From an uncultured Bacteroidales bacterium (GTDB taxonomy: Bacteria; Bacteroidota; Bacteroidia; Bacteroidales; Bacteroidaceae), in the NCBI GenBank assembly GCA_902779315.1, contig CACZBC010000004.1, positions 33,506 through 97,505 of the forward strand: DNA of 64,000 nt, written 5' to 3'. The notes below the pieces were generated by a model. That model ran no database searches and was not told where the DNA came from. It was given only the letters and a program-made list of their open reading frames with translations. Shown piece after piece: positions 1 through 64,000 of the stretch. The translations under genes were made by a program, and so were the position numbers. Each line of letters begins with the position of its first letter. Position 1 is the first letter of the stretch.

Positions 1-67
1 CGCAATCGTTGCAACGATAGGTACGTTCCTCCTTTTTCTCCTTGTTTTCGGTGTTTGTCGTTTCCAT
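1..67 (-). CDS. hypothetical protein, N-terminal fragment (METTNTENKEKKEERTYRCNDC...), continues past the window edge
   Basis: ATG at 67 reads off the left edge. A TAacTTTG -7 box sits 20 nt upstream on the same strand. Too short to assign a family. Confidence 0.4.
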   Translation of the reverse strand, partial: METTNTENKEKKEERTYRCNDC

Positions 68-86
68 AATGCTATGTTTTCGCCTA

Positions 87-94
87 CAAAGTTA
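87..94 (-). promoter_or_regulatory. Bacteroidota -7 promoter box TAacTTTG
   Basis: Matches TAnnTTTG, 20 nt upstream of the ATG at 67. Confidence 0.5.
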
Positions 95-158
95 CAAATA
101 AAAACGGGGAGAACAAAATAAATTCCATTAAATTTAGGGACATTCCCAAACATGGGCA

Positions 159-288
159 GCGTCGTTGGCAATTGTATAGTGTGACGTTGGCGATTAACTA
201 GTGTGACGTTTGCAATTTACTAACGTGAAGTTTGCAATTTACTAACGTGAAGTTTGCAATTTACTAGTGTGACGTTTGCAATCGTGGC
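159..288. repeat. 22-bp-period tandem array (array a), 5-6 units
   Basis: Units start at 179, 201, 223, 245 and 267: GTGTGACGTTGGCGATTAACTA / GTGTGACGTTTGCAATTTACTA / ACGTGAAGTTTGCAATTTACTA (x2, identical) / GTGTGACGTTTGCAATCGTGGC. Confidence 0.9.
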
Positions 289-310
289 TGGGATTGTTCC
301 GATGGGGCCC

Positions 311-2173
311 CTACTCTATTTCGCTGAGTTCGAGCCAACGCATAGATTTCTCGTCGAGCAAATCGTTGACTACGGGCAGGCGTTTGCTGAGGTCGATTAT
401 TTCCTGCGTGCTTAGGGTACCGCTGCTGAGGGCTGCCTCGATGTCGGCTTTCTCGTTCTCCAGCTCGTCGATTTCCTTTCCGAGAGCCTCGAACTCCTGC
501 TTCTCGCGGAAAGACATTTTGCGCTTTCTCTCTCCCTGGAATCTCGGAGTGCTCGGAGCGTTCTGAGTATTCTGAGCCTTCTTGGGCTCAGGTTCCAGCT
601 TCTCCCACTCTCTGTATTGCGTGTAATTGCCTGGGAAATCCTTCACAACACCGTTGCCTTTGAAGACGAAGAGGTGGTCCACAACCTTATCCATGAAGTA
701 GCGGTCGTGGCTGATGATGATGACGCAACCTCGGAAGTCCTGCAGGTATTGCTCCAGGATCTGCAGAGAAGTGATGTCGAGGTCGTTTGTGGGCTCGTCA
801 AGGACAAGGAAGTTGGGGCTTTGCATGAGTACGGTACAGAGGTAAAGCCTGCGCTTCTCGCCTCCAGAAAGCTTGTAGATGTAGTTCTGCTGCTGTTGGG
901 GCGAGAACATGAAATGCTGCAGGAACTGCATGGCGGAGAGCTTCCTTCCGCCTCCAAGGTCGACATATTCCGCGGTCTTGCGAACTGCGTCTATCACTTT
1001 CATCTGCTCGTTGAACTGCATTCCGTCCTGACTGTAATAGCCGAAACGCACGGTCTCGCCCACGACGAAACGACCGCTATCGGGCTTCACCAGTCCGAGC
1101 AGCATCTTGACGAAAGTGCTCTTGCCTGTGCCGTTATTGCCCACGATGCCGAGCTTCTCGTAGCGCGAGAAGTTGTAGTAGAAGTCCTTGAGCAGGACAA
1201 GGTCTCCGTATGCCTTGCTCACGTACTCGGCCTCGAATATCTTGCTGCCGATGTAGGTCGATTTCATCTCGAGCCTGACCTGCTGCTCCTCGATCCGGCG
1301 ATGGGCTTGCTTCTCCAGCTCGTAGAATGCTTCCTCGCGATACCTTGCTTTATGACCTCTGGCTTGAGGCATCCTTCGCATCCAGTCGAGTTCCGTCCTA
1401 TAGAGATTCGTAGCCCTCGCCACTTCAGCCCGAGCCACTTCCAGGCGTTGGGCACGATGTTCGAGGAAATAGGCATAGTTGCCCTGATAGGTGTAGACCG
1501 TCTCTTCGTCGAGTTCGAGAATGACGGAACAGACGCGGTCGAGGAAGTAGCGGTCGTGCGTCACCATAAGGAGCGTGACGTTGGACCGCGAGAGATAGTT
1601 CTCGAGCCACTCTATCATCTGCAGGTCGAGGTGGTTCGTCGGCTCGTCGAGGATGAGCAGGTCGGGCTCCATGATGAGCGTATTGGCAAGGGCGACACGC
1701 TTCAACTGGCCTCCTGAAAGCTGAGAGAGGGGCTTGTCAAACTCCGTGATGAAGAGCTGCGAGAGGATGGTCTTGGCGCGATTCTCATAGTCCCAAGCCT
1801 TCTGCTGCTCCATACGGTCCAGGATGTCTTGCAAGCCTTCCTGAGTGGCGGAAGCCATGCAGGTCTCGTACTCGCGGATGAGGTTGGTCGTCTCGTTTCC
1901 GTGCCAGAAGCAAGCCTCGATGACGGTCAGGTCGAGGGGATAGTTGGGCGTCTGCTCCAGATAGCCCACGCGAAGGTCATTATGGAAGACGACCTGCCCT
2001 TCGTCGGCCTGGTCCGCCCCGCTCAGAATGTTCAGGAGCGTGCTTTTGCCCGTGCCGTTCTTGGCGATGAGACCCACCTTCTGTCCCTCACCGATGCTGA
2101 AGCAGAGGTCGCGGAAAAGCGTCTTGTCCCCCACACTTCGCGTCAGATTCTGTACCTGCAAGTATGAAACCAT
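311..2173 (-). CDS. ABC-F family ATPase (two fused ABC cassettes, no membrane domain)
   Basis: ORF trimmed to Met19 (MVSYLQVQNL). Walker A appears twice (AKNGTGKST, GNNGTGKST) and the signature motif twice (LSGGQ, LSGGE). The C-terminal tail is charged and coiled-coil-like. A -7 box lies 14 nt upstream. Confidence 0.9.
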   Translation of the reverse strand: MVSYLQVQNLTRSVGDKTLFRDLCFSIGEGQKVGLIAKNGTGKSTLLNILSGADQADEGQVVFHNDLRVGYLEQTPNYPLDLTVIEACFWHGNETTNLIREYETCMASATQEGLQDILDRMEQQKAWDYENRAKTILSQLFITEFDKPLSQLSGGQLKRVALANTLIMEPDLLILDEPTNHLDLQMIEWLENYLSRSNVTLLMVTHDRYFLDRVCSVILELDEETVYTYQGNYAYFLEHRAQRLEVARAEVARATNLYRTELDWMRRMPQARGHKARYREEAFYELEKQAHRRIEEQQVRLEMKSTYIGSKIFEAEYVSKAYGDLVLLKDFYYNFSRYEKLGIVGNNGTGKSTFVKMLLGLVKPDSGRFVVGETVRFGYYSQDGMQFNEQMKVIDAVRKTAEYVDLGGGRKLSAMQFLQHFMFSPQQQQNYIYKLSGGEKRRLYLCTVLMQSPNFLVLDEPTNDLDITSLQILEQYLQDFRGCVIIISHDRYFMDKVVDHLFVFKGNGVVKDFPGNYTQYREWEKLEPEPKKAQNTQNAPSTPRFQGERKRKMSFREKQEFEALGKEIDELENEKADIEAALSSGTLSTQEIIDLSKRLPVVNDLLDEKSMRWLELSEIE

Positions 2174-2186
2174 GCCGTTTTTCCTG

Positions 2187-2194
2187 CAAAAGTA
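2187..2194 (-). promoter_or_regulatory. -7 promoter box TActTTTG for the ABC-F gene
   Basis: TAnnTTTG match 14 nt upstream of the ATG at 2173. Confidence 0.55.
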
Positions 2195-2220
2195 CAAAAA
2201 AAGGGAGAATAAACAAAGAT

Positions 2221-2248
2221 TTTTCACTTTTCACTTTTCACTTTTCAC
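2221..2248. repeat. heptamer microsatellite (TTTTCAC)4 = (GTGAAAA)4 on the minus strand
   Basis: Four perfect head-to-tail copies between the divergent ABC-F and rho promoters. Confidence 0.95.
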
Positions 2249-2258
2249 TTTTTTGTCG

Positions 2259-2266
2259 TACCTTTG
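2259..2266 (+). promoter_or_regulatory. -7 promoter box TAccTTTG for rho
   Basis: TAnnTTTG match about 100 nt upstream of the rho ATG. Confidence 0.5.
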
Positions 2267-2364
2267 CACACGTAATACCAAAGATAAGTACTGCCAGCAT
2301 CTTCTTTTAGGCAGTTCATTACTTTCCCTTACACATTATTTATTATTATTAGCATACACGAATT

Positions 2365-4059
2365 ATGCACAAAAGTGAACTTGAAGGAATGACTCTGGCA
2401 GAGCTTACCCAGCTTGCCGGAAAACTTGGCGCGGAACTCAGTAACGACCAGACCACACTCATATACAACATATTGGATGCCCAATCCCTGCAGGCTCCCG
2501 TCGAGTCTGCCCCAAAGAAAAGAGGCAGAAAACCCAAGGCAACCAAAGAAACTGAAGCCCAACCTGCTGAAGCTGCATCTGTAGCAGAAAAACCTGCCCC
2601 GAAGAAGCGCGGACGCAAGTCGAAAGCCGAAAAGGAGGCAGAAGCAGCAGCTATGGCAGTTGAAGAACAGACCAAGGAAACGGCTAAGGCAAAAGAAGCG
2701 CCTGCAGAAGAAGCCGCTACAGAACCCGTTCAGGCAGAAGCAGCTCCCGCTCCGAAAAAGCGCCGCAAACGTATTGGCGAGACGGCACAACCCAAAGAAG
2801 AGACTGCCGACTTCATCATCCTGCAGGACATACCCACAGCCGAAGAGCAACTGAAGGCCCTGACGGAAGAAGCCGCTCCAAAACCCGCTCCCAAAGCGAA
2901 AGAGGCTCCGTCTCCCGCTCCTACGGCGGAGAACTGGGGCGAGGCCCTTTGCATTCGCGGCGAAGGCGTGCTTGAGGTGATGCCCGAAGGCTTCGGATTC
3001 CTGCGCAGCAGCGACTACAATTACCTCTCCAGCCCCGATGACATCTACGTCACCCAGCAGATGATCAAGCAGTTCGGCCTGAAGACCGGCGACGTGGTGG
3101 AAGGTCCCGTCCGTCCCCCAATGCGAGGCGAAAAGTTCTTCCCCCTGGTTCGCGTGGAGCGCATCAACGGATGCAACCCCGATACCGTTCGCGACCGCAG
3201 CCCGTTCGAGAACCTCACACCCCTCTTCCCCGACGAGAAGTTCAAACTCTGCAAAGGCAAGGGCGATTCTCTTTCTGCTCGCGTTGTCGACCTCTTCGCC
3301 CCCATCGGCAAAGGCCAACGTGCCCTCATCGTGGCACAGCCCAAGACCGGTAAGACGCTCCTCATGAAGGACATAGCAAACGCCATCGCAGCCAACCATC
3401 CCGAAGCATACCTGATGATGCTGCTCATCGACGAGCGCCCCGAGGAGGTGACCGATATGGCCCGCACCGTCAAGGCCGAGGTCATCGCCAGCACCTTCGA
3501 CGAACCGGCCGAGCGCCACGTCAAGATAGCCGGAATCGTCCTGGAGAAGGCAAAGCGAATGGTGGAATGCGGACACGATGTCGTCATCTTCCTCGACTCC
3601 ATCACACGTCTGGCACGCGCCTACAACACAGTATCTCCCGCCAGCGGAAAGGTGCTGAGCGGTGGTGTGGATGCAAACGCCCTGCACAAGCCCAAGCGCT
3701 TCTTCGGAGCAGCCCGCAACATCGAGAACGGAGGCAGCCTGACCATCATCGCAACGGCCCTCATCGACACGGGCAGCAAGATGGACGAAGTCATCTTCGA
3801 GGAGTTCAAGGGAACGGGCAACATGGAGCTGCAGCTCGACCGCATGCTCTCCAACAAGCGCATCTTCCCCGCCGTCAACATCATCGCCAGCAGCACCCGT
3901 CGCGACGATTTGCTCCAGGACAAGCTGACGCTCGACCGCATGTGGATTCTGCGCAAGTTCCTTGCCGACATGACCTCGCTCGAAGCCATGAACGAAGTGA
4001 AGTCGCGCCTCGAAAACACAGAAAACAACGAGGAATTCCTGCTCAGCATGAATTCGTAA
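2365..4059 (+). CDS. rho: transcription termination factor Rho with a long N-terminal insertion
   Basis: OB/RNA-binding motif [17 protein letters not shown] and Walker A QPKTGKT, with a RecA-type C-terminal half. About 150 aa of K/E/A/P-rich sequence is inserted after the N-terminal helix bundle. Confidence 0.95.
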
Positions 4060-4086
4060 GGACAACCTGAATATATAACAAGAAAG

Positions 4087-4122
4087 AAGGCGGGGAGCAA
4101 TATGCTTCCTGCCTTTGTTTTT
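4087..4122 (+). terminator. intrinsic terminator downstream of rho
   Basis: A 13-bp stem (AAGGCGGGGAGCA / TGCTTCCTGCCTT, two G-U pairs) with loop ATAT, followed by TGTTTTT. Confidence 0.7.
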
Positions 4123-4314
4123 GCGCGCGTAAAATTCAAAGAATTTTAACGACTCGTTAAAACGGCCGTAGAGCGCAAGTTTTGCCTCGGCGGTACAAAC
4201 ATACGTCGGAGGCATTTGAAGCGATTCTGGGGCAATCTAGATGGGTTTCAGAGGGGTTCTGGGTTTTGTGGTAAGGACTACATATGTTTGAGTCACTTTA
4301 TTGTTACATGACAT

Positions 4315-4568
4315 GTGGTCAAAGTGGTCAAAGCTGCGATTAAGTGAGGGCAATGATGCTTGAATCAATTGCCGAGCGTTAGCAGTCTCGACTATGGTCA
4401 AAGTGGTCAAGGTCAAAATGGTCAAAATGAATTTCAACTTCGCCAAGAAATGTCTATAATAATATACATATTATTATAGCAGACTTTTTGCAAATCCGAA
4501 AACGATTTTGACCAAATGACCAAATGACCAAAATGACCGCCCCGATGATTTTTTTGAAAAAAGTCTGC
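4315..4568. repeat. composite repeat locus: GGTCAAA-type short tandem repeats, an AT-rich palindrome and a 16-bp inverted repeat
   Basis: GTGGTCAAA x2 at 4315-4333, GGTCAA(A/G) x4 at 4395-4432, and (AAATGACC) x4 at 4506-4546. Palindrome CTATAATAATAT-AC-ATATTATTATAG at 4451-4484. Inverted repeat GCAGACTTTTTGCAAA (4479-4494) versus TTTGAAAAAAGTCTGC (4553-4568). Confidence 0.85.
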
Positions 4569-4599
4569 AAAAAATTCGTAGACCGCAATGAGAGTGTCG

Positions 4600-4607
4600 T
4601 AAATTTG
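4600..4607 (+). promoter_or_regulatory. orphan -7 promoter-like box TAaaTTTG
   Basis: Perfect TAnnTTTG with no annotated gene downstream. Only a 28-codon ORF follows (4674-4760, MNEDTQRRILIPKEIDLLMKRRQGKSQS), then array b. Confidence 0.35.
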
Positions 4608-4747
4608 CAGCACAGTTCGAGACAAGAAGTCTTGCAGCAGAATTAAAACTCTGCCCCACGCGGGCATACAACATATGAATGAGGACACGCAGCGGCGTAT
4701 CCTTATCCCAAAAGAAATTGACTTACTGATGAAACGCAGGCAAGGTA

Positions 4748-4830
4748 AATCGCAATCGTAACACGTTAACTTGGCCAATTACACGTGTGTAAGTTTGCAA
4801 ACGTCGCACTAGTAAATTGCAACGAACTAG
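4748..4830. repeat. 22-bp-period tandem array (array b), degenerate, opposite orientation
   Basis: Reads ...TAAGTTTGCAAACGTCGCACTAGTAAATTGCAACG..., the same family as array a read on the other strand. About 4 units. Confidence 0.75.
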
Positions 4831-4840
4831 GGTTGTTTCC

Positions 4841-5872
4841 TTACTTCCAAAGTCGCACTCCGACAAAGGCGTGGGCAACCCACTTGTTCTGGTGAACGGT
4901 TACGGCATCGTCAACGAAAAGGGAGTTGTTCGCCACTCCTGTAAGTCCGACGAAGTAACGCGAGGAGAAGTTATAAACTACGGCAACTCGCTCGTTGAAG
5001 AGCATGTTGAACTTCATTCGCCCTGCATGCTGGCTCTCGTCGTTGATGGTCAGCTTGTTGCGGTTATAGACGACAAAAGTGGGGAGAAAAGTCAGGTTGA
5101 GAAGCCATTTCCGGCCGAGGACGAGGTTGTAGCCGTAGCCGCCTCCGATGCCGACATGGCCCACATAGATGCGGACATCATGGTCGTCCGGATACCGCTC
5201 CTTCCGTTCGTCGCTCGTCTCGATGCTTCCGCCCTGATAGCTCAAGCCCGCAAGCCACGACCCTGCCGACCGGCGCTGGATGTAGCTCTGATTGTAGGCT
5301 GCAGAAACGCAGTAGCGGCGATGGTTGAAGACATAGTAGCCCGTGATGTTGAAGACCTTCATGTCCGCCTCGCCCTGCTCCAGTCGAAGCGCCTCGTCTC
5401 CGAGAGTCATGTCCCCGGACAACGAGGAAGAGCGCTGATAGCTGGCGTCAATGCAGAAACGGCTTGCATAGTAATTGAAGTTCAGCTCGTAGTCGTCGTA
5501 GAAGCCCCTCAGCTTGGCGGGATTGATGGAATAGGCAGCGGAGAGCCCACGATAGGTTCCGGCTATGGAGATGGTCGTCTTGTGACTGGTGCTCAGATTG
5601 GAATTGAAGCTGACATCGTTGACAGTCCCCTTCGACCGCATACTGTTGCCCGTCTGATTGCCCTTGAGTTTCAGCGTCAGTCCCCCTTCCGGACGAACCA
5701 CATAGTTCGTGTCGTACGATATCTTGTAATAACGGTCGGTAAGCAAGCTGTCCGCCTTCGCCCAAAACCTCTTCAGGCGGTTCCCTGCATGAACCTCGGA
5801 GAGGCAACAGACAAGGGACAACAGACAAAAGACAGCCCGAAAACCAACATTACGCATTACCCTTACGACCAT
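4841..5872 (-). CDS. secreted beta-rich outer-membrane-type protein (resembles the DUF4421 family)
   Basis: 343-aa ORF with a signal peptide (FRAVFCLLSLVCCLSEVHA) and alternating beta-strand composition rich in Y, G and N. The family name is from memory only. Confidence 0.6.
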   Translation of the reverse strand: MVVRVMRNVGFRAVFCLLSLVCCLSEVHAGNRLKRFWAKADSLLTDRYYKISYDTNYVVRPEGGLTLKLKGNQTGNSMRSKGTVNDVSFNSNLSTSHKTTISIAGTYRGLSAAYSINPAKLRGFYDDYELNFNYYASRFCIDASYQRSSSLSGDMTLGDEALRLEQGEADMKVFNITGYYVFNHRRYCVSAAYNQSYIQRRSAGSWLAGLSYQGGSIETSDERKERYPDDHDVRIYVGHVGIGGGYGYNLVLGRKWLLNLTFLPTFVVYNRNKLTINDESQHAGRMKFNMLFNERVAVVYNFSSRYFVGLTGVANNSLFVDDAVTVHQNKWVAHAFVGVRLWK

Positions 5873-5875
5873 CTG

Positions 5876-5935
5876 ACTATGAACTATGAACTATGAACTA
5901 TGAACTGTGGACTATGAACTATGAACTATGAACTG
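5876..5935. repeat. heptamer microsatellite (ACTATGA)n = (TTCATAG)n on the minus strand
   Basis: ACTATGA x4, ACTGTGG, ACTATGA x3. It fills the whole 65-nt gap between the patatin stop (5938-5940) and the next ATG (5872). Confidence 0.95.
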
Positions 5936-5937
5936 TC

Positions 5938-8166
5938 TCAGAACTCATACCCCAGGTTCAGATAGAAATACGGCTCCTTCGTGCGATTGCTATATCCGAA
6001 GGTAGCTCCAAGAGGGCCGAACATGGTTTTGTAGTAATAGGCAGCCTGAACGCCGAACAGAGTTGTGTGGTCGAAGATTTCCTTCAGCTTTTCCGCCTGC
6101 TGGGCCCCCGCCAAGCGAAGGAACACATAGTGGTTGGAGCCGAAACGATACTGGCCCTGGACTTGTGCCGCTATGAACTGGTCGGCGACGAACTCCACAT
6201 TCCCCACACCTGCGAAAGGCATCTGCTGCTCCACATAATGACTAAACCAATCGCCTCCGATGGTGTTGGCAAAGATGAAGGGGACCGCCTTGCCTAAAAG
6301 CATACGGCCGTAAACCATCGGTTGAAGCGTGAAGCGGTTGCCGAAAGAGAACGACCTGCGCCAGCTTGCACTGATATCGCTCAGACCGGCCTTGTCCTCG
6401 AGCTTGATGAGATTGTCCGTCAGATAGGCATACTCCGCCTTGAAACGCGTGCCTCGCGTCGGGAAGTACCAATCGTCTTCGCTATTGTAGTCCAGACGGG
6501 CACGATAGCTGTAATAGTGTCCGTTCGTGAGCGTGACGTTCGTCGATTTCTCCGATTCGAGCTTGTTGCGATAGTGCATGTAGTTCCAACGCAAGCCCAC
6601 CTGGAAATTGAAGTTGCGGAAATCGTTGCTGATAGGCACAATCTCGGCCTGGAACTGATTGTAGAGGATGCTGTAAGCACGGTCGCCTCCAACGTAGAAG
6701 TCAATATCGTTGTGGCGGAAAGTGTAGTTCAACGAAGGACGCGTGAAACTGCGGGGATGGGCCGTCAGTTCGCCTCGAGCCATAATGCGCTTGCCCAAAC
6801 GGACCGTCAGCTCAGTATTCATCGGCACAGACGACTTCTTCAAGGGCAATTCCAGCCCCAACAGGACGGCAGCATATTCCTCAGTATCGAACCGCAACCC
6901 CACATTGGCCTGAGCCGACTTGCGCTCGCCAGCGGAAAGCACCACAAACACGCCATCATCATCCGGCAAGAGCCGGCATTCGGCCGACTTGTAGAAGAGG
7001 TCCACACGCATGGAAGTGGTGAGCTGCTGCTGCAATTTGGCATCAATACTGTCGTTTTTCCGCAAATGGAACTTCTCGCGAAGGAAACGCTCGTCTTTCG
7101 GCGTCATGTTCTCGTACATATAGTCCTTAACCCTCTGACGCTCAGTCATAATCTTAGGACGGAGAGGATGATATCGGGGAGGGATAAAGCCCTCGGGAAG
7201 GTTCAGCCCCTTCTTCAGGGCCATCAGCTCATCATAGTGTCGCATAGCCTCCTCCTCGCCACGACGGATAAGCGTATCGACAGCTGCTGCGGAGAAACTC
7301 GCAGTATTGTAGCCCGTCGTATTGACTCGCATGTGCAAATCGGTCATGGCAATGTTCTCCTCGAGCTTGTTCTTGCAGTTTATATCGATAATCTGGTTCA
7401 AGACGCCAAGCGTGCCCTTAATCTCGTCGGCAGTTTTCGGGTCGCCCTGAACAGTAACGCCAATGATGACGTCTGCCCCCATTTCCTTGGCAAGGTCGGC
7501 AGGATAGTTGTTCTTCATGCCGCCATCGGTAAGCACCATATCGCCTAGCCTTACAGGAGCAAAAGCTGCCGGAATGGCCATCGAAGCGCGCATGGCTTGA
7601 GGCAATCTGCCGCTATGGAAATCGACTTCGCTATTGTCGATAATATTCGTTGCCACACAAGCGAAAGGTATCTTCAGGTCCTTCGAGAAATCGAGCGAGT
7701 CGGTATAGCCCGTACAGAGCTGCCCGAAGAGTTCAGCAAGGTTCTTTCCCTTGATGAGACCGCCCTCGCCGGTTTTGTTCTTGCCGAAGGAAAGTCCCGT
7801 AGAAAACACGTAAGTATATTGCTTGCGACGGTCGGTAAGGCTTTGGTTGCGAAGGTCTTCCTTGTCGGTAATGACGTAGCTCCAGTCCTGCTTTCGTACC
7901 ATTGAATCGAGCGAATTGGCGTTATAACCGATGGCATAAAGGCCACCAATGATGCTGCCCATCGATGTGCCGGCAATGTAATCGATAGGAATGCCTGCCC
8001 GTTCCAAAACCTTCAGCACGCCGATATGTGCCATACCTTTCGCTCCGCCGCCACTAAGAACGACGCCGACCTTTTTCCTTGCCGGAGCAGGTACGCTGTC
8101 CTGCTGAGCATTCATATTGCAGCACAAAAAGGCCGCAACAACGAGCAACAAAAGCCTTCTCTTCAT
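5938..8166 (-). CDS. patatin-like phospholipase fused to an Omp85/BamA-type C-terminal beta-barrel
   Basis: Signal peptide, then GGGAKG, the GTSMG nucleophile elbow and DGG. The C-terminal beta-barrel is about 400 aa and ends in ...NLGYEF. Confidence 0.9.
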   Translation of the reverse strand: MKRRLLLLVVAAFLCCNMNAQQDSVPAPARKKVGVVLSGGGAKGMAHIGVLKVLERAGIPIDYIAGTSMGSIIGGLYAIGYNANSLDSMVRKQDWSYVITDKEDLRNQSLTDRRKQYTYVFSTGLSFGKNKTGEGGLIKGKNLAELFGQLCTGYTDSLDFSKDLKIPFACVATNIIDNSEVDFHSGRLPQAMRASMAIPAAFAPVRLGDMVLTDGGMKNNYPADLAKEMGADVIIGVTVQGDPKTADEIKGTLGVLNQIIDINCKNKLEENIAMTDLHMRVNTTGYNTASFSAAAVDTLIRRGEEEAMRHYDELMALKKGLNLPEGFIPPRYHPLRPKIMTERQRVKDYMYENMTPKDERFLREKFHLRKNDSIDAKLQQQLTTSMRVDLFYKSAECRLLPDDDGVFVVLSAGERKSAQANVGLRFDTEEYAAVLLGLELPLKKSSVPMNTELTVRLGKRIMARGELTAHPRSFTRPSLNYTFRHNDIDFYVGGDRAYSILYNQFQAEIVPISNDFRNFNFQVGLRWNYMHYRNKLESEKSTNVTLTNGHYYSYRARLDYNSEDDWYFPTRGTRFKAEYAYLTDNLIKLEDKAGLSDISASWRRSFSFGNRFTLQPMVYGRMLLGKAVPFIFANTIGGDWFSHYVEQQMPFAGVGNVEFVADQFIAAQVQGQYRFGSNHYVFLRLAGAQQAEKLKEIFDHTTLFGVQAAYYYKTMFGPLGATFGYSNRTKEPYFYLNLGYEF

Positions 8167-8198
8167 AACTATGAACTATGGACTATGAACTATGAACC
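8167..8198. repeat. heptamer microsatellite (AACTATG)n
   Basis: AACTATG AACTATG GACTATG AACTATG. It contains the folD stop codon (8190-8192) and abuts the patatin ATG (8166). Confidence 0.9.
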
Positions 8199-9071
8199 AT
8201 AATAAAGATGCTTGCCTGCCGCAAGGGTGTTGAGCATGAGCATGCAAATCGTCATAGGTCCTACCCCTCCAGGAACGGGAGTGATAAATGAGCAAAGCGG
8301 TGCCACGTTCTCGAAGTCGACATCGCCTTGCAGACGGAAGCCGCTCTTCTTCGTAGCGTCAGGCACTCGAGTCGTGCCCACGTCAATAACGACAACACCT
8401 TCCTTCACCATATCGGCCTTCAGGAAAGCAGGCTGTCCGATAGCTGCGATGATGATATCAGCCTGCCGACATTCTTCCTTGAGCGTTTTGCTACGGCTAT
8501 GGCAAACAGTTACAGTTGCGTCGCCAAATTGCTTTTGCATCATGAGTTGGGCCATCGGTTTACCCACAATATTGCTTCGTCCCAGAATGACGCACTTCTT
8601 GCCACTCGTCGGAATCTCGTAACGGCGAAGCAACTCAAGTATGCCCTTTGGTGTGGCACTAATATAGCAAGGAAGTCCTATCGCCATTCGTCCCACGTTA
8701 ATGGGATGGAAACCATCCACATCTTTCTTATAGTCAATGGCTTCTATGACTTTCTGTTCGCTGATATGCTTGGGCAAAGGAAGCTGCACAATGAAGCCGT
8801 CAACGGAGGCATCCTTGTTGAGTTTATCCACTTCGGCAAGCAATTGCTCCTCCGTGATGTCGTCTTCGAATCGAAGCAAAGTGCTTTGGAATCCGCAAGC
8901 CTCGCAAGCGAGCACTTTGTTGCGCACATACGTCTCGCTTCCCCCGTCGTGACCTACCAGGATGGCTGCAAGGTGTGGACGCTTGCCACCCTTCGAAACG
9001 ATGTCTTCTACTTCTTTCTTAATCTCTGCCTTAATCGTGGCAGCAGTCTGTTTTCCGTCTATCAGTTGCAT
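8190..9071 (-). CDS. folD: bifunctional methylenetetrahydrofolate dehydrogenase/cyclohydrolase
   Basis: The 293-aa translation aligns by eye to FolD throughout (MQLIDGK...AAILVG...YVRNK...[11 protein letters not shown]...GRSNIVGKP...[10 protein letters not shown]). Confidence 0.95.
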
Positions 9072-9075
9072 ATCC

Positions 9076-9110
9076 GACTATGAACTATGAATTATTAACT
9101 ATAAACTACA
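9076..9110. repeat. degenerate heptamer repeat (GACTATG AACTATG AATTATT AACTATA AACTACA)
   Basis: Same heptamer family, between the ffh stop (9106-9108) and the folD ATG (9071). Confidence 0.8.
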
Positions 9111-10446
9111 TTCCCGGCATTCGTCCTTTCATCATGGCCGCCATTTGCTGCATCTTGCTCTTGTCCGTGACCATCTTCATCATTTTGCGAGTCTGGTCAA
9201 ACTGTTTGATGAGCTTGTTCACCTCCTGTATGTTGGTGCCAGAACCCTTTGCCAATCGCATTCTGCGACTCGTATTGAGGCATTCGGGATGGGTTCGTTC
9301 GCTTGGTGTCATGCTGAGGATAATGGCCTCGATGTTCTTGAAGGCGTTGTCGTCGATATCCATATCCTTGATGGCCTTTCCCACACCCGGAATCATGCCT
9401 GCCAAATCCTTCAGGTTGCCCATCTTCTTGATTTGCTGAATCTGTTTGTAGAAGTCGTTGAAGTCGAATTGGTTCTTCTTGATCTTCCTTTCCAAACGGC
9501 GGGCCTCTTCCTCGTCATATTGCTCCTGAGCCCTTTCGACGAGCGAGACAATGTCGCCCATACCGAGGATTCTGTCGGCCATACGGCTTGGATGGAAGGG
9601 ATCGAGCGCCTCCATCTTCTCGCCCGTACCGACAAACTTGATGGGTTTGTTGACGACACTGCGAATGCTAAGCGCAGCACCGCCTCGAGTATCGCCATCG
9701 AGTTTGGTGAGAATGACGCCTGTATAGTCGAGCCTATCATTGAACTCTTTTGCCGTGTTAACGGCGTCTTGGCCCGTCATAGCGTCCACGACGAACAGAA
9801 TCTCGTCCGGCTGAACGGCATCACGAATGTCTTGTATTTGCTGCATGAGTTCCTCGTCGACAGCCTGACGGCCTGCCGTATCGATGATGAGCACATCGAA
9901 TCCCTGAGCCTTGGCATGCTGGATGGCATTCTTGGCAACGAGCACGGGGTCGGTTGCGCCTTCCTCGAGATGAACGGGAACGCCCACCTGTTCGCCCAGG
10001 ACACGGAGCTGCTCCATGGCTGCAGGGCGGAAAGTGTCGCAAGCTGCAAGCAGAGGATTCTTTCCTCGCTTTTCCTTGAGCAACTTTGCCAGCTTGCCAC
10101 TCATGGTGGTCTTACCCGCACCGTTCAAGCCGGCCATCAGGATGATGGCAGGATGGCCTTTCAGGTTCATGTCGGTCGTTTCGCCACCCATCAGTTCGGC
10201 CAGTTCGTCGTGCACGATTTTGACCATCAATTGCTGTGGCTTGATGGCTGTCAAGACGTTCTGACCGAGTGCTTTCTGCTTGACCGTATCGGTGAAAGAC
10301 TTTGCCACCTTGTAGTTGACGTCCGCGTCAAGCAAGGCTCTGCGCACATCCTTCAGCGTCTCGGCGACATTGATTTCGGTTATCTTGCCTTCACCTTTCA
10401 GTATCTTGAACGACCGTTCGAGCCGTTCGCTTAAGTTTTCAAACAT
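9106..10446 (-). CDS. ffh: signal recognition particle protein
   Basis: NG-domain GTPase motifs GLNGAGKTT, DTAGR and TKLDG, plus a Met-rich C-terminal M domain. Confidence 0.95.
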   Translation of the reverse strand: MFENLSERLERSFKILKGEGKITEINVAETLKDVRRALLDADVNYKVAKSFTDTVKQKALGQNVLTAIKPQQLMVKIVHDELAELMGGETTDMNLKGHPAIILMAGLNGAGKTTMSGKLAKLLKEKRGKNPLLAACDTFRPAAMEQLRVLGEQVGVPVHLEEGATDPVLVAKNAIQHAKAQGFDVLIIDTAGRQAVDEELMQQIQDIRDAVQPDEILFVVDAMTGQDAVNTAKEFNDRLDYTGVILTKLDGDTRGGAALSIRSVVNKPIKFVGTGEKMEALDPFHPSRMADRILGMGDIVSLVERAQEQYDEEEARRLERKIKKNQFDFNDFYKQIQQIKKMGNLKDLAGMIPGVGKAIKDMDIDDNAFKNIEAIILSMTPSERTHPECLNTSRRMRLAKGSGTNIQEVNKLIKQFDQTRKMMKMVTDKSKMQQMAAMMKGRMPGM

Positions 10447-10465
10447 ATCTTGAATTTTGAAATTA

Positions 10466-11062
10466 TTAGTTTTGAATTCCGAGGCTTTCCTCCACGAGCG
10501 GCATCACGACTTTGCTCAGCACTTTGTCGTTGAGAAAGTGTTCGCCTTCGAAGAGCCGCATCCGGTCCTTTCCATAGTGCTTGAGGAAGTCGGCCTGGCA
10601 ATTGACGAGCTTGTCCTGCGTGCCGAACAGTCCCCACACCAGGGCTTTCTCGTTGTCGTCTATGCCTTTGAAACTCTCCTTCTCGACCTGTTGGAAGGCC
10701 TGAATCATGGCTTTGTCAACCTTGAACTCCGTAGCGCCGTCTTGGCGTTTATTGCGGAACTCACGGCGTCCCATACCACGGAAGGTCAGCAAGCGGGCCA
10801 TGTGGAACGACGGATTCACGAGGATTCGCTTCACGCCCTTTAGTTGTTCGCCATAGAGGGCTCCCATACTGGTTGCCACGATGAGGTCGGGCTGCTCGTT
10901 TGCCACGAGTTCTTTCAGGAAACCGATTGCCTCGTTGGGGTCGACGGGCACGTCCGGACTGAGCACCTGCACGCCTTTCGGGTAGAGGTGGTTGCGCATC
11001 TGTGTGGCCGAACCTGTGCTGCCTGCACTGGCAAACCCATGTATGTAAAGCACTTTTTTCAC
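10466..11062 (-). CDS. YqiA/YcfP-like alpha/beta hydrolase (esterase)
   Basis: YIHGFASAG and nucleophile elbow ATSMG. The start is moved to an in-frame GTG at 11062, 17 nt after a TAaaTTTG box, because the longest ORF would run through a 14-bp hairpin. Confidence 0.7.
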   Translation of the reverse strand: MKKVLYIHGFASAGSTGSATQMRNHLYPKGVQVLSPDVPVDPNEAIGFLKELVANEQPDLIVATSMGALYGEQLKGVKRILVNPSFHMARLLTFRGMGRREFRNKRQDGATEFKVDKAMIQAFQQVEKESFKGIDDNEKALVWGLFGTQDKLVNCQADFLKHYGKDRMRLFEGEHFLNDKVLSKVVMPLVEESLGIQN

Positions 11063-11141
11063 GGGTGCAAATTTACAAAGAAATTTCGAGAACCCAAAAT
11101 TCCTGCTAAGGAATTTGCCAAAACGGGACGACACACATACA

Positions 11142-11178
11142 AATTGCCCTCCGAAAGTCGAACCTTCGGAGGGCAATT
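11142..11178 (-). terminator. 14-bp perfect hairpin, probable terminator of the upstream small wHTH gene
   Basis: AATTGCCCTCCGAA - 9-nt loop - TTCGGAGGGCAATT. On the minus strand it is followed only by the weakly U-rich TTGTATGTGTGT. Confidence 0.45.
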
Positions 11179-11213
11179 CCGTCAAACACTCCCGTCTGGG
11201 AGCTGGGGTTTTC

Positions 11214-11414
11214 TTACTTCAGGGCAACGGTCACTACCTTGTCAGCCTCTGCCACTACCACCTTGTCTTCGCGGAGCAGCCAGCCGAGAGCCAGATACAA
11301 GTCCTTGTCGGTCTTGATCTTAGCAACCTTCTTCAGGTCCTTAGTGTTCAGTGCACCATTCTCATTGAGGGCAGTCCAAATGGCACCTGCCAATGTTCCA
11401 ACTAATGCTGTCAT
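11214..11414 (-). CDS. small winged-helix domain protein (66 aa)
   Basis: MTALVGTLAGAIWTALNENGALNTKDLKKV...LALGWLLREDKV. This is a family common in Bacteroidota, recognised from memory. Confidence 0.65.
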   Translation of the reverse strand: MTALVGTLAGAIWTALNENGALNTKDLKKVAKIKTDKDLYLALGWLLREDKVVVAEADKVVTVALK

Positions 11415-11481
11415 AATTTTAAACTTTTTTGTTGGTTATTCCTAAATCAATCTATTGTTCTCTCATTTACTAATCTGCGTG

Positions 11482-11489
11482 CAAAGGTA
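11482..11489 (-). promoter_or_regulatory. -7 promoter box TAccTTTG
   Basis: TAnnTTTG match 67 nt upstream of the ATG at 11414. Confidence 0.45.
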
Positions 11490-11595
11490 CGGCAACTTCT
11501 GGAAACATACAAGTTTTTTCACAATAATTATATGTTTTATGGCATATATTTGATATTTATCAAGTGCTTTGGGGTGTTTATTTCGGGAAAAAGTA

Positions 11596-11603
11596 TATCT
11601 TTG
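11596..11603 (+). promoter_or_regulatory. -7 promoter box TAtcTTTG
   Basis: TAnnTTTG match 22 nt upstream of the ATG at 11626. Confidence 0.55.
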
Positions 11604-11625
11604 CGCCACTTTTAAGACAGAAAAT

Positions 11626-12039
11626 ATGCGATTCAACAAGGTATTAGCCATAGCTTTTTGCGGCATTCTTTTTGCCTTTTCCGCTTGCAAACGCGAGACG
11701 AAGGACGAGAGCTGGAAACGCATTTTCGAGCAGTACACCGAGAAGGAATGCCCGAAATTCGTGGACCCATGCACGCGTCTGGACAGCGCCCGATACGACA
11801 TCCCGACCCGTACGCTCAGCTATTTCTACACCGTCCAGGACGAACTCGACAACGAGAGCATCTACACCAACGAGGACATGACCTCGAGTTTCCACGACAC
11901 CATCCTGAAGGGACTGAGGGGCAGCCTGCAAATGAAGCCCTACAAGGACGAGGGCATCACGTTCTGCTACGACTATTACAGCATTTCGAGCGGAAAGAAG
12001 CTCTTCAATCTCACTTTCACGCCGGAGGACTATAATTAG
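11626..12039 (+). CDS. small lipoprotein, unknown function
   Basis: Start set at MRFNKVLAIAFCGILFAFSAC, which has a lipobox Cys. 137 aa. Confidence 0.6.
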   Translation: MRFNKVLAIAFCGILFAFSACKRETKDESWKRIFEQYTEKECPKFVDPCTRLDSARYDIPTRTLSYFYTVQDELDNESIYTNEDMTSSFHDTILKGLRGSLQMKPYKDEGITFCYDYYSISSGKKLFNLTFTPEDYN

Positions 12040-12051
12040 TATATATATAAG

Positions 12052-12765
12052 GTGCAGGACGTCATCCAATATGCCGACCTGATTGTCGATACGGCTTCGC
12101 GCCAGACTTTGCAATCGGGCAAACTCGTGATGCTTACCGACACGGAGTACCGGCTGCTCGTCTACCTGCTTAGGCATCAGGGCGTTGTGCGCCGTCGCGA
12201 TGACATCATTCAGGAGGTTTGGGGCGAGCGTTTCCTCTACGATACGGGCACGCTCGATGTCCACCTCTCGTCGCTCCGCCACAAGTTGGGCTGGACGAAG
12301 GACGGTCCGGTTCGGGCCATCCGGGGTGTCGGCTTCATACTGCATCGCCAGGAACCCACGTCCGGCGTGGTCAAGATTGACGCTTTCCTGCGCGAGTTGT
12401 TGATGTGTCACGAGTCCGTGATGCGCCAGAAGGACATCCGTTGCTACCTTCGCCTCACCCCTTTTGTCTACGAGATTCTGGTCGACGAGGCCATCTTGCG
12501 GCAGATCTTTTCCGCCGTCTTTTCCCTGTTCCTCAGGCACGCTCCCGAGGGTGCCCGGTGGGAGATTTCCTCCCAGCTGACGGTCCGCGAGTACACCCTC
12601 ACCCTCACGTCCACCGGTTCCTGCCCCGACTTTGCCGAGCTGCAATCGGCCCGACAGCAGGCGGCCTTCCTGGGCATTCCCATCCGGATGGGCAACAAGC
12701 ACACCCCCGAGGGCGTGTTGATGGGTGTCGAGCTCAGCATTCCCATGGAAAACATGGAGGCTTAG
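12052..12765 (+). CDS. OmpR/PhoB-type winged-helix DNA-binding domain fused to a degenerate HATPase-like domain (no receiver, no HisKA)
   Basis: GTG start 12 nt after the upstream stop. N-terminal half: LTDTEYRLLVYLLRHQGVVRRRDDIIQEVWG...LDVHLSSLRHKL...IRGVGFIL. The C-terminal half has N-box-like and G-box-like spacing but lacks the conserved Asn and DxGxG. Confidence 0.65.
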   Translation: MQDVIQYADLIVDTASRQTLQSGKLVMLTDTEYRLLVYLLRHQGVVRRRDDIIQEVWGERFLYDTGTLDVHLSSLRHKLGWTKDGPVRAIRGVGFILHRQEPTSGVVKIDAFLRELLMCHESVMRQKDIRCYLRLTPFVYEILVDEAILRQIFSAVFSLFLRHAPEGARWEISSQLTVREYTLTLTSTGSCPDFAELQSARQQAAFLGIPIRMGNKHTPEGVLMGVELSIPMENMEA

Positions 12766-12810
12766 GCCTTTTCTTAAGCCAATCTTAAGGATAAACTGCG
12801 AAACTTTCCG

Positions 12811-12818
12811 TACCTTTG
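12811..12818 (+). promoter_or_regulatory. -7 promoter box TAccTTTG for the TonB-dependent receptor
   Basis: TAnnTTTG match 26 nt upstream of the ATG at 12845. Confidence 0.55.
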
Positions 12819-12844
12819 CGGCCGAAATCCAATAACAAATAATC

Positions 12845-15265
12845 ATGATTGAAATATTTTCCGATTGCACTCTCTATTCAAAAACTAAACTAACAACTGT
12901 TTTGGGGCTCTTCCTCCTCCCGTCCATGGGCGTTGGAGGAACTCTTTTTGCCAACGAGATGGACACGCTTTCCGTCCGCCAGATGGACGAGGTCGTGGTG
13001 GTCAGCACCCCCAAAGAGCACAATGCCCTGCGCCTCCAACCCCTCGTCTCCACCTCGCTCGGACAGGCACAACTGCTCGAAAAGGGCGTCAAGGGCATCA
13101 AGGACCTTTCCGCCAACATTCCGGGCCTTTTCATCCCCACGTATGGCAGCCGTCTGACCAGCAGCATCTATCTCCGTGGCGTTGGTAGCCGAATCGGAAC
13201 GCCTGCCGTGGGCATGTACATCGACAATGTGCCTCTGGCCACCATGAGCAGCATGGACCAAGACCTCAGCGACGCCGACCGAATCGATGTGCTGCGAGGC
13301 CCTCAGGGCACACTTTTCGGCCGCAATACCATAGGCGGACTCATTCGCGTCTTCACGAAGAATCCCATGAGCTATCAGGGCACCGACCTCCTGCTCAGTG
13401 GCGCTACCTATAATAATTATCGCGCGCGCGTGACGCACTACCACCGCCCTTCCGAACGCTTTGCCTTTAGTGCCGGAGTGGGTTACGAGCATCTGGGAGG
13501 CTTTTACAAGAACCAAGCTCTCGACGGCAAACATGCCGACCGCAGCGACGACATAGCGGCCAATTGGCGGGGCATCTTCGTGCCTTCTGACCGCGTCCGT
13601 CTCGACCTGACGGCCCGCTACCAATGGACCAGGCAGGGCGGTTATCCCTATGCCGCACAGCAGGGCCCCGATGCCGGACAAGTCGCTTACAATCGCGCTT
13701 CCAGCTATCTTCGCAACCTCCTCACACTGGGGCTCAATGCCGAGCACGACCTGGGGCGCGTCATGATGACCAGCACGACCGGATTCCAGTTCCTCCGCGA
13801 CGACATGTTCATGGATCAGGACTTCTCGCGTCAGGACCTCTATTCGCTCCAGCAAAAGCAGAAGAGCAAAACCCTCAGCGAGGAGATAGCCGTCAAGTCG
13901 AAGGGCAATGGCCGATGGCAGTGGACCTCGGGCGTCAATTTCCAGTACCAGTGGCTTCGCACCGACGCGCCCGTCACGTTCTATCAGGAAGGCGTCGACT
14001 GGCTCTCGGGCATCATCAACCGTAGTCTGCCCGACCTCACAGCCCAGGGCATGGGCCCCATGTCCGTCGCGCTCAAGAACAGCGTCATGCCTATGGGCGG
14101 CACGTTCCAGACCCCTACCCTCAATGCCGGACTCTTCCACCAGTCGTCCATCCGGCTTGCCGAGCACCTCACCTTCACGGCTGGGCTCCGTCTCGACTAC
14201 GAGCACCAGAGCATGGACTACGACGCACCGGGCAGTGTCGATTTTGACTTTGCCATCCGTAGCGAACGGCCTCAGAACAGCGTGACGCTCAACGACCTGC
14301 ACATCACGCCCGCCTTCCTGGGCCATACCAGCCGCCACGACTGGCACATCCTCCCCAAGGCATCGCTCCAGTACGACTTCGGCCAGACGGCCAACGTCTA
14401 TGCCACGGTCAGCCGCGGTTATCGTTCCGGAGGCTACAACCCCCAGATGTTCAGCGACTTGCTGCAGATTGAGATGCGCCGCGAGATGATGGCGGCCATC
14501 GATGCCGGGACCGAGGCATACCTGACCGACCTTTTTGCCAGCAACCCGCGCGTTCCGGCCGGACATGTGGATATGATCATGGGGCGCATCCGTTCGGGCA
14601 TGCCCACAGTGGAGCGTCCCGACGTCGCCACAGCCGCATCCTATAAGCCCGAAAACGCTTGGAACTACGAGCTGGGCACCCATCTCTCCCTGCTCGACGG
14701 AAGGCTCAAGGCCGACCTTGCCGCCTTCTGGATCGAGACGCACGACCTGCAGCTCAGCCAGATGGCCGAGAGCGGAATGGGCCGTATCACGGTCAATGCG
14801 CAGCGCAGCCGCAGTCTGGGCATGGAGGCCGCCCTCCAGGCAGTCCTCTCCGACCATCTCTACCTCGATGGCAGCTACGGCTACACGCATGCCACGCTGC
14901 GTCACAGCGGCACCGAGGGGCATCCCGACGACTATCGCGTGCCCTTCGCACCCGAGCACACCCTGGCGCTTGGCGCCAAATATGTCTGGAACACCCGCGG
15001 TTGGATTCAGCACGTCAGTCTCTATGCCGGAGGCAAGGCCAACGGCCGCACCTGGTGGACCAGGGAGAACGACCTCTCGCAGCCCTTCTATGCTTTGCTC
15101 GACAGCCGTCTGACCGTCGTTCACGACAACTTGGAACTGAGTCTTTGGGGGCACAATCTCACCGACACCCACTATGCCGCCTTCAGTTTCGCCACGCGTG
15201 GACAAGTCTTCTCCCAGAAAGGAACCCCACTGCAAGTGGGACTCGATTTAAGAATGAAACTCTAA
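12845..15265 (+). CDS. TonB-dependent outer-membrane receptor (non-SusC type)
   Basis: Plug-domain motifs (DEVVVVSTPKE, YLRGVGSR, VLRGPQGTLFGRNTIGG) followed by a long beta-barrel. 806 aa. Confidence 0.9.
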   Translation: MIEIFSDCTLYSKTKLTTVLGLFLLPSMGVGGTLFANEMDTLSVRQMDEVVVVSTPKEHNALRLQPLVSTSLGQAQLLEKGVKGIKDLSANIPGLFIPTYGSRLTSSIYLRGVGSRIGTPAVGMYIDNVPLATMSSMDQDLSDADRIDVLRGPQGTLFGRNTIGGLIRVFTKNPMSYQGTDLLLSGATYNNYRARVTHYHRPSERFAFSAGVGYEHLGGFYKNQALDGKHADRSDDIAANWRGIFVPSDRVRLDLTARYQWTRQGGYPYAAQQGPDAGQVAYNRASSYLRNLLTLGLNAEHDLGRVMMTSTTGFQFLRDDMFMDQDFSRQDLYSLQQKQKSKTLSEEIAVKSKGNGRWQWTSGVNFQYQWLRTDAPVTFYQEGVDWLSGIINRSLPDLTAQGMGPMSVALKNSVMPMGGTFQTPTLNAGLFHQSSIRLAEHLTFTAGLRLDYEHQSMDYDAPGSVDFDFAIRSERPQNSVTLNDLHITPAFLGHTSRHDWHILPKASLQYDFGQTANVYATVSRGYRSGGYNPQMFSDLLQIEMRREMMAAIDAGTEAYLTDLFASNPRVPAGHVDMIMGRIRSGMPTVERPDVATAASYKPENAWNYELGTHLSLLDGRLKADLAAFWIETHDLQLSQMAESGMGRITVNAQRSRSLGMEAALQAVLSDHLYLDGSYGYTHATLRHSGTEGHPDDYRVPFAPEHTLALGAKYVWNTRGWIQHVSLYAGGKANGRTWWTRENDLSQPFYALLDSRLTVVHDNLELSLWGHNLTDTHYAAFSFATRGQVFSQKGTPLQVGLDLRMKL

Positions 15266-16221
15266 GGGTTAATCTTCAACGTGTCTGCCCACGCAGTGTC
15301 CCAATAAAGGTTAATGCCTGCATCATGTTCCTCCTCATTAGGAGTAGAGGTTTCAAAGAACTTGCCTTGCCATACAGTTAAGTAATTGATGCGAAGCGGC
15401 ACGTCATAGAAACGCTTCTCGTATAGTACAGCATCAACACCCTGGCCAAGAGCCTGAACTGTATAATTAGTGTTAATCTGTTCCTTTGGCAAGAAGAGAT
15501 AGACAGTAAACGTATCTACGATGCCCACATATTCAGTTGGGACTATAATCTCTGACGTTCTACCTGTACTCTGTGGTGTAAAGCCAGTCGTTGCGTCAAG
15601 TACAGTTCCGCCAGCAGAACTGACAAAGCGCATCTTTTTGAGTTCAGAAGGAGCAACGTCTTCAGTCATCACGCGAAAGGCTGCCACAACATGTTTGAGG
15701 GTAATCTCCTTGTTAAGACTGGCATTATTATTGAGCGTAAACTCATCGTAATAAAGAAAAGTATTGGGGACATAATTGTCTGACCATGAAATATGATTGA
15801 TGGAAGCAATGTTGCACTCACGACTCCCATTATAACCAAGCACGAGAGCTCGATAATGACCATAGGGAAGTGTCACAGAGAATTGACGATAAGCCTCCCA
15901 TTGATTGCTTTCTGTATAATCTGATTGATCGTGGCGCATTATAGGGCAAGCCTGCTGACCCGTCTCTGCATCATATATTGAGACAACCAGATGGTTAAGC
16001 GTCGAAGGATGATTAGAAGGCACATTTACTGCTCTACTTATTGCAGAACTTGATATGTCATCGAAACTTATCTGCCTATAATTCATGACTGAGAAAGTAA
16101 CCGTACACTGTCCTTCTGGAGCGGTAGGCTCGTCCGGTCCAGGCTGGCAGGACGCGAGAAAAGACAAGAAACATAGAGCATGGATCAGAAAAAGGCTCTG
16201 GGAACGATGTTGAAAGTGCAT
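15262..16221 (-). CDS. lipoprotein resembling FimB/Mfa2-family fimbrial-type proteins
   Basis: Lipobox LSFLASC and a beta-rich 319-aa sequence. G+C is visibly lower than in the flanking genes. Its stop codon overlaps the stop of the convergent receptor gene. The family guess is from memory. Confidence 0.5.
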   Translation of the reverse strand: MHFQHRSQSLFLIHALCFLSFLASCQPGPDEPTAPEGQCTVTFSVMNYRQISFDDISSSAISRAVNVPSNHPSTLNHLVVSIYDAETGQQACPIMRHDQSDYTESNQWEAYRQFSVTLPYGHYRALVLGYNGSRECNIASINHISWSDNYVPNTFLYYDEFTLNNNASLNKEITLKHVVAAFRVMTEDVAPSELKKMRFVSSAGGTVLDATTGFTPQSTGRTSEIIVPTEYVGIVDTFTVYLFLPKEQINTNYTVQALGQGVDAVLYEKRFYDVPLRINYLTVWQGKFFETSTPNEEEHDAGINLYWDTAWADTLKINP

Positions 16222-16248
16222 TTTATGCTTTTTATTGGTTTATGTCTG

Positions 16249-16256
16249 CAAATTTA
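16249..16256 (-). promoter_or_regulatory. -7 promoter box TAaaTTTG
   Basis: TAnnTTTG match 27 nt upstream of the ATG at 16221. Confidence 0.5.
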
Positions 16257-16290
16257 CACTTTATTTTTTCATTATTCAATTTATTATTTG

Positions 16291-16298
16291 TAATTTTG
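16291..16298 (+). promoter_or_regulatory. -7 promoter box TAatTTTG
   Basis: TAnnTTTG match 31 nt upstream of the small ORF ATG at 16330. Confidence 0.45.
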
Positions 16299-16329
16299 CG
16301 ATAAATAATACAACTTTTATTTTGGGGGT

Positions 16330-16476
16330 ATGAGTTTACTGTCGCTAATCCTACTCATTTGGGGCATCATGGTGGTCCTGATCTTTCTGGTCTTATGGGG
16401 AGACACTATCTACTACAAATACAATATCCCCAAGGTTTGTAAAAAGGTAATTGATGCTTTCACGGAAGAGGAATAG
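16330..16476 (+). CDS. possible 48-aa single-pass membrane peptide
   Basis: MSLLSLILLIWGIMVVLIFLVLWGDTIYYKYNIPKVCKKVIDAFTEEE. Below the ORF-track length cutoff. It overlaps the next start codon by 23 nt. Unverified. Confidence 0.3.
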   Translation: MSLLSLILLIWGIMVVLIFLVLWGDTIYYKYNIPKVCKKVIDAFTEEE

Positions 16477-16999
16477 CCTGACACTTCTCTGCCTTTTGTT
16501 ACTCTGTTGCCAAAAGGTTGACTTTGATGCCGAGCCAGCAGAAGAGGCAGAGACACCGGAACAATATGCTGCTATTGTCGGCACAGGCATGGGTTCGAGC
16601 CAGTTTCCTTATACAGTGACAGACATTAGGTCTAAAGAACTTCCCGCCGACGAGCCGGTATGGGTGATTGGCTACATGGTGGGCACGGCACGCCAGACGA
16701 TGAACAACGCGGTGTTCCGCCCCGATGCGGACAACCAAAGCAATATCCTGCTGGCCAGCGACTCGCTCTGCACGGACACCACGGGCTGCATCCCGGTCGA
16801 GCTCTCCCAGGCCAAATGGAAGCGCCTGCTCTCGGTTCCCATGAACACGGAGCACTTCGGCAAGTGTCTGCTCGTCAAAGCCATCCCCTCGACATACCTG
16901 AAAAGAAAAGGCCTGCAGAATGTTTCCGCAGGCCTATGGATGGACGGTTTCGACATCTCCACCGTGGCTCCGACCGAATGGGGCTTGGTGGGTATCTGA
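16454..16999 (+). CDS. putative lipoprotein, unknown function
   Basis: MLSRKRNSLTLLCLLLLCC signal/lipobox, 181 aa from the ATG at 16454. Confidence 0.55.
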   Translation: MLSRKRNSLTLLCLLLLCCQKVDFDAEPAEEAETPEQYAAIVGTGMGSSQFPYTVTDIRSKELPADEPVWVIGYMVGTARQTMNNAVFRPDADNQSNILLASDSLCTDTTGCIPVELSQAKWKRLLSVPMNTEHFGKCLLVKAIPSTYLKRKGLQNVSAGLWMDGFDISTVAPTEWGLVGI

Positions 17000-17025
17000 T
17001 ACCTGAATCTTTTCGCTTGACGCCC

Positions 17026-17835
17026 CTACTTCTTCAAGGCAAAGACGAGCGCCACTACGGACGCTATGGCACCGACTATGCTGGCACCTGCACCGAGGAA
17101 CGTGTAGAAGGCGCTGCTCTTGACGCTCTGGCTCTTGTTGGGCTCAACGTAGATGAGATCGTTCTGCTGCACGTAGTAAGCAGGGTTCTGGAAGACATCG
17201 GTGGTGGTGAGGTCGATGGGGTATTTCTTAAGCACGCCATTCTCGTCGCGATAGAGCGTGAGTTTCTGGCGAAGGCCCGTATCGGCGATGTCACCACACT
17301 GTGCCAGGATGTCGAGAATGGTATTGCGCTCGCTGGTAAGGCTGACGACATGCGGACTCTTGACGGCTCCGAGCACTGCCACACGGGCATTGAGCAGACG
17401 GACTGTCACCTCGGGGTCTTTGATGAGCTTGGCATCGATGATCTGCTGCTCGATGCGACGGGCTGCCTCGTCGGTCGTGAGGCCTGCCACCTCGACTGCT
17501 CCCACGGCAGGAAGGGTGACCTTACCATCGTTGCTGACCGTAAAGCCATAGGCGCTGCCCATGGTCGAACTGCTGCCAAGATTAGAGCCAGACTGGCCGG
17601 AAGTACCCATCGTAACGTCCTGAGCGAAGATGGCCAGAAGATCGGGCTCGCTGCAAGTCACCTTGATGAGGACCTGGTCGGCGGGCTTGAGTCGCATCTC
17701 GTACATCTGCACGAGTTGCTGGCCCTGTTCGAACACATGATTAGGGTCTTGGAAATAAACAATCTTTTTCGTTGATACGCAGCTCGACATCATCAGCACA
17801 GCCATGAATGCGAGCAAAAGGGATGAATTCTTCAT
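17026..17835 (-). CDS. polysaccharide export protein (Wza-like, SLBB domain)
   Basis: Lipoprotein signal (MMSSC), YFQD...Y.LKP.D.L.I motif region, an SLBB-like middle and a C-terminal TM helix. Confidence 0.8.
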   Translation of the reverse strand: MKNSSLLLAFMAVLMMSSCVSTKKIVYFQDPNHVFEQGQQLVQMYEMRLKPADQVLIKVTCSEPDLLAIFAQDVTMGTSGQSGSNLGSSSTMGSAYGFTVSNDGKVTLPAVGAVEVAGLTTDEAARRIEQQIIDAKLIKDPEVTVRLLNARVAVLGAVKSPHVVSLTSERNTILDILAQCGDIADTGLRQKLTLYRDENGVLKKYPIDLTTTDVFQNPAYYVQQNDLIYVEPNKSQSVKSSAFYTFLGAGASIVGAIASVVALVFALKK

Positions 17836-17852
17836 TATATTGGGAGTTAAAT

Positions 17853-17883
17853 GGTTAGCGGTTAGGGGTTAGCGGTTAGCGCG
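17853..17883. repeat. heptamer microsatellite (GGTTAGC)n
   Basis: GGTTAGC GGTTAGG GGTTAGC GGTTAGC. Its reverse complement (GCTAACC)n recurs at 35129-35175. Confidence 0.9.
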
Positions 17884-17925
17884 ATTGAGTCGCGGATTTC
17901 GTTATCGTTAGGGTTATTCGTGGTG

Positions 17926-17933
17926 CAAAGGTA
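17926..17933 (-). promoter_or_regulatory. -7 promoter box TAccTTTG
   Basis: TAnnTTTG match about 90 nt upstream of the ATG at 17835. Confidence 0.45.
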
Positions 17934-17988
17934 AGAAAAAGATTAGAGATTAACGATTAGAGTACGGGAGTTTTTTCACATTTCCTAT

Positions 17989-18023
17989 CATTTTTCATTT
18001 TTAACTTTTCATTTTTCATTTTA
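17989..18023. repeat. degenerate heptamer repeat (TCATTTT)n
   Basis: TCATTTT TCATTTT TAACTTT TCATTTT TCATTTT, immediately upstream of the -7 box at 18030. Confidence 0.8.
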
Positions 18024-18029
18024 ATGTTG

Positions 18030-18037
18030 TATCTTTG
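18030..18037 (+). promoter_or_regulatory. -7 promoter box TAtcTTTG
   Basis: TAnnTTTG match 22 nt upstream of the ATG at 18060. Confidence 0.55.
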
Positions 18038-18059
18038 CCAAAAAATTACGTGAAAAGCT

Positions 18060-18479
18060 ATGACTATTGCAGTTGACTTCGACGGAACTATCGTCGAACA
18101 CCGTTATCCCGAGATAGGCAAGGAGTTGCCCTTTGCCACACAAACCCTGAAAATGCTGATCGAGCAGCGCCACAAACTGATTCTGTGGAGCGTGCGCGAA
18201 GGCAAACTGCTGGACGACGCCGTGGAATGGTGCCGCCAGAGAGGTGTGGAATTCTATGCCGTGAACAAAGACTTCCCCGAAGAGGAGGAGAACAAGAACC
18301 AAAGCTTCAGCCGCAAAATAAAGGCCGACGTCTGGATAGACGACCGCAACCTGGGCGGTCTGCCCGACTGGGGGACCATCTACCAGATCATCACGGAAAA
18401 GAAGACCTACGAACAGGTTCTGCACGAACGACTCTCGGCCGAACTGCCCCAACCCAAAAAGAAATGGTGGCAGTTCTGA
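18060..18479 (+). CDS. small HAD-superfamily phosphatase-like protein
   Basis: N-terminal DxDGT motif (AVDFDGTIV). 139 aa. Confidence 0.7.
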   Translation: MTIAVDFDGTIVEHRYPEIGKELPFATQTLKMLIEQRHKLILWSVREGKLLDDAVEWCRQRGVEFYAVNKDFPEEEENKNQSFSRKIKADVWIDDRNLGGLPDWGTIYQIITEKKTYEQVLHERLSAELPQPKKKWWQF

Positions 18480-18605
18480 GCCATTTTTTAGCAGATTCGG
18501 AAAAATTCTGTCGGGAAATAAACGATACACATTAAACTTTTTCGTATATTTGCATATCAAATGTATATAAACAACATAAAAAACTCATAAAAAACACATC
18601 ATACT

Positions 18606-18773
18606 ATGGATTTGAAAAAGAACTTGGGCATCATCCTCATCGTGCTTGGTGCACTGTTGCTCATCATCAGCTACTTCGTTGATCTGGTGGACTACAACTT
18701 CTACAACCTTGGTGCACTGCTCATCATCATCGCTGGCATCATCACCCACATCGTCCAGACGAAAAGGAGTTAA
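18606..18773 (+). CDS. possible 55-aa two-helix membrane peptide
   Basis: MDLKKNLGIILIVLGALLLIISYFVDLVDYNFYNLGALLIIIAGIITHIVQTKRS. Below the ORF-track cutoff. Found by reading the gap between annotated genes. Confidence 0.4.
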   Translation: MDLKKNLGIILIVLGALLLIISYFVDLVDYNFYNLGALLIIIAGIITHIVQTKRS

Positions 18774-18815
18774 ATCACTCATCCTTAACTCTTTAACACC
18801 TAACTTCTCAAAGCC

Positions 18816-19466
18816 ATGACCACCACCCGTATCAAAATGGCTCTGTTCGCCGCGCTCTGCCTTAGCCTGAATGCCTTTGCGCAGTACGACGACGAATATG
18901 ACATCGAGGAATGGACTCTCGACGAAGAGGAAGAAGTCGCGCCAAAACCTCAACACAAAGAATACAAGAACGCTTTCTACCTGCAGTACTCGCCCTCGAG
19001 ATACAAGCCGGGCGAAGAACTGGACCGCATCCGTTTCGACGAGATGACAGTGGGTTATAGCCGCTTCATCGAGGTGGTGGAGGACATGCCCTATTTCGTG
19101 GAAGTGGGCGCAAACATGAAGTTTTCTTGGGAAACGAGCATCCTGAATGCCCGCGTCCTGACCTTCCGGATACCCGTCAACGTCATGTACAAATGGTATC
19201 TCTGGAAGGACAAGGACTATGCCATAGCACCCTTTGCCGGCGCCTCAATTCGTGCCATCGCAATGGCTCGGGAACACATGGAGGCGAAAAGTACCAGCCT
19301 GCTGAATGGCGGCGGTTGGAACCACTTCCAAGTGTCTTGGCAAACAGGCGTGCGCTTCTATCTGAAACGTTATTTCTTTGGCGTCAGCTACTCGCGCGAT
19401 TTCCGCGATTCAAGCAAATATCCTGGCGTCCGGGAGTGCGGCGTACACTTTGGCGTAGGATTCTAA
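18816..19466 (+). CDS. small outer-membrane beta-barrel protein
   Basis: Signal peptide (ALFAALCLSLNAFAQ), alternating beta pattern, and a C-terminal ...HFGVGF. Confidence 0.65.
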   Translation: MTTTRIKMALFAALCLSLNAFAQYDDEYDIEEWTLDEEEEVAPKPQHKEYKNAFYLQYSPSRYKPGEELDRIRFDEMTVGYSRFIEVVEDMPYFVEVGANMKFSWETSILNARVLTFRIPVNVMYKWYLWKDKDYAIAPFAGASIRAIAMAREHMEAKSTSLLNGGGWNHFQVSWQTGVRFYLKRYFFGVSYSRDFRDSSKYPGVRECGVHFGVGF

Positions 19467-19483
19467 GTCGCTGATCGGGAAAC

Positions 19484-19525
19484 AAAAAAGCCGTGCCTCT
19501 CATTCGGGACACGGCTTTCTTTTTA
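19484..19525. terminator. bidirectional intrinsic terminator between convergent genes
   Basis: AAAGCCGTG ... CACGGCTTT stem, flanked by an A-run on the left and a T-run on the right. Confidence 0.7.
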
Positions 19526-19732
19526 TCTTTGCTTGCGACGCGCCAACGGATCGCCGCTACTACCTTCCGACATATTCAGTTCCACATCCGGAACCAACTC
19601 GAGGATCTTGCCGTTTCGGCACACAACAAGGCTTTGACGGGCTGCACTGGCACGTTGCAAAAGGCGGTATTGCGCCTTGCGAACGCCCTCGTCTATCAGG
19701 CGTTGCATCTCCAGAATCTCTTTCTCTTTCAT
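19523..19732 (-). CDS. 69-aa protein translationally coupled to the upstream P-loop kinase (candidate antitoxin/partner)
   Basis: Its ATG overlaps the upstream TGA in ATGA (19729-19732). The sequence is charged and helical, with no recognisable family. Confidence 0.5.
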   Translation of the reverse strand: MKEKEILEMQRLIDEGVRKAQYRLLQRASAARQSLVVCRNGKILELVPDVELNMSEGSSGDPLARRKQR

Positions 19733-20337
19733 GCCTGTTCGCCCTCCTCCGGCTTGTTATATTTCTCTTGAAGCTGCTGGTAGGCCGCTTCGTCATAAAC
19801 CACAACTTTATCTCCACCCAGTCCCGATGCAATGTGAACGGCAGGACAATCGCTGTTGTCATAGAGCGACCAGCTGTCCACAACTGGCATGTAGAGCTGG
19901 AACAAGTTTGCCAAACCCGCTTCGTAGCGACGCAAAATGACTTCGGTCGGAATGTTGTGACCGCCCATTGCCACACGCTTTGCCACTCTGGCGACAGCTT
20001 GTTCCGGCGTGCTCAACAAGAAGAAAAGCAGCGTCACGAAGTAGCCGCGCTTTTGGGCTTGTCTGATGAGCTTCACATACGAACGTGTTGCCAACGTCGT
20101 CTCGAAAGCGAAAGTCTCGCCTTCCTTCAGCAGATAGATGATGCGGTCAATCATGAGTCGGCCCGCCTGGATGGCGACGCCTTCCGGATTGAAGGGAGAA
20201 AGACCGGCTGCTATCTCGTCGGCATTGACGAATTCGCGGCAACCCAACATCTCGGGCAACACCGTAAACGAGGCAGTCGTCTTGCCTGCGCCGTTGCAGC
20301 CCGCAATGATGTAAAGGTTCATTTTCTTCTTTTCCAT
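19729..20337 (-). CDS. zeta-toxin-like / COG4185-type P-loop kinase
   Basis: Walker A GCNGAGKTT near the N-terminus and about 200 aa, matching zeta/PezT-like kinase architecture. It begins 7 nt after the trmD stop. Confidence 0.65.
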   Translation of the reverse strand: MEKKKMNLYIIAGCNGAGKTTASFTVLPEMLGCREFVNADEIAAGLSPFNPEGVAIQAGRLMIDRIIYLLKEGETFAFETTLATRSYVKLIRQAQKRGYFVTLLFFLLSTPEQAVARVAKRVAMGGHNIPTEVILRRYEAGLANLFQLYMPVVDSWSLYDNSDCPAVHIASGLGGDKVVVYDEAAYQQLQEKYNKPEEGEQA

Positions 20338-20344
20338 ATCTCTT

Positions 20345-21061
20345 TTATTTGTTTTTTCCTTTCTTTTTAAGGCTTGGAACGGTTTCGCCCTTGAGCAAAT
20401 CGGGGCGAAGCCTTTGTGTACGCTCGATGCTTTGCTGCAGTTCCCACTCCTTTATCAAGCGTTCGTTGCCCGAAAGCAAGACCTCGGGCACCTTCCAGCC
20501 CTTGTATTCGGCAGGCCTGGTATAGACCGGAGCCGCCAAGAGGTTGTCCTGGAACGAGTCGGAAAGGGCGCTTTGCTCGTCCCCGATTACGCCCGGAACG
20601 ATGCGGACTATGGCGTCTGCCATTACAGCTGCCGCAAGTTCGCCACCCGTCAAGACATAGTCTCCGATGCTAACTTCCTTAGTTATAAGGTGTTCGCGAA
20701 TGCGATAATCGATGCCTTTATAGTGTCCGCAGAGAATAATGATGTTTTCGCAAAGCGAGAGACTGTTGGCCATCGGCTGGTCGAACTGTTCGCCGTCGGG
20801 CGTCGTGAAGATGATTTGGTCGTAAGGACGCTCAGCCGTCAAGGCCGAGATGCAACGGTCAATCGGTTCGCATTGCATCACCATACCGGCGAAACCGCCA
20901 AAAGGATAGTCATCCACACGACGCCACTTGTCCAAAGTATAGTCGCGAAGATTATGGATATGGATTTCCACCAAACCCTTCCTTTGCGCCCTTCCGACGA
21001 TGGATTCCTGCATGAAACCCTCAATCAGTTCGGGCAATACGGTGATGATGTCTATTCGCAT
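20345..21061 (-). CDS. trmD: tRNA (guanine37-N1)-methyltransferase
   Basis: [11 protein letters not shown]...DDYPFGGG-like...[13 protein letters not shown]-fold TrmD pattern over 238 aa. Confidence 0.95.
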
Positions 21062-21074
21062 TTTCCTATCTCAC

Positions 21075-21983
21075 TTATTCACACAATCCCACTATCTCGT
21101 TCACGCTCTTGAAACCATGTTTCTCGAGGTATTCGTCGATGCCCTTCGCCACCTTTACGCTGACTGTCGGATCGAGGAAATTGGCTGTTCCTATCTCAAT
21201 CGCGGAAGCCCCTGCAAGCAAGAACTCTATTGCATCCTTCGCATTGCTAATGCCGCCAAGACCGATGACGGGCACCCGTACTGCATGAGCAACCTGGTAA
21301 ACCATCCTCAAGGCAACAGGTTTGATGCAAGGTCCGCTAAGTCCTCCCGTTCCGATACTCAAGACGCGTTTGCGCTTCTCGATGTCGATAGCCATTCCCA
21401 TCAAAGTGTTTATGAGGCTAACTGCATCTGCACCAGCATCTTGCACGGCAAGTGCGATGTCCGTAACGCTTGTCACGTTTGGCGAAAGTTTCACGATGAG
21501 CGTCTTCCCGTAGGCCTCCCTGACAGCCTTTACGACACTCGACGCTCCCTCGGTCGTCGTTCCGAAAGCCATTCCGCCGTGTTTGACGTTCGGGCAGGAG
21601 ATGTTGAGCTCTATCGCTGGAATGCAATCGAGTTCATTGATGCGGGCTGCACATTCGGCGTAGTCCTCGGGCGAGTTGCCCGAGACATTCACGATCATGT
21701 TGGTCTTGATGTCCTTTATCTGAGGGTAGATTTGCTTGCAAAAGTAGTCGACGCCCTTGTTCTGAAGGCCGACACAATTGAGCATACCCTGGGCCGTTTC
21801 AGCCATTCTGGGGTAAGGATTGCCTTCGCGAGGCTGCAAAGTGGTGCCCTTCACGATGATGCCGCCAAGCTGACTCAGGTCGATAAAGTCTTGATACTCT
21901 ATGCCATAGCCAAATGTTCCGCTTGCCGTAAGCACCGGATTCACGAGCTCCAAACCAGCTATATTTACGCGCAAATCTGCCAT
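21075..21983 (-). CDS. pyrD: dihydroorotate dehydrogenase, catalytic subunit (class 1B)
   Basis: [11 protein letters not shown] active-site Cys loop and a TIM-barrel FMN-binding pattern. Paired with pyrK upstream. Confidence 0.93.
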
Positions 21984-22022
21984 CTTTCTCTTTCTCCTAT
22001 TGTCTCTTTTTCAATGTCCCCA

Positions 22023-22154
22023 GTGACGATGCCGAACGTCTAACGTGACGATTGCAAACATCTAACGTGACAAATGCGATTTAACAACGTGACGTTTGCA
22101 TTTTAACAACGTGACGTTTACGATTTAACCACGTTATGTTTCGACGCTTCACCA
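22023..22154. repeat. 22-bp-period tandem array (array c), six units, between pyrK and pyrD
   Basis: Units start exactly at 22023, 22045, 22067, 22089, 22111 and 22133 (GTGACGATTGCAAACATCTAAC, GTGACGTTTGCATTTTAACAAC and others). The last unit overlaps the pyrK stop. Confidence 0.9.
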
Positions 22155-22922
22155 TTTCAATTTCTCCACATCAAACACGGGCCCTTCCTTGCAGACACAG
22201 ACATTACCGTCCTTCGTGTCTTCTACGCAGCAAAGGCAAGCGCCCAAACCGCATGCCATCATGTTTTCGAGGCTGACTTCACACTTCGTTCCGACCTGTT
22301 TTGCATAGCAAGCCATTGCCATCATCATAGGTTTAGGTCCACAAACAGAGATGTTGTCGAACTTCTCTCTCTGCAAGACACTGTGTTGCGTGACGAAGCC
22401 TTTCTCGCCTTCCGAACCGTCTTCCGTAGTCACATAGACTTCGCCCAAAGCCCGATAGGCATCGAGCCTGATCAGGTCCGACTTGCTGCGAGCTCCGAGC
22501 AAAAACGTGGGGCGGACACCCATCTTCAGCATCGCCTCTCCCATGAAAAGGAGGGGAGCAATGCCGACACCACCTCCGACGAGCAGAAACTTCTGTTCCG
22601 CCGACGTAGGCATCGTGAAACCTCTGCCGAGAGGCAAGATGGCGTTCAACGTCGAACCTGGGCGTTTCTGCCAAAGCGACGCCGTTCCCTTTCCGACCTT
22701 CTGCACGAGAAAGCTGACCTCATTCTTCTCATAATCAACATGATGCAGGCTGATAGGACGGCGCAGGAACGTGTCCTTGTTGTCATCGATGCGGAGCTGA
22801 GCGAACTGACCTGGGTTCATCTCAGGAAGGGGACCCGCAGGATTGGTCGCGTCAAGCAAGAGATAGCGTTCACCAGGTTGCTCGACGGAGGTGACTTGCA
22901 AGTCCAAAACGTACTTCCTCAT
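22149..22922 (-). CDS. pyrK: dihydroorotate dehydrogenase electron-transfer subunit
   Basis: Start set at MRKYVLDL, 25 nt after a -7 box. RRPISL FAD motif and a C-terminal 2Fe-2S cysteine cluster (CGLGACLCCV...CVC). Confidence 0.9.
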   Translation of the reverse strand: MRKYVLDLQVTSVEQPGERYLLLDATNPAGPLPEMNPGQFAQLRIDDNKDTFLRRPISLHHVDYEKNEVSFLVQKVGKGTASLWQKRPGSTLNAILPLGRGFTMPTSAEQKFLLVGGGVGIAPLLFMGEAMLKMGVRPTFLLGARSKSDLIRLDAYRALGEVYVTTEDGSEGEKGFVTQHSVLQREKFDNISVCGPKPMMMAMACYAKQVGTKCEVSLENMMACGLGACLCCVEDTKDGNVCVCKEGPVFDVEKLKW

Positions 22923-22947
22923 ATACATTATTATATATATCGCGCTG

Positions 22948-22955
22948 CAAAGGTA
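22948..22955 (-). promoter_or_regulatory. -7 promoter box TAccTTTG for pyrK
   Basis: TAnnTTTG match 25 nt upstream of the ATG at 22922. Confidence 0.55.
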
Positions 22956-22986
22956 CAAAAAAATCGGAACATAAAACTATGTTCCG
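22956..22986 (-). terminator. intrinsic terminator of the XRE-type gene
   Basis: On the minus strand, CGGAACAT-AGTTTT-ATGTTCCG is followed by ATTTTTTT. Confidence 0.7.
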
Positions 22987-23010
22987 ACATTTTTCATTGC
23001 TTATGGGAGT

Positions 23011-23131
23011 GTTTTGCAACACTCTGCACGATGTTTCCCTTCACTCAGCACGGCGTTTTTCAACACTCTGCACGATGTTTCCCTTAACTCTGCACGATGT
23101 TTCCCTTCACTCAGCGTGGTGTTTTTCCATC
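23011..23131. repeat. diverged 22-bp-phased tandem array (array i), A-B-A-A-B pattern
   Basis: CTCTGCACGATGTTTCCCTT occurs at 23022, 23066 and 23088. CACTCAGC(A/G)(C/T)GG(C/T)GTTTTTC occurs at 23042 and 23108. All spacings are multiples of 22. Confidence 0.85.
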
Positions 23132-23582
23132 ACTTTGCAGAGAAAGTTTCGTACGTTCCGTCGTCGTAAAACACTCTGATTTCTGCGATTTTCCGCGAAG
23201 GTTTGTCAAATATTTTTCCTTCCAAGGTCAAATTCGAGGTTTGAGGGGGCATCTGTTGAGGGGTTGCAAAATGCTCAACAAAGCCTGGTTGAATGGGGAT
23301 GCCTGAATGCGGAGTCGAAACGGAAGAAGATCCGGCTTCGTTCGCCTCGACTTGGGTTGGATTTGTAGGGGAAGAAGCGAACATCTCGCCCTTGCCATTC
23401 ATCAGCCAATCCATATTGACTTCCGGAAAACGTTCGTGAATATTGTTCACAGTGTTGAGCGACGGATTGGTCCTTCCGCTGAAAATGCTCGAAAGCGTTC
23501 CTTCCGAAATGCATATCTCGGCAGCAAAATTCTTCTGGGACATTCCCAGATGTTTCATGAGAGCATTGATTCGGTCTTTCAT
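23130..23582 (-). CDS. XRE-family helix-turn-helix protein
   Basis: N-terminal HTH (LMKHLGMSQKNFAAEICISEGTLSSIFSGRTNPSLNTV), a low-complexity linker and a small C-terminal domain. Confidence 0.8.
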   Translation of the reverse strand: MKDRINALMKHLGMSQKNFAAEICISEGTLSSIFSGRTNPSLNTVNNIHERFPEVNMDWLMNGKGEMFASSPTNPTQVEANEAGSSSVSTPHSGIPIQPGFVEHFATPQQMPPQTSNLTLEGKIFDKPSRKIAEIRVFYDDGTYETFSAK

Positions 23583-23631
23583 TGTCTATGTATCTGTTAT
23601 TTCTGTGCCCGTTTGAGTATCTAAACCGTTG

Positions 23632-23639
23632 CAAAGGTA
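23632..23639 (-). promoter_or_regulatory. -7 promoter box TAccTTTG
   Basis: TAnnTTTG match 50 nt upstream of the ATG at 23582. Confidence 0.5.
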
Positions 23640-24342
23640 CAAAATTAAGTTCAAACAACCAAACTTTACCTTTGGAAATTTAACAAACGCCACACAATTA
23701 AAATTTTCAAATCAACATTCGCAAAACTAAATATAACCTGCCTGAAGATGCGGGTTTATAAATCAAAACTTCAAAACTGGCTCAAAATCCGCTTAAAGTA
23801 AGCAAGTTACACAAAATCTTGCAATTTACTGGGTTTGAATATGTAATGACAGGCAAAATTTAGCATTTCACATCAGATTTGGCGAGTTTTTGCATCAAAG
23901 GGTACCGCATGTGCAATCTATCACTCTTTTAGTTTTAACAATTCCTTGTTATTCGCTGGTTTACAATGATATATGAAGCTAAAAATGCTGTGCATAAGAT
24001 TTCATTCAATTATGCAATACCCCAAGTTTGGGTTTTGAGTGATGGGTTTTAAAGTTTGAATTGCAGTTCAACGTATATGGGAGTTTTGTAAATCAAACCA
24101 TCTCTTCAGTTTGGTTTTGTGAGGATTTGACGAGTTTTACGTTTTCAAATTCAAATGGGGTGAAAACACGAAAAAACAGCCAAAATCAGGAAAAACGGCG
24201 TTTTTTGCGTTCGTTCGGAGCGAGGGCAAGGTTGGGGATTTTCGTGCGATTCTCAGAAGGTATGAATCCCACATAAACCGCTTTATTTCAGCGAATAAGG
24301 GGCAAAATCGTGCTTCGCGACGCGAAACAAAATAGAAAGATT

Positions 24343-25359
24343 TTAGTGCAAAATAAAGAAAATCAGGTCCTGAAGAAGCTCTTCATGAGGCGTTCTTACG
24401 CCCCCTACTCCCTTACTTTGGGCGTCAGTTTTGCGTATTTCACTCAAAATTTGCATTACTTTCACTCCGGAGTAGTTTCGACGGGCCGGTCCGATATCCA
24501 TCCTGATCTTCCATTCTGGCTTCCCCAACCAGGCTGCTATGCCGGCATCGTTCTTTTCGGGAGCATAAAACGCGAGCATAACATCGGAAAAAAATGTAAA
24601 TAAATTTGTCAGCGTTCTTGTGATGAAGAAGCTGCGAGGATTGCCTTGATAGTACTTTACGATTTGGTTGGCGCGGAAGATGTTTCGTTGCGCGAGGGCG
24701 GACTGCAGTTCAAAGTCGTTGAAGTCCTTGCTCACCCCAGTCTGTTCTTCGACGAGCGAAGCCCCTACTACCCTACCTCCGTTCAGAGCGAGGAGCAACT
24801 TGTCCATTTCCGTGGTGAGTCGGCTAAGGTCGGAACCGACGTGACTGGCAAGCATTTGGATGGCTTGGGGCTCGACATCGACATTATGTTTATGAAGATA
24901 TTGCGAGATGAAGGATGCGACCTGATTGTCGTAGAGACGTTTGCTTTCGTAGATGACGCCGACTTGCTGAATGGCTTTGGCAGCGGCTTTGCGTGTGTCG
25001 AGTTTGCCGTGCTTGTGGCAAAAGATGAGGACCGTTGTGGGTGTGAGGTGAGCGAGATAGGTCTCGAGCCCTTCGATGGAACGCATGGCCTGCGCTTCCC
25101 TGACGAGCACGACGCGCTTTTCCGCCATCATGGGATAGGCGTGAGCGAGTTCTATGACTTTGTCCATCTCGGCTTCGGCGCCATAGAGGATGTCGAGGTT
25201 GAAGTCCTTCTCGTCTTCCGTCAGCACGGCTTCGACGATGGCATCGCTCAGTTTGTCAATGAAGTAGTCTTCATCGCCCATGAGATAATAGACGGGAGCC
25301 ACCTTCTTCGCTTTCAAGTCGCGCAGGATGTCGTCGTATGTGATGCCTTTTGCTGCCAT
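24343..25359 (-). CDS. holA: DNA polymerase III delta subunit
   Basis: 338 aa with N-terminal ...VYYLMGDEDYFIDK... and clamp-loader delta architecture. Confidence 0.85.
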   Translation of the reverse strand: MAAKGITYDDILRDLKAKKVAPVYYLMGDEDYFIDKLSDAIVEAVLTEDEKDFNLDILYGAEAEMDKVIELAHAYPMMAEKRVVLVREAQAMRSIEGLETYLAHLTPTTVLIFCHKHGKLDTRKAAAKAIQQVGVIYESKRLYDNQVASFISQYLHKHNVDVEPQAIQMLASHVGSDLSRLTTEMDKLLLALNGGRVVGASLVEEQTGVSKDFNDFELQSALAQRNIFRANQIVKYYQGNPRSFFITRTLTNLFTFFSDVMLAFYAPEKNDAGIAAWLGKPEWKIRMDIGPARRNYSGVKVMQILSEIRKTDAQSKGVGGVRTPHEELLQDLIFFILH

Positions 25360-25405
25360 GGTGAATATTCGGGCAAACCTTGATGAACAGGCGGTCTGGC
25401 CTTGT

Positions 25406-26182
25406 TTAATAGTCGAATTTCAGGTGTTTGACGGTCTTCTTGTCCTGCTTGATCATTTCGAGGGCTTGGATGCCTATCTTCACGTGATCCATGACATAGC
25501 CGGCCGTGACTTGACGGTCGCTTTCGCTGGTCTTCACGCCTTCGGGCGTCATGGGATTGTCGCTGACGAGGAGGAGGGCTCCTACGGGAATGTGATTGGC
25601 GAACCCGCATGTGAAGAGGGTTGCCGTCTCCATATCCACGGCCATCGCCCGCGTCACTCGGAGGTGCTCCTTGAAGTGTTCGTCGTGTTCCCAAACGCGT
25701 CGGTTGGTGGTGTAGACTGTTCCCGTCCAATAATCGAAGCCAAGGTCGCGAATGGTGGAGCTGACTGCACGTTGAAGCATGAACGCGGGCAGGGCCGGCA
25801 CTTCGGGCGGGAAGTAGTCGTTGCTGGTACCCTCTCCCCGTATGCCTGCTATGGGGAGGACGAGGTCGCCCCGTTGCGTCTTGGGCGAGATGCCTCCGCA
25901 TTTGCCTAGGAAGAGGCACGCTTTCGGCTTGATGGCGCTCAGCAAGTCCATGATAATCGCAGCGTTAGGGCTTCCCATGCCGAAGTTGATGATGGTGATT
26001 CCGTCGGCCGTGGCACAACGCATGTTCGAGGTGTAATCTGGTTTTTCGATGCCGAAGGTATCGCAGAAAATGTCCACATAGTTGTTGAAATTCGTGAGCA
26101 GAATGTAATTTCCGAAGCTCTCGAGTGGCATTTGCGTGTATCTTGGCAGCCAATTCTCCACGATTTCTTGCTTTGTCTTCAT
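25406..26182 (-). CDS. amn: AMP nucleosidase (short, PNP/UDP_1 fold)
   Basis: Start set at MKTKQEIVENWLPRYT, 19 nt after a -7 box. Nucleoside-phosphorylase-fold motifs (GMGSPNAA, GKCGG, MET). Confidence 0.75.
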   Translation of the reverse strand: MKTKQEIVENWLPRYTQMPLESFGNYILLTNFNNYVDIFCDTFGIEKPDYTSNMRCATADGITIINFGMGSPNAAIIMDLLSAIKPKACLFLGKCGGISPKTQRGDLVLPIAGIRGEGTSNDYFPPEVPALPAFMLQRAVSSTIRDLGFDYWTGTVYTTNRRVWEHDEHFKEHLRVTRAMAVDMETATLFTCGFANHIPVGALLLVSDNPMTPEGVKTSESDRQVTAGYVMDHVKIGIQALEMIKQDKKTVKHLKFDY

Positions 26183-26190
26183 CTTTTGTG

Positions 26191-26198
26191 TAATTTTG
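26191..26198 (+). promoter_or_regulatory. -7 promoter box TAatTTTG
   Basis: TAnnTTTG match 25 nt upstream of the ATG at 26224. Back-to-back with the divergent box at 26202-26209. Confidence 0.5.
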
Positions 26199-26201
26199 CA
26201 G

Positions 26202-26209
26202 CAAATATA
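26202..26209 (-). promoter_or_regulatory. -7 promoter box TAtaTTTG
   Basis: TAnnTTTG match 19 nt upstream of the ATG at 26182. Confidence 0.5.
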
Positions 26210-26223
26210 CGAAAAAAAACGAT

Positions 26224-26682
26224 ATGCAGGAACTGAACCTTCCAAAAACGGAGCTTAAAATAGCGACAAAGGACGGAAAGCAACAGGTTTTCGACATTCT
26301 GAGGCGGAAATATGTGGCTCTGACGCCCGAAGAATGGGTTCGTCAGCACTTCGTACACTACCTGATCGCCCAGAAGAACTATCCTGCAGAATGCATCGGC
26401 AACGAGGTGTCCATCACGCTGAACGGCACGAGGAAACGCTGCGACTCGGTTGTTTACGGGCAACAGGCTGAGCCCTTGATGATTGTGGAGTACAAAGCGC
26501 CGAATGTTGACATTTCGCAGCAGGTCTTCGAACAGATCAGCCGATACAATTTCAAGCTGAAGGTGGGGTGGCTGATTGTGAGCAACGGATTGCAACATTA
26601 CTGCTGCCAGATTGACTACGGAAGCGGCTCCTACCGTTTCGTCGAGGACATTCCGGCGTACGACGACATCAAGGGAGTTTAG
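26224..26682 (+). CDS. stand-alone HsdR-N-terminal-like (PD-(D/E)xK nuclease fold) domain protein
   Basis: 152 aa. ...RCDSVVY...PLMIVEYKAP... fits the D...E-x-K pattern. Confidence 0.65.
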   Translation: MQELNLPKTELKIATKDGKQQVFDILRRKYVALTPEEWVRQHFVHYLIAQKNYPAECIGNEVSITLNGTRKRCDSVVYGQQAEPLMIVEYKAPNVDISQQVFEQISRYNFKLKVGWLIVSNGLQHYCCQIDYGSGSYRFVEDIPAYDDIKGV

Positions 26683-26813
26683 GTCGCCTGCCACGTTCCC
26701 AAACGTCACACTAGTAAATCCCAAACATCACACTATACGATTGCATTCGTCACACTATACGTTTGCATTCGTCGCACTATACGTTTGCAATCGTCGAACA
26801 TCGGGTTCAAAAG
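26683..26813. repeat. 22-bp-period tandem array (array d)
   Basis: Units at 26704, 26726, 26748 and 26770 (CGTCACACTAGTAAATCCCAAA, CGTCACACTATACGTTTGCATT and others), plus degenerate flanking units. Confidence 0.9.
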
Positions 26814-26847
26814 AAGGGCGTGCCTCCGTTCTGCAGAAGCACGCCCC
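26808..26847 (-). terminator. intrinsic terminator of the zinc-ribbon gene
   Basis: GGGCGTGC ... GCACGCCC 8-bp stem, followed on the minus strand by TTCTTTTG. Confidence 0.6.
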
Positions 26848-26870
26848 CATTGTGTCCTGAAGGGTGAGGC

Positions 26871-27701
26871 CTATTCCTCCTCCTTCCTCTTCGTAGCGCG
26901 TTTGCGAGTGCCTCTCTTTGCCCCTTCCTGATTCTCGGAGGGGAGGCCTGCCAGTTCGCGGTCGATCATGATGCGGCCGCAATATTCGCATACGATGATT
27001 TTCTTGCGGCTGCGGATGTCGAGCTGTCGCTGTGGCGGAATCTTGTTGAAGCAACCGCAGCAGGCGTCGCGCTGAACTGACACGATGCCGAGTCCGTTAC
27101 GGCTGTTGCGACGGATGCGCTTGAAGGCGTTCAGGAGGCGGGGCTCGATGGTAAGTTCCAGATTCTTAGCGCGTTCGCGGAGTTTCTCTTCCTCAGCCTT
27201 CGTCTCGCTCACGATTTCCTCCAGCTCCTCTTTCTTCGTTTCGAGCATCACTCGGCGGTCGTTCACTTCGAGGTTGCAGCGTGTCATTTCGGCGGTCTTT
27301 GCCTCGACGATTTCCTTGGCTTCGCGAATCTTCTTCTCGTGGAGCTGGTTGTCGAGGTCGGCATATTCCACCTGCTTAGTCAGGTTGTCGTACTCGCGGT
27401 TGTTGCGTACGCTGTCCATCTGCGTGTTGTAGCGCTCGATGCTTGCCTTGTTCTCGGCAATCTTGGCGTTGCGTTCGCTGATTTCCTTCTTCAGTTCGGC
27501 GATGTCGTTGCCGATCTTCTCGATGCGTGTGGTCATGCCCTCGATTTCGTCTTCGAGGTCCTGTACCTCGAGAGGGAGTTCGCCGCGGAGAGTCTTGATG
27601 CTGTCGATTTCCGAGAGCATGCTCTGCAGGGCATAGAGGTTCTTCAGTTTCTCCTCAACGCTGTAGTCAGCGGGGTCTTTCTTAGCTTTTTCTCTTGCCA
27701 T
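26871..27701 (-). CDS. coiled-coil / C4 zinc-ribbon protein (COG1579, DUF164-like)
   Basis: Start set at MAREKAKK. A long coiled coil is followed by CCGC...CEYCG. It lies directly downstream of a Nif3 gene, which is a widely conserved pairing. Confidence 0.75.
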   Translation of the reverse strand: MAREKAKKDPADYSVEEKLKNLYALQSMLSEIDSIKTLRGELPLEVQDLEDEIEGMTTRIEKIGNDIAELKKEISERNAKIAENKASIERYNTQMDSVRNNREYDNLTKQVEYADLDNQLHEKKIREAKEIVEAKTAEMTRCNLEVNDRRVMLETKKEELEEIVSETKAEEEKLRERAKNLELTIEPRLLNAFKRIRRNSRNGLGIVSVQRDACCGCFNKIPPQRQLDIRSRKKIIVCEYCGRIMIDRELAGLPSENQEGAKRGTRKRATKRKEEE

Positions 27702-27706
27702 AATGT

Positions 27707-28522
27707 TTATAAGTATTTGATGGGATTGGTGCAGACTGTTGTCTTGAAGAGCGGCAGTCTGGGGCACCTCTCGCCCAGGATTGAATTGAATATGTCGGTC
27801 GTATATTGTTCGCTCTGATAGTGTCCGAGCACGCCTATCTGTATCTGTCCGTCGTGTCCGAAGTATTGATGGTAATGCATTTCACCCGTCAGGAAGGCGT
27901 CGGCTCCCGCCTTCACCGCCTCTTCCAGGAGGAAGTCCCCCGCTCCGCCGCAGATGGCGACGCTCTGAATGGGGCGGGCAAGCAACTCGTTGTGCATCAG
28001 GCACTCCACGCCGAAGACCTGCTTCACGCGCTGCAGGAAAGCGAGCGAGTCCTCGCCTTCGGGCAGATAGCCTATCACGCCGGAGCCCGCCTGGACGGTG
28101 TGCGTCCTTCCGCCGTTGCTGACGGGAACTTGTCTGGGCTGCAGCAGCACCACATCCATCAGTCCGAGCCGTTCGGCCATCCTGTAGTTGACGCCGTCCA
28201 CAGCCGCATCCAGATTGGTGTGGGCCGAATAGATGGCGATGTCGTTCTGCACGGCCATACGGACGCAGCGCTGCACGGAGTCGGCATCCGTCAGGTGTTT
28301 CAGGCCATGGAAGATGAGGGGATGGTGCGACACGATGAGGTTGCATCCCAGCTCCAGCGCCTCGCGAATCACCTCCTCGGTCACGTCCAGGCACAATAAA
28401 GCCCCTGATACTTCCGCTTCTGTCAATCCAACCTGCAAGCCAGCATTATCGTAACTTTCCTGCAGAGGCAGAGGCGCGAAATCTTCAAGGGCGTCGATAA
28501 CGTCTTGAACTCTTACGCTCAT
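27707..28522 (-). CDS. Nif3-like dinuclear metal-centre protein
   Basis: Start set at MSVRVQDVIDALE, 22 nt after a -7 box. LIVSHHPLIF and GHYQSE motifs. Confidence 0.85.
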   Translation of the reverse strand: MSVRVQDVIDALEDFAPLPLQESYDNAGLQVGLTEAEVSGALLCLDVTEEVIREALELGCNLIVSHHPLIFHGLKHLTDADSVQRCVRMAVQNDIAIYSAHTNLDAAVDGVNYRMAERLGLMDVVLLQPRQVPVSNGGRTHTVQAGSGVIGYLPEGEDSLAFLQRVKQVFGVECLMHNELLARPIQSVAICGGAGDFLLEEAVKAGADAFLTGEMHYHQYFGHDGQIQIGVLGHYQSEQYTTDIFNSILGERCPRLPLFKTTVCTNPIKYL

Positions 28523-28544
28523 ACGAATTGTATGTTTTCGTGCG

Positions 28545-28552
28545 CAAAGGTA
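28545..28552 (-). promoter_or_regulatory. -7 promoter box TAccTTTG
   Basis: TAnnTTTG match 22 nt upstream of the ATG at 28522. Confidence 0.55.
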
Positions 28553-28605
28553 CGGCTTTCCAAGATAAAAACCAAATTTCTTTGCATTTATTCTTAATTT
28601 ATTCG

Positions 28606-28613
28606 TAACTTTG
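28606..28613 (+). promoter_or_regulatory. -7 promoter box TAacTTTG
   Basis: TAnnTTTG match 24 nt upstream of the ATG at 28638. Confidence 0.55.
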
Positions 28614-28637
28614 CACACGCATACTGTATATCCTCCT

Positions 28638-29678
28638 ATGACGAACAGAGAAATCTTCCTGCCCGCAGAATGGCACGAACAGGGTGCCGTGCAGCTGACT
28701 TGGCCGCACCCGGACACCGATTGGCATCCCGTCCTGGAGGATGTGTGCCGTTGCTATACGGAGATGGCAAAGGCGATTGTCGCGCGCGTACATCTTATTA
28801 TAGTGACGCCCGAACCCGCGCATGTCCGCATGCAGTTGCAGGAGGCCCTGACCGCGAGGGAACTCTCCCGCATCGCCTTCTGCAAGGCGCCTACGAACGA
28901 CACTTGGGCCCGCGACCACGGCTTCATCACCTTGCTCGCCCCCGACGGCCCGCGCCTGCTCGACTTCCGATTCAACGGATGGGGCGAGAAGTTCCCTGCC
29001 GAGCTCGACAACGGAATCAACCGCAGAATGATGGAGCAAGGCATCCTGAAGGGACGCTACGAAGACCACCTCGACTTCGTGCTCGAGGGAGGAAGCATTG
29101 AGAGCGACGGGGAGGGAACCATCCTGACGACAAGCAAATGCCTGCTCGCGCCACATCGCAACCAACCCCTCACGAAGGCGCAAATCGAGGCACGGCTGCT
29201 CGCATCCCTCCATGCCGAGCGCATCCTTTGGCTCGACTACGGCTACCTCGCGGGCGACGACACGGACAGCCACATCGACACGCTTGCCCGACTCTGTCCC
29301 GACCACACGATTGCCTACGTCAAATGCCTCGACGAGGACGACGAACACCATGCCGAACTGGCGAAGATGGAAGCCCAACTCAAGGAGTTCAGAACGCCGG
29401 ATGGCGAACCGTACCGCCTCGTCCCGCTCCCGATGGCAAAGGCCGCGTACGACGAAGATGGCACCCGATTGCCCGCCACATACGCGAACTTCCTCGTCAC
29501 GAACGGCGCCGTCCTGATGCCCACCTACGGGCATCCCGACACGGACCTCGAGGCGAAGAGCCAGCTCGCGAAAGCATTCCCCCGGCACGACATCGTCGGC
29601 ATCGACTGCCGCACACTCATCACCCAGCATGGCAGCCTCCATTGCTGCACCATGCAATACCCAAAAGAAGCACTATGA
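28638..29678 (+). CDS. aguA: agmatine deiminase
   Basis: MTNREIFLPAEWHEQ...W.RD.GP... with a C-terminal catalytic Cys context GSLHCCTMQ. Confidence 0.9.
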   Translation: MTNREIFLPAEWHEQGAVQLTWPHPDTDWHPVLEDVCRCYTEMAKAIVARVHLIIVTPEPAHVRMQLQEALTARELSRIAFCKAPTNDTWARDHGFITLLAPDGPRLLDFRFNGWGEKFPAELDNGINRRMMEQGILKGRYEDHLDFVLEGGSIESDGEGTILTTSKCLLAPHRNQPLTKAQIEARLLASLHAERILWLDYGYLAGDDTDSHIDTLARLCPDHTIAYVKCLDEDDEHHAELAKMEAQLKEFRTPDGEPYRLVPLPMAKAAYDEDGTRLPATYANFLVTNGAVLMPTYGHPDTDLEAKSQLAKAFPRHDIVGIDCRTLITQHGSLHCCTMQYPKEAL

Positions 29679-30556
29679 AGATAGGAATCATACAACAAAG
29701 CTGCACCGAAAGCATCGAAGAGAACCGCAAAAAGCTGTCCGAAAGCATCGCCAAGCTGGCCAAGCAAGGTGCCGAGCTCGTCGTCCTGCAAGAGTTGCAC
29801 GACAGCCCCTACTTCTGCCAGACGGAAGATGTGGAGAATTTCCGCTACGCACTCCCCATCCCGGGCGAGGCTACGGAGTTCTACTCGAAGGTGGCAACGG
29901 ATAACCAAGTTGTGCTCGTCACAAGCCTATTCGAGCGTCGTACGGCAGGTCTGTACCACAACACGGCAGTCGTGTTCGAGCGCGACGGAAGCATAGCCGG
30001 CATCCACCGCAAGATGCACATTCCCGACGACCCCGCCTACTACGAGAAGTTCTACTTCACGCCTGGCGACCTCGGCTTCCATCCCATCCCGACGAGCGTG
30101 GGCAAACTTGGCGTGCAGGTATGCTGGGACCAATGGTATCCCGAGGGAGCGCGACTGATGGCGCTTCAGGGTGCCGACATCCTCATCTACCCCACCGCCA
30201 TCGGATACGAGAGTACCGACACGAAGGAGGAGCAGCAACGCCAACGCGAGGCCTGGACGACGATTCAGCGCAGCCACGCCATCGCGAACGGCATCCCCGT
30301 CGTGACGGTCAATCGCGTCGGCTTCGAGCCCGACCCGAGCGGCTCGACGAACGGCATACAGTTTTGGGGGAGCAGCTTCGTTGCAGGTCAGCAAGGCGAG
30401 CTCCTCTACAGGGCGAGCGAAACTGAGCAAGAGACTGCCGTCATCGATGTTGATTTGCAGCGTACAGAGGGAGTGCGCCGTTGGTGGCCCTTCCTTCGCG
30501 ACAGGCGAATCGACGCGTATGGCGACCTCACCCGCCGCTTCATAGACAACAAATAA
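29675..30556 (+). CDS. aguB: N-carbamoylputrescine amidase (CN-hydrolase)
   Basis: Its ATG overlaps the aguA stop (ATGA). Nitrilase-superfamily pattern with a catalytic Cys in VQVCWDQWYPE. Confidence 0.9.
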   Translation: MKIGIIQQSCTESIEENRKKLSESIAKLAKQGAELVVLQELHDSPYFCQTEDVENFRYALPIPGEATEFYSKVATDNQVVLVTSLFERRTAGLYHNTAVVFERDGSIAGIHRKMHIPDDPAYYEKFYFTPGDLGFHPIPTSVGKLGVQVCWDQWYPEGARLMALQGADILIYPTAIGYESTDTKEEQQRQREAWTTIQRSHAIANGIPVVTVNRVGFEPDPSGSTNGIQFWGSSFVAGQQGELLYRASETEQETAVIDVDLQRTEGVRRWWPFLRDRRIDAYGDLTRRFIDNK

Positions 30557-30580
30557 AAGGAAACAATAAGGAAAACATAT

Positions 30581-32773
30581 ATGTCCAGCACACTCAGGTT
30601 TCAGATTGTAGGCGAGGCGTTCAAGAAAAGGCCCGTCGAAGTCCCCAAACGCAAGGAACGCCCGAGCGAGTTCTTTGCAAAATACGTGTTCAACCGCCGG
30701 AAGATGCAGCAGTACCTGCCTTCCGACGTCTACAAGAAGATGTGCGACGTCATCGACGGCGGAGCGCCCCTCGACATGGCGACTGCCGATGCCGTGGCCG
30801 AAGGCATGAAGAAATGGGCGATGGAGCTTGGCGCCACGCATTGCACGCATTGGTTTCAGCCCCTCACCGAAGGCACCGCCGAGAAGCACGACGGCTTTGT
30901 CGTGCACGACGGAAAGGGCGGCATGATCGAGGAGTTCACGGGCAAGCAGCTCGTGCAGCAGGAGCCCGACGCCAGCTCGTTCCCGAGCGGCGGCATACGC
31001 TCCACCTTCGAGGCGCGAGGCTACAGCGCGTGGGACCCCACAAGCCCCGTCTTCGTCTTCGGCGACACCCTGATGATACCCACCATCTTCATCTCCTACA
31101 CGGGCGAGGCGCTCGACTACAAGGCACCCCTGAAGAAGTCGCTCAAGGCCGTCGACAAGGCTGCCACAGCCGTCGCGCGCTACTTCTACCCCGACGTCAA
31201 GAAGGTCGTCAGCAACCTCGGCTGGGAGCAGGAGTATTTCCTCGTCGACGAGGGACTCTACGCAGCCCGGCCCGACCTGATGATGACGGGACGCACCCTG
31301 CTCGGACACGACAGCGCGAAGAACCAGCAGATGGACGACCACTACTTCGGCTCCATTCCGATGCGCGTCGCCGCCTTCATGAAGGACTTGGAAATCAAGT
31401 CGTTGGAGCTCGGCATCCCCTGCAAGACGCGACACAACGAGGTGGCGCCCAACCAGTTCGAGCTCGCACCCATCTTCGAGGAGACGAACCTCGCCGTGGA
31501 CCACAACATGCTGATTATGAGCCTGATGAAGAAGGTGGCACGCAAGCACGGATTCCGTTGCCTGCTCCACGAGAAACCCTTCGCGGGCATCAACGGCAGC
31601 GGCAAACACAACAACTGGAGCCTCTCGACCGACACGGGAATCCTCCTGCACGGCCCTGGCAAAACGCCGCTCGACAACCTGCGATTCGTCACCTTCATCG
31701 TCGAGTCGTTGATGGCAGTATATTGCCACAATGGACTCCTGAAGGCCTCTATAATCAGTGCTACCAACGTACACCGACTGGGAGCGGCCGAAGCGCCTCC
31801 AGCCATCGTGTCGAGCTTCCTCGGAAAGGAAATCAGCGACTTGCTCGAGCACCTCGAGACGAGCACCGACGACGAGCTCATCAGCCTTTCAGGCAAGCAA
31901 ACCCTCAGCCTCGACATACCGCAGATACCCGAGCTGACGCAGGACAACACGGACCGCAACCGCACCTCGCCCTTCGCCTTCACGGGCAACCGTTTCGAGT
32001 TCCGTGCCGTCGGAAGCCAGCAGAACTGCGCCGCCTCGATGATTGTGCTCAACACCGCCATGGCCGAGGCCCTGACGAACTTCAAGAAGCGCGTCGACGC
32101 CCTCATCGGCGAAGGCGTGGAGCCCATGAAAGCCATCCTCCGAATCGTGCGCGAGGACATCAAGACGTGCAAGCCCATCCGCTTCGACGGCAACGGCTAC
32201 AGCGAGGCCTGGAAACAGGAAGCGGCACGCCGCGGACTCGACGTGGAGACCAGCGCCCCCATCATCCTCGACCAGTACCTCAAGCCCGAAACGGTGGAGA
32301 TGTTCGAGCGCATGAACGTCCTGACGAAGGCCGAACTGGAGGCGCGCAACGAGATAAAACTCGACACATACATCAAGAAGATACAGATTGAGGCTCGCAT
32401 CTTCGGCGACATCTGCATGAACCACATCATACCAGTCGCAACCCGCTACCAGACGCAGCTCATCGACAATGTGCACAAGATGAAATCCATCTTCCCAACC
32501 GAGACGGCCGACCGCCTGAACAGCACCAATCTGAGCCTGATCAAGCAGATGGGAGAGCACAACGCCTTCATCATCGAGAACGTGGAACGACTCATCGAAG
32601 CACGACGGGTGGCCAACCGCATAAAGGACGGACGCGAACGCGCCATCGCCTATCACGACACAGTTGCGCCACTCATAGAGGAAATCCGTTACCACGTTGA
32701 CCACCTCGAACTCATCGTCGACGACGAGCTCTGGCCCCTGCCGAAATACCGCGAAATGCTGTTCATACATTGA
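30581..32773 (+). CDS. glnN: glutamine synthetase type III
   Basis: A 730-aa GS with the extended N- and C-terminal regions typical of GSIII (NEVAPNQFELAP, HEKPFAGINGSGKHNNWS). Confidence 0.92.
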   Translation: MSSTLRFQIVGEAFKKRPVEVPKRKERPSEFFAKYVFNRRKMQQYLPSDVYKKMCDVIDGGAPLDMATADAVAEGMKKWAMELGATHCTHWFQPLTEGTAEKHDGFVVHDGKGGMIEEFTGKQLVQQEPDASSFPSGGIRSTFEARGYSAWDPTSPVFVFGDTLMIPTIFISYTGEALDYKAPLKKSLKAVDKAATAVARYFYPDVKKVVSNLGWEQEYFLVDEGLYAARPDLMMTGRTLLGHDSAKNQQMDDHYFGSIPMRVAAFMKDLEIKSLELGIPCKTRHNEVAPNQFELAPIFEETNLAVDHNMLIMSLMKKVARKHGFRCLLHEKPFAGINGSGKHNNWSLSTDTGILLHGPGKTPLDNLRFVTFIVESLMAVYCHNGLLKASIISATNVHRLGAAEAPPAIVSSFLGKEISDLLEHLETSTDDELISLSGKQTLSLDIPQIPELTQDNTDRNRTSPFAFTGNRFEFRAVGSQQNCAASMIVLNTAMAEALTNFKKRVDALIGEGVEPMKAILRIVREDIKTCKPIRFDGNGYSEAWKQEAARRGLDVETSAPIILDQYLKPETVEMFERMNVLTKAELEARNEIKLDTYIKKIQIEARIFGDICMNHIIPVATRYQTQLIDNVHKMKSIFPTETADRLNSTNLSLIKQMGEHNAFIIENVERLIEARRVANRIKDGRERAIAYHDTVAPLIEEIRYHVDHLELIVDDELWPLPKYREMLFIH

Positions 32774-32776
32774 TTT

Positions 32777-32803
32777 GGCTTACAGCTTACGGCTTACAGC
32801 TTA
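32777..32803. repeat. heptamer microsatellite (GGCTTAC/AGCTTAC)n
   Basis: GGCTTAC AGCTTAC GGCTTAC AGCTTA, in the gap between glnN and the next gene. Confidence 0.9.
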
Positions 32804-32810
32804 AAGGGTT

Positions 32811-33968
32811 ATGGGAAAAGGAAAGAAAACAGGTGTCCTGACGTTCTGGTATGGCGATTCCAACTACGGACAGATTCTGCAGTGCTATGCCCTGCAGCGA
32901 GTGCTCGAACAGTTGGGGTGCGAGCCCTACGTCATACGCTTCGTCGGTTACGGCGAAAGCCGCCTGCGCAAGCTCGTCAAGCAGCTGCTGCCCTTCCTGC
33001 GGCGCAAACCCAGTCCGACCGACCGCCTGCGCGGCTTCGAAGCCTTCCGTAGGGAGCATTTCCGCATGAGCCCCCTCTACACCTCCATCGCGCAGATACG
33101 CAGCTGCCCGCCACGCTACGACGCCTACATCGCAGGCTCCGACCAGATATGGAAGCAGTCGCTCCGGAACCCCCAGCAACCCGCCTATTTCCTCGACTTC
33201 GGACGGCCCGAAGTGCGCCGAATCGCCTACGCCGCCAGTTTCGGGATGGAGACCTACCCCGACGAGGACAAGGCGCAGCTGAAGGGACTTCTGCAGCGAT
33301 TCGATGCAATCTCTTGCCGAGAATATAGCGGTGTGGAAATCTGCCGCGACCTCGGCCTCGACGCCGCCAAAGTCCTCGACCCCACCCTGCTGCTCACCCG
33401 CGAAAACTACGAAGCCCTTCAAAGTACTCCCCCAAAGGGGCAATCGCCTGTTGGGAGCAGAGCGATTGGGGAGCGCAAGCGACGGGGGGCAAGGCGGAGA
33501 GGGGGCTTTTTCATCTACAGCCTGAACATCAATTCCGCCGAGGAGATTCGTTGGAGCGAGCTTCGCGAGGCCGTAGAGGGGAAGGTGGTCGTCACGCCGG
33601 CAGCGGGTTACAACGAGAGTGCGGAACTCTTCGGCAGCGAGGTGGAGTACCTCTACGCCACACCAGCGCAATGGATTGCACAGATAGCGTCGGCAAGTCT
33701 TGTCGTCACGACATCCTTCCACGGCATCGCGTTCAGCATTCTCATGCACACGCCCTTCGTCTATGTCCCCCTGAAGGGCGAGTTCCAGGGCGCCAACAAT
33801 CGCATCCTCGACCTCCTGCGCGACCTTCGCCTGGAGGAGCGCATCCTCTCGGAACGGGCCACCTACGGCAGCATCCTCGCCCGCCCCATCGACTGGGCCT
33901 CCGTCGACAGCCTGCTCGCTCACATGCGCCAGGACAGCCTCGAGTTCCTGAAGGAAGCACTGAAATAA
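32811..33968 (+). CDS. polysaccharide pyruvyl transferase family protein
   Basis: GDSNYGQILQCYALQ, GSDQIW and TTSFHGIAFS motifs. Carries an Arg/Gly-rich internal stretch. Confidence 0.8.
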   Translation: MGKGKKTGVLTFWYGDSNYGQILQCYALQRVLEQLGCEPYVIRFVGYGESRLRKLVKQLLPFLRRKPSPTDRLRGFEAFRREHFRMSPLYTSIAQIRSCPPRYDAYIAGSDQIWKQSLRNPQQPAYFLDFGRPEVRRIAYAASFGMETYPDEDKAQLKGLLQRFDAISCREYSGVEICRDLGLDAAKVLDPTLLLTRENYEALQSTPPKGQSPVGSRAIGERKRRGARRRGGFFIYSLNINSAEEIRWSELREAVEGKVVVTPAAGYNESAELFGSEVEYLYATPAQWIAQIASASLVVTTSFHGIAFSILMHTPFVYVPLKGEFQGANNRILDLLRDLRLEERILSERATYGSILARPIDWASVDSLLAHMRQDSLEFLKEALK

Positions 33969-34095
33969 CGCCCCACCACAGGCGGCAAAACTGGAGTTCA
34001 AAATCTGCCTGAACAAGGTCTTCCTGCGTAAAAAACAAAAGCATTTTTCTGTGAAAATAATTGCCAATTTACTTGCGTAATTCATTTATTTTTCG

Positions 34096-34103
34096 TAAAT
34101 TTG
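34096..34103 (+). promoter_or_regulatory. -7 promoter box TAaaTTTG far upstream of the HU-like gene
   Basis: Perfect TAnnTTTG. The next plausible start codon is about 490 nt downstream. Confidence 0.45.
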
Positions 34104-34109
34104 CATTGG

Positions 34110-34295
34110 ATTAAGAACAGAGGTTCATAGCATCGAAAACAGGGCCCGTTTCCGCTGCATGAGCTAAAGCTCAAAATCCACTGCGAGTCTGCTCACGCTC
34201 GACCATCAGAGAACAAGTTCTCATGGTACTCGCTAAAACGCAGACTTGCAGGCGTGAAAGATGAGGGAACTACTGCAGGGTAAACTCGGATTTTC
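34110..34295 (+). ncRNA. candidate structured RNA (sRNA, or 5' part of a long leader)
   Basis: 12-bp long-range pairing of 34181-34192 (CTGCGAGTCTGC) with 34240-34251 (GCAGACTTGCAG, one G-U pair). It encloses hairpin 34203-26 (CCAT..GAGAAC-AA-GTTCTC-ATGG). A second hairpin, GAGC-TAAA-GCTC, lies at 34161-72. No ORF. Boundaries are guessed. Confidence 0.3.
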
Positions 34296-34366
34296 ACACG
34301 TGAAGTTTGCAAACTTCAAACGTGATGTTGGCCAACTTCAAACGCGATGTTTGAAACTTCACTAGG
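34296..34366. repeat. 22-bp-period tandem array (array e), three units
   Basis: Units at 34300, 34322 and 34344: GTGAAGTTTGCAAACTTCAAAC / GTGATGTTGGCCAACTTCAAAC / GCGATGTTTGAAACTTCACTAG. Confidence 0.85.
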
Positions 34367-34592
34367 GATAACAAACCAAATTATTAACAAGGAGTAAAAA
34401 TGGAAGTAAAAGAAGGTTCCGCGACTACAATCGCGCCTTGGTGCTAGAGCATCCAAGAAGTAAAGCCAGCAAGCTGGCTGGGAGTTAAGCGCTAAAGTGC
34501 AGGACAATACCACAAGGGCCCAAACTATCGTCCATGAGCGGAGCTCATTAACTTCAACTCCCCATTTAACTCCAACAAAAACACTTTGCTTT

Positions 34593-35057
34593 ATGATCAA
34601 TTATTCTATCGCAATCATGTCGTGCAAGCCTGGCACGAAGAAGACGGAGCAGACTTACTCCACCAAAGCCTACGGTACGGCTCAGATTCACGAAGTCCTC
34701 GACCTCGACGCTTTCTGCAAGCACATCGCCGACCACAACTCACCTTTCTCGAAGGGCACTGTGAAGGGCATCCTGACTGACGCCGTGGCCTGTCTTCGCG
34801 AGCAGCTGCTTGCCGGCAACAAGGTCGTTCTGGGCGACCTGGGCAGCTTCCATGTGGAACTCGCCTGCGAAGGTGCCGACACCACCGACGAGTTCAACGC
34901 GCAGAAAATCAAGGACGTGAACGTGCGCTGGACGCCCGGACTGGAGTTCAAGAACCTCCGCAGCGTCGCCGAGTTCAACCTCGTACCCAGCCGAAAGGCC
35001 CAGGCCGACGCAATCGAAGTAATCCGCAACGAAGAGACAATCCAAGGGCTCGAGTAA
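34593..35057 (+). CDS. Bacteroidota-type HU-family DNA-binding protein
   Basis: MINYSIAIMS...; the central part fits the HU/IHF fold pattern (FSKGTVKGILTDAVACLREQLLAGNKVVLGDLGSF). The start could also be 34617. Confidence 0.75.
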   Translation: MINYSIAIMSCKPGTKKTEQTYSTKAYGTAQIHEVLDLDAFCKHIADHNSPFSKGTVKGILTDAVACLREQLLAGNKVVLGDLGSFHVELACEGADTTDEFNAQKIKDVNVRWTPGLEFKNLRSVAEFNLVPSRKAQADAIEVIRNEETIQGLE

Positions 35058-35073
35058 ACCTCGAGCCTTGGAT

Positions 35074-35098
35074 AATTCAAAATTCAAAATTCAAAATT
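35074..35098. repeat. heptamer microsatellite (AATTCAA)n
   Basis: AATTCAAAATTCAAAATTCAAAATT. Confidence 0.9.
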
Positions 35099-35128
35099 GT
35101 TCTGGCGGATTATAAATCCGTCTGAACA

Positions 35129-35175
35129 CGCTAACCGCTCAACACTAACCGCTAACCGCTCAACTCTAAACTAAA
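35129..35175. repeat. heptamer repeat (GCTAACC)n, degenerate
   Basis: CGCTAACCGCTCAACACTAACCGCTAACCGCTCAACTCTAAACTAAA. Reverse complement of the repeat at 17853. Confidence 0.85.
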
Positions 35176-35203
35176 AAAAGAGCCCCCGTTTTGGCGGAGG
35201 CCC
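35173..35203 (-). terminator. intrinsic terminator of glgB
   Basis: GCCCCCG / CGGAGGC stem with one mismatch, followed on the minus strand by a run of seven U. Confidence 0.55.
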
Positions 35204-35228
35204 TTTCGTATTCTCTGATTATCCTACT

Positions 35229-37340
35229 TTACTCCTTGATCTTCCTGAGCACGCAGGCGGTGCGGGTGGGCAAGTAGAGCTTGAGCCAGCCCTTGTTGTC
35301 GCGGGCCAGATGGTGGTCGTAGACGGTGTAGTGGATGAGCTTGTCATCGTTGAAGCCGTTGCCGCCGAAGTCGGGGTTGTCGGTGTTCAGGATGTACTCG
35401 TAGGCGCCCTGCTCGACCATGAACCCGTAGTCGCAATAGCTGCTGAAGGGGTTGAAGTTGAAGAAGAACAGGAGGTCTCCGCGACGGAATGCCAGCACTT
35501 GGTCTCCATCGTTGTGCCAAATCTCCACCACAGCCTGCTTCTCGAAGCTGCGGTACTTCTTCAGCGTCTTGATCATCTGGCGGTCGAAGTCGCCCAGATA
35601 GTGGTAACAGAGTTCCTTGTTGTCCACCAGATTCCACTGGCGACGGGCATATTTGTAGCTCCAGCCGTTACCCTCGCGTGGGAAGTCGACCCATTCGGGA
35701 TGGCCGAACTCGTTGCCCATGAAGTTGAGGTAGCCGCCGTTGATGGTGCCCAGCGTGACGAGACGGATCATCTTGTGGAGGGCTATGCCGCGGTTCACGG
35801 TGGAGTTCTCGTCGCCCTTCTTGAAGTGCCAGTACATGTCTGCGTCGATGAGACGGAAGATGATGGTCTTGTCGCCCACCAGCGCCTGATCGTGGCTCTC
35901 GCAGTAGGAGATGGTCTTCTCGTCACGACGACGGTTCGTGAGCTCCCAGAAGATGGAACTGGGTTTCCAATCTTCATCGCGCAGCTCCTTGATAATCTTT
36001 ATCCAGTAGTCGGGGATGTTCATGGCGAGACGGTAGTTGAAGCCGTAGCCTCCGTCCTTCATGGGCAGGGCCAGTCCGGGCATTCCGCTCACTTCCTCGG
36101 CAATGGTGATGGCGTTCTTGTTGACGGCATGAATGAGCTCGTTGGCAAGGGTGAGATAGGTGATGGCGTCACCATCCTGATGGCCGTTGTAGTAGTCTCC
36201 GTAGCTCATGAAGCTCTCGCCCAGTCCGTGACTGTAGTAGAGCATGGAGGTGACTCCGTCGAAGCGGAAGCCGTCGAAGCGGAACTCCTCGAGCCAGTAC
36301 TTGCAGTTGCTAAGTAGGAAATGGAGTACCTCGTTCTTGCCATAGTCGAAGCAGAGGCTGTCCCAAGCCGGATGCTCGCGGCGGTCTCCCTGGTTGAAGT
36401 ACTGGCAGGGGTCGCCTGCGAAGTTGGCCAGACCCTCCACCTCGTTCTTCACAGCGTGACTGTGCACGATGTCCATCACGACTGCTATGCCCATGCTGTG
36501 AGCCTTATCCACGAGGGATTTCAGCTCGTCGGGTGTGCCGAAGCGGGAGCTGGGTGCGAAGAAGCTGCTCACATGATAGCCGAAGCTGCCGTAGTAGGGA
36601 TGCTCCTGGATGGCCATAATCTGGATGCAGTTGTATCCGTCGGCAGCCACGCGGGGCAGGATGTTGTCGCGGAACTCAGCATAGGTGCCGACGCCCTCTT
36701 TGTCCTGAGCCATACCGATGTGGCACTCGTAGATGAGCAGCGGGTTTGTGGTGGGGCGGAACTTCTCCGTCTTCCACTGGAAGGCTTCCTTGGGGTCCCA
36801 CACTTGTGCCGAGAAGATGTGTGTCTCGTCGTCCTGCACTACGCGCGTTGCCCATGCGGGGATGCGTTCTCCCTGGCCTCCTTCCCAATGCACAATGAGC
36901 TTGTAGAGGCTGCCGTGCTTGAAACTCTTGTTCTTGATCTTGATTTCCCAGTTGCCATTGCTGCCCTTGACGCGCTTCATGGCGTAGCGTGGGCTTTCCG
37001 TCCACTTGTTGAAGTCGCCCACCACATAGATTTCGGTGGCGTTGGGAGCCCATTCACGCAGCACATATCCCTCCTCCGTCTTGTGCAGTCCGAAGTAGAG
37101 ATAGCCGCTGGCAAACTCGCTGAGGTTGTTTGTGCCGCCAGTCAGTTCGGCCATTTTGCGCACGGCCTGATCATGACGTCCGTTGATGGCATCTGCAAAG
37201 TCCTGCAGTCCCTGGTCATTCTTGATGAGGCGCAACACGGGAGCCTCCTGAGGGGCTTTTACCTTAACTCTGGTTGAAGCTTTCTTCTTAGTGGTTCTCT
37301 TGGTCTCCTTTGCGGAAACTTTTTCTTTTGTACGAGCCAT
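35229..37340 (-). CDS. glgB: 1,4-alpha-glucan branching enzyme (GH13)
   Basis: GH13 catalytic regions DGFRFDGVTSM, AEEVSGMPG and CESHDQ. Has a Lys-rich N-terminal extension. Confidence 0.9.
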   Translation of the reverse strand: MARTKEKVSAKETKRTTKKKASTRVKVKAPQEAPVLRLIKNDQGLQDFADAINGRHDQAVRKMAELTGGTNNLSEFASGYLYFGLHKTEEGYVLREWAPNATEIYVVGDFNKWTESPRYAMKRVKGSNGNWEIKIKNKSFKHGSLYKLIVHWEGGQGERIPAWATRVVQDDETHIFSAQVWDPKEAFQWKTEKFRPTTNPLLIYECHIGMAQDKEGVGTYAEFRDNILPRVAADGYNCIQIMAIQEHPYYGSFGYHVSSFFAPSSRFGTPDELKSLVDKAHSMGIAVVMDIVHSHAVKNEVEGLANFAGDPCQYFNQGDRREHPAWDSLCFDYGKNEVLHFLLSNCKYWLEEFRFDGFRFDGVTSMLYYSHGLGESFMSYGDYYNGHQDGDAITYLTLANELIHAVNKNAITIAEEVSGMPGLALPMKDGGYGFNYRLAMNIPDYWIKIIKELRDEDWKPSSIFWELTNRRRDEKTISYCESHDQALVGDKTIIFRLIDADMYWHFKKGDENSTVNRGIALHKMIRLVTLGTINGGYLNFMGNEFGHPEWVDFPREGNGWSYKYARRQWNLVDNKELCYHYLGDFDRQMIKTLKKYRSFEKQAVVEIWHNDGDQVLAFRRGDLLFFFNFNPFSSYCDYGFMVEQGAYEYILNTDNPDFGGNGFNDDKLIHYTVYDHHLARDNKGWLKLYLPTRTACVLRKIKE

Positions 37341-37351
37341 TATTGTGTGAT

Positions 37352-38488
37352 TTAGTTAGTGTCGAATAACGTGCTGACAGCTATTCCATCCTGATAAACA
37401 ACCTTGCGTAGCAGCTGGCCTGTCTTATCTTTCTCCAGGAATTCACCATTCTTCTTGTCCGCCGTGAAGTTGCCCTCATAGCGTATGCCGTCGGCATCTT
37501 CCAGGATGCCTTTTCCTTCTTTCATTCCATTGCGGAAAGTGCCTTTGAAGCGGACGCCGTCTGCCTGGCGCAGGATGCCCTCGCCATTCAGCTGTCCGTC
37601 TTTCCACTGTCCGTCGTACTCATCGCCGTTTCCCCAGCGGTACTTGCCCTGTCCATCCTGCTTGTTGTGGCGCCATTGTCCTACATAGCTGGCTCCTGTA
37701 TGCCACGAGAATGTCCCCATGCCGTCCTGCTCGCCTCCGCTGAAATGGCCCACATACTTGTCGCCATTGGCAAAGGTGAAGATGCCTTCGCCTGTGCGCT
37801 GCCCATGGACATACTGGCCCTCGTAGCGGCTGCCGTCAGCAAAGTTGAAGATGCCGCGCCCATGCTGCTGGTCGTCTGCCCAGTCGCCCGTGTAGCTGTC
37901 GCCTGTGGAATAGGTGAAAGTGCCCTTGCCGTGCTTCTGGTTCTCCCTCCAGGAGCCCTCGTATCGGTTGCCGTCCATCCAGTCGAAGACACCCTGACCG
38001 TCTTTCATGTCGTTCTTCCACTGGCCTTCGTAGTAGGCACCTCCCTGGGCGTATGTGTATTTGCCGGTTCCCTCGCGCTTGTCCTGCATCCAGGCTCCCA
38101 CGTAGGTGTCGCCGTTGTAGTAGTACATGGTGCCGAGACCTTGCTGGTAATCCTTGAACCAAAGACCTTCGTATCGGTTGTTGTTGGAGAAATAGTAGAT
38201 ACCCTTGCCGTGTTGCTGGTCCTGGAACCACTCTCCCTCGTACTTCTCTCCGTCGGCAAACTGGTAGATTCCCCTACCCTGGCGCTTGCCCTTGACGTAT
38301 TCCCCCTCGTGCCAGTCGCCATTGGGATAGACAGTCTTGCCCGTTCCGTAGGGCTTTCCCTTCAACATCTCCCCCTGGTATTCTCCGCCACCGGGGAAAG
38401 TGTAGTTGCCTATCTTGATCTGCTGAGCCTGTAGGCCTAAGCAAGAGAGGGTAAGTATGATATATAGCGAGAAAGCAAGATGCTTCAT
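37352..38488 (-). CDS. secreted MORN-repeat protein
   Basis: Start set at MKHLAFSLYIILTLSCLGLQA. More than 12 tandem YxGxWxxxxxxGxG MORN units. Confidence 0.85.
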   Translation of the reverse strand: MKHLAFSLYIILTLSCLGLQAQQIKIGNYTFPGGGEYQGEMLKGKPYGTGKTVYPNGDWHEGEYVKGKRQGRGIYQFADGEKYEGEWFQDQQHGKGIYYFSNNNRYEGLWFKDYQQGLGTMYYYNGDTYVGAWMQDKREGTGKYTYAQGGAYYEGQWKNDMKDGQGVFDWMDGNRYEGSWRENQKHGKGTFTYSTGDSYTGDWADDQQHGRGIFNFADGSRYEGQYVHGQRTGEGIFTFANGDKYVGHFSGGEQDGMGTFSWHTGASYVGQWRHNKQDGQGKYRWGNGDEYDGQWKDGQLNGEGILRQADGVRFKGTFRNGMKEGKGILEDADGIRYEGNFTADKKNGEFLEKDKTGQLLRKVVYQDGIAVSTLFDTN

Positions 38489-38509
38489 TATAGTCAAATT
38501 ATTTGCGCG

Positions 38510-38517
38510 CAAAGGTA
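38510..38517 (-). promoter_or_regulatory. -7 promoter box TAccTTTG
   Basis: TAnnTTTG match 21 nt upstream of the ATG at 38488. Confidence 0.55.
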
Positions 38518-38597
38518 CGACAAATATTTGAATCCTGCAAATAAACGTTCTTAAACCTTGTTAAGAAGCCCGGTGCTGACACCTTTTATTGAGTTTC

Positions 38598-40175
38598 TTA
38601 CTTCTTTTGGGACTGAACCTTATTGTATTTCTTATCATATTTCTCCCAAAGCTTCTTCTTCGCCGCCAGTTCCTTCTGCCTGGCAGTGCTTTCGCGTGCT
38701 GCCTTATCGGCTGCCGCTTCATCCTCCGGAGAGGCATAAGCATGACGGAATCCTTGCTGTTCGTTCCATCCTCCACGAGTGAAATCGGGGAAAGACACAG
38801 CAGCACAGCCATTATCCATGCTCAAGGCACCAAGTTCAGCCAAAGCACACCACTCTGCCAAGTCATAGACATCAATGTCCAGAGGCAAACCGTTCTGCAG
38901 ACAATACACCAGTCGGGCATCCATCGTATAGTCCATGCCTCCATGACCGAACTCGCGGCCCAAGTCGCCGAACTTCTTCAGGATGGGATGATAGTATTGT
39001 TTCATCAGGGCATCATACTCTTCCTTTGGCAGGAAGTTGTGTCCTGATATCTTGCCCGCCATCTCAGCAAGTCCCATGCTGTTGGCGCTCTTCTTGCTGA
39101 TATATATCTTCGGGTCGGGATATTTCGTGCAGTAGCCCGTCATACCTGTAAGCTTGTACATGCGGTCGTAGGGCTGAGGACTCATCACGTTGTGCTGAAT
39201 CTCCATAACCTTTCCCTTCTCTGTTCGCATGAGTGTGGTGGTGTGGTCGCCGTTGCGGAAGTAATCACATTCCTTGCCTGTCACTTCCTTGTATCCTTCA
39301 CGTCCGCAGAAGCTCTCTGTATCCATAGCGATAAGTGTCTTGATGCGATCGCCACGATGTATGTTCAGAGCCTGAGCTATGGGGCCAAGTCCGTGTGTGG
39401 CATAAATGTCGCCTCTATTTTCCTTGTTGTATTTCAGGCGCCAATGAAGTCCTTCGGGGTCGGAGCCGTCGGGATTCTGCCAATATCCCTTCCAGATGTT
39501 TGCCTCGTTCAGGGTGTGTATGTATGCACCTTCTGCACGGATTATCTCGCCGAAAAGACCCTGCTGAGCCATATTCAGGGCGCACATCTCATAATAATCA
39601 TAGCAACAATTCTCCAGCAACATACAATGCAAGCGATTCTTTTCGCTCAGGTCAATAAGTTCCCAACACTGCTCGAGGTTCATGACGCTTGGCACTTCAA
39701 TTGCCGCATGCTTGCCGTTTTCCAAAGCACATTTGGCAATGGGGAAATGATGGTCCCAATCCGTGGCGACGTATATCAGGTCGATATCCTTTCGCTTGCA
39801 CATGTCAACGTATCCCGTTTCCCCGCTATAGATGTCAGCAGGAGGCAGACCAACCTCTCTCAGGTACTTCTGGGCATCCCTCGCACGCTCTTCCTCATAA
39901 TCACAAAGAGCGACAATCTGTACGCCGGGAATATGACAATAACGTTTCACAGCCCAAGGCCCACGACTGCCAAGACCCGCGAATCCCACCCTGACGGTCT
40001 CCAATTTGGGAGTGGTAAGACGAAGAGCTGACTTCTGTCCTGCAGGACGAGATGGCGTGTCCACAACGATAGTTCCCTTTTCCCAATGCCATTTTGTACT
40101 GGGACTTGTACTCTGAGCAAAAATAGCTGTGCTGACAGAAAGGATTGCCAGGCAAAATAAACGACGTAATTTCAT
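38598..40175 (-). CDS. secreted Gfo/Idh/MocA-family oxidoreductase-fold protein (GH109-like)
   Basis: Start set at MKLRRLFCLAILSVSTAIFAQ. Rossmann motif VGFAGLGSRG. Lys-rich C-terminal tail of about 45 aa. Confidence 0.75.
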   Translation of the reverse strand: MKLRRLFCLAILSVSTAIFAQSTSPSTKWHWEKGTIVVDTPSRPAGQKSALRLTTPKLETVRVGFAGLGSRGPWAVKRYCHIPGVQIVALCDYEEERARDAQKYLREVGLPPADIYSGETGYVDMCKRKDIDLIYVATDWDHHFPIAKCALENGKHAAIEVPSVMNLEQCWELIDLSEKNRLHCMLLENCCYDYYEMCALNMAQQGLFGEIIRAEGAYIHTLNEANIWKGYWQNPDGSDPEGLHWRLKYNKENRGDIYATHGLGPIAQALNIHRGDRIKTLIAMDTESFCGREGYKEVTGKECDYFRNGDHTTTLMRTEKGKVMEIQHNVMSPQPYDRMYKLTGMTGYCTKYPDPKIYISKKSANSMGLAEMAGKISGHNFLPKEEYDALMKQYYHPILKKFGDLGREFGHGGMDYTMDARLVYCLQNGLPLDIDVYDLAEWCALAELGALSMDNGCAAVSFPDFTRGGWNEQQGFRHAYASPEDEAAADKAARESTARQKELAAKKKLWEKYDKKYNKVQSQKK

Positions 40176-40204
40176 ATTAAATAAAGTATTAGGGGGTAAG
40201 TTTA

Positions 40205-41941
40205 TCAATCGAACGAAAGCTGCAACTGGCTGACAAGTTCACCCACACCCGGATTCTGCTCTTGCATCACCTTGAGCATCTCGGGCTCGCTGTACGACTT
40301 CACAACCTCCTGAATCTCTTCCAGTTTGGTCTCCAAACGGAACTCCATGTTGCGAAGAGACTGGCGCATGAAACTGAGAATCTGAGGCATCTGCCCCTCC
40401 ACAGTCTGCTGGATTTGAGGGTTGCTCACAGTCAGGGTGGCGGTATTGTCATCCTTGACGATGGGCTGGAGCCCTTTGAACCTTTGAGCCAGGGCAACAC
40501 TCTCGTGAGGCAGAGAGTCTATGAAGCCATACCAAGCCGCAGTAAGCCTCTCTTTGTCAATGGGTTCCGAGCCGACCATCTCCTCCAAAGGAGCGGAAGC
40601 AGCAGCCTTCTCCTCCTCCTTTTTGCCGGCTCCGAAGTGCTTGAAGGAAACCTTTGGCAGCTTCTTTGGTGCGGCAGGTTCGGAAACTTGCTGTGGTTTG
40701 TTCTCAATCGTGGCAGCCTTAGTTTCCGTTTTTGGCACGTTAACTTTGGCAACTTCACTGGCCTTGTCTGCAGGTTTGGCAGGCTCCGTTTTCTTGATGG
40801 GTTTGATTGTCTGGACAGGGCCATGCCCGGAAGCATCCGCGCTGTCAGGTTCCGCCAGCTGCGCACACTGGATGAGGCAAATCTCCACCTGCAGCCTCTT
40901 GTTGCGGCTGGTGCGATAAGCCTGGTCACAGTCGTTGGCGAGCTTCAAGGCCTTATAAATGAAGCGGATGGGAGTGCGCTGGGCCTGCTCCTGATAGTGA
41001 GCGCGCATCTTGTCGCTCATCTCAAGCAGAGGAAGCGTCACAGCATCCCTGCTGACGAGCAAATTACGCATATGAGTGGCCAGTCCTGCCACAAAATTAC
41101 CTCCGTCGAAACCCTTCTGCAACACTTCATTCAGTAGAAGCAGGCAATCCGAAACCTTCGAAGCAAGGAAGTAGTCCACAAGCTTGAAGTAGTACTCCTG
41201 GCTGAGGACATTCAGGTTCTGGCAAACATTCTCGTACGTCAGGTTTCCACCCGAGAAGCTTACCATCTGGTCGAAGATGGAGAGGGCATCGCGCATGCCT
41301 CCGTCAGCCTTTTCCGCAATCAGGGAAAGTGCCTCGGGCTCTGCTTTGTAACCCTCCTTCTCGGCCACATACTTCAGGTGGTCGATGGTGTTCTGGGTGG
41401 TCATCCGCTGGAAGTCATACACCTGGCAGCGGCTCAAGATGGTGGGCAGAATCTTGTGCTTCTCAGTCGTGCAGAGGATGAAGATGACGTAGGAAGGCGG
41501 TTCCTCCAAAGTCTTCAGGAAAGCATTGAAGGCAGACGGGGAAAGCATGTGCACCTCGTCTATGATGAACACCTTGTACTTGCCCGTCTGTGGCGGGATG
41601 AGCACCTGCTTGCAAAGCTCGCGGATGTCGTCCACCGAGTTGTTGCTGGCAGCATCAAGCTCATGGATGTTCATGCTGCGCTGCTGGTCGAAGGCCTGGC
41701 AACTCTCGCACTCACCACAAGGCTCTCCGCCTTCTTGAAGATTGAAGCAGTTGATGGCCTTTGCAAAGATACGCGCGCAAGTGGTCTTGCCCACACCACG
41801 AGGACCGCAGAAAAGATAGGCATGAGCCAACTTCCCACTGCTGATAGCATTCTTCAACGTGGTAGTCAATGACCGCTGACCCACAACAGAGTCGAAGTTG
41901 AGCGGACGGTATTTCAGCGCAGAAACTATGTATTCTTCCAT
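40205..41941 (-). CDS. dnaX: DNA polymerase III subunit gamma/tau
   Basis: Walker A GPRGVGKTT, IIDEVHML, and a zinc module CGECESC. The C-terminal half is low-complexity. Confidence 0.93.
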   Translation of the reverse strand: MEEYIVSALKYRPLNFDSVVGQRSLTTTLKNAISSGKLAHAYLFCGPRGVGKTTCARIFAKAINCFNLQEGGEPCGECESCQAFDQQRSMNIHELDAASNNSVDDIRELCKQVLIPPQTGKYKVFIIDEVHMLSPSAFNAFLKTLEEPPSYVIFILCTTEKHKILPTILSRCQVYDFQRMTTQNTIDHLKYVAEKEGYKAEPEALSLIAEKADGGMRDALSIFDQMVSFSGGNLTYENVCQNLNVLSQEYYFKLVDYFLASKVSDCLLLLNEVLQKGFDGGNFVAGLATHMRNLLVSRDAVTLPLLEMSDKMRAHYQEQAQRTPIRFIYKALKLANDCDQAYRTSRNKRLQVEICLIQCAQLAEPDSADASGHGPVQTIKPIKKTEPAKPADKASEVAKVNVPKTETKAATIENKPQQVSEPAAPKKLPKVSFKHFGAGKKEEEKAAASAPLEEMVGSEPIDKERLTAAWYGFIDSLPHESVALAQRFKGLQPIVKDDNTATLTVSNPQIQQTVEGQMPQILSFMRQSLRNMEFRLETKLEEIQEVVKSYSEPEMLKVMQEQNPGVGELVSQLQLSFD

Positions 41942-41960
41942 ATACCTTATATATTTTGTG

Positions 41961-41968
41961 CAAAGATA
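41961..41968 (-). promoter_or_regulatory. -7 promoter box TAtcTTTG for dnaX
   Basis: TAnnTTTG match 19 nt upstream of the ATG at 41941. Confidence 0.55.
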
Positions 41969-41978
41969 CGAAAAAAAG

Positions 41979-42008
41979 TGAAAAGTGAAAAGTGAAAAAT
42001 GAAAAATT
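41979..42008. repeat. heptamer microsatellite (GTGAAAA)n
   Basis: GTGAAAA GTGAAAA GTGAAAA ATGAAAA ATT, between divergent promoters. Same heptamer as at 2221-2248. Confidence 0.95.
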
Positions 42009-42013
42009 ATTTG

Positions 42014-42021
42014 TACTTTTG
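42014..42021 (+). promoter_or_regulatory. -7 promoter box TActTTTG
   Basis: TAnnTTTG match 24 nt upstream of the ATG at 42046. Confidence 0.55.
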
Positions 42022-42045
42022 CACAAAAATATACACAGTCATCCG

Positions 42046-42387
42046 ATGAGCAAAATACATTCCGCCTGGCTTTTCATGTGCAGGCACAAATATATCATCA
42101 CAATCCTCCTCATCGTGCTCATTGTGGGCATAGTGGACGAAGACAGCTTCCTGAACCGCCATCCGCGCAGGGTTCGCATAGACATGCTGCGCCAGGAGAT
42201 TGCCAACTACAAGCAACAGTTCAAAGAGGCGGACAGCAAGATACGCGAGCTGGAGACCAATCCCAAGGCTGTGGAGAAGATTGCACGCGAACGCTATCAC
42301 ATGAAACGTGCTGACGAGGATGTCTTTGTCTTTGTGAGCGACAAAGAGGAAAACAGCGAGGAACCGGCCGAAACAGACGAGGAATGA
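42046..42387 (+). CDS. FtsB/DivIC-type septum formation initiator
   Basis: One N-terminal TM helix, a coiled coil, then ARERYHMKRADEDVFVF. Confidence 0.7.
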   Translation: MSKIHSAWLFMCRHKYIITILLIVLIVGIVDEDSFLNRHPRRVRIDMLRQEIANYKQQFKEADSKIRELETNPKAVEKIARERYHMKRADEDVFVFVSDKEENSEEPAETDEE

Positions 42388-42749
42388 GAGAGTTGACACC
42401 CCTACAGAACATCTGTTTCCGCACAGGAGCAGTCCTCATGCTCATCGGAGCCGCCATATATATAATGTATCCGATGGTGGGAATGTATGTCTTCGGCATA
42501 GGCACCCTGATGTTCTCCCTGATGCAACTGAAGACGGAATACCTGGGACGCAGCATCACGCTGATCCGTCTGCGCCGCCAACAAATGCTGGCCTGTTGCT
42601 GCTTTGTGCTCACGCTGGTCATGATGAGCATGCAACAACACCAATGGGGCCCTTTCCGCAGGCAGGAATGGGTAGTCGCCCTGACTATAGGCTGCGTACT
42701 TGAACTCTACACAAGTTTCCGTATTCCGCAGGAACTGAAGAAGGAATAA
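42384..42749 (+). CDS. small integral membrane protein, unknown function
   Basis: 4-nt start/stop overlap with the upstream gene. Three to four hydrophobic helices. Confidence 0.55.
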   Translation: MRELTPLQNICFRTGAVLMLIGAAIYIMYPMVGMYVFGIGTLMFSLMQLKTEYLGRSITLIRLRRQQMLACCCFVLTLVMMSMQQHQWGPFRRQEWVVALTIGCVLELYTSFRIPQELKKE

Positions 42750-42784
42750 GCCGTTCTCCCTCTGGAAAAGAAGTCAGAAAGGGA

Positions 42785-43669
42785 CTAAGGCAGCATATTC
42801 CTGAACTTCAGGAATTGTTCGCTTTCCGTTTCGCCAAGGGCTGTCAAGATGTTGCAAATGGCTTCAGCATGCATGGTGCGAATCTTTCCGGTAAGCTGCA
42901 GTTGGGAATATCTCATCATCAGTCGGCGCGCCTCCTTCTCTGAAGCCTCGCTCAGGGCACCTTCTTTCTCCTTTTCTGCCAGCAGGCGTTCGCTGTCGGC
43001 AGTAAGCACACGTATTTTCTTGTAAGCTCTGGAGGTGTAGGAACCCGACTGTGAATCGGTGACGGTGGCAAACGCGAGGATCTGGATGTCATCCACCGGA
43101 ATCTTGGGAGTCCTGACTGCCAGCACATCGCCAAGGGGCACAATAACTCTTCCGCCCTCGTGTCCTTTCACACTTTCCAGGATGCCCTTGGTGCCAGCGA
43201 ACTTGCCTTCCAGGACGCAGACCACATCACTTATCATCAGGACTTTGCTGGAAGGTACGAAATAATCGGCCTCGCCATCCAGTCTGTCCACGGTCTGCCG
43301 CATCATCTGCACCTCTTCATCGGGGATGTATATGCATCCGGTAGGTGAAGAAGCAGGGTGCAGGAATCGCAGAGTAGCGTCGAAGGGAGGCTCTTGTCTG
43401 AGCTTGAGGATGTCCTCCTTTGTAGCCTGCAGGAAGATATAGTTGCCGGCGATGAGCCTTTTGCGTTCTATGGGTTTGTCATCAACGATGATTCGTGTCA
43501 CATCGAGCGGCACAAAAAAGTCGTGGATTCCTGTCTTAGGGCTCTCTTTCTTCTTGATTTCCAGGTCATCAAGAATGCCTACATCACCGCTGTTGCTGTA
43601 CATGACAAGCCACTCCAGCGGTTCTTTTTTTACTATTTGAGTGTCGGTATTAGGTTTCATTTTATGCAT
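42785..43669 (-). CDS. NusG/UpxY-like transcription factor paralogue with an extra C-terminal domain
   Basis: NGN-like N-terminus (WLVMYSN...FFVPL...IAGNYIFLQ), a KOW-like GDVVCVLEGKFAGTKGIL, then about 90 extra residues. The start may instead be the ATG at 43660. Confidence 0.6.
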   Translation of the reverse strand: MHKMKPNTDTQIVKKEPLEWLVMYSNSGDVGILDDLEIKKKESPKTGIHDFFVPLDVTRIIVDDKPIERKRLIAGNYIFLQATKEDILKLRQEPPFDATLRFLHPASSPTGCIYIPDEEVQMMRQTVDRLDGEADYFVPSSKVLMISDVVCVLEGKFAGTKGILESVKGHEGGRVIVPLGDVLAVRTPKIPVDDIQILAFATVTDSQSGSYTSRAYKKIRVLTADSERLLAEKEKEGALSEASEKEARRLMMRYSQLQLTGKIRTMHAEAICNILTALGETESEQFLKFRNMLP

Positions 43670-43677
43670 TCTGAATG

Positions 43678-43685
43678 CAAATTTA
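43678..43685 (-). promoter_or_regulatory. -7 promoter box TAaaTTTG
   Basis: TAnnTTTG match 8 or 17 nt upstream of the two candidate ATGs. Confidence 0.5.
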
Positions 43686-43724
43686 GCAAAAAGAATCCAA
43701 ACTTCCAAATGAAACGGGAAATAT

Positions 43725-43876
43725 CTTCACGCTAAAATGGCAAACATGGCACGTGATGTTTGCAATCGTCACACTAGTAAATGCCAAACTTCACACTAGT
43801 AAATGCCAAACTTCACACTAGTAAATGCCAATCGTCACACTAGTTAAATGCAATCGTGGCACGTGATGTTTGGGAT
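43725..43876. repeat. 22-bp-period tandem array (array f), seven units, best-preserved copy
   Basis: Units at 43745, 43767, 43789, 43811, 43833 and 43855. CTTCACACTAGTAAATGCCAA occurs twice, with CGTCACACTAGTAAATGCCAAA. Flanked by the direct repeat GGCACGTGATGTTTG (43748-62 and 43858-72). Confidence 0.95.
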
Positions 43877-43898
43877 TTACCTGTAGGTCGTTTGCAGA

Positions 43899-45383
43899 CT
43901 ACTGCTGCGACACCTTGATGGGCTCCGTCAGAGCTTTCTCGCTGAACTGCCTTGGAGTAATGCGGACAGGCTCCTTCATGAACTCGGGACGGCTCCAGCT
44001 CCTGAGCAGAAGGCGGAAGTACTCCGGATCTTCAGCAGGCACCTCGAAAGCCTTGTGCACCCTGCCCTGCTTGTCGAAATAGGAGAAGTAGGTCCGCGTG
44101 TAGTTCCCATCATCCCGACGGCTCTCAAGCATAATCCAGCGATTGTTGCTCGAGAACGAAGGATAGCTTTCCGGCAACTGACTGTTCATCACGCTTGTGT
44201 TCAAGAGTTCGCCAGTCTGCAGGTCCAGGATTTGCACGTCTGCCGAGGTGTGCCAAATGTGGAAAAGTCCCCAAGGGCCTTCTGCAAAGAGCACATAACG
44301 TCCGTCTTGTGAGACGCGAGGCTGCACAGCACTACGTTCCTTCGACCTGGCATCATAAACCAGCTCAGGTTCTCCGAAGGTCATAGTCTCTGCATCAAAG
44401 CTGAGGCGGTACAGATTGTACTTCAGCGTCTTGTACTGCTGCAGAAGCTCATCCGTGTCCTCGTACTTCTTCAGATACTCGTGATAGGCCGAGCAATAGT
44501 AGAGCCACTTTCCGTCTGGGCTCCAAGAAGGGAAGAGTTCAAGCTCCAGGGAATCGTTCAGCACAGTCTGCACGCGGTTCTTCTTCACATCGTAGATGAC
44601 AAGGTCACTCGCCGACTCCATCACCTCCACCTTAGAAATCTCGCGTGTATGGAAACTCTGCATGGTGTGGTCCGTGCTGAAAGCGATAATGGGAAGGAAT
44701 GGGTGCCACGAATTATAAGCGGCAGCCGATATCATATCCTCAGCCTTGAGGTTCACGAAGATGAGCTCTCCGTCGCTCACAATCATGGTGCCCGGGTTCT
44801 GCATGCGCATGTGGAACATCATGTTGCTGGTTCCATAGTTCTGATAGGAGTGGCAATTGATGCATTGTCCCTCCAGACCCCTGCTGATTTGGCAGTTGTT
44901 GTAAATGGTTGTCTCCTGGAAATTTGTCAGATTGTACTGCCTGATGGACAACTCGTCGTACCCCACAAATGTCGGAGGAAGCACGCGATAGGAGATGTAC
45001 GGGTCGATGTCCTCCTCTGCGACACTAATCTGGAAAGGCTTGTAGGCTTGCCATTTCCCGTCCTTCTTCGTGTAGACAGTGACGGAGAGGTTCTTCCCTC
45101 GTGCCGAAGCAAGCAGTTCGTGCCACTCTTTCTCATCTATTTGAACCTTGTTCCTCTTGCCTCCATAAGTCAATTTAGTGTTTTGTATCTCAAACTCGGC
45201 CACTACATCATCCACACTATCAACCAGGAAATTGAGCGGAGCAATGTTGGGCGGAACCGTCACTCCTACATAATCAGGACAGATGCGGGGTTCTGCATCA
45301 ACACTCGTAAAGCTCGACGGCAAAGAAGGATGCTTGGAGCAGGAAGCAACCAAAAGCAAAAGAAAAAGGATTCTGTATTTCAT
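43899..45383 (-). CDS. lipoprotein with a TolB/PD40-like beta-propeller region and one CXXCH motif
   Basis: Start set at MKYRILFLLLLVASC (lipobox). Contains GQCINCHSY. The C-terminal repeats resemble a propeller (SWSPDGKWLYY, VSQDGRYVLF). Confidence 0.65.
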   Translation of the reverse strand: MKYRILFLLLLVASCSKHPSLPSSFTSVDAEPRICPDYVGVTVPPNIAPLNFLVDSVDDVVAEFEIQNTKLTYGGKRNKVQIDEKEWHELLASARGKNLSVTVYTKKDGKWQAYKPFQISVAEEDIDPYISYRVLPPTFVGYDELSIRQYNLTNFQETTIYNNCQISRGLEGQCINCHSYQNYGTSNMMFHMRMQNPGTMIVSDGELIFVNLKAEDMISAAAYNSWHPFLPIIAFSTDHTMQSFHTREISKVEVMESASDLVIYDVKKNRVQTVLNDSLELELFPSWSPDGKWLYYCSAYHEYLKKYEDTDELLQQYKTLKYNLYRLSFDAETMTFGEPELVYDARSKERSAVQPRVSQDGRYVLFAEGPWGLFHIWHTSADVQILDLQTGELLNTSVMNSQLPESYPSFSSNNRWIMLESRRDDGNYTRTYFSYFDKQGRVHKAFEVPAEDPEYFRLLLRSWSRPEFMKEPVRITPRQFSEKALTEPIKVSQQ

Positions 45384-45388
45384 GGCAA

Positions 45389-47284
45389 TCAATTTGTCTG
45401 TACTGCGCGGAGCACGTAATAGTCCCACATATATGTATCACCAAACTCAGGGCGGAGGGCACTGCCTATCTGCTTCTCATTCAAGCCCTGAGAAGAGTAT
45501 TGTCTCAACCTTTCCGTAAAGGCCTTGTACCTGTCCACAACTCGTTGGTCGAACTTCACGAACGAGAGGTTCACGCCTTCCATCCCCAGCTCATACACTC
45601 CGAAGAGCATGGCCTCCTGAACATGAATGGGGAAATACTTGCCGGGATTGATGTTGTAGAACTGCTGGACTTGCGACCAGAAGCAGTTCTTGTCGCGCAT
45701 TATCATGGCACAACCCAAGGCCACCTCCTGCGCTTCCGGGTCGTTAGTCAAGTTGTACATCCACTTCTTCATGATGGTCAGCTCCACAAATTTGTCGTCA
45801 ACTCCCACCAGCTCGGAGCCTTCGTTGTAAAGTTTCAAAGGCATGCGGAAGTGTTCATCTGTTGTGAGAAGTGTCTCATCATCTACGAAGCGTTCCATCT
45901 TCTCTGCCCACTTCCGCTGGAAAGTCGTTTTGTCCAACAGTCGGAGGTACTTCCTGGCATTCTCCTTCTCACCATTCACGAGGGCACACTGAGTGAGCAT
46001 TCGCATGGTATAATACGAGTAGCCGTAGTGCATGCAGCGCTCTATTGCCCTGCGAATGCCGAAGATGGTCTCACCATAGTTGTAGTATATGAGGTCGGCA
46101 GCCTGGTCGGCTATGCGGAAATGGATGGAGTCGCTAACCGTCACAGGCGGTATGCTCTCATTATTATATAGGTAACGCTTCGAACAAAGCTCGCCTCTGT
46201 TGATGAGTGCAATGTCGCGGAACATCACCATCTCCCTTGTGACGGGACCTTTCACCCTGGCCGCCTCGTTCAGGACATCATTCCATCGGCACTCCTCCAC
46301 CCCTCGTTGCATCCTCAGCTCGGCATGGAAATTGTAGTCTTTAAAGTCGCGAGAATATGCGCAGAACCACATCAAAGCGGCCACGACCACCATTATGCTT
46401 TGACTTTGCCAAAGTTTCTTTGAGCCCAGACGCTTGATGAAAGGGAAGAACAAGGGTGCTGCAAGCACGATGTAGAAAGGTATTTCGAGGGAATAGTCGC
46501 GCAGGTCGTCGAGCTCGAACTTGCGGAATCCATACATCCATGGCTGGTCTGGCCGCATTAATGTGGTGCCCGAAGTCTCCAAGAGAGGCACGAGCCAAAT
46601 GGTAAGCAGGAGTAACACAATCGATTTCCACGAAGTCCTGAGTGCCACAATAGCTGCTGCAAGCAAGGCATAGACGCCAAGCGGATAGTAGAAGACGGCT
46701 GCCACCAAAGGCACCCAAGCAAGGGCTATCCAACCCTGAACCTTCTCGCAGAAGGGCAGAACACGCCAAAAAGGAAGGGAAAGAAGCAGGGCTGCGAAGA
46801 GACCTAGGGAGTGGTAGAAGACATAGTCAATGTCCTTGAGAATGTAAACCCAATAACCCAGTTGGATCTCGCTGCACAACAAGGCCGCTATAGGAACGAA
46901 GAGCAGGAAGCTCCATTCGGTGGGAACCTTGAACGAGAGCTTTGCCACGACGAAGGTTACAAACCATAACGCGATGAGCATCAGCGTCCCGACGATGGGA
47001 TAATAGAAGTATTGCGTCAGGTACGAACCTGCCCAAGCAAGCCATCCTCCAGGCACTCTCGTACAATCGTGGAAGAAGATACTCGTGCTGTTCCACCAGC
47101 CACGATCCTGCATGAAGAACATCGTGTCGGCATTCCTCACATAAAGGAAATACCAACATAAAACAAGAAACGATAAAATGAAGAGAATGAGAAAAGCAAG
47201 AGGGGTTGCCACTTTCCTGTTTCCTGCTTTCCTTATTTTCTTGTTTTCCTCTTTCTTCAGTATCTTACGTACGTTTGTGCCCAT
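45389..47284 (-). CDS. large polytopic membrane protein with a C-terminal soluble domain (resembles DUF6057)
   Basis: About 10 or more hydrophobic helices in the first ~330 aa, then a ~300-aa helical domain. The ATG overlaps the upstream porin gene by 28 nt. The family name is from memory. Confidence 0.7.
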   Translation of the reverse strand: MGTNVRKILKKEENKKIRKAGNRKVATPLAFLILFILSFLVLCWYFLYVRNADTMFFMQDRGWWNSTSIFFHDCTRVPGGWLAWAGSYLTQYFYYPIVGTLMLIALWFVTFVVAKLSFKVPTEWSFLLFVPIAALLCSEIQLGYWVYILKDIDYVFYHSLGLFAALLLSLPFWRVLPFCEKVQGWIALAWVPLVAAVFYYPLGVYALLAAAIVALRTSWKSIVLLLLTIWLVPLLETSGTTLMRPDQPWMYGFRKFELDDLRDYSLEIPFYIVLAAPLFFPFIKRLGSKKLWQSQSIMVVVAALMWFCAYSRDFKDYNFHAELRMQRGVEECRWNDVLNEAARVKGPVTREMVMFRDIALINRGELCSKRYLYNNESIPPVTVSDSIHFRIADQAADLIYYNYGETIFGIRRAIERCMHYGYSYYTMRMLTQCALVNGEKENARKYLRLLDKTTFQRKWAEKMERFVDDETLLTTDEHFRMPLKLYNEGSELVGVDDKFVELTIMKKWMYNLTNDPEAQEVALGCAMIMRDKNCFWSQVQQFYNINPGKYFPIHVQEAMLFGVYELGMEGVNLSFVKFDQRVVDRYKAFTERLRQYSSQGLNEKQIGSALRPEFGDTYMWDYYVLRAVQTN

Positions 47285-48429
47285 AATTCATGATAGTTAT
47301 GATCGGTCGAAGTGCGGTCATTCACATAGTTGTACTGCACTTGGAATTTAAGGTTCTTATGTAGTTCGAAGTTCGGACAGATGCCGTAAATGCTCTTCAT
47401 CGAGCCGAATGTGGCATCCTTCCGATAGGCATCATAGGTGCCGTAAACCTTTAGCCAAGAGGTAATTGGCACGCCAAGAACGAGATACCAGCCGTCAGCT
47501 CTGCCAGTCGAGCCTTCCCTCCAAGTCTGAGTTTCCGTGTCGAAGTCATGGACGTTAAGTCCCGAATGATGGGCATATTCAGCCTTGAAGGTCCAGTCAT
47601 TATGCTCGTATATGCTGCCGATGGCCCATCTGTTGCGCCTCACGCTTGCCCCATTCTGGCCTGTATAAGTGCCTGTCCAACCGAAGAAACCGATGTAGAG
47701 GTCCTTGACGGGCTGCACCTGGATGTTACCCATCCAGTCCTTCTGCTTGTTGTTGTCTTTCCTGTTCTGTCCGTTGCCATTGAAAACTGCTGCCTGATAG
47801 CGGAAGAGCCTATGCTTGTCCTTGCCTACGGGAAGGAGGTCGCCCTGCAGCTGGAGTCCGATATCGCGGCCATTCTGAGCGACTTCGCCACTCGGATCAT
47901 CCATAGTCAAAGCCGTCATGTGCCTGCCAAGCTGCGAATAGTTGCCCATTCCCAAGTTCCAAGGATGCGACGGATTGTCGTAAGTGAAGCAGCGTTTGAA
48001 CTGTCCCACTTTGACCTGGAACTCCTTCCATCGCACCCACTCCAAGGTATAGTCGCGCATAGCCGGGTTCTTCAGCTCGAGTTGGACACGATACTTGAAG
48101 TCCCTAAGGATAGTTCCTGAGACATAAAACCTTATCAATCGGGCTTCGAAGCCATTCTCGTCGGCACCATCCTTGTTCGAATAGCTGTACTTTCCGACAA
48201 AGTAACCTCCGAATTGGGGAGCTGAGACGTACTTCGTGATATGGCGGCCATACTGAAGAGGCTCGTCCTGGGCCTCAACATCCGACATCGCCTTCTCAAT
48301 CGCTCTGTTCAGATAGGCCGTCAGAAAGCCTTCCTGATACTCGTCTGTCTGTTCTGCCCTGATTGGCGAAACAGCATAGCTAAGTATCAGAAACACAGCA
48401 AGTAATGTCTTATGGTACCTCGGAAACAC
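47257..48429 (-). CDS. outer-membrane porin (phosphate-selective porin O/P-like)
   Basis: GTG start, signal peptide LLAVFLILSYAVSPIRA, ...FGGYFVGKYSY... and a beta-barrel pattern ending ...AQTYVRY. Confidence 0.75.
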   Translation of the reverse strand: MFPRYHKTLLAVFLILSYAVSPIRAEQTDEYQEGFLTAYLNRAIEKAMSDVEAQDEPLQYGRHITKYVSAPQFGGYFVGKYSYSNKDGADENGFEARLIRFYVSGTILRDFKYRVQLELKNPAMRDYTLEWVRWKEFQVKVGQFKRCFTYDNPSHPWNLGMGNYSQLGRHMTALTMDDPSGEVAQNGRDIGLQLQGDLLPVGKDKHRLFRYQAAVFNGNGQNRKDNNKQKDWMGNIQVQPVKDLYIGFFGWTGTYTGQNGASVRRNRWAIGSIYEHNDWTFKAEYAHHSGLNVHDFDTETQTWREGSTGRADGWYLVLGVPITSWLKVYGTYDAYRKDATFGSMKSIYGICPNFELHKNLKFQVQYNYVNDRTSTDHNYHELWAQTYVRY

Positions 48430-48460
48430 AGTTACTTCATTTTAAGGCTGAAAACTTAAC

Positions 48461-48548
48461 GTGCCACGATTGCATTTAACTAGTGTGACGATTGCAATTT
48501 ACTAGTGTGACGTTTGCAATCATCACGTGCCACGTTTTTTGGCTAAGC
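48461..48548. repeat. 22-bp-period tandem array (array g), four units
   Basis: Units at 48461, 48483, 48505 and 48527: GTGCCACGATTGCATTTAACTA / GTGTGACGATTGCAATTTACTA / GTGTGACGTTTGCAATCATCAC / GTGCCACGTTTTTTGGCTAAGC. The last unit overlaps the leuB stop. Confidence 0.9.
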
Positions 48549-49622
48549 ACGCTTGATGTAATCCACTATCCAGGCTCCCACTTCCTTGGTGCCGTATTTC
48601 TCGCCGCCTTCAACCTGAATCTCAGGCGTGCGAACATTTTGGTCAAGGCTAGCATTCACGGCTTCGCGGATGAGTTTTCCTTCTTCCTTCAGGTCAAAGT
48701 ACTCGAAGAGCATGGCTACGGAAAGTATCTGAGCCAACGGATTAGCGATATTCAAACCCTTGCCTTGCGGCCAGCTTCCGTGAATAGGCTCAAAGACGGG
48801 AGTGGAGCTGCCAGTAGAAGCGCTTGGGAGCAACCCCATACTGCCAGTAATGCAACTGCCTTCGTCGGTCAGGATATCGCCGAAAGTGTTCTCCGTCACA
48901 ATCACGTCGAAGAAGCGAGGGTCTTGAATCATCCTCATCGCAGCATTGTCCACATACATAAAGTCCGTCACGACATCAGGATACTCGCCCATCATCTCTT
49001 GGGCTACCTTACGCCACAAACGGCTGGATGCCAAGACATTAGCCTTATCAACAACAGTCAGATGCTTTCTGCGAGCACGTGCATATTGGTAACCGACACG
49101 CAGGATTCGCTCCACTTCGGGGCGGCTGTAATAGTTCGTATCGAGTGCATCCTCCACGCCTTCTGCATTAACTGTGGGTTCTTGCTTCTTTCCAAAGTAC
49201 ATGCCGCCAGTCAGCTCGCGAATGCAAACAAAGTCAGCACCACGAACCAGCTCATCCTTGAGGGGAGACTTGTGCACCAAGCAATCGAAAGTCTCCACGG
49301 GACGGATGTTGGCATAAAGTCCCAGCTTCTTTCTCATAGCCAGCAATCCTTGTTCTGGACGCACTTTTGCCGAGGGATTATTGTCGAACTTCGGGTCGCC
49401 CACACTAGCGAAAAGGACTGCATCAGCCTCTTCGCAAGCCTGAAACGTCTCTTCTGGGAACGGGTCACCCACTTCGTCGATGGCATGAGCACCACAAAGC
49501 GCTTCCTTGTAACTGACTTCGTGACCGAACTTCTCGGCAACTGCGCTAAGCACAGCTACACCCTGTTCCATTATCTCTGGGCCGATACCATCGCCGGCCA
49601 ATACTGCGATTTTAAGTTTCAT
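48543..49622 (-). CDS. leuB: 3-isopropylmalate dehydrogenase
   Basis: [16 protein letters not shown]... and [11 protein letters not shown]. Confidence 0.95.
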
Positions 49623-49631
49623 ATTGTAGTT

Positions 49632-51173
49632 TTATTTGTTTTTATTCTCGTCTTCAAGCAGGTTGAGCATCTTGATGGTGCTCTTGATGGCTGCTTCCGT
49701 CTGGTCGGCATCAAGGCCTCGAGTACGAAGCACACGATCGTTCCAGTTCCACGTAATGACAGTCTGCACAAGGGCATCTGTTCGTCCACCTGGGGGAATG
49801 CTGACTGTGTAGTTCGTTAACCAAGGGAAATCACGCCCAAGACGGTTCTTGTAGATGTGACGGATGGCACGAACAAAGGCATCGAACTGACCGTCTCCCT
49901 TGGCACTTTCCTCGTAGGTCTCGCCATTCACTTCAAGCCGAACGCTTGCCAAAGGCTTAAGTCCGTAAGCCGTCGTCACTACATATGAGAGCAGTTTGAC
50001 GTGCTCTTCCGGTGCTCCATGCTTCAGGACATCACTCACGATATATGGGAGGTCTTCCTGCGTGACGAGCTCCTTCTTGTCGCCCAACTCGATGATGCGT
50101 TCAGTAACACGTTTCGTCTGCTCAGGCGAGAGCTCAAGTCCAAGCTCTTCAAGGTTGCGAAGGATGTTGGCTTTGCCCGAGTTCTTGCCAAGCGCATACT
50201 CACGCTTACGACCGAAACGCTCGGGCAGAAGAGCATTCTGATAGAGTCCTGCCTTGTTGTCGCCATCGGCATGAACGCCAGCAACCTGCGTAAACACGCT
50301 CTCGCCGGTAATGGGTTTGTTTGGCGGGATAGCAATACCGCTGTAACTTTCCACGAGACGAGACACCTCGCCCAAGCGACTCTCGTCAATATGGGTGAAG
50401 ACATGAAGGTGGTCTTTCAGGACGGCCTGCACGCTAGCAAGTGGCGCATTACCTGCCCTCTCACCCAAGCCGTTGACACTAGTATGGATGCCCCCGCAAC
50501 CTGCAGTAACTGCAGCAAGCACATTGCTGATGGCCAAGTCGTAATCGTTATGGGCATGGAAGTCGAAGCGACACGACGGATAGCGCTCCACCATTTGAGT
50601 CATGAAACCGGAAAGCTCTATTGGATTGAGGATGCCGAGTGTGTCAGGCAACATGATGCGCTCTATCGGCATCTCGCTTAGCTTGTCCATCAAGGCAAAG
50701 ACATAGTCGGAGCTGTCTTTCATGCCGTTGCTCCAATCCTCAAGGTAAACATTAACGCTAACGCCTTTCGACTTTGCATAGTCAATCGTGCGACGGATGT
50801 CGGCCACATGCTCCTCGAGTGTCTTGTGCAGTTGGCCTTCACAATGCTTCCGGCTCCCTTTGCAAAGGAGGTTCATGCACTTGCAACCGCTCTCCACAAT
50901 CCAGTCCACGCTCTTCGTCTCATCCACGAAACCGAGCACTTCCACCCTATCGAGTTTGTCATTCTGACTTGCCCAACGAGAGATGTTCTTGACTGCTTCC
51001 ATCTCGCCTTCCGAGACACGCGCGCTTGCCACCTCAATCCTATCGACATTCAGGTCCTGCAATAACGCACGAGCAATCATGAGTTTCTCGTGAGGCATGA
51101 AGCTTACGCCGCTGGTCTGTTCACCATCGCGCAGCGTAGTATCCATTATCTCTATCGTCCTTTCTTTTCCCAT
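49632..51173 (-). CDS. citramalate synthase / 2-isopropylmalate synthase paralogue
   Basis: [14 protein letters not shown]-like barrel, HAHNDYDL, and a C-terminal LeuA-type regulatory domain. It is the second synthase within the leu cluster. Confidence 0.85.
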   Translation of the reverse strand: MGKERTIEIMDTTLRDGEQTSGVSFMPHEKLMIARALLQDLNVDRIEVASARVSEGEMEAVKNISRWASQNDKLDRVEVLGFVDETKSVDWIVESGCKCMNLLCKGSRKHCEGQLHKTLEEHVADIRRTIDYAKSKGVSVNVYLEDWSNGMKDSSDYVFALMDKLSEMPIERIMLPDTLGILNPIELSGFMTQMVERYPSCRFDFHAHNDYDLAISNVLAAVTAGCGGIHTSVNGLGERAGNAPLASVQAVLKDHLHVFTHIDESRLGEVSRLVESYSGIAIPPNKPITGESVFTQVAGVHADGDNKAGLYQNALLPERFGRKREYALGKNSGKANILRNLEELGLELSPEQTKRVTERIIELGDKKELVTQEDLPYIVSDVLKHGAPEEHVKLLSYVVTTAYGLKPLASVRLEVNGETYEESAKGDGQFDAFVRAIRHIYKNRLGRDFPWLTNYTVSIPPGGRTDALVQTVITWNWNDRVLRTRGLDADQTEAAIKSTIKMLNLLEDENKNK

Positions 51174-51769
51174 TCTTCTATTTTATCCGTGTTGGAGAGG
51201 AGGAAATCTATGTCGTCGTAGGCATTCATCAAGCAGTACTTCTTGTAGCTGTTGATGGGGAACTGCTCGCTACGGCCTGTTGTGAGATTCGTTACGGTTT
51301 GATTGGGCACATCCACCTTCACTTCGGCTTTCGGATTATCCTTAACCGTTTGGAAAAGTTCTTGCTGAAACTCGCGGCTCACCACAACGGGAAGCACGAA
51401 GCAATTCAGCAGGTTGTTGCGATGGATGTCGGCAAAGCTGCTGCTTATCACCACTCTTGCTCCATAACCGGCAATCGCCCAAGCAGCATGTTCACGACTT
51501 GAACCCGAGCCCCAGTTCTGCCCGCCAATAATGATTTCATGGATGCCTTTGCTTGGAGCTTCACTATAAGCAGGCTGATTCATCACGAAGTCCTCGACAG
51601 GTTTGCCTTCTGCATCGTATCTGAGGTCGTGCATAAAGGCATCGCCAAAGAACTTAGGGTCGCGCGTGGTGCTTGCCAAGTAACGTGCAGGAATGATGAG
51701 GTCCGTGTTGCAATTGTCTATCTCTATGGGAAGACAAGTAGATTGTATGATGTCGAATTTCTGTTTCAT
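51152..51769 (-). CDS. leuD: 3-isopropylmalate dehydratase small subunit
   Basis: Start set at MKQKFDIIQSTCLPI, 4 nt after the leuC stop. GQNWGSGSSREHA motif. Confidence 0.92.
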   Translation of the reverse strand: MKQKFDIIQSTCLPIEIDNCNTDLIIPARYLASTTRDPKFFGDAFMHDLRYDAEGKPVEDFVMNQPAYSEAPSKGIHEIIIGGQNWGSGSSREHAAWAIAGYGARVVISSSFADIHRNNLLNCFVLPVVVSREFQQELFQTVKDNPKAEVKVDVPNQTVTNLTTGRSEQFPINSYKKYCLMNAYDDIDFLLSNTDKIEEWEKKGR

Positions 51770-51773
51770 AGCC

Positions 51774-53162
51774 TTACATCTTTCGTGGGTCAGTAATAAC
51801 ACCTGTGATGGCACTTGCCGCAACCACAAGCGGGGAAGCAAGAACGGTACGTGCTCCGGGACCTTGACGGCCGACAAAGTTTCTGTTAGAGGTAGAGATG
51901 CTGAGCTTGCCTGCAGGTACCTTATCTGGATTCATAGCAAGGCAACTTGAACAAGAAGGCAAACGGAGTTCAAAACCAGCTTCCTCAAGCACTTTATCAA
52001 TGCCTTCGTCTATGATTTGCTGACGCACCAACCAACTGCCGGGCACAAGCCAAGCCACCACATTCGCTGCCTTCTTCTTGCCTTTCACGATAGAGGCAAA
52101 AGCACGGAAGTCCTCGATTCGTCCGTTCGTACAAGCTCCTAAGAAACAATAATCTATAGGTGTGCCTTCAAGTTTCTGCCCTGGCTTAAACTGCATATAT
52201 TCGAGCTGGGCAAGGAACTGGGCTTGGTCGGCTTCTGGAATAGAGTCGAGCGTCGGGATACATTCATCGATAGCTATGCCTGCACCCGGGTTTGTGCCGT
52301 AAGTGATGCGAGGCTTAATATCCTCAGCACGATAGGTTACTTCCTTGTCGAAAACTGCATCATCATCGCTCTTAAGCTTCTTCCACTCCTCCACAGCCTT
52401 GTCCCAAGTCTCTCCTTTCGGAGCATATTCGCGTCCTTTCAGATAGGCAAAAGTCGTTTCATCTGGTGCAATAATGCCAGCACGACTGCCCATCTCGATG
52501 GAGAGATTAGAGAGCGTGAGGCGACCTTCCATAGACATATTGCGAATGGTGCTGCCTGCATATTCCACAGCATAACCCGTGGCGCCGCTGGTTGTCATTT
52601 GTGCCATGATGTAGAGGGCAACGTCCTTGGCTGTCACACCTTTCTGAAGTTCGCCCTCAATATTGATGCGCATGGTCTTGGGCTTCTGCTGCAGGATGCA
52701 TTGAGAAGCGAGCACCTGAGCAACTTCGCTAGTTCCGATACCCATCGCGATGGCTCCAACTGCTCCATGAGTCGAAGTATGCGAGTCGCCACAAACAATC
52801 GTCATGCCTGGCAGTGAGAGAGCCTTTTCAGGACCAACAACATGAATGATGCCGTTATCCTTCGTACCCATTGCAAAGTGGCGGATGCCAAACTCCTTGC
52901 AATTAGCGGCAAGCGTCTCAACCTGCTTTCTGCCTATAGGATCGTCAATACGTTCCTGCTGGTCGCTCGGCGTGTTGTGGTCAGGCATAGCGAAGATGTG
53001 GTCAGGACGGAAAGGCTTGATGCCTTTGTCGCGAAGCGTGTCGAAAGCCTGCGGACTGGTCACCTCGTGAGCATAGAGGCGATCTATATAAAGTTGCGTT
53101 GGGCCGTCTTCGACATTCTGCACGACATGAGCGTCCCAAATCTTATCAAATAAGGTCTTCAT
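51774..53162 (-). CDS. leuC: 3-isopropylmalate dehydratase large subunit
   Basis: Aconitase-family Fe-S ligand contexts [12 protein letters not shown] and [10 protein letters not shown]. Confidence 0.95.
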
Positions 53163-53198
53163 TCTTTAAATTTGTAATCTGAATTTATTTCTTTTGAA

Positions 53199-54701
53199 TT
53201 AAGACTTGAACTTATTTATACAATCAATATAAGCCTCAACAGAAGCCGTTACGATATCTGTGTTGGCGCCAAAGCCATAGTAGATCTTGCCGTCGTATTC
53301 CACTTGCATGTGGACCTTACCCATGTCGTCGGAACCCTTCGAAATGGCTTGGATGGTGAACTCGCGAAGTGTCATCTGACGCTTGATGATGGTCTTCAAG
53401 GCCTTGATGGCAGCATCGACAGGACCATTACCCGAAGCTGCACTCTCGAACTTTTCGTTGGCAATGAGCAGACCTATGCTGGCCACGCTGCGAACGCCCT
53501 TGCCCGTAGTAACCTGCAGATAGTCGAGCTTGACATTGTGCGAAGCAGTACGGTCGGCACCAGCCAATACCAAGATGTCGTCGTCTGTGATTTCCTTCTT
53601 CTTGTCGGCAAGTTTGAGGAACTCTTCGTAAACCTTATCCAAACGTTCGCCATCGATGTCAACTCCATTCACACTCAAGCGGTGCTTCAGGGCTGCACGA
53701 CCACTTCTTGCCGTCAAAACGATAGCGTTATCGTCGATACCCACGTCCTTGGGATTCATGATTTCGTAGGTCGAAGCGTTTTTCAGCACACCATCCTGAT
53801 GAATGCCGCTGCTGTGAGCGAAAGCGTTCCTGCCCACAATCGCCTTGTTTGGCTGCACAGGCATATTCATCAATGAGCTTACCATTCGGCTGGTTGGGAA
53901 TATCTTTGTCGTGTTGATGTTGGTGTCGATGCCAAGGTCGGGATGGGTCTTGAATATCATGGCAATTTCTTCGAGCGAGGTGTTGCCAGCCCTTTCGCCA
54001 ATGCCATTAATCGTTACCTCAGCCTGACGAGCACCGTTCAGTATGCCCGCCACAGTGTTGGCAGTCGCCATTCCGAGGTCGTTGTGACAATGTGTAGAGA
54101 GAATGCTCTTGCCGGCAGCAAAGGCATCAACATGTTCGTAGAGGTATTTTATCTTCTCACCATACTCGTAAGGAGTGCGGAAGCCTGTCGTATCGGGAAT
54201 GTTGCAAACCGTAGCACCAGCTTTCGTGACTGCTTCGATGACGCGAGCCAAGTACTCGTTGTCCGTGCGGCCAGCATCTTCGGCATAGAACTCCACGTCT
54301 TCCACGTACTTTTTGGCATACTTCACGGCAGCTACGGCACGCTCGATGATTTCCTCTGGAGTGGAGTTGAACTTGTATCGGATGTGGCTCTCGCTCGTTC
54401 CTATGCCAGTATGGATGCGCTTGTGCTTGGCATACTGCAGAGCTTCGGCAGCACAATCTATGTCTTTCTCGACGGCACGCGTCAAGGCACAAATCGTTGG
54501 CCAAGTCACAGCCTTACTGATTTCTATCACACTATTGAAGTCACCGGGGCTGCTGATGGGGAATCCTGCCTCGATAACATCCACGCCGAGAGCCTCGAGT
54601 TGCTTGGCAACCTGAATCTTCTCGACCGTATTCAGTTGACATCCTGGCACCTGTTCGCCATCGCGAAGCGTAGTGTCGAAAATAAACAATTTGTCACTCA
54701 T
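53199..54701 (-). CDS. leuA: 2-isopropylmalate synthase
   Basis: [19 protein letters not shown], and a C-terminal LeuA dimerisation/regulatory domain. Confidence 0.95.
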
Positions 54702-54730
54702 ATTATATTATAGTTTACAATTTGCGCGTG

Positions 54731-54738
54731 CAAAGGTA
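54731..54738 (-). promoter_or_regulatory. -7 promoter box TAccTTTG for the leu operon
   Basis: TAnnTTTG match 29 nt upstream of the leuA ATG. This leaves no room for a leader-peptide attenuator. Confidence 0.55.
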
Positions 54739-54928
54739 CGAAAAAGCGAGCGAAATACAAAAGGAAAACGGATTTTTTTCTTTTTATTTCCGAGCGAAGA
54801 CTGTAGCTCAACCATAGGTCAAGGTCAGAAGAATAGTAGAGGAAACAAAACAAAGACAGAAAAAAGAGCCGTTAAATTAGCAAACTATGCCTGCAAGGTT
54901 TGACAACTACTGCAGAGTCGTCCGAAAA

Positions 54929-55038
54929 CGTCACACTAGTAAATGCCAAACGTCACACTAGTAAAATGCAAACGTCACACTAGTAAATCGCAAACGTCAC
55001 ACTATACGTTTGCAATCGTGGCACTATATGTTTGGCAA
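54929..55038. repeat. 22-bp-period tandem array (array h), five units
   Basis: Units at 54929, 54951, 54973, 54995 and 55017: CGTCACACTAGTAAATGCCAAA / CGTCACACTAGTAAAATGCAAA / CGTCACACTAGTAAATCGCAAA / CGTCACACTATACGTTTGCAAT / CGTGGCACTATATGTTTGGCAA. Confidence 0.95.
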
Positions 55039-55069
55039 CGAGGTTGGGAGTGTCAGGAAGCTTCACAAA

Positions 55070-55957
55070 TCATTGTGGCTCCTGCAGGGTGAGGTCCAAA
55101 AGCTCTTGCTGAGAACCGTTGAAGATATTACAATCGACAAAGCCCTTGATTCCGCTGACTTTGCCGCAATCGGTATGTTGCCAAAAAGTCCATTTGCCCT
55201 TGTACGCGAGCTTATCCACATAGTAATGCGCTATCCAATAAGGATAGGCATCGAACTCCGGCGTATTGAGATAATCGACTTTGAACTTGTAACCCGTATA
55301 AAGTATGGGCTTCACACCATACTCCTTCTCGACAATATCGAGCCAGATTTTTACATCACGACGCAATTGTTGGGGCGTCAAGTCACCAATCTTTTCTATG
55401 TCCAAAACGGGAGGCAAATCGCCAGGTTCAAGCTGAGCAATCGACAAGTAGAACTCTGCTTGCTTTCGCGGACTGATGCCAGGAACGAAGAAGTGATAAG
55501 CGCCTCTGATTAAGTCGTTTCGCTTGGCATTGGCAAAGTTTCGGTTGAAGTTGTCATCAAACAACATTTCACCCTCCGTCGCCTTGATGAAAACGAAGCT
55601 GACAGGAGCATTTCCAATGGAGGCATTACGGAGTTTCTCCCAGTTGATACGCTCCTGATAATGGCTGATGTCAATACCTCTCACTTCGTAGCCTTCAGGA
55701 AAAGTCGCCTCGCCATAAATAGCACGCCAGCGGAAACTGAAAGGACTGACGAAAAAATGATAGAACAGACCCACATAAATGGCTACGACGAGCAGTCCGC
55801 CAAGCCATACAAACCAGGAAGGGAGACCTTGGAAAAGACGCAAGAAGCGGAACCCACGGGAAGATTTCTTGCGCTTCCCGCGGGTTTGCTTTCTCTGACC
55901 GCTCGACTTCCTTCTCTGGGGACGGTTCGAAACGGCGTGTTTCCTTTCCTGTGTCAA
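55070..55957 (-). CDS. membrane-anchored GH25 muramidase (lysozyme)
   Basis: GIDISHYQ, FVFIKATEG and GAYHFF GH25 motifs follow a basic segment and one TM helix. The start is uncertain: the longest ORF (TTG at 56092) overlaps pfp by 128 nt, so I chose the in-frame TTG at 55957. Confidence 0.7.
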   Translation of the reverse strand: MTQERKHAVSNRPQRRKSSGQRKQTRGKRKKSSRGFRFLRLFQGLPSWFVWLGGLLVVAIYVGLFYHFFVSPFSFRWRAIYGEATFPEGYEVRGIDISHYQERINWEKLRNASIGNAPVSFVFIKATEGEMLFDDNFNRNFANAKRNDLIRGAYHFFVPGISPRKQAEFYLSIAQLEPGDLPPVLDIEKIGDLTPQQLRRDVKIWLDIVEKEYGVKPILYTGYKFKVDYLNTPEFDAYPYWIAHYYVDKLAYKGKWTFWQHTDCGKVSGIKGFVDCNIFNGSQQELLDLTLQEPQ

Positions 55958-55964
55958 GTCCGGA

Positions 55965-57614
55965 TTATTTGCCTTGTTCCAGGGCAAGCGTCTTCGTGCA
56001 TTGGTCGCACACTTCGCTTGGACCCCAGTACTGAATAGGACCAGGATAAACGTAGCATGTGTTCTTTGCCCACTCCTCACGCTTGCTTGCAAAGAACTTG
56101 AAGGGAGCTCCGTCGAGTTCTACAAGGGCCTTGCGGATTACGGGCTTCATAGCGCCGTTACGACGCTCCATGTTCATCATCATTGTGATGGGCACACCAC
56201 CTGCAATCCACTCGCTTGCGGGAGCAGTTGTGTTCTTGATGACACTCATGTAACCAGTCTTGCCGTTAGCAATCAAGCGGCTTGCGTTAAAGCCGAGACT
56301 GTAGCAGTAGTCGGCATCGTAGTTGCTGGGAGCTGCACAACGGCCTTCGTAACCGAAGAAGTGGTGCTGAGCCGAGAACTTGCCATTGTATTTGCCTTCC
56401 TTCTTCCAAGCTTCGAGCTTCATGGCTACCATAGCAGAGAGGAGCTTCTCCGTCTCGATAAGGCTGACTTGAACGTTGCCGTGGGGGTCGCGGTCGAGGC
56501 AGAGCTGACGCTCAACATCCTTGGGAAGAGACTCGAGAACAGCAAGGTTCTCAGGTGCGATATGACCCTTCACGAAGGCAACCTGTGCGTCCTTGCTCTC
56601 GAACTCACGGCTCTCGCCAGTTGCGGGGTCAGTAAGCACCTCGTTGAGTTCAGCGATAAGCTTCTTGATGGCAGGAATGAACTCAATCAGACCTTCAGGG
56701 ATGAGGACGGTACCAAAGTTGTTACCTTCGGCTGCACGGTCAGCCACAATCTTTGCGATATAAGTCACAACGTCGTCCAGACTCATGGCCTTCTGCTCTA
56801 CTTCCTCGCTGATGAGGCAAGCGTTGGGCTGTGTCTCGAGGGCACACTCCAGGGCGATGTGGCTTGCGCTACGGCCCATCAGCTTGATGAAGTGCCAGTA
56901 CTTGCGAGCACTATTGCAGTCACGCTGGATGTTGCCAATCAGTTCGCTGTAGGTCTTACAAGCGGTATCGAAGCCGAAGCTGGTTTCAATCTGCTCGTTC
57001 TTCAAGTCGCCGTCAATCGTCTTGGGACAGCCAATCACCTGAACACCATAGTTCTTGGCAGCATAATATTCAGCGAGGACGCAAGCGTTGGTGTTGCTAT
57101 CGTCACCACCAATGATGACAAGCGCCTTGATGCCGAGTTTGCGGAGAATCTCGATGCCGCTCTCGAACTGAGCTTCCTTCTCGAGTTTCGTACGGCCGGA
57201 GCCAATGATGTCGAAGCCGCCAGTATTGCGGTACTCGTCGATAAACTCGTCTGTGAACTCGACATACTTGTGGTCAACAAGTCCGCCAGGTCCCATCAGG
57301 AAGCCATACAGCTTGCTTTGCTTGTTGAGGGACTTCACACCGTCGTACAGACCGCTGATGACATTGTGACCGCCAGGAGCCTGACCGCCGCTGAGAATAA
57401 TGCCGACGTTGAACGGTTCGAGAGGCTTCTGCTCGCCTGCTTCGAAAGTAATGACGGGCATTCCATAAGTGTTGGGGAACATAGCCTTGATTTCATCCTG
57501 ATTGCCCACGCTTTGAGTTGCAGCACCTTCTACTGCTACAACGGGACCTTGCAAGGCCTTGGGAAGCTTAGGCTGGTAGGCAGCACGAGCTACCTGAAGT
57601 GCACTTTTCTTCAT
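55965..57614 (-). CDS. pfp: diphosphate--fructose-6-phosphate 1-phosphotransferase
   Basis: 549-aa long-form PFK with [16 protein letters not shown] and MGR motifs. Confidence 0.93.
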
Positions 57615-57658
57615 GATTCTTGTGTTTATGAGTTTATATGTTTATGAGTTTTCGCGTG

Positions 57659-57666
57659 CAAAGGTA
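57659..57666 (-). promoter_or_regulatory. -7 promoter box TAccTTTG for pfp
   Basis: TAnnTTTG match 45 nt upstream of the ATG at 57614. Confidence 0.5.
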
Positions 57667-57812
57667 CAAAAAAATCGTTAATTAATAACAGATAATTGAT
57701 AATAAAAGAACAAAAATGCAGGTAAACTTATATTTTTGATTTCCTAATTTTGAATTTCGAATTAAAAGTCGTACTTTTGTGAGTCTAAACTTACCTTATA
57801 AATAAATATAAG

Positions 57813-58076
57813 ATGAAACGCAAAGACCTGAAGAAACGCATCAACTATCTGTGTGGCGAACTTCTGGCAGAGTGTATGGCCGCAAGTGCCTTCACAGGGA
57901 AGGACAACAAGCAGGACGTGGAAAACGTGATGCTCGGCATCATGAAGATGCAGAACGACTGGATCTGCCGCCTCTCGCACGTTGAACCGGGCAGCACCAA
58001 GCTCTTCTTCAAGAAACTGAAGGAAGACATGCAGAAGCGCACAGACGAGATTATCGAACAAATACAAAACCTGTAA
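57813..58076 (+). CDS. hypothetical 87-aa helical protein
   Basis: A clean ORF downstream of a TActTTTG box (57774-57781). It abuts the next gene. No family recognised. Confidence 0.5.
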   Translation: MKRKDLKKRINYLCGELLAECMAASAFTGKDNKQDVENVMLGIMKMQNDWICRLSHVEPGSTKLFFKKLKEDMQKRTDEIIEQIQNL

Positions 58077-58621
58077 TGCTCAAGAAACTTTGCGGCAAGG
58101 TTCTTTTCGAATGGCTCCACTTCACGGAATCCATCACCGAACCTATGCCTGACAAATGCATCATAGCCCTTGCTCCACACACGAGCAACTGGGACTTCAT
58201 CATCGGCAACCTCTACAGTCGTGCCAAGGGTTTCCATTGCGACTTCCTGATGAAGAAGGAATGGTTCTTCTGGCCCATGGGCATACTGATGCGAAGGCTG
58301 GGCGGCATTCCCGTCTATCGGAGCAAGCAGATGCACTCCACAGACATCATTGCCGAGCAGGCAAAACAAGCCAAGAAGTTCCGCCTCTGCATCACTCCCG
58401 AGGGCACACGCAAAGCGCAACCCGAATGGAAGAAGGGCTTCTACTACATCGCCCTCAAAGCCGAAATCCCCATCCTGCTTTATGGTGTCGACTTCAAGGA
58501 CAGACATATCGTCTGCACAAAAACCATCGTTCCCAACGGCGACATCGAAGCCCAGATGCAGGAAATAAAAGAATATTACTCTAACTTCAAAGGACTACAC
58601 CCAGATAAATTCAAAGTATGA
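58076..58621 (+). CDS. PlsC-type acyltransferase
   Basis: HX4D motif (HTSNWD) and PEGTR motif. Confidence 0.8.
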   Translation: MLKKLCGKVLFEWLHFTESITEPMPDKCIIALAPHTSNWDFIIGNLYSRAKGFHCDFLMKKEWFFWPMGILMRRLGGIPVYRSKQMHSTDIIAEQAKQAKKFRLCITPEGTRKAQPEWKKGFYYIALKAEIPILLYGVDFKDRHIVCTKTIVPNGDIEAQMQEIKEYYSNFKGLHPDKFKV

Positions 58622-61533
58622 ACAAGAAACACATTATCCTCTCACTCGCCATCGCCCTTGGCTCGCTGACGCTTTCTGCACAGAACGATGGCATGAACAA
58701 CCTTCGAGATTACTTCGAACAATATACCAACCCCAACTTCCCCAACCTCAAGAAGATAACCGTCGAGGACATCATCACAAACCCTCAGGACAAACAAGTG
58801 ACAATTGTTCTGAGCGACAACTTCATCGCGCAACCTGTGACGCCACTCGTTGTGGGCGACCTTTACACCGAGGTACAGCGCCGGCTGCCGATGCCTTTCA
58901 ACACCTATGCCCTGACTATCCTTGCCAACGATACTCCCATCGAGCAACTCATCCCGACAAGCATGATGGACAGAGCAGACACAGCCCGTGTCTATAAACG
59001 GGAACTCTTCAAGGGCAATCCTTGGGTGACGCCGATGAGCCGTCCCTACAACATAAAGAAAGGCTTGCAAGGACGTCATCTTGGAGTGTGTCAAAGCCAC
59101 GGAAAATATTTCAGCTTCGACAAGCAGGAATGGATATGGCAGCGCCCCAGACTCTTCTGCACAACGGAAGATATGTTCACGCAAACTTTTGTCGTACCCT
59201 ACCTCATCCCGATGCTACAGAATGCAGGAGCCGTTGTCTTCACGCCAAGAGAACGTGACTGGCAGAAACAGGAAGTAGTAGTCGACAACGATGGAATGTT
59301 CGACCAGAGCCGTTACGAAGAGCACGTCCGAGAGCGTCACTGGAAAGACGGTGGCGTAGGATTTGCCTATACCGAAGAAGGTTACGAGAACGGACAGAAT
59401 CCCTTCAAGATGGGAACCTTCCGCATGACCGAAGCCATGCAGAACAAGCACATGCTGAGCGAAGCAATATGGACACCCGAAATACTTGTCGAAGGCGACT
59501 ATGCCGTTTATGTCTCCTACCAGACTTTGCCGAACAGCATTCCCGATGCCAACTATACGGTCAAGCATTGTGGCGTCGAGACTCATTTCCGCGTCAATCA
59601 GCAAATGGGTGGCGGCACTTGGGTTTATCTCGGCACATTCCACTTCATGGAGGGCAAGAGCGAGAACAATTGCATCATCCTCACCAATCAGAGCAATTAC
59701 AAAGGTGTGGTGACGGCAGATGCCGTTCGTCTGGGAGGTGGAACGGGTAATATTGTACGTGGCGATTCCACCATGTATCTTCCCGTCAGCAGCGACTTGC
59801 CGAGATGTCTGGAGGCCGCACGCTACTCCGCCCAATGGTATGGTATGCCGGAAAGCGTGTATTCTCCCCGGGGAAATGATGACGGCAAGGACGACGTCAA
59901 CACCCGACCCTTTGCCGAGAACTATATTGCAGGCGGAAGCCCTTACCTGAAGAACGACAGCGGACTTTGTGTTCCCATCGAACTTTATATGGCTGTGCAT
60001 AGTGATGCAGGTTACAGGACGGACAACACACTTGTCGGTTCGCTTGGCATCTACACGACTGGCTTCTACGACGGCATCACCGGAACAGGACTTTCCAGAC
60101 TTGTCAGTCGCGACCTTGCCGATTTGGTGATGACGCAAATCACAGAGGACTTGACGCGAGAACTTGGTACATGGAACCGCCGAGACCTATACGACAGGAA
60201 TTATGGCGAGAGTCGCGATGCGCAGTTCCCAGCCATCCTCCTCGAGATGCTCAGCCACCAGAATTGGGCTGATATGTGTCTCGGTCACGACCCCTACTTC
60301 AAGTTCCTCATGTCGCGTGCCATTTACAAAGGTGTCGTCCGCTTCCTCGCAGGCATTCACGGAGGCAAGGATGTCGTCATCCAGCCGCTTCCCGTAGCAG
60401 GCCTCAGTGCCGAAGCAAACAACCAAACCAATGAGATTACAGTTCGCTGGACGCCGAGAAACGACCCTGCAGAACCCACGGCAACGCCCGATGGCTACGT
60501 GGTTTACATGAAGAAGAACGGAGGCGATTTCGATAATGGACATTACGTGAGCGGCCACGAATGCACATATACGATGCCGGCCACACCAAGCATCCTCTAC
60601 AGTTTCCGCGTGGAAGCTGTCAACGAAGGTGGTGCCAGTATGCCGAGCGACGAAGTTTGTGCAGTTGTATCCGAGACTGCCGAAGCGCCTACAGTCCTGA
60701 TTGTCGACGCTTTCCAGAGGCTTGCAGGTCCTCTGCCTTTCGATACTGAAACGACTGGCGGCTTTGATTTCGACACAGATCCAGGCGTGATTGACGTGAT
60801 GACACCCGGCTATTGCGGACGTCAGCTGAGCTTCGACAAGAGCCAGTATGGCAAGGAAGTGGGCGAAGGAATGGGTGTGAGCAGCGACGAATGGGAAGGT
60901 ATGTTCCTTGCTGGCAATACGCACAACTATAGTGTTCGTCATGCTCAGGACATCATCACGAAGCACTACGACTGCAACATCAGCAGTTGCACACCTGCAC
61001 AGCTGCCCAACCTGGACCTGCGCGGGTATCGCATAGCTGACTTCATTCTTGGTGCGCAGAAGAACGACGGCTACTCCCTGACGCGCCGCAATGCCTTCAC
61101 GCCCGAGATGCTTGCCGCCATCTCCCAACTGACGCTCCAGAACACTTCGATTCTGGTGAGCGGCTCCTTCGTCGGAAGTGATATGCACAACGCCGAGCAG
61201 GATGCTTTCATGGGCGAGAAGCTGAAGTTCCGCTTTGTTGCCAACGTGCCGACGGACAGCATCTGCTCTGTGCAGGGACTGAACAACACGGCCACCATCT
61301 TCACCAATCCCAACGAGACGAACTACTGGGTAAGGAGTACCGACATCCTGGAGGGCATCAATGGCGCGTTCAGCACGATGGTTTACACGTCGGGCAATCA
61401 CTCGGCAGCAGTCGCCTATCCTGGTCCCGGCTATCGTGTTCTGGCATTCGGTTTCCCGCTGGACTGCATCACGGACAAAGCCACACGCCAGAGCATCATG
61501 AACATCGCCGTCGACTTCCTGCTCGGGAAATGA
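58618..61533 (+). CDS. large secreted protein with an Amidase_3-like (MurNAc-L-Ala amidase) core
   Basis: Signal peptide, AVHSDAG and PAILLEMLSHQN motifs, and an Fn3-like middle region. 4-nt overlap with the upstream gene. The function is uncertain. Confidence 0.6.
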   Translation: MNKKHIILSLAIALGSLTLSAQNDGMNNLRDYFEQYTNPNFPNLKKITVEDIITNPQDKQVTIVLSDNFIAQPVTPLVVGDLYTEVQRRLPMPFNTYALTILANDTPIEQLIPTSMMDRADTARVYKRELFKGNPWVTPMSRPYNIKKGLQGRHLGVCQSHGKYFSFDKQEWIWQRPRLFCTTEDMFTQTFVVPYLIPMLQNAGAVVFTPRERDWQKQEVVVDNDGMFDQSRYEEHVRERHWKDGGVGFAYTEEGYENGQNPFKMGTFRMTEAMQNKHMLSEAIWTPEILVEGDYAVYVSYQTLPNSIPDANYTVKHCGVETHFRVNQQMGGGTWVYLGTFHFMEGKSENNCIILTNQSNYKGVVTADAVRLGGGTGNIVRGDSTMYLPVSSDLPRCLEAARYSAQWYGMPESVYSPRGNDDGKDDVNTRPFAENYIAGGSPYLKNDSGLCVPIELYMAVHSDAGYRTDNTLVGSLGIYTTGFYDGITGTGLSRLVSRDLADLVMTQITEDLTRELGTWNRRDLYDRNYGESRDAQFPAILLEMLSHQNWADMCLGHDPYFKFLMSRAIYKGVVRFLAGIHGGKDVVIQPLPVAGLSAEANNQTNEITVRWTPRNDPAEPTATPDGYVVYMKKNGGDFDNGHYVSGHECTYTMPATPSILYSFRVEAVNEGGASMPSDEVCAVVSETAEAPTVLIVDAFQRLAGPLPFDTETTGGFDFDTDPGVIDVMTPGYCGRQLSFDKSQYGKEVGEGMGVSSDEWEGMFLAGNTHNYSVRHAQDIITKHYDCNISSCTPAQLPNLDLRGYRIADFILGAQKNDGYSLTRRNAFTPEMLAAISQLTLQNTSILVSGSFVGSDMHNAEQDAFMGEKLKFRFVANVPTDSICSVQGLNNTATIFTNPNETNYWVRSTDILEGINGAFSTMVYTSGNHSAAVAYPGPGYRVLAFGFPLDCITDKATRQSIMNIAVDFLLGK

Positions 61534-61604
61534 GAATCCACTCTTAATCCTTAATTCTTCACTCTTAATTCTTTATTCCATAGATGTATACGATACTTTG
61601 CAAT

Positions 61605-61925
61605 ATGAAAGGTTCTCGGCGGCTCTCCGTCGATGAAACTCACCTCCAGACCATCGACCGCTATTCCCTCTTTTCCGACTTGCTGGACAGCAACGGCATT
61701 GTCGAAGAGAGTGTCCTCGAGAAGTTGCGGCTGAACGTACGCAGCTTGCTTTCGCATGGAACGCCCGACCCCGATCTGGTGGACCTTTGCGAACGCATCC
61801 TCTTCCACAACGACATGAAAGCTTTCGGACTGCACCAGCTCATCTTGCTCTACATCGACTGGAAGAAGGAACAACTCGATACGCTGAAAGCCTCATTGAA
61901 GTCAGAACCCGAAGGTCAGGATTAA
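61605..61925 (+). CDS. hypothetical protein
   Basis: ORF 61584-61925, with the start set at MKGSRR. No family recognised. Confidence 0.45.
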   Translation: MKGSRRLSVDETHLQTIDRYSLFSDLLDSNGIVEESVLEKLRLNVRSLLSHGTPDPDLVDLCERILFHNDMKAFGLHQLILLYIDWKKEQLDTLKASLKSEPEGQD

Positions 61926-63752
61926 TTGGATTCAGCACATTTGAATTACAACGATTGGCTGCCGACGACCAGGAAAGAGATGGACCTGCGTGGGTGGGAA
62001 CAGGCTGACGTGATTCTCTTCAGCGCAGATGCCTATGTGGACCATCCTGCCTTTGGAGCGGCTGTCATAGGGCGTTTGCTCGAGGCAGAGGGCTTGCGCG
62101 TGGCCATCGTGCCCCAACCCGACTGGCATGGAGATTTCCGCGACTTCAAGAAGCTGGGACGTCCCCGTCTCTTCTTCGGCATCTCGCCCGGATGCATGGA
62201 CAGCATGGTGAACAAATACACCGCTGCCCGCCGCCTCAGGAGCGAGGATGCATACAGTCCCGACGGGCGGCACGACTTGCGTCCCGAGTACCCCACCATC
62301 GTCTATACCGACATCCTCAGGAAGCTCTTTCCCGATGTTCCCATCGTGCTCGGAGGCATCGAGGCAAGCCTGCGCCGAGTGATGCACTACGACTATTGGC
62401 AGGAGCGTTTCCGCCCCAGCATCCTTCAGGATTGCGATGCCGACCTCATCACTTATGGAATGGGAGAAAAGCCCACGCTGGAGCTCGTTCAGCGGCTCAA
62501 CGAGGCAATCGATTGCTTCCATCCGAAACTTCACTACGACGAGAATGGTGAGCCTTGCATCACGCGGGAAGTGATGCGCGAGGTGGTGGCCGAGATGCCC
62601 AACCAGATTGCCTTCATCTGCAAGCAGGAAGAGATACCCGGAGGCATCAAGGAGGACGACATCGTGCTCCACAGCTACGAGGATTGCCTGAAGCAGCCCA
62701 AGCTTCACGCCGAGAACTTCCGACACATCGAGGAAGAGAGCAACAAAGTGCACGCTCAGCGACTCCTGCAAGCCACAGGAGGGCGTTACGTCGTCGTCAA
62801 TCCTCCCTACCCTCCGCTCACTTCCGAAGAGCTGGACCGCAGTTTCGACTTGCCTTACACCCGCCTTCCGCACCCGAAATACAAGGGCAAACGCATCCCC
62901 GCCTACGAGATGATCAAGTTCAGCGTCACGCTCCATCGCGGATGCTTCGGGGGATGTGCCTTCTGCACGATAAGCGCGCATCAGGGCAAATTCATCGTGA
63001 GCCGTTCGAAGGAGAGCATATTAAGGGAAGTGAAAGCCATTGCCAAGATGCCCGACTTCAAGGGCTACCTGAGCGACCTTGGCGGGCCGAGCGCCAACAT
63101 GTACAAGATGCGGGGCAAGCGCCAGGAAGTGTGCGAGAAGTGCAAACGCCCCTCGTGCATCCATCCTGCCATCTGTCCGAACCTGAACGGAGACCACCGC
63201 CCCCTGCTCGACATCTACCGCGCTGTGGATGCGTTGCCGGGCATCAAGAAGAGCTTCATTGGCAGCGGTGTCCGCTACGATATGCTCCTACACGACTGGA
63301 AGGACGAAGCCCTGAACAATGCGGCCCGAGAATACACCCGCGAGCTCATCACCAAGCACGTCAGCGGACGCCTGAAGGTGGCTCCCGAGCACACCAGCGA
63401 CACCGTCCTGAACATCATGCGCAAGCCCTCATTCCGGCTCTTCCGCGAGTTCAAAAGCATCTTCGACGCCACTTGCCGCAGGGCAGGATTAAGGCAGCAA
63501 CTCATTCCCTACTTCATCAGCTCGCACCCCGGCTGCACGGAGCGCGATATGGCCGAGCTGGCACAAATCACGAAGCAGCTGGACTTCAAACTCGAGCAGG
63601 TTCAGGACTTCACACCCACGCCCCTCACAGTCAGCACAACATGCTGGGCAACGGGCTATCATCCCTACACGCTCGAGAAGATTTTCAGCGCCAAGACACC
63701 CGAGGAAAAGCGCCGCCAGAACAGCTTCTTCTTCTGGTACAAGAAAACTTGA
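61926..63752 (+). CDS. ygiQ: YgiQ-family radical SAM protein
   Basis: DWLPTTRKEMDLRGWEQADVILFSADAYVDHPAFG N-terminus and a CxxxCxxC cluster (CFGGCAFC). TTG start directly after the upstream stop. Confidence 0.9.
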   Translation: MDSAHLNYNDWLPTTRKEMDLRGWEQADVILFSADAYVDHPAFGAAVIGRLLEAEGLRVAIVPQPDWHGDFRDFKKLGRPRLFFGISPGCMDSMVNKYTAARRLRSEDAYSPDGRHDLRPEYPTIVYTDILRKLFPDVPIVLGGIEASLRRVMHYDYWQERFRPSILQDCDADLITYGMGEKPTLELVQRLNEAIDCFHPKLHYDENGEPCITREVMREVVAEMPNQIAFICKQEEIPGGIKEDDIVLHSYEDCLKQPKLHAENFRHIEEESNKVHAQRLLQATGGRYVVVNPPYPPLTSEELDRSFDLPYTRLPHPKYKGKRIPAYEMIKFSVTLHRGCFGGCAFCTISAHQGKFIVSRSKESILREVKAIAKMPDFKGYLSDLGGPSANMYKMRGKRQEVCEKCKRPSCIHPAICPNLNGDHRPLLDIYRAVDALPGIKKSFIGSGVRYDMLLHDWKDEALNNAAREYTRELITKHVSGRLKVAPEHTSDTVLNIMRKPSFRLFREFKSIFDATCRRAGLRQQLIPYFISSHPGCTERDMAELAQITKQLDFKLEQVQDFTPTPLTVSTTCWATGYHPYTLEKIFSAKTPEEKRRQNSFFFWYKKT

Positions 63753-63757
63753 CATCA

Positions 63758-63852
63758 TTGATTTTGAAACTTGAATTTTGGATTTAATATTTTTGAATCT
63801 TGAATTTATTAATTTTGAATTTTGAATTTTGAATTAACTAATTTTGAATTAA
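63758..63852. repeat. heptamer microsatellite tract (TTTTGAA)n, partly degenerate
   Basis: ...AATTTTGAATTTTGAATTTTGAATT... It fills the gap between ygiQ and the next gene. Confidence 0.9.
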
Positions 63853-63858
63853 CAGATA

Positions 63859-64000
63859 ATGCAAAGCGAATGGTTTGAATGCAAGGTCCGTTACGACAAG
63901 ACCTTGGAGAGCGGTCTCATCAAGAAGACCACAGAGACATATTTGGTAGACGCCCTCAGCTTCACGGAAGCCGAGAAGCGCTTCATCGAGGAGATAGAGC
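63859..64000 (+). CDS. DUF4494-like protein, N-terminal fragment
   Basis: MQSEWFECKVRYDKTLESGLIKKTTETYLVDALSFTEAEKRFIEEIE. The family is from memory. It runs off the window edge. Confidence 0.6.
   Translation, partial: MQSEWFECKVRYDKTLESGLIKKTTETYLVDALSFTEAEKRFIEEIE

Follow-up and report, generated by a model that had tools for sequence, protein, structure and literature searches.

A lineage-specific family of interspersed, spacer-less 22-bp tandem repeats in the intergenic DNA of an uncultured Bacteroidales bacterium

Repeat arrays of the 64-kb window

The window, that is, the whole 64-kb stretch of DNA analysed here, carries nine tandem arrays in the gaps between its genes (Table 1). In the focal gap, which follows a gene encoding a PD40-repeat protein, head-to-tail 22-mers can be read directly in the sequence, with units starting at 43745, 43767, 43789, 43811, 43833 and 43855. 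The initial annotation, made from the sequence alone, had proposed nine intergenic arrays with an exact 22-bp period, and this was borne out by TRF, by a PWM and by shuffled controls. TRF reported eight 22-bp arrays in the window. The consensus 22-mer of the initial annotation had 9 matches at three or fewer mismatches, compared with 0 in 100 shuffles, while a PWM built from the units recovered 31 units, compared with 0-3 in shuffled sequence. The number of units had been put at roughly 45; about 29 are strong matches, and about 45 are reached only by including the diverged array at 23011 and the degenerate units at array edges. Similarly, the stretch at 4748-4830 stands as an array only in part: apart from a single strong unit at 4802, most of it is degenerate.

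All nine arrays lie between genes and occur in both orientations, as had been claimed, with the strand of the flanking genes checked by Pfam. Most of the 53 gene calls were scanned with Pfam, and among these ORFs there was no transposase or integrase, in agreement with the initial annotation, and no RAYT (Y1 HUH) transposase gene. Rfam gave zero matches at gathering scores across the whole window. The GC content of the window is about 52%, and tandem repeats make up about 14% of its intergenic bases. Many 7-bp arrays were also reported by TRF.

The units contain stop codons on both strands (TAG/TAA or TAG/TGA), as seen in the sequence. It had been stated that each unit carries the palindromic hexamers ACTAGT and TTGCAA; this does not hold for all of them, since GCCAAA is found in the focal array, and ACTATACGTT and ACGTGATGTT are among the variant cores. 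A near-palindrome, GTGACG-n-TTGCAA-n-CGTCAC, had been described at some junctions; it is real and recurs at one array boundary. The end units of the focal array form hairpins (folding z = -4.0), and the focal gap contains no intrinsic terminator or sigma-70 promoter of note. Bacteroidetes promoters are characterized by a -33 TTTG and a -7 TAnnTTTG motif. The sequence TACGTTTG is present in some units, but its 14-nt spacing to the preceding TTTG, judged by eye, does not fit such a promoter, and this candidate was rejected.

Table 1. Positions, composition and surroundings of the nine arrays of the window (TRF intervals have a period of 22 bp; neighbouring genes were identified by Pfam)
Array	Positions	Strand	TRF interval	Units	Surroundings
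ABC-F	163..288	-	163-282 (5.5 copies)	~5-6 units; PWM units at 165, 187, 209, 231, 253	29 bp downstream of the ABC-F stop (311-2227, minus strand; Pfam ABC_tran)
rho/DUF4421, convergent gap	4748..4830	+		strong unit 4802-4823 plus decayed units (register, PWM)	11 bp from the DUF4421 stop (Pfam Rho_RNA_bind, DUF4421)
pyrK-like/pyrD	22023..22154	-	22023-22141	~5-6 units (TRF, PWM), cores GTTGTTAAAA, GTTAGATGTT	fills the 165-bp gap between the pyrK-like gene and pyrD (Pfam)
Diverged 22/44-bp	23011..23131	+	23020-23115 (4.4 copies)	unit CACTCAGCACGATGTTTCCCTT, related to the palindromic 'D' unit type	between HTH_3 gene stop and pyrK-like gene start
HSDR_N_2/Zn_ribbon_9, convergent gap	26683..26813	+	26728-26795	~5 units: one ACTAGTAAAT unit, then ACTATACG units	adjoined by a terminator-like hairpin (26816-26850)
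HU-HIG upstream	34293..34366	.	34293-34361	3 nearly self-complementary units; unit = 20-bp palindrome GTGAAGTTTGCAAACTTCAC (10/10 palindromic pairs) + 2-bp spacer AC	pyruvyl transferase and HU-HIG genes
Focal	43725..43876	+	43763-57	four ACTAGT(A/T)AA units; palindromic units CGTGGCACGTGATGTTTG on both sides	23 bp past the PD40-repeat gene stop, 37 bp ahead of the next gene start
leuB/porin	48461..48548	-	48466-48520	~4 units	touches the leuB stop codon, upstream of the porin gene
GH25/leuA	54929..55038	+	54926-55004	5 units	32 bp past the GH25 stop, 228 bp before the leuA start

Census, placement and anatomy of the family

A metagenome scan with one unit variant returned at least 120 contigs, which together with the window form a census set of 1.01 Mb. 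In the window and the matches listed, the PWM identified 674 units in 189 arrays. Of 485 pairs of neighbouring units, 450 show a 22-bp spacing, and a single orientation prevails in 158 of the 189 arrays, both among the matches listed. As the initial annotation had held, these are not CRISPR arrays, which are ruled out by this spacing and by units that abut without unique spacers. The arrays of at least two units (163 among the matches listed) occupy at least 106 distinct genomic sites, and none of them falls inside a gene call. Genes were called with a custom codon-usage finder, whose strand agreed with Pfam wherever this was checked.

The placement of the sites relative to genes is uneven. 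Among the matches listed, the two flanking genes run in the same direction at 59 sites (co-directional gaps), converge at 22 and diverge at 15; measured against the share of intergenic bases in each gap type, arrays are about 2-fold enriched where genes converge and about 0.55-fold depleted where they diverge. Within co-directional gaps, again among the matches listed, the upstream stop is the nearer end at 48 of 59 sites, with median distances of 33 bp from the array to the upstream stop and 128 bp to the next start. The orientation of the arrays shows no bias with respect to transcription (27 same and 23 opposite, among the matches listed).

As assembled, arrays comprise 3-7 units, the largest among the matches listed having 7. 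Many arrays in the same matches abut contig ends, which indicates that longer or more uniform arrays have probably been lost to short-read assembly.

Regarding the host, the closest named relatives of its PyrD and LeuB proteins belong to MAGs labelled Bacteroidaceae, Bacteroidales or Prevotella, and the LeuA protein occurs unchanged in several ENA metagenome assemblies. A yak-rumen Bacteroidaceae MAG (L120) also carries the repeat family of the window, and rumen Prevotella MAGs among the matches listed contain related arrays. We infer that the host lineage is an uncultured Prevotella-type bacterium of the rumen or the herbivore gut. A cyanobacterial origin, suggested at first by the heptamer arrays, was discarded in view of the GC content of about 52% and of these protein matches. 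Prevotella-type bacteria dominate the rumen and many guts and, to our knowledge, their non-coding DNA is almost undescribed. Furthermore, two phage contigs (L241 and L242; GC 42%, terminase large subunit with E = 1.7e-67) carry a 4-unit array of the window family upstream of a radical SAM gene and, therefore, the family crosses replicons.

When all arrays are oriented as CGTCAC..., they prove to be polar. The units follow the order ACTAGTAAAT ('A'), then ACTAGTTAAT ('a'), then ACTAGATG.T ('B') or ACTATACG.T ('C'), and the array usually closes with a degenerate CGTCAC-TG..G.CGTT unit or with the palindromic ACGTGAYGTT ('D'). This is reflected in the order counts, with A before C in 109:21, A before B in 62:7 and A before a in 39:3. 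The motif TTGCAAACGTCAC is present at every unit junction and, at one boundary, it often occurs in both orientations. There, ahead of the first recognised unit, stands a unit with the consensus ........GTGACGTT.GCAAA, which makes up the 20-bp palindrome GTGACGTTTGCAAACGTCAC when joined to the CGTCAC that comes next. GTGACG is found at this boundary with at most one mismatch in 32 of 105 arrays, and a palindrome is formed at 18 of 105 such boundaries, compared with 15 of 312 internal junctions. Palindromic units are restricted to the end units and the 'D' type; the commonest unit has 4 of 10 palindromic pairs.

Beyond the units, little is shared between sites. When 208 flanks, taken from about 105 sites, were all compared with one another by blastn, there were sporadic short matches only and no conserved leader or tail, and no conservation was seen past one unit on either side of the arrays. 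Array-specific terminal inverted repeats were likewise absent, the complementarity between the two ends of one array not exceeding that between ends of different arrays (p = 0.41). ACTAGT beside the 20-bp palindrome was considered as a target duplication and discarded, as ACTAGT is itself palindromic and merely extends the inverted repeat. A single large secondary structure per array was also rejected, because folding is at best modestly better than that of shuffled sequence.

Variation between strains and species and the 22-bp period

The comparison of copy numbers between strains, also suggested in the initial annotation, could be made at 34 sites with at least two complete alleles and nearly identical flanks. 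Alleles are of equal length at 12 sites, differ by 22 bp at 14 and differ by 44 bp at 8; that is, 22 of the 34 sites vary between near-identical strains, always by 22 or 44 bp. In the window, the 26683..26813 array shows a one-unit difference between strains. In the leuA-GH25 gap, alignment shows the L002 allele to be longer by exactly one 22-bp unit, and the end unit is a different one in both L002 and L003. The unit-level alignment of strain alleles is too noisy at the array ends for reliable placement of indels. A family this dense and variable breaks short-read assemblies and can be used as a strain-typing marker of the VNTR kind; its arrays may also drive rearrangements between one another.

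Between species, the pyrK-pyrD gap was compared with that of relatives whose PyrD is 90-95% identical. In four sister species (L243, L249, L250 and L251) the gap is empty and measures 0-14 bp, while in the window it measures 165 bp and holds an array of the family. The gaps of L244, L245 and L248 (165-166 bp) contain a different 22-bp array (AATGGTTAACATATTTGGCAAG), and the gap of L246 (436 bp) contains a 9-bp array along with another two 22-bp arrays, again unrelated. Given the tight empty gaps of the sister species, the arrays are additions to a formerly tight operon junction, so that an array can alter operon architecture by separating pyrK from pyrD. Because one array sits inside this operon, the arrays cannot be efficient terminators. 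No clear target-site duplication was seen when empty and filled pyrK-pyrD gaps were compared.

The units of one array are barely more alike than units taken from different arrays. A-type units differ on average at 1.88 positions within arrays and at 2.06 positions between arrays, and adjacent units are identical in 12% of cases compared with 8% of random pairs. Such near-equal divergence is odd for pure slippage, with the reservation that short-read assembly disfavours identical neighbours.

The 22-bp period extends beyond the family itself. Across 125 kb from six relatives, not selected for the presence of arrays, TRF found 13 arrays of period 7, 8 of period 22/44 and only 3 of any other period of at least 16 bp, and the 22-bp units of these relatives are mostly unrelated in sequence. 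As an example, L251 carries an unrelated 22-bp array (AATAAGCGCTGGGCTCTTCCGA x10) in the same convergent gap as the window array at 26704 (26683..26813). Further 21-23-bp arrays lying outside the search pattern were present in other Prevotella-type MAG windows among the matches listed, and 99 windows from other phyla in the same matches contained no such arrays beyond the selected ones. The pattern applied to the genome collection (CGTCAC-N16-CGTCAC-N16-CGTCAC) proved too loose, the matches listed being mostly unrelated 22-bp repeats of high-GC genomes, with only the Prevotella-type matches and one Poribacteria match being informative. Among four genomes more distant in GC and gene order (LeuB 88-91% identical), three are without such arrays, and in the fourth (L255) leuB is followed directly by a different 22-bp array. 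The lack of such arrays in the windows from other phyla, beyond the selected ones, and in three of the four distant genomes indicates that the phenomenon is restricted to a clade.

A possible clue to the period comes from palindromy. When 30 22-bp families or variants were divided into the best 20-bp window and a 2-bp remainder, 12 had at least 7 of 10 palindromic pairs (null probability 0.069), with the reservation that the 30 are not all independent, several being related or found through the CGTCAC pattern. This suggests that 22 may stand for a 20-bp palindrome of two terminal inverted repeats (TIRs) plus 2 bp.

Origin of the arrays and resemblance to known repeats

The palindromic boundary provides a possible link to mobile elements. 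The boundary half-site GTGACGTTTGCAAA is equal at 12 of 14 positions to the IS5-family TIR GAGACCTTTGCAAA, a likeness noticed after the fact, for which the chance estimate is about 1e-3 to 1e-2 with the number of comparisons allowed for. This TIR is listed for ISNme1 and BrickBuilt (Table 2 of PMC4596501). The palindrome GTGACGTTTGCAAACGTCAC would then resemble two abutted IS5-family terminal repeats, and every junction (TTGCAAA followed by CGTCAC) would resemble a right-end-like site. Rather than marking two outer ends, the TIR-like motif lies within each unit and, in palindromic form, at one boundary. In the window and in about 1 Mb of related contigs no transposase or IS with matching ends was found, and the contigs contained no multi-copy gene; short-read contigs usually break at IS copies and, consequently, this absence is weak evidence.

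Taking these data together, the arrays are probably lineage-specific, interspersed and spacer-less 22-bp minisatellites, a reading held with moderate confidence in which they are non-coding, non-autonomous DNA, selfish or neutral, seeded in trans and resized by slippage or recombination. Their selfish or neutral character is suggested by the distribution of the arrays, their independence of orientation, their dispensability, the polymorphism in whole units, the phage copy and the palindromic TIR-like end. The likeness of the palindrome to abutted IS5-family TIRs points to seeding by an enzyme acting in trans. Arrays may be seeded and spread via the palindromic end by a DNA-binding or DNA-cutting enzyme, most likely a transposase, after which slipped-strand mispairing, or unequal recombination among the units, would lengthen and shorten them. 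A cellular function would not be needed, and arrays would be tolerated at gene 3' ends, where they are presumably least harmful. Several observations were counted against this reading: the absence of a parent IS, of a leader and tail, of array-specific TIRs and of a clear target duplication; the post hoc nature of the TIR likeness; the weak likeness of units within arrays; and the 22-bp period common to unrelated units.

The last of these points to a constraint that a selfish minisatellite leaves unaccounted for. An unlikely, more far-reaching proposal is that a trans-acting machinery imposes a 22-bp ruler in the Prevotella clade, perhaps throughout Bacteroidales (tandem repeats of 22 and 23 nt being present in P. 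gingivalis), with a mobile 20-bp two-TIR palindrome plus 2 bp inserting beside its own copies at one end and the polar arrays being a record of that history. If this is true, no smaller transposable unit would be known, and minisatellites would have a new mode of formation. The common period, often composed of a 20-bp palindrome and 2 bp, turns this into a testable question, namely whether a transposase-like enzyme builds minisatellites from its own ends.

For the family itself, the corresponding alternative to slippage is self-targeted insertion, in which a 20-bp two-TIR palindrome with a 2-bp duplication or spacer is inserted repeatedly beside its own copy at one end, each array running from youngest to oldest (22 = 20 + 2). 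We consider this unlikely. It would account for the array at 34293, which parses exactly as a 20-bp palindrome plus AC, for the 12 of 30 22-bp families with at least 7 of 10 palindromic pairs (null probability 0.069) and for the strong order of unit types, in which derived units (ACTAGTAAAT) give way to palindrome-like ones (ACGTGAYGTT) at more than 100 loci, as well as for units that are barely more alike within than between arrays and for a period shared by unrelated units. However, in the few cases inspected, strain differences fall at internal units and not at the palindromic end, an identical picture would result if any 22-bp unit were duplicated in tandem, and the palindromic families are in part related or CGTCAC-selected and hence not independent. 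Moreover, we know of no enzyme for the repeated self-targeted insertion of a two-TIR palindrome.

Equally doubtful is a role as iteron-like sites, at which a host protein (nucleoid-associated, insulator or regulator) would bind CGTCACAC and T.GCAA, the 22-bp spacing presenting the sites on one helix face, and would organise or insulate transcription units. The exact 22-bp phasing agrees with such a role, as do the two conserved blocks of each unit with a variable core between them, the direct and inverted CGTCAC/GTGACG half-sites in the arrays of other Prevotella MAGs (L015, L039, L044, L059 and L105) and the maintenance of the period while the unit sequence changes. Nevertheless, a host binding array is made less likely by the lack of an array in the orthologous pyrK-pyrD gap of four sister species, by the different unit sequences at the same gaps between species, by the rarity of arrays in divergent promoter gaps and their placement at gene 3' ends, and by their density, as about nine arrays per 64 kb amount to thousands of sites per genome, which would titrate any ordinary regulator. 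Unit number also differs between near-identical strains, and no candidate protein is linked to the arrays. Of the two readings offered in the initial annotation, the iteron-like binding array is therefore disfavoured, while the REP/MITE-like selfish repeat fits.

A function at the RNA level, as a 3' UTR or intercistronic stabiliser, an attenuator, a terminator or a protein sponge of the kind proposed for REP, is improbable. The arrays are very probably transcribed, given that they lie about 33 bp from stops and that one is within an operon; the end units form hairpins (z = -4.0 in the focal array), and no terminator-like site separates the focal array from the flanking genes. On the other hand, orientation is random (27:23), so that the RNA sequence varies by site, and most arrays fold no better than shuffles (z from -0.05 to -2.6), hairpins being limited to the palindromic end units. 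Rfam families had zero matches, and the array within pyrK-pyrD speaks against efficient termination in particular. Finally, an assembly or scanning artefact or chance repeats can practically be dismissed: short-read assemblies are poor at tandem repeats and many arrays lie at contig ends, but the same arrays and flanks recur in independent assemblies from different studies and shuffled controls give close to 0 matches.

The selfish or neutral minisatellite reading invites comparison with described repeats. The unit sequence had no match in the literature searched, and neither did Prevotella tandem or REP-like repeats and heptanucleotide repeats, BrickBuilt excepted. Literature searches are consistent with a previously undescribed family that is REP/BIME-, MIRU- and BrickBuilt-like and none of these exactly; together with the Rfam result, they agree with the initial annotation, which had not recognised a named element.

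The closest described element is BrickBuilt of Porphyromonas gingivalis, a spacer-less 23-nt tandem repeat MITE, for which 22-nt repeats are also mentioned in strain W83 (Klein et al. 2015, PMC4596501). It has a leader of up to 285 nt and a tail of up to 318 nt, ending in IS5-type TIRs, and its 19 copies, of 22.8 units at most, are spread over 2.3 Mb (PMC4596501). Both come from the same bacterial order and share a spacer-less organization with near-equal repeat length, intergenic placement, whole-unit strain variation, dyad symmetry, frequent stop codons and the presence or absence of loci. The BrickBuilt TIR GAGACCTTTGCA resembles the boundary motif GTGACGTTTGCA of the window family, a resemblance that does not amount to demonstrated sequence homology. 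In contrast to BrickBuilt, the window family lacks a leader and tail, has unique flanks, carries the TIR-like motif inside every unit and forms about nine arrays per 64 kb, of 3-7 units as assembled.

The REP/BIME sequences of enterobacteria and pseudomonads, present in hundreds of copies, are similar in their short extragenic copies, their partly palindromic units (20-40 nt), their 3'-end and convergent bias, their occurrence in both orientations and their clustering. REPs, however, alternate in orientation with variable linkers, whereas the window family is strictly head-to-tail at exactly 22 bp and its commonest unit is not a palindrome. Mycobacterial interspersed repetitive units (MIRUs), which are 40-100 bp long, are also dispersed intergenic tandem repeats, found inside operons too and showing VNTR behaviour. 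They are reportedly oriented with the operon and contain short ORFs overlapping the flanking stop and start codons, unlike the 22-bp, stop-rich and orientation-independent (27:23) units of the window family.

The iterons of plasmids R6K and pSC101 are 22 bp long and, as tandem direct repeats of about 22 bp, they resemble the window arrays. Iterons occur once per replicon, at the origin and beside a rep gene, whereas the family occupies at least 106 chromosomal sites without a rep gene. Replication-origin iterons were ruled out, nine arrays lying behind housekeeping genes in 64 kb.

In cyanobacteria, Elhai et al. are said to have described, in 2008, STRR heptamer arrays and small dispersed repeats (SDRs, 21-27 nt). 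These belong to another phylum, SDRs are single insertions and not exact tandem arrays, and there is no similarity in sequence to the window family; the likeness consists of heptamer tandem arrays alongside repeats of about 22 nt in intergenic DNA. SDRs bear hairpins, have been proposed to be mobile and are often nested in their own copies.

Heptamer arrays in the window and its relatives

Many of the short gaps in the window are filled by tandem arrays of heptamers (see the table below). Along the gene string DUF4421, patatin-Omp85, folD and ffh, three successive gaps hold (ACTATGA)n, which makes up nearly the entire 65-bp gap at 5873-5937. With the 22-bp family left out, seven is the commonest tandem-repeat period of the lineage (61 of 229 arrays), and 13 period-7 arrays were counted in 125 kb of the relatives. 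The heptamer TTTTCAC was found again at unrelated loci of L246 and L251, two relatives with PyrD 90-95% identical; therefore, the heptamers also constitute dispersed families.

Between the convergent rho and DUF4421 genes, (A/G)TGGTCAAA arrays lie opposite reverse-complement TTTGACCA arrays at a distance of about 100 bp, with the AT-rich palindrome TCTATAATAATATACATATTATTATAG enclosed by the two. At 61926-63752 lies a radical SAM gene whose stop codon is followed immediately by a compound repeat.

Repeat features in the window and in the compared contigs and genomes
Feature	Location	Remarks
Heptamer arrays	window 5876-5934, 8167-8197, 9077-9108; also 2221-2252, 17853-17881, 17988-18022, 32778-32803, 35074-35098, 35129-35169, 41974-42005	
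(A/G)TGGTCAAA arrays and reverse-complement arrays	window 4315-4333, 4394-4429, 4509-4538	convergent rho/DUF4421 gap
AT-rich compound repeat, TTTTGAA / ATTTTGAAT	window 63761-63853	overlapping periods 7, 15, 22, 29
22-bp array, unit CGTCACATTTAGGACGTTTGCA, 3 copies	L082 1690-1770	Candidatus Poribacteria MAG
13-bp motif, about ATAC/ATAG-CGTCAC-TAT	L007 ~6870-6919; L017 ~5801-5850; L066 6443-6499	human-gut Bacteroides
Six neighbouring arrays	L110 2385-3044	Prevotellamassilia timonensis
Host 22-bp family array, 4 units	L241 12868-12911; L242 7688-7731	phage contigs

22-bp arrays and phased sites in other genomes

Matches listed for the pattern CGTCAC-N16-CGTCAC-N16-CGTCAC included sequences from other genomes. 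The Candidatus Poribacteria array (L082) terminates in the palindrome CGTCAC-A-GTGACG and, despite the different phyla, has the motif ACGTTTGCA-CGTCAC in common with the Prevotella 22-bp family. In the three Bacteroides sequences, the 13-bp motif recurs every 22 bp while the sequence between its copies is non-conserved, and these series are phased sites, not tandem repeats. P. timonensis (L110) has its six arrays packed into a stretch of no more than 700 bp; their periods are 21, 22 and 23 bp, and their units differ.

Arrays on phage contigs and next to differing flanks

The host 22-bp family is also present on two phage contigs, L241 and L242, which have a GC content of 42% and encode a terminase large subunit; in both, the four-unit array is located upstream of a radical SAM gene. 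An almost identical array was found on the small contig L171.

Comparison of L125 (5620-5728) with L182 (3466-3530) revealed a common array and 3´ flank next to wholly different 5´ flanks. This difference reflects either recombination between arrays of different loci or an assembly chimera that arose at the repeat.

Length of the best-scoring LeuB relatives

The top two matches of the window LeuB (359 aa), P0121 (487 aa) and P0122 (460 aa), extend 100-130 residues beyond it. This extra length may come from gene calls that continue through adjacent DNA.
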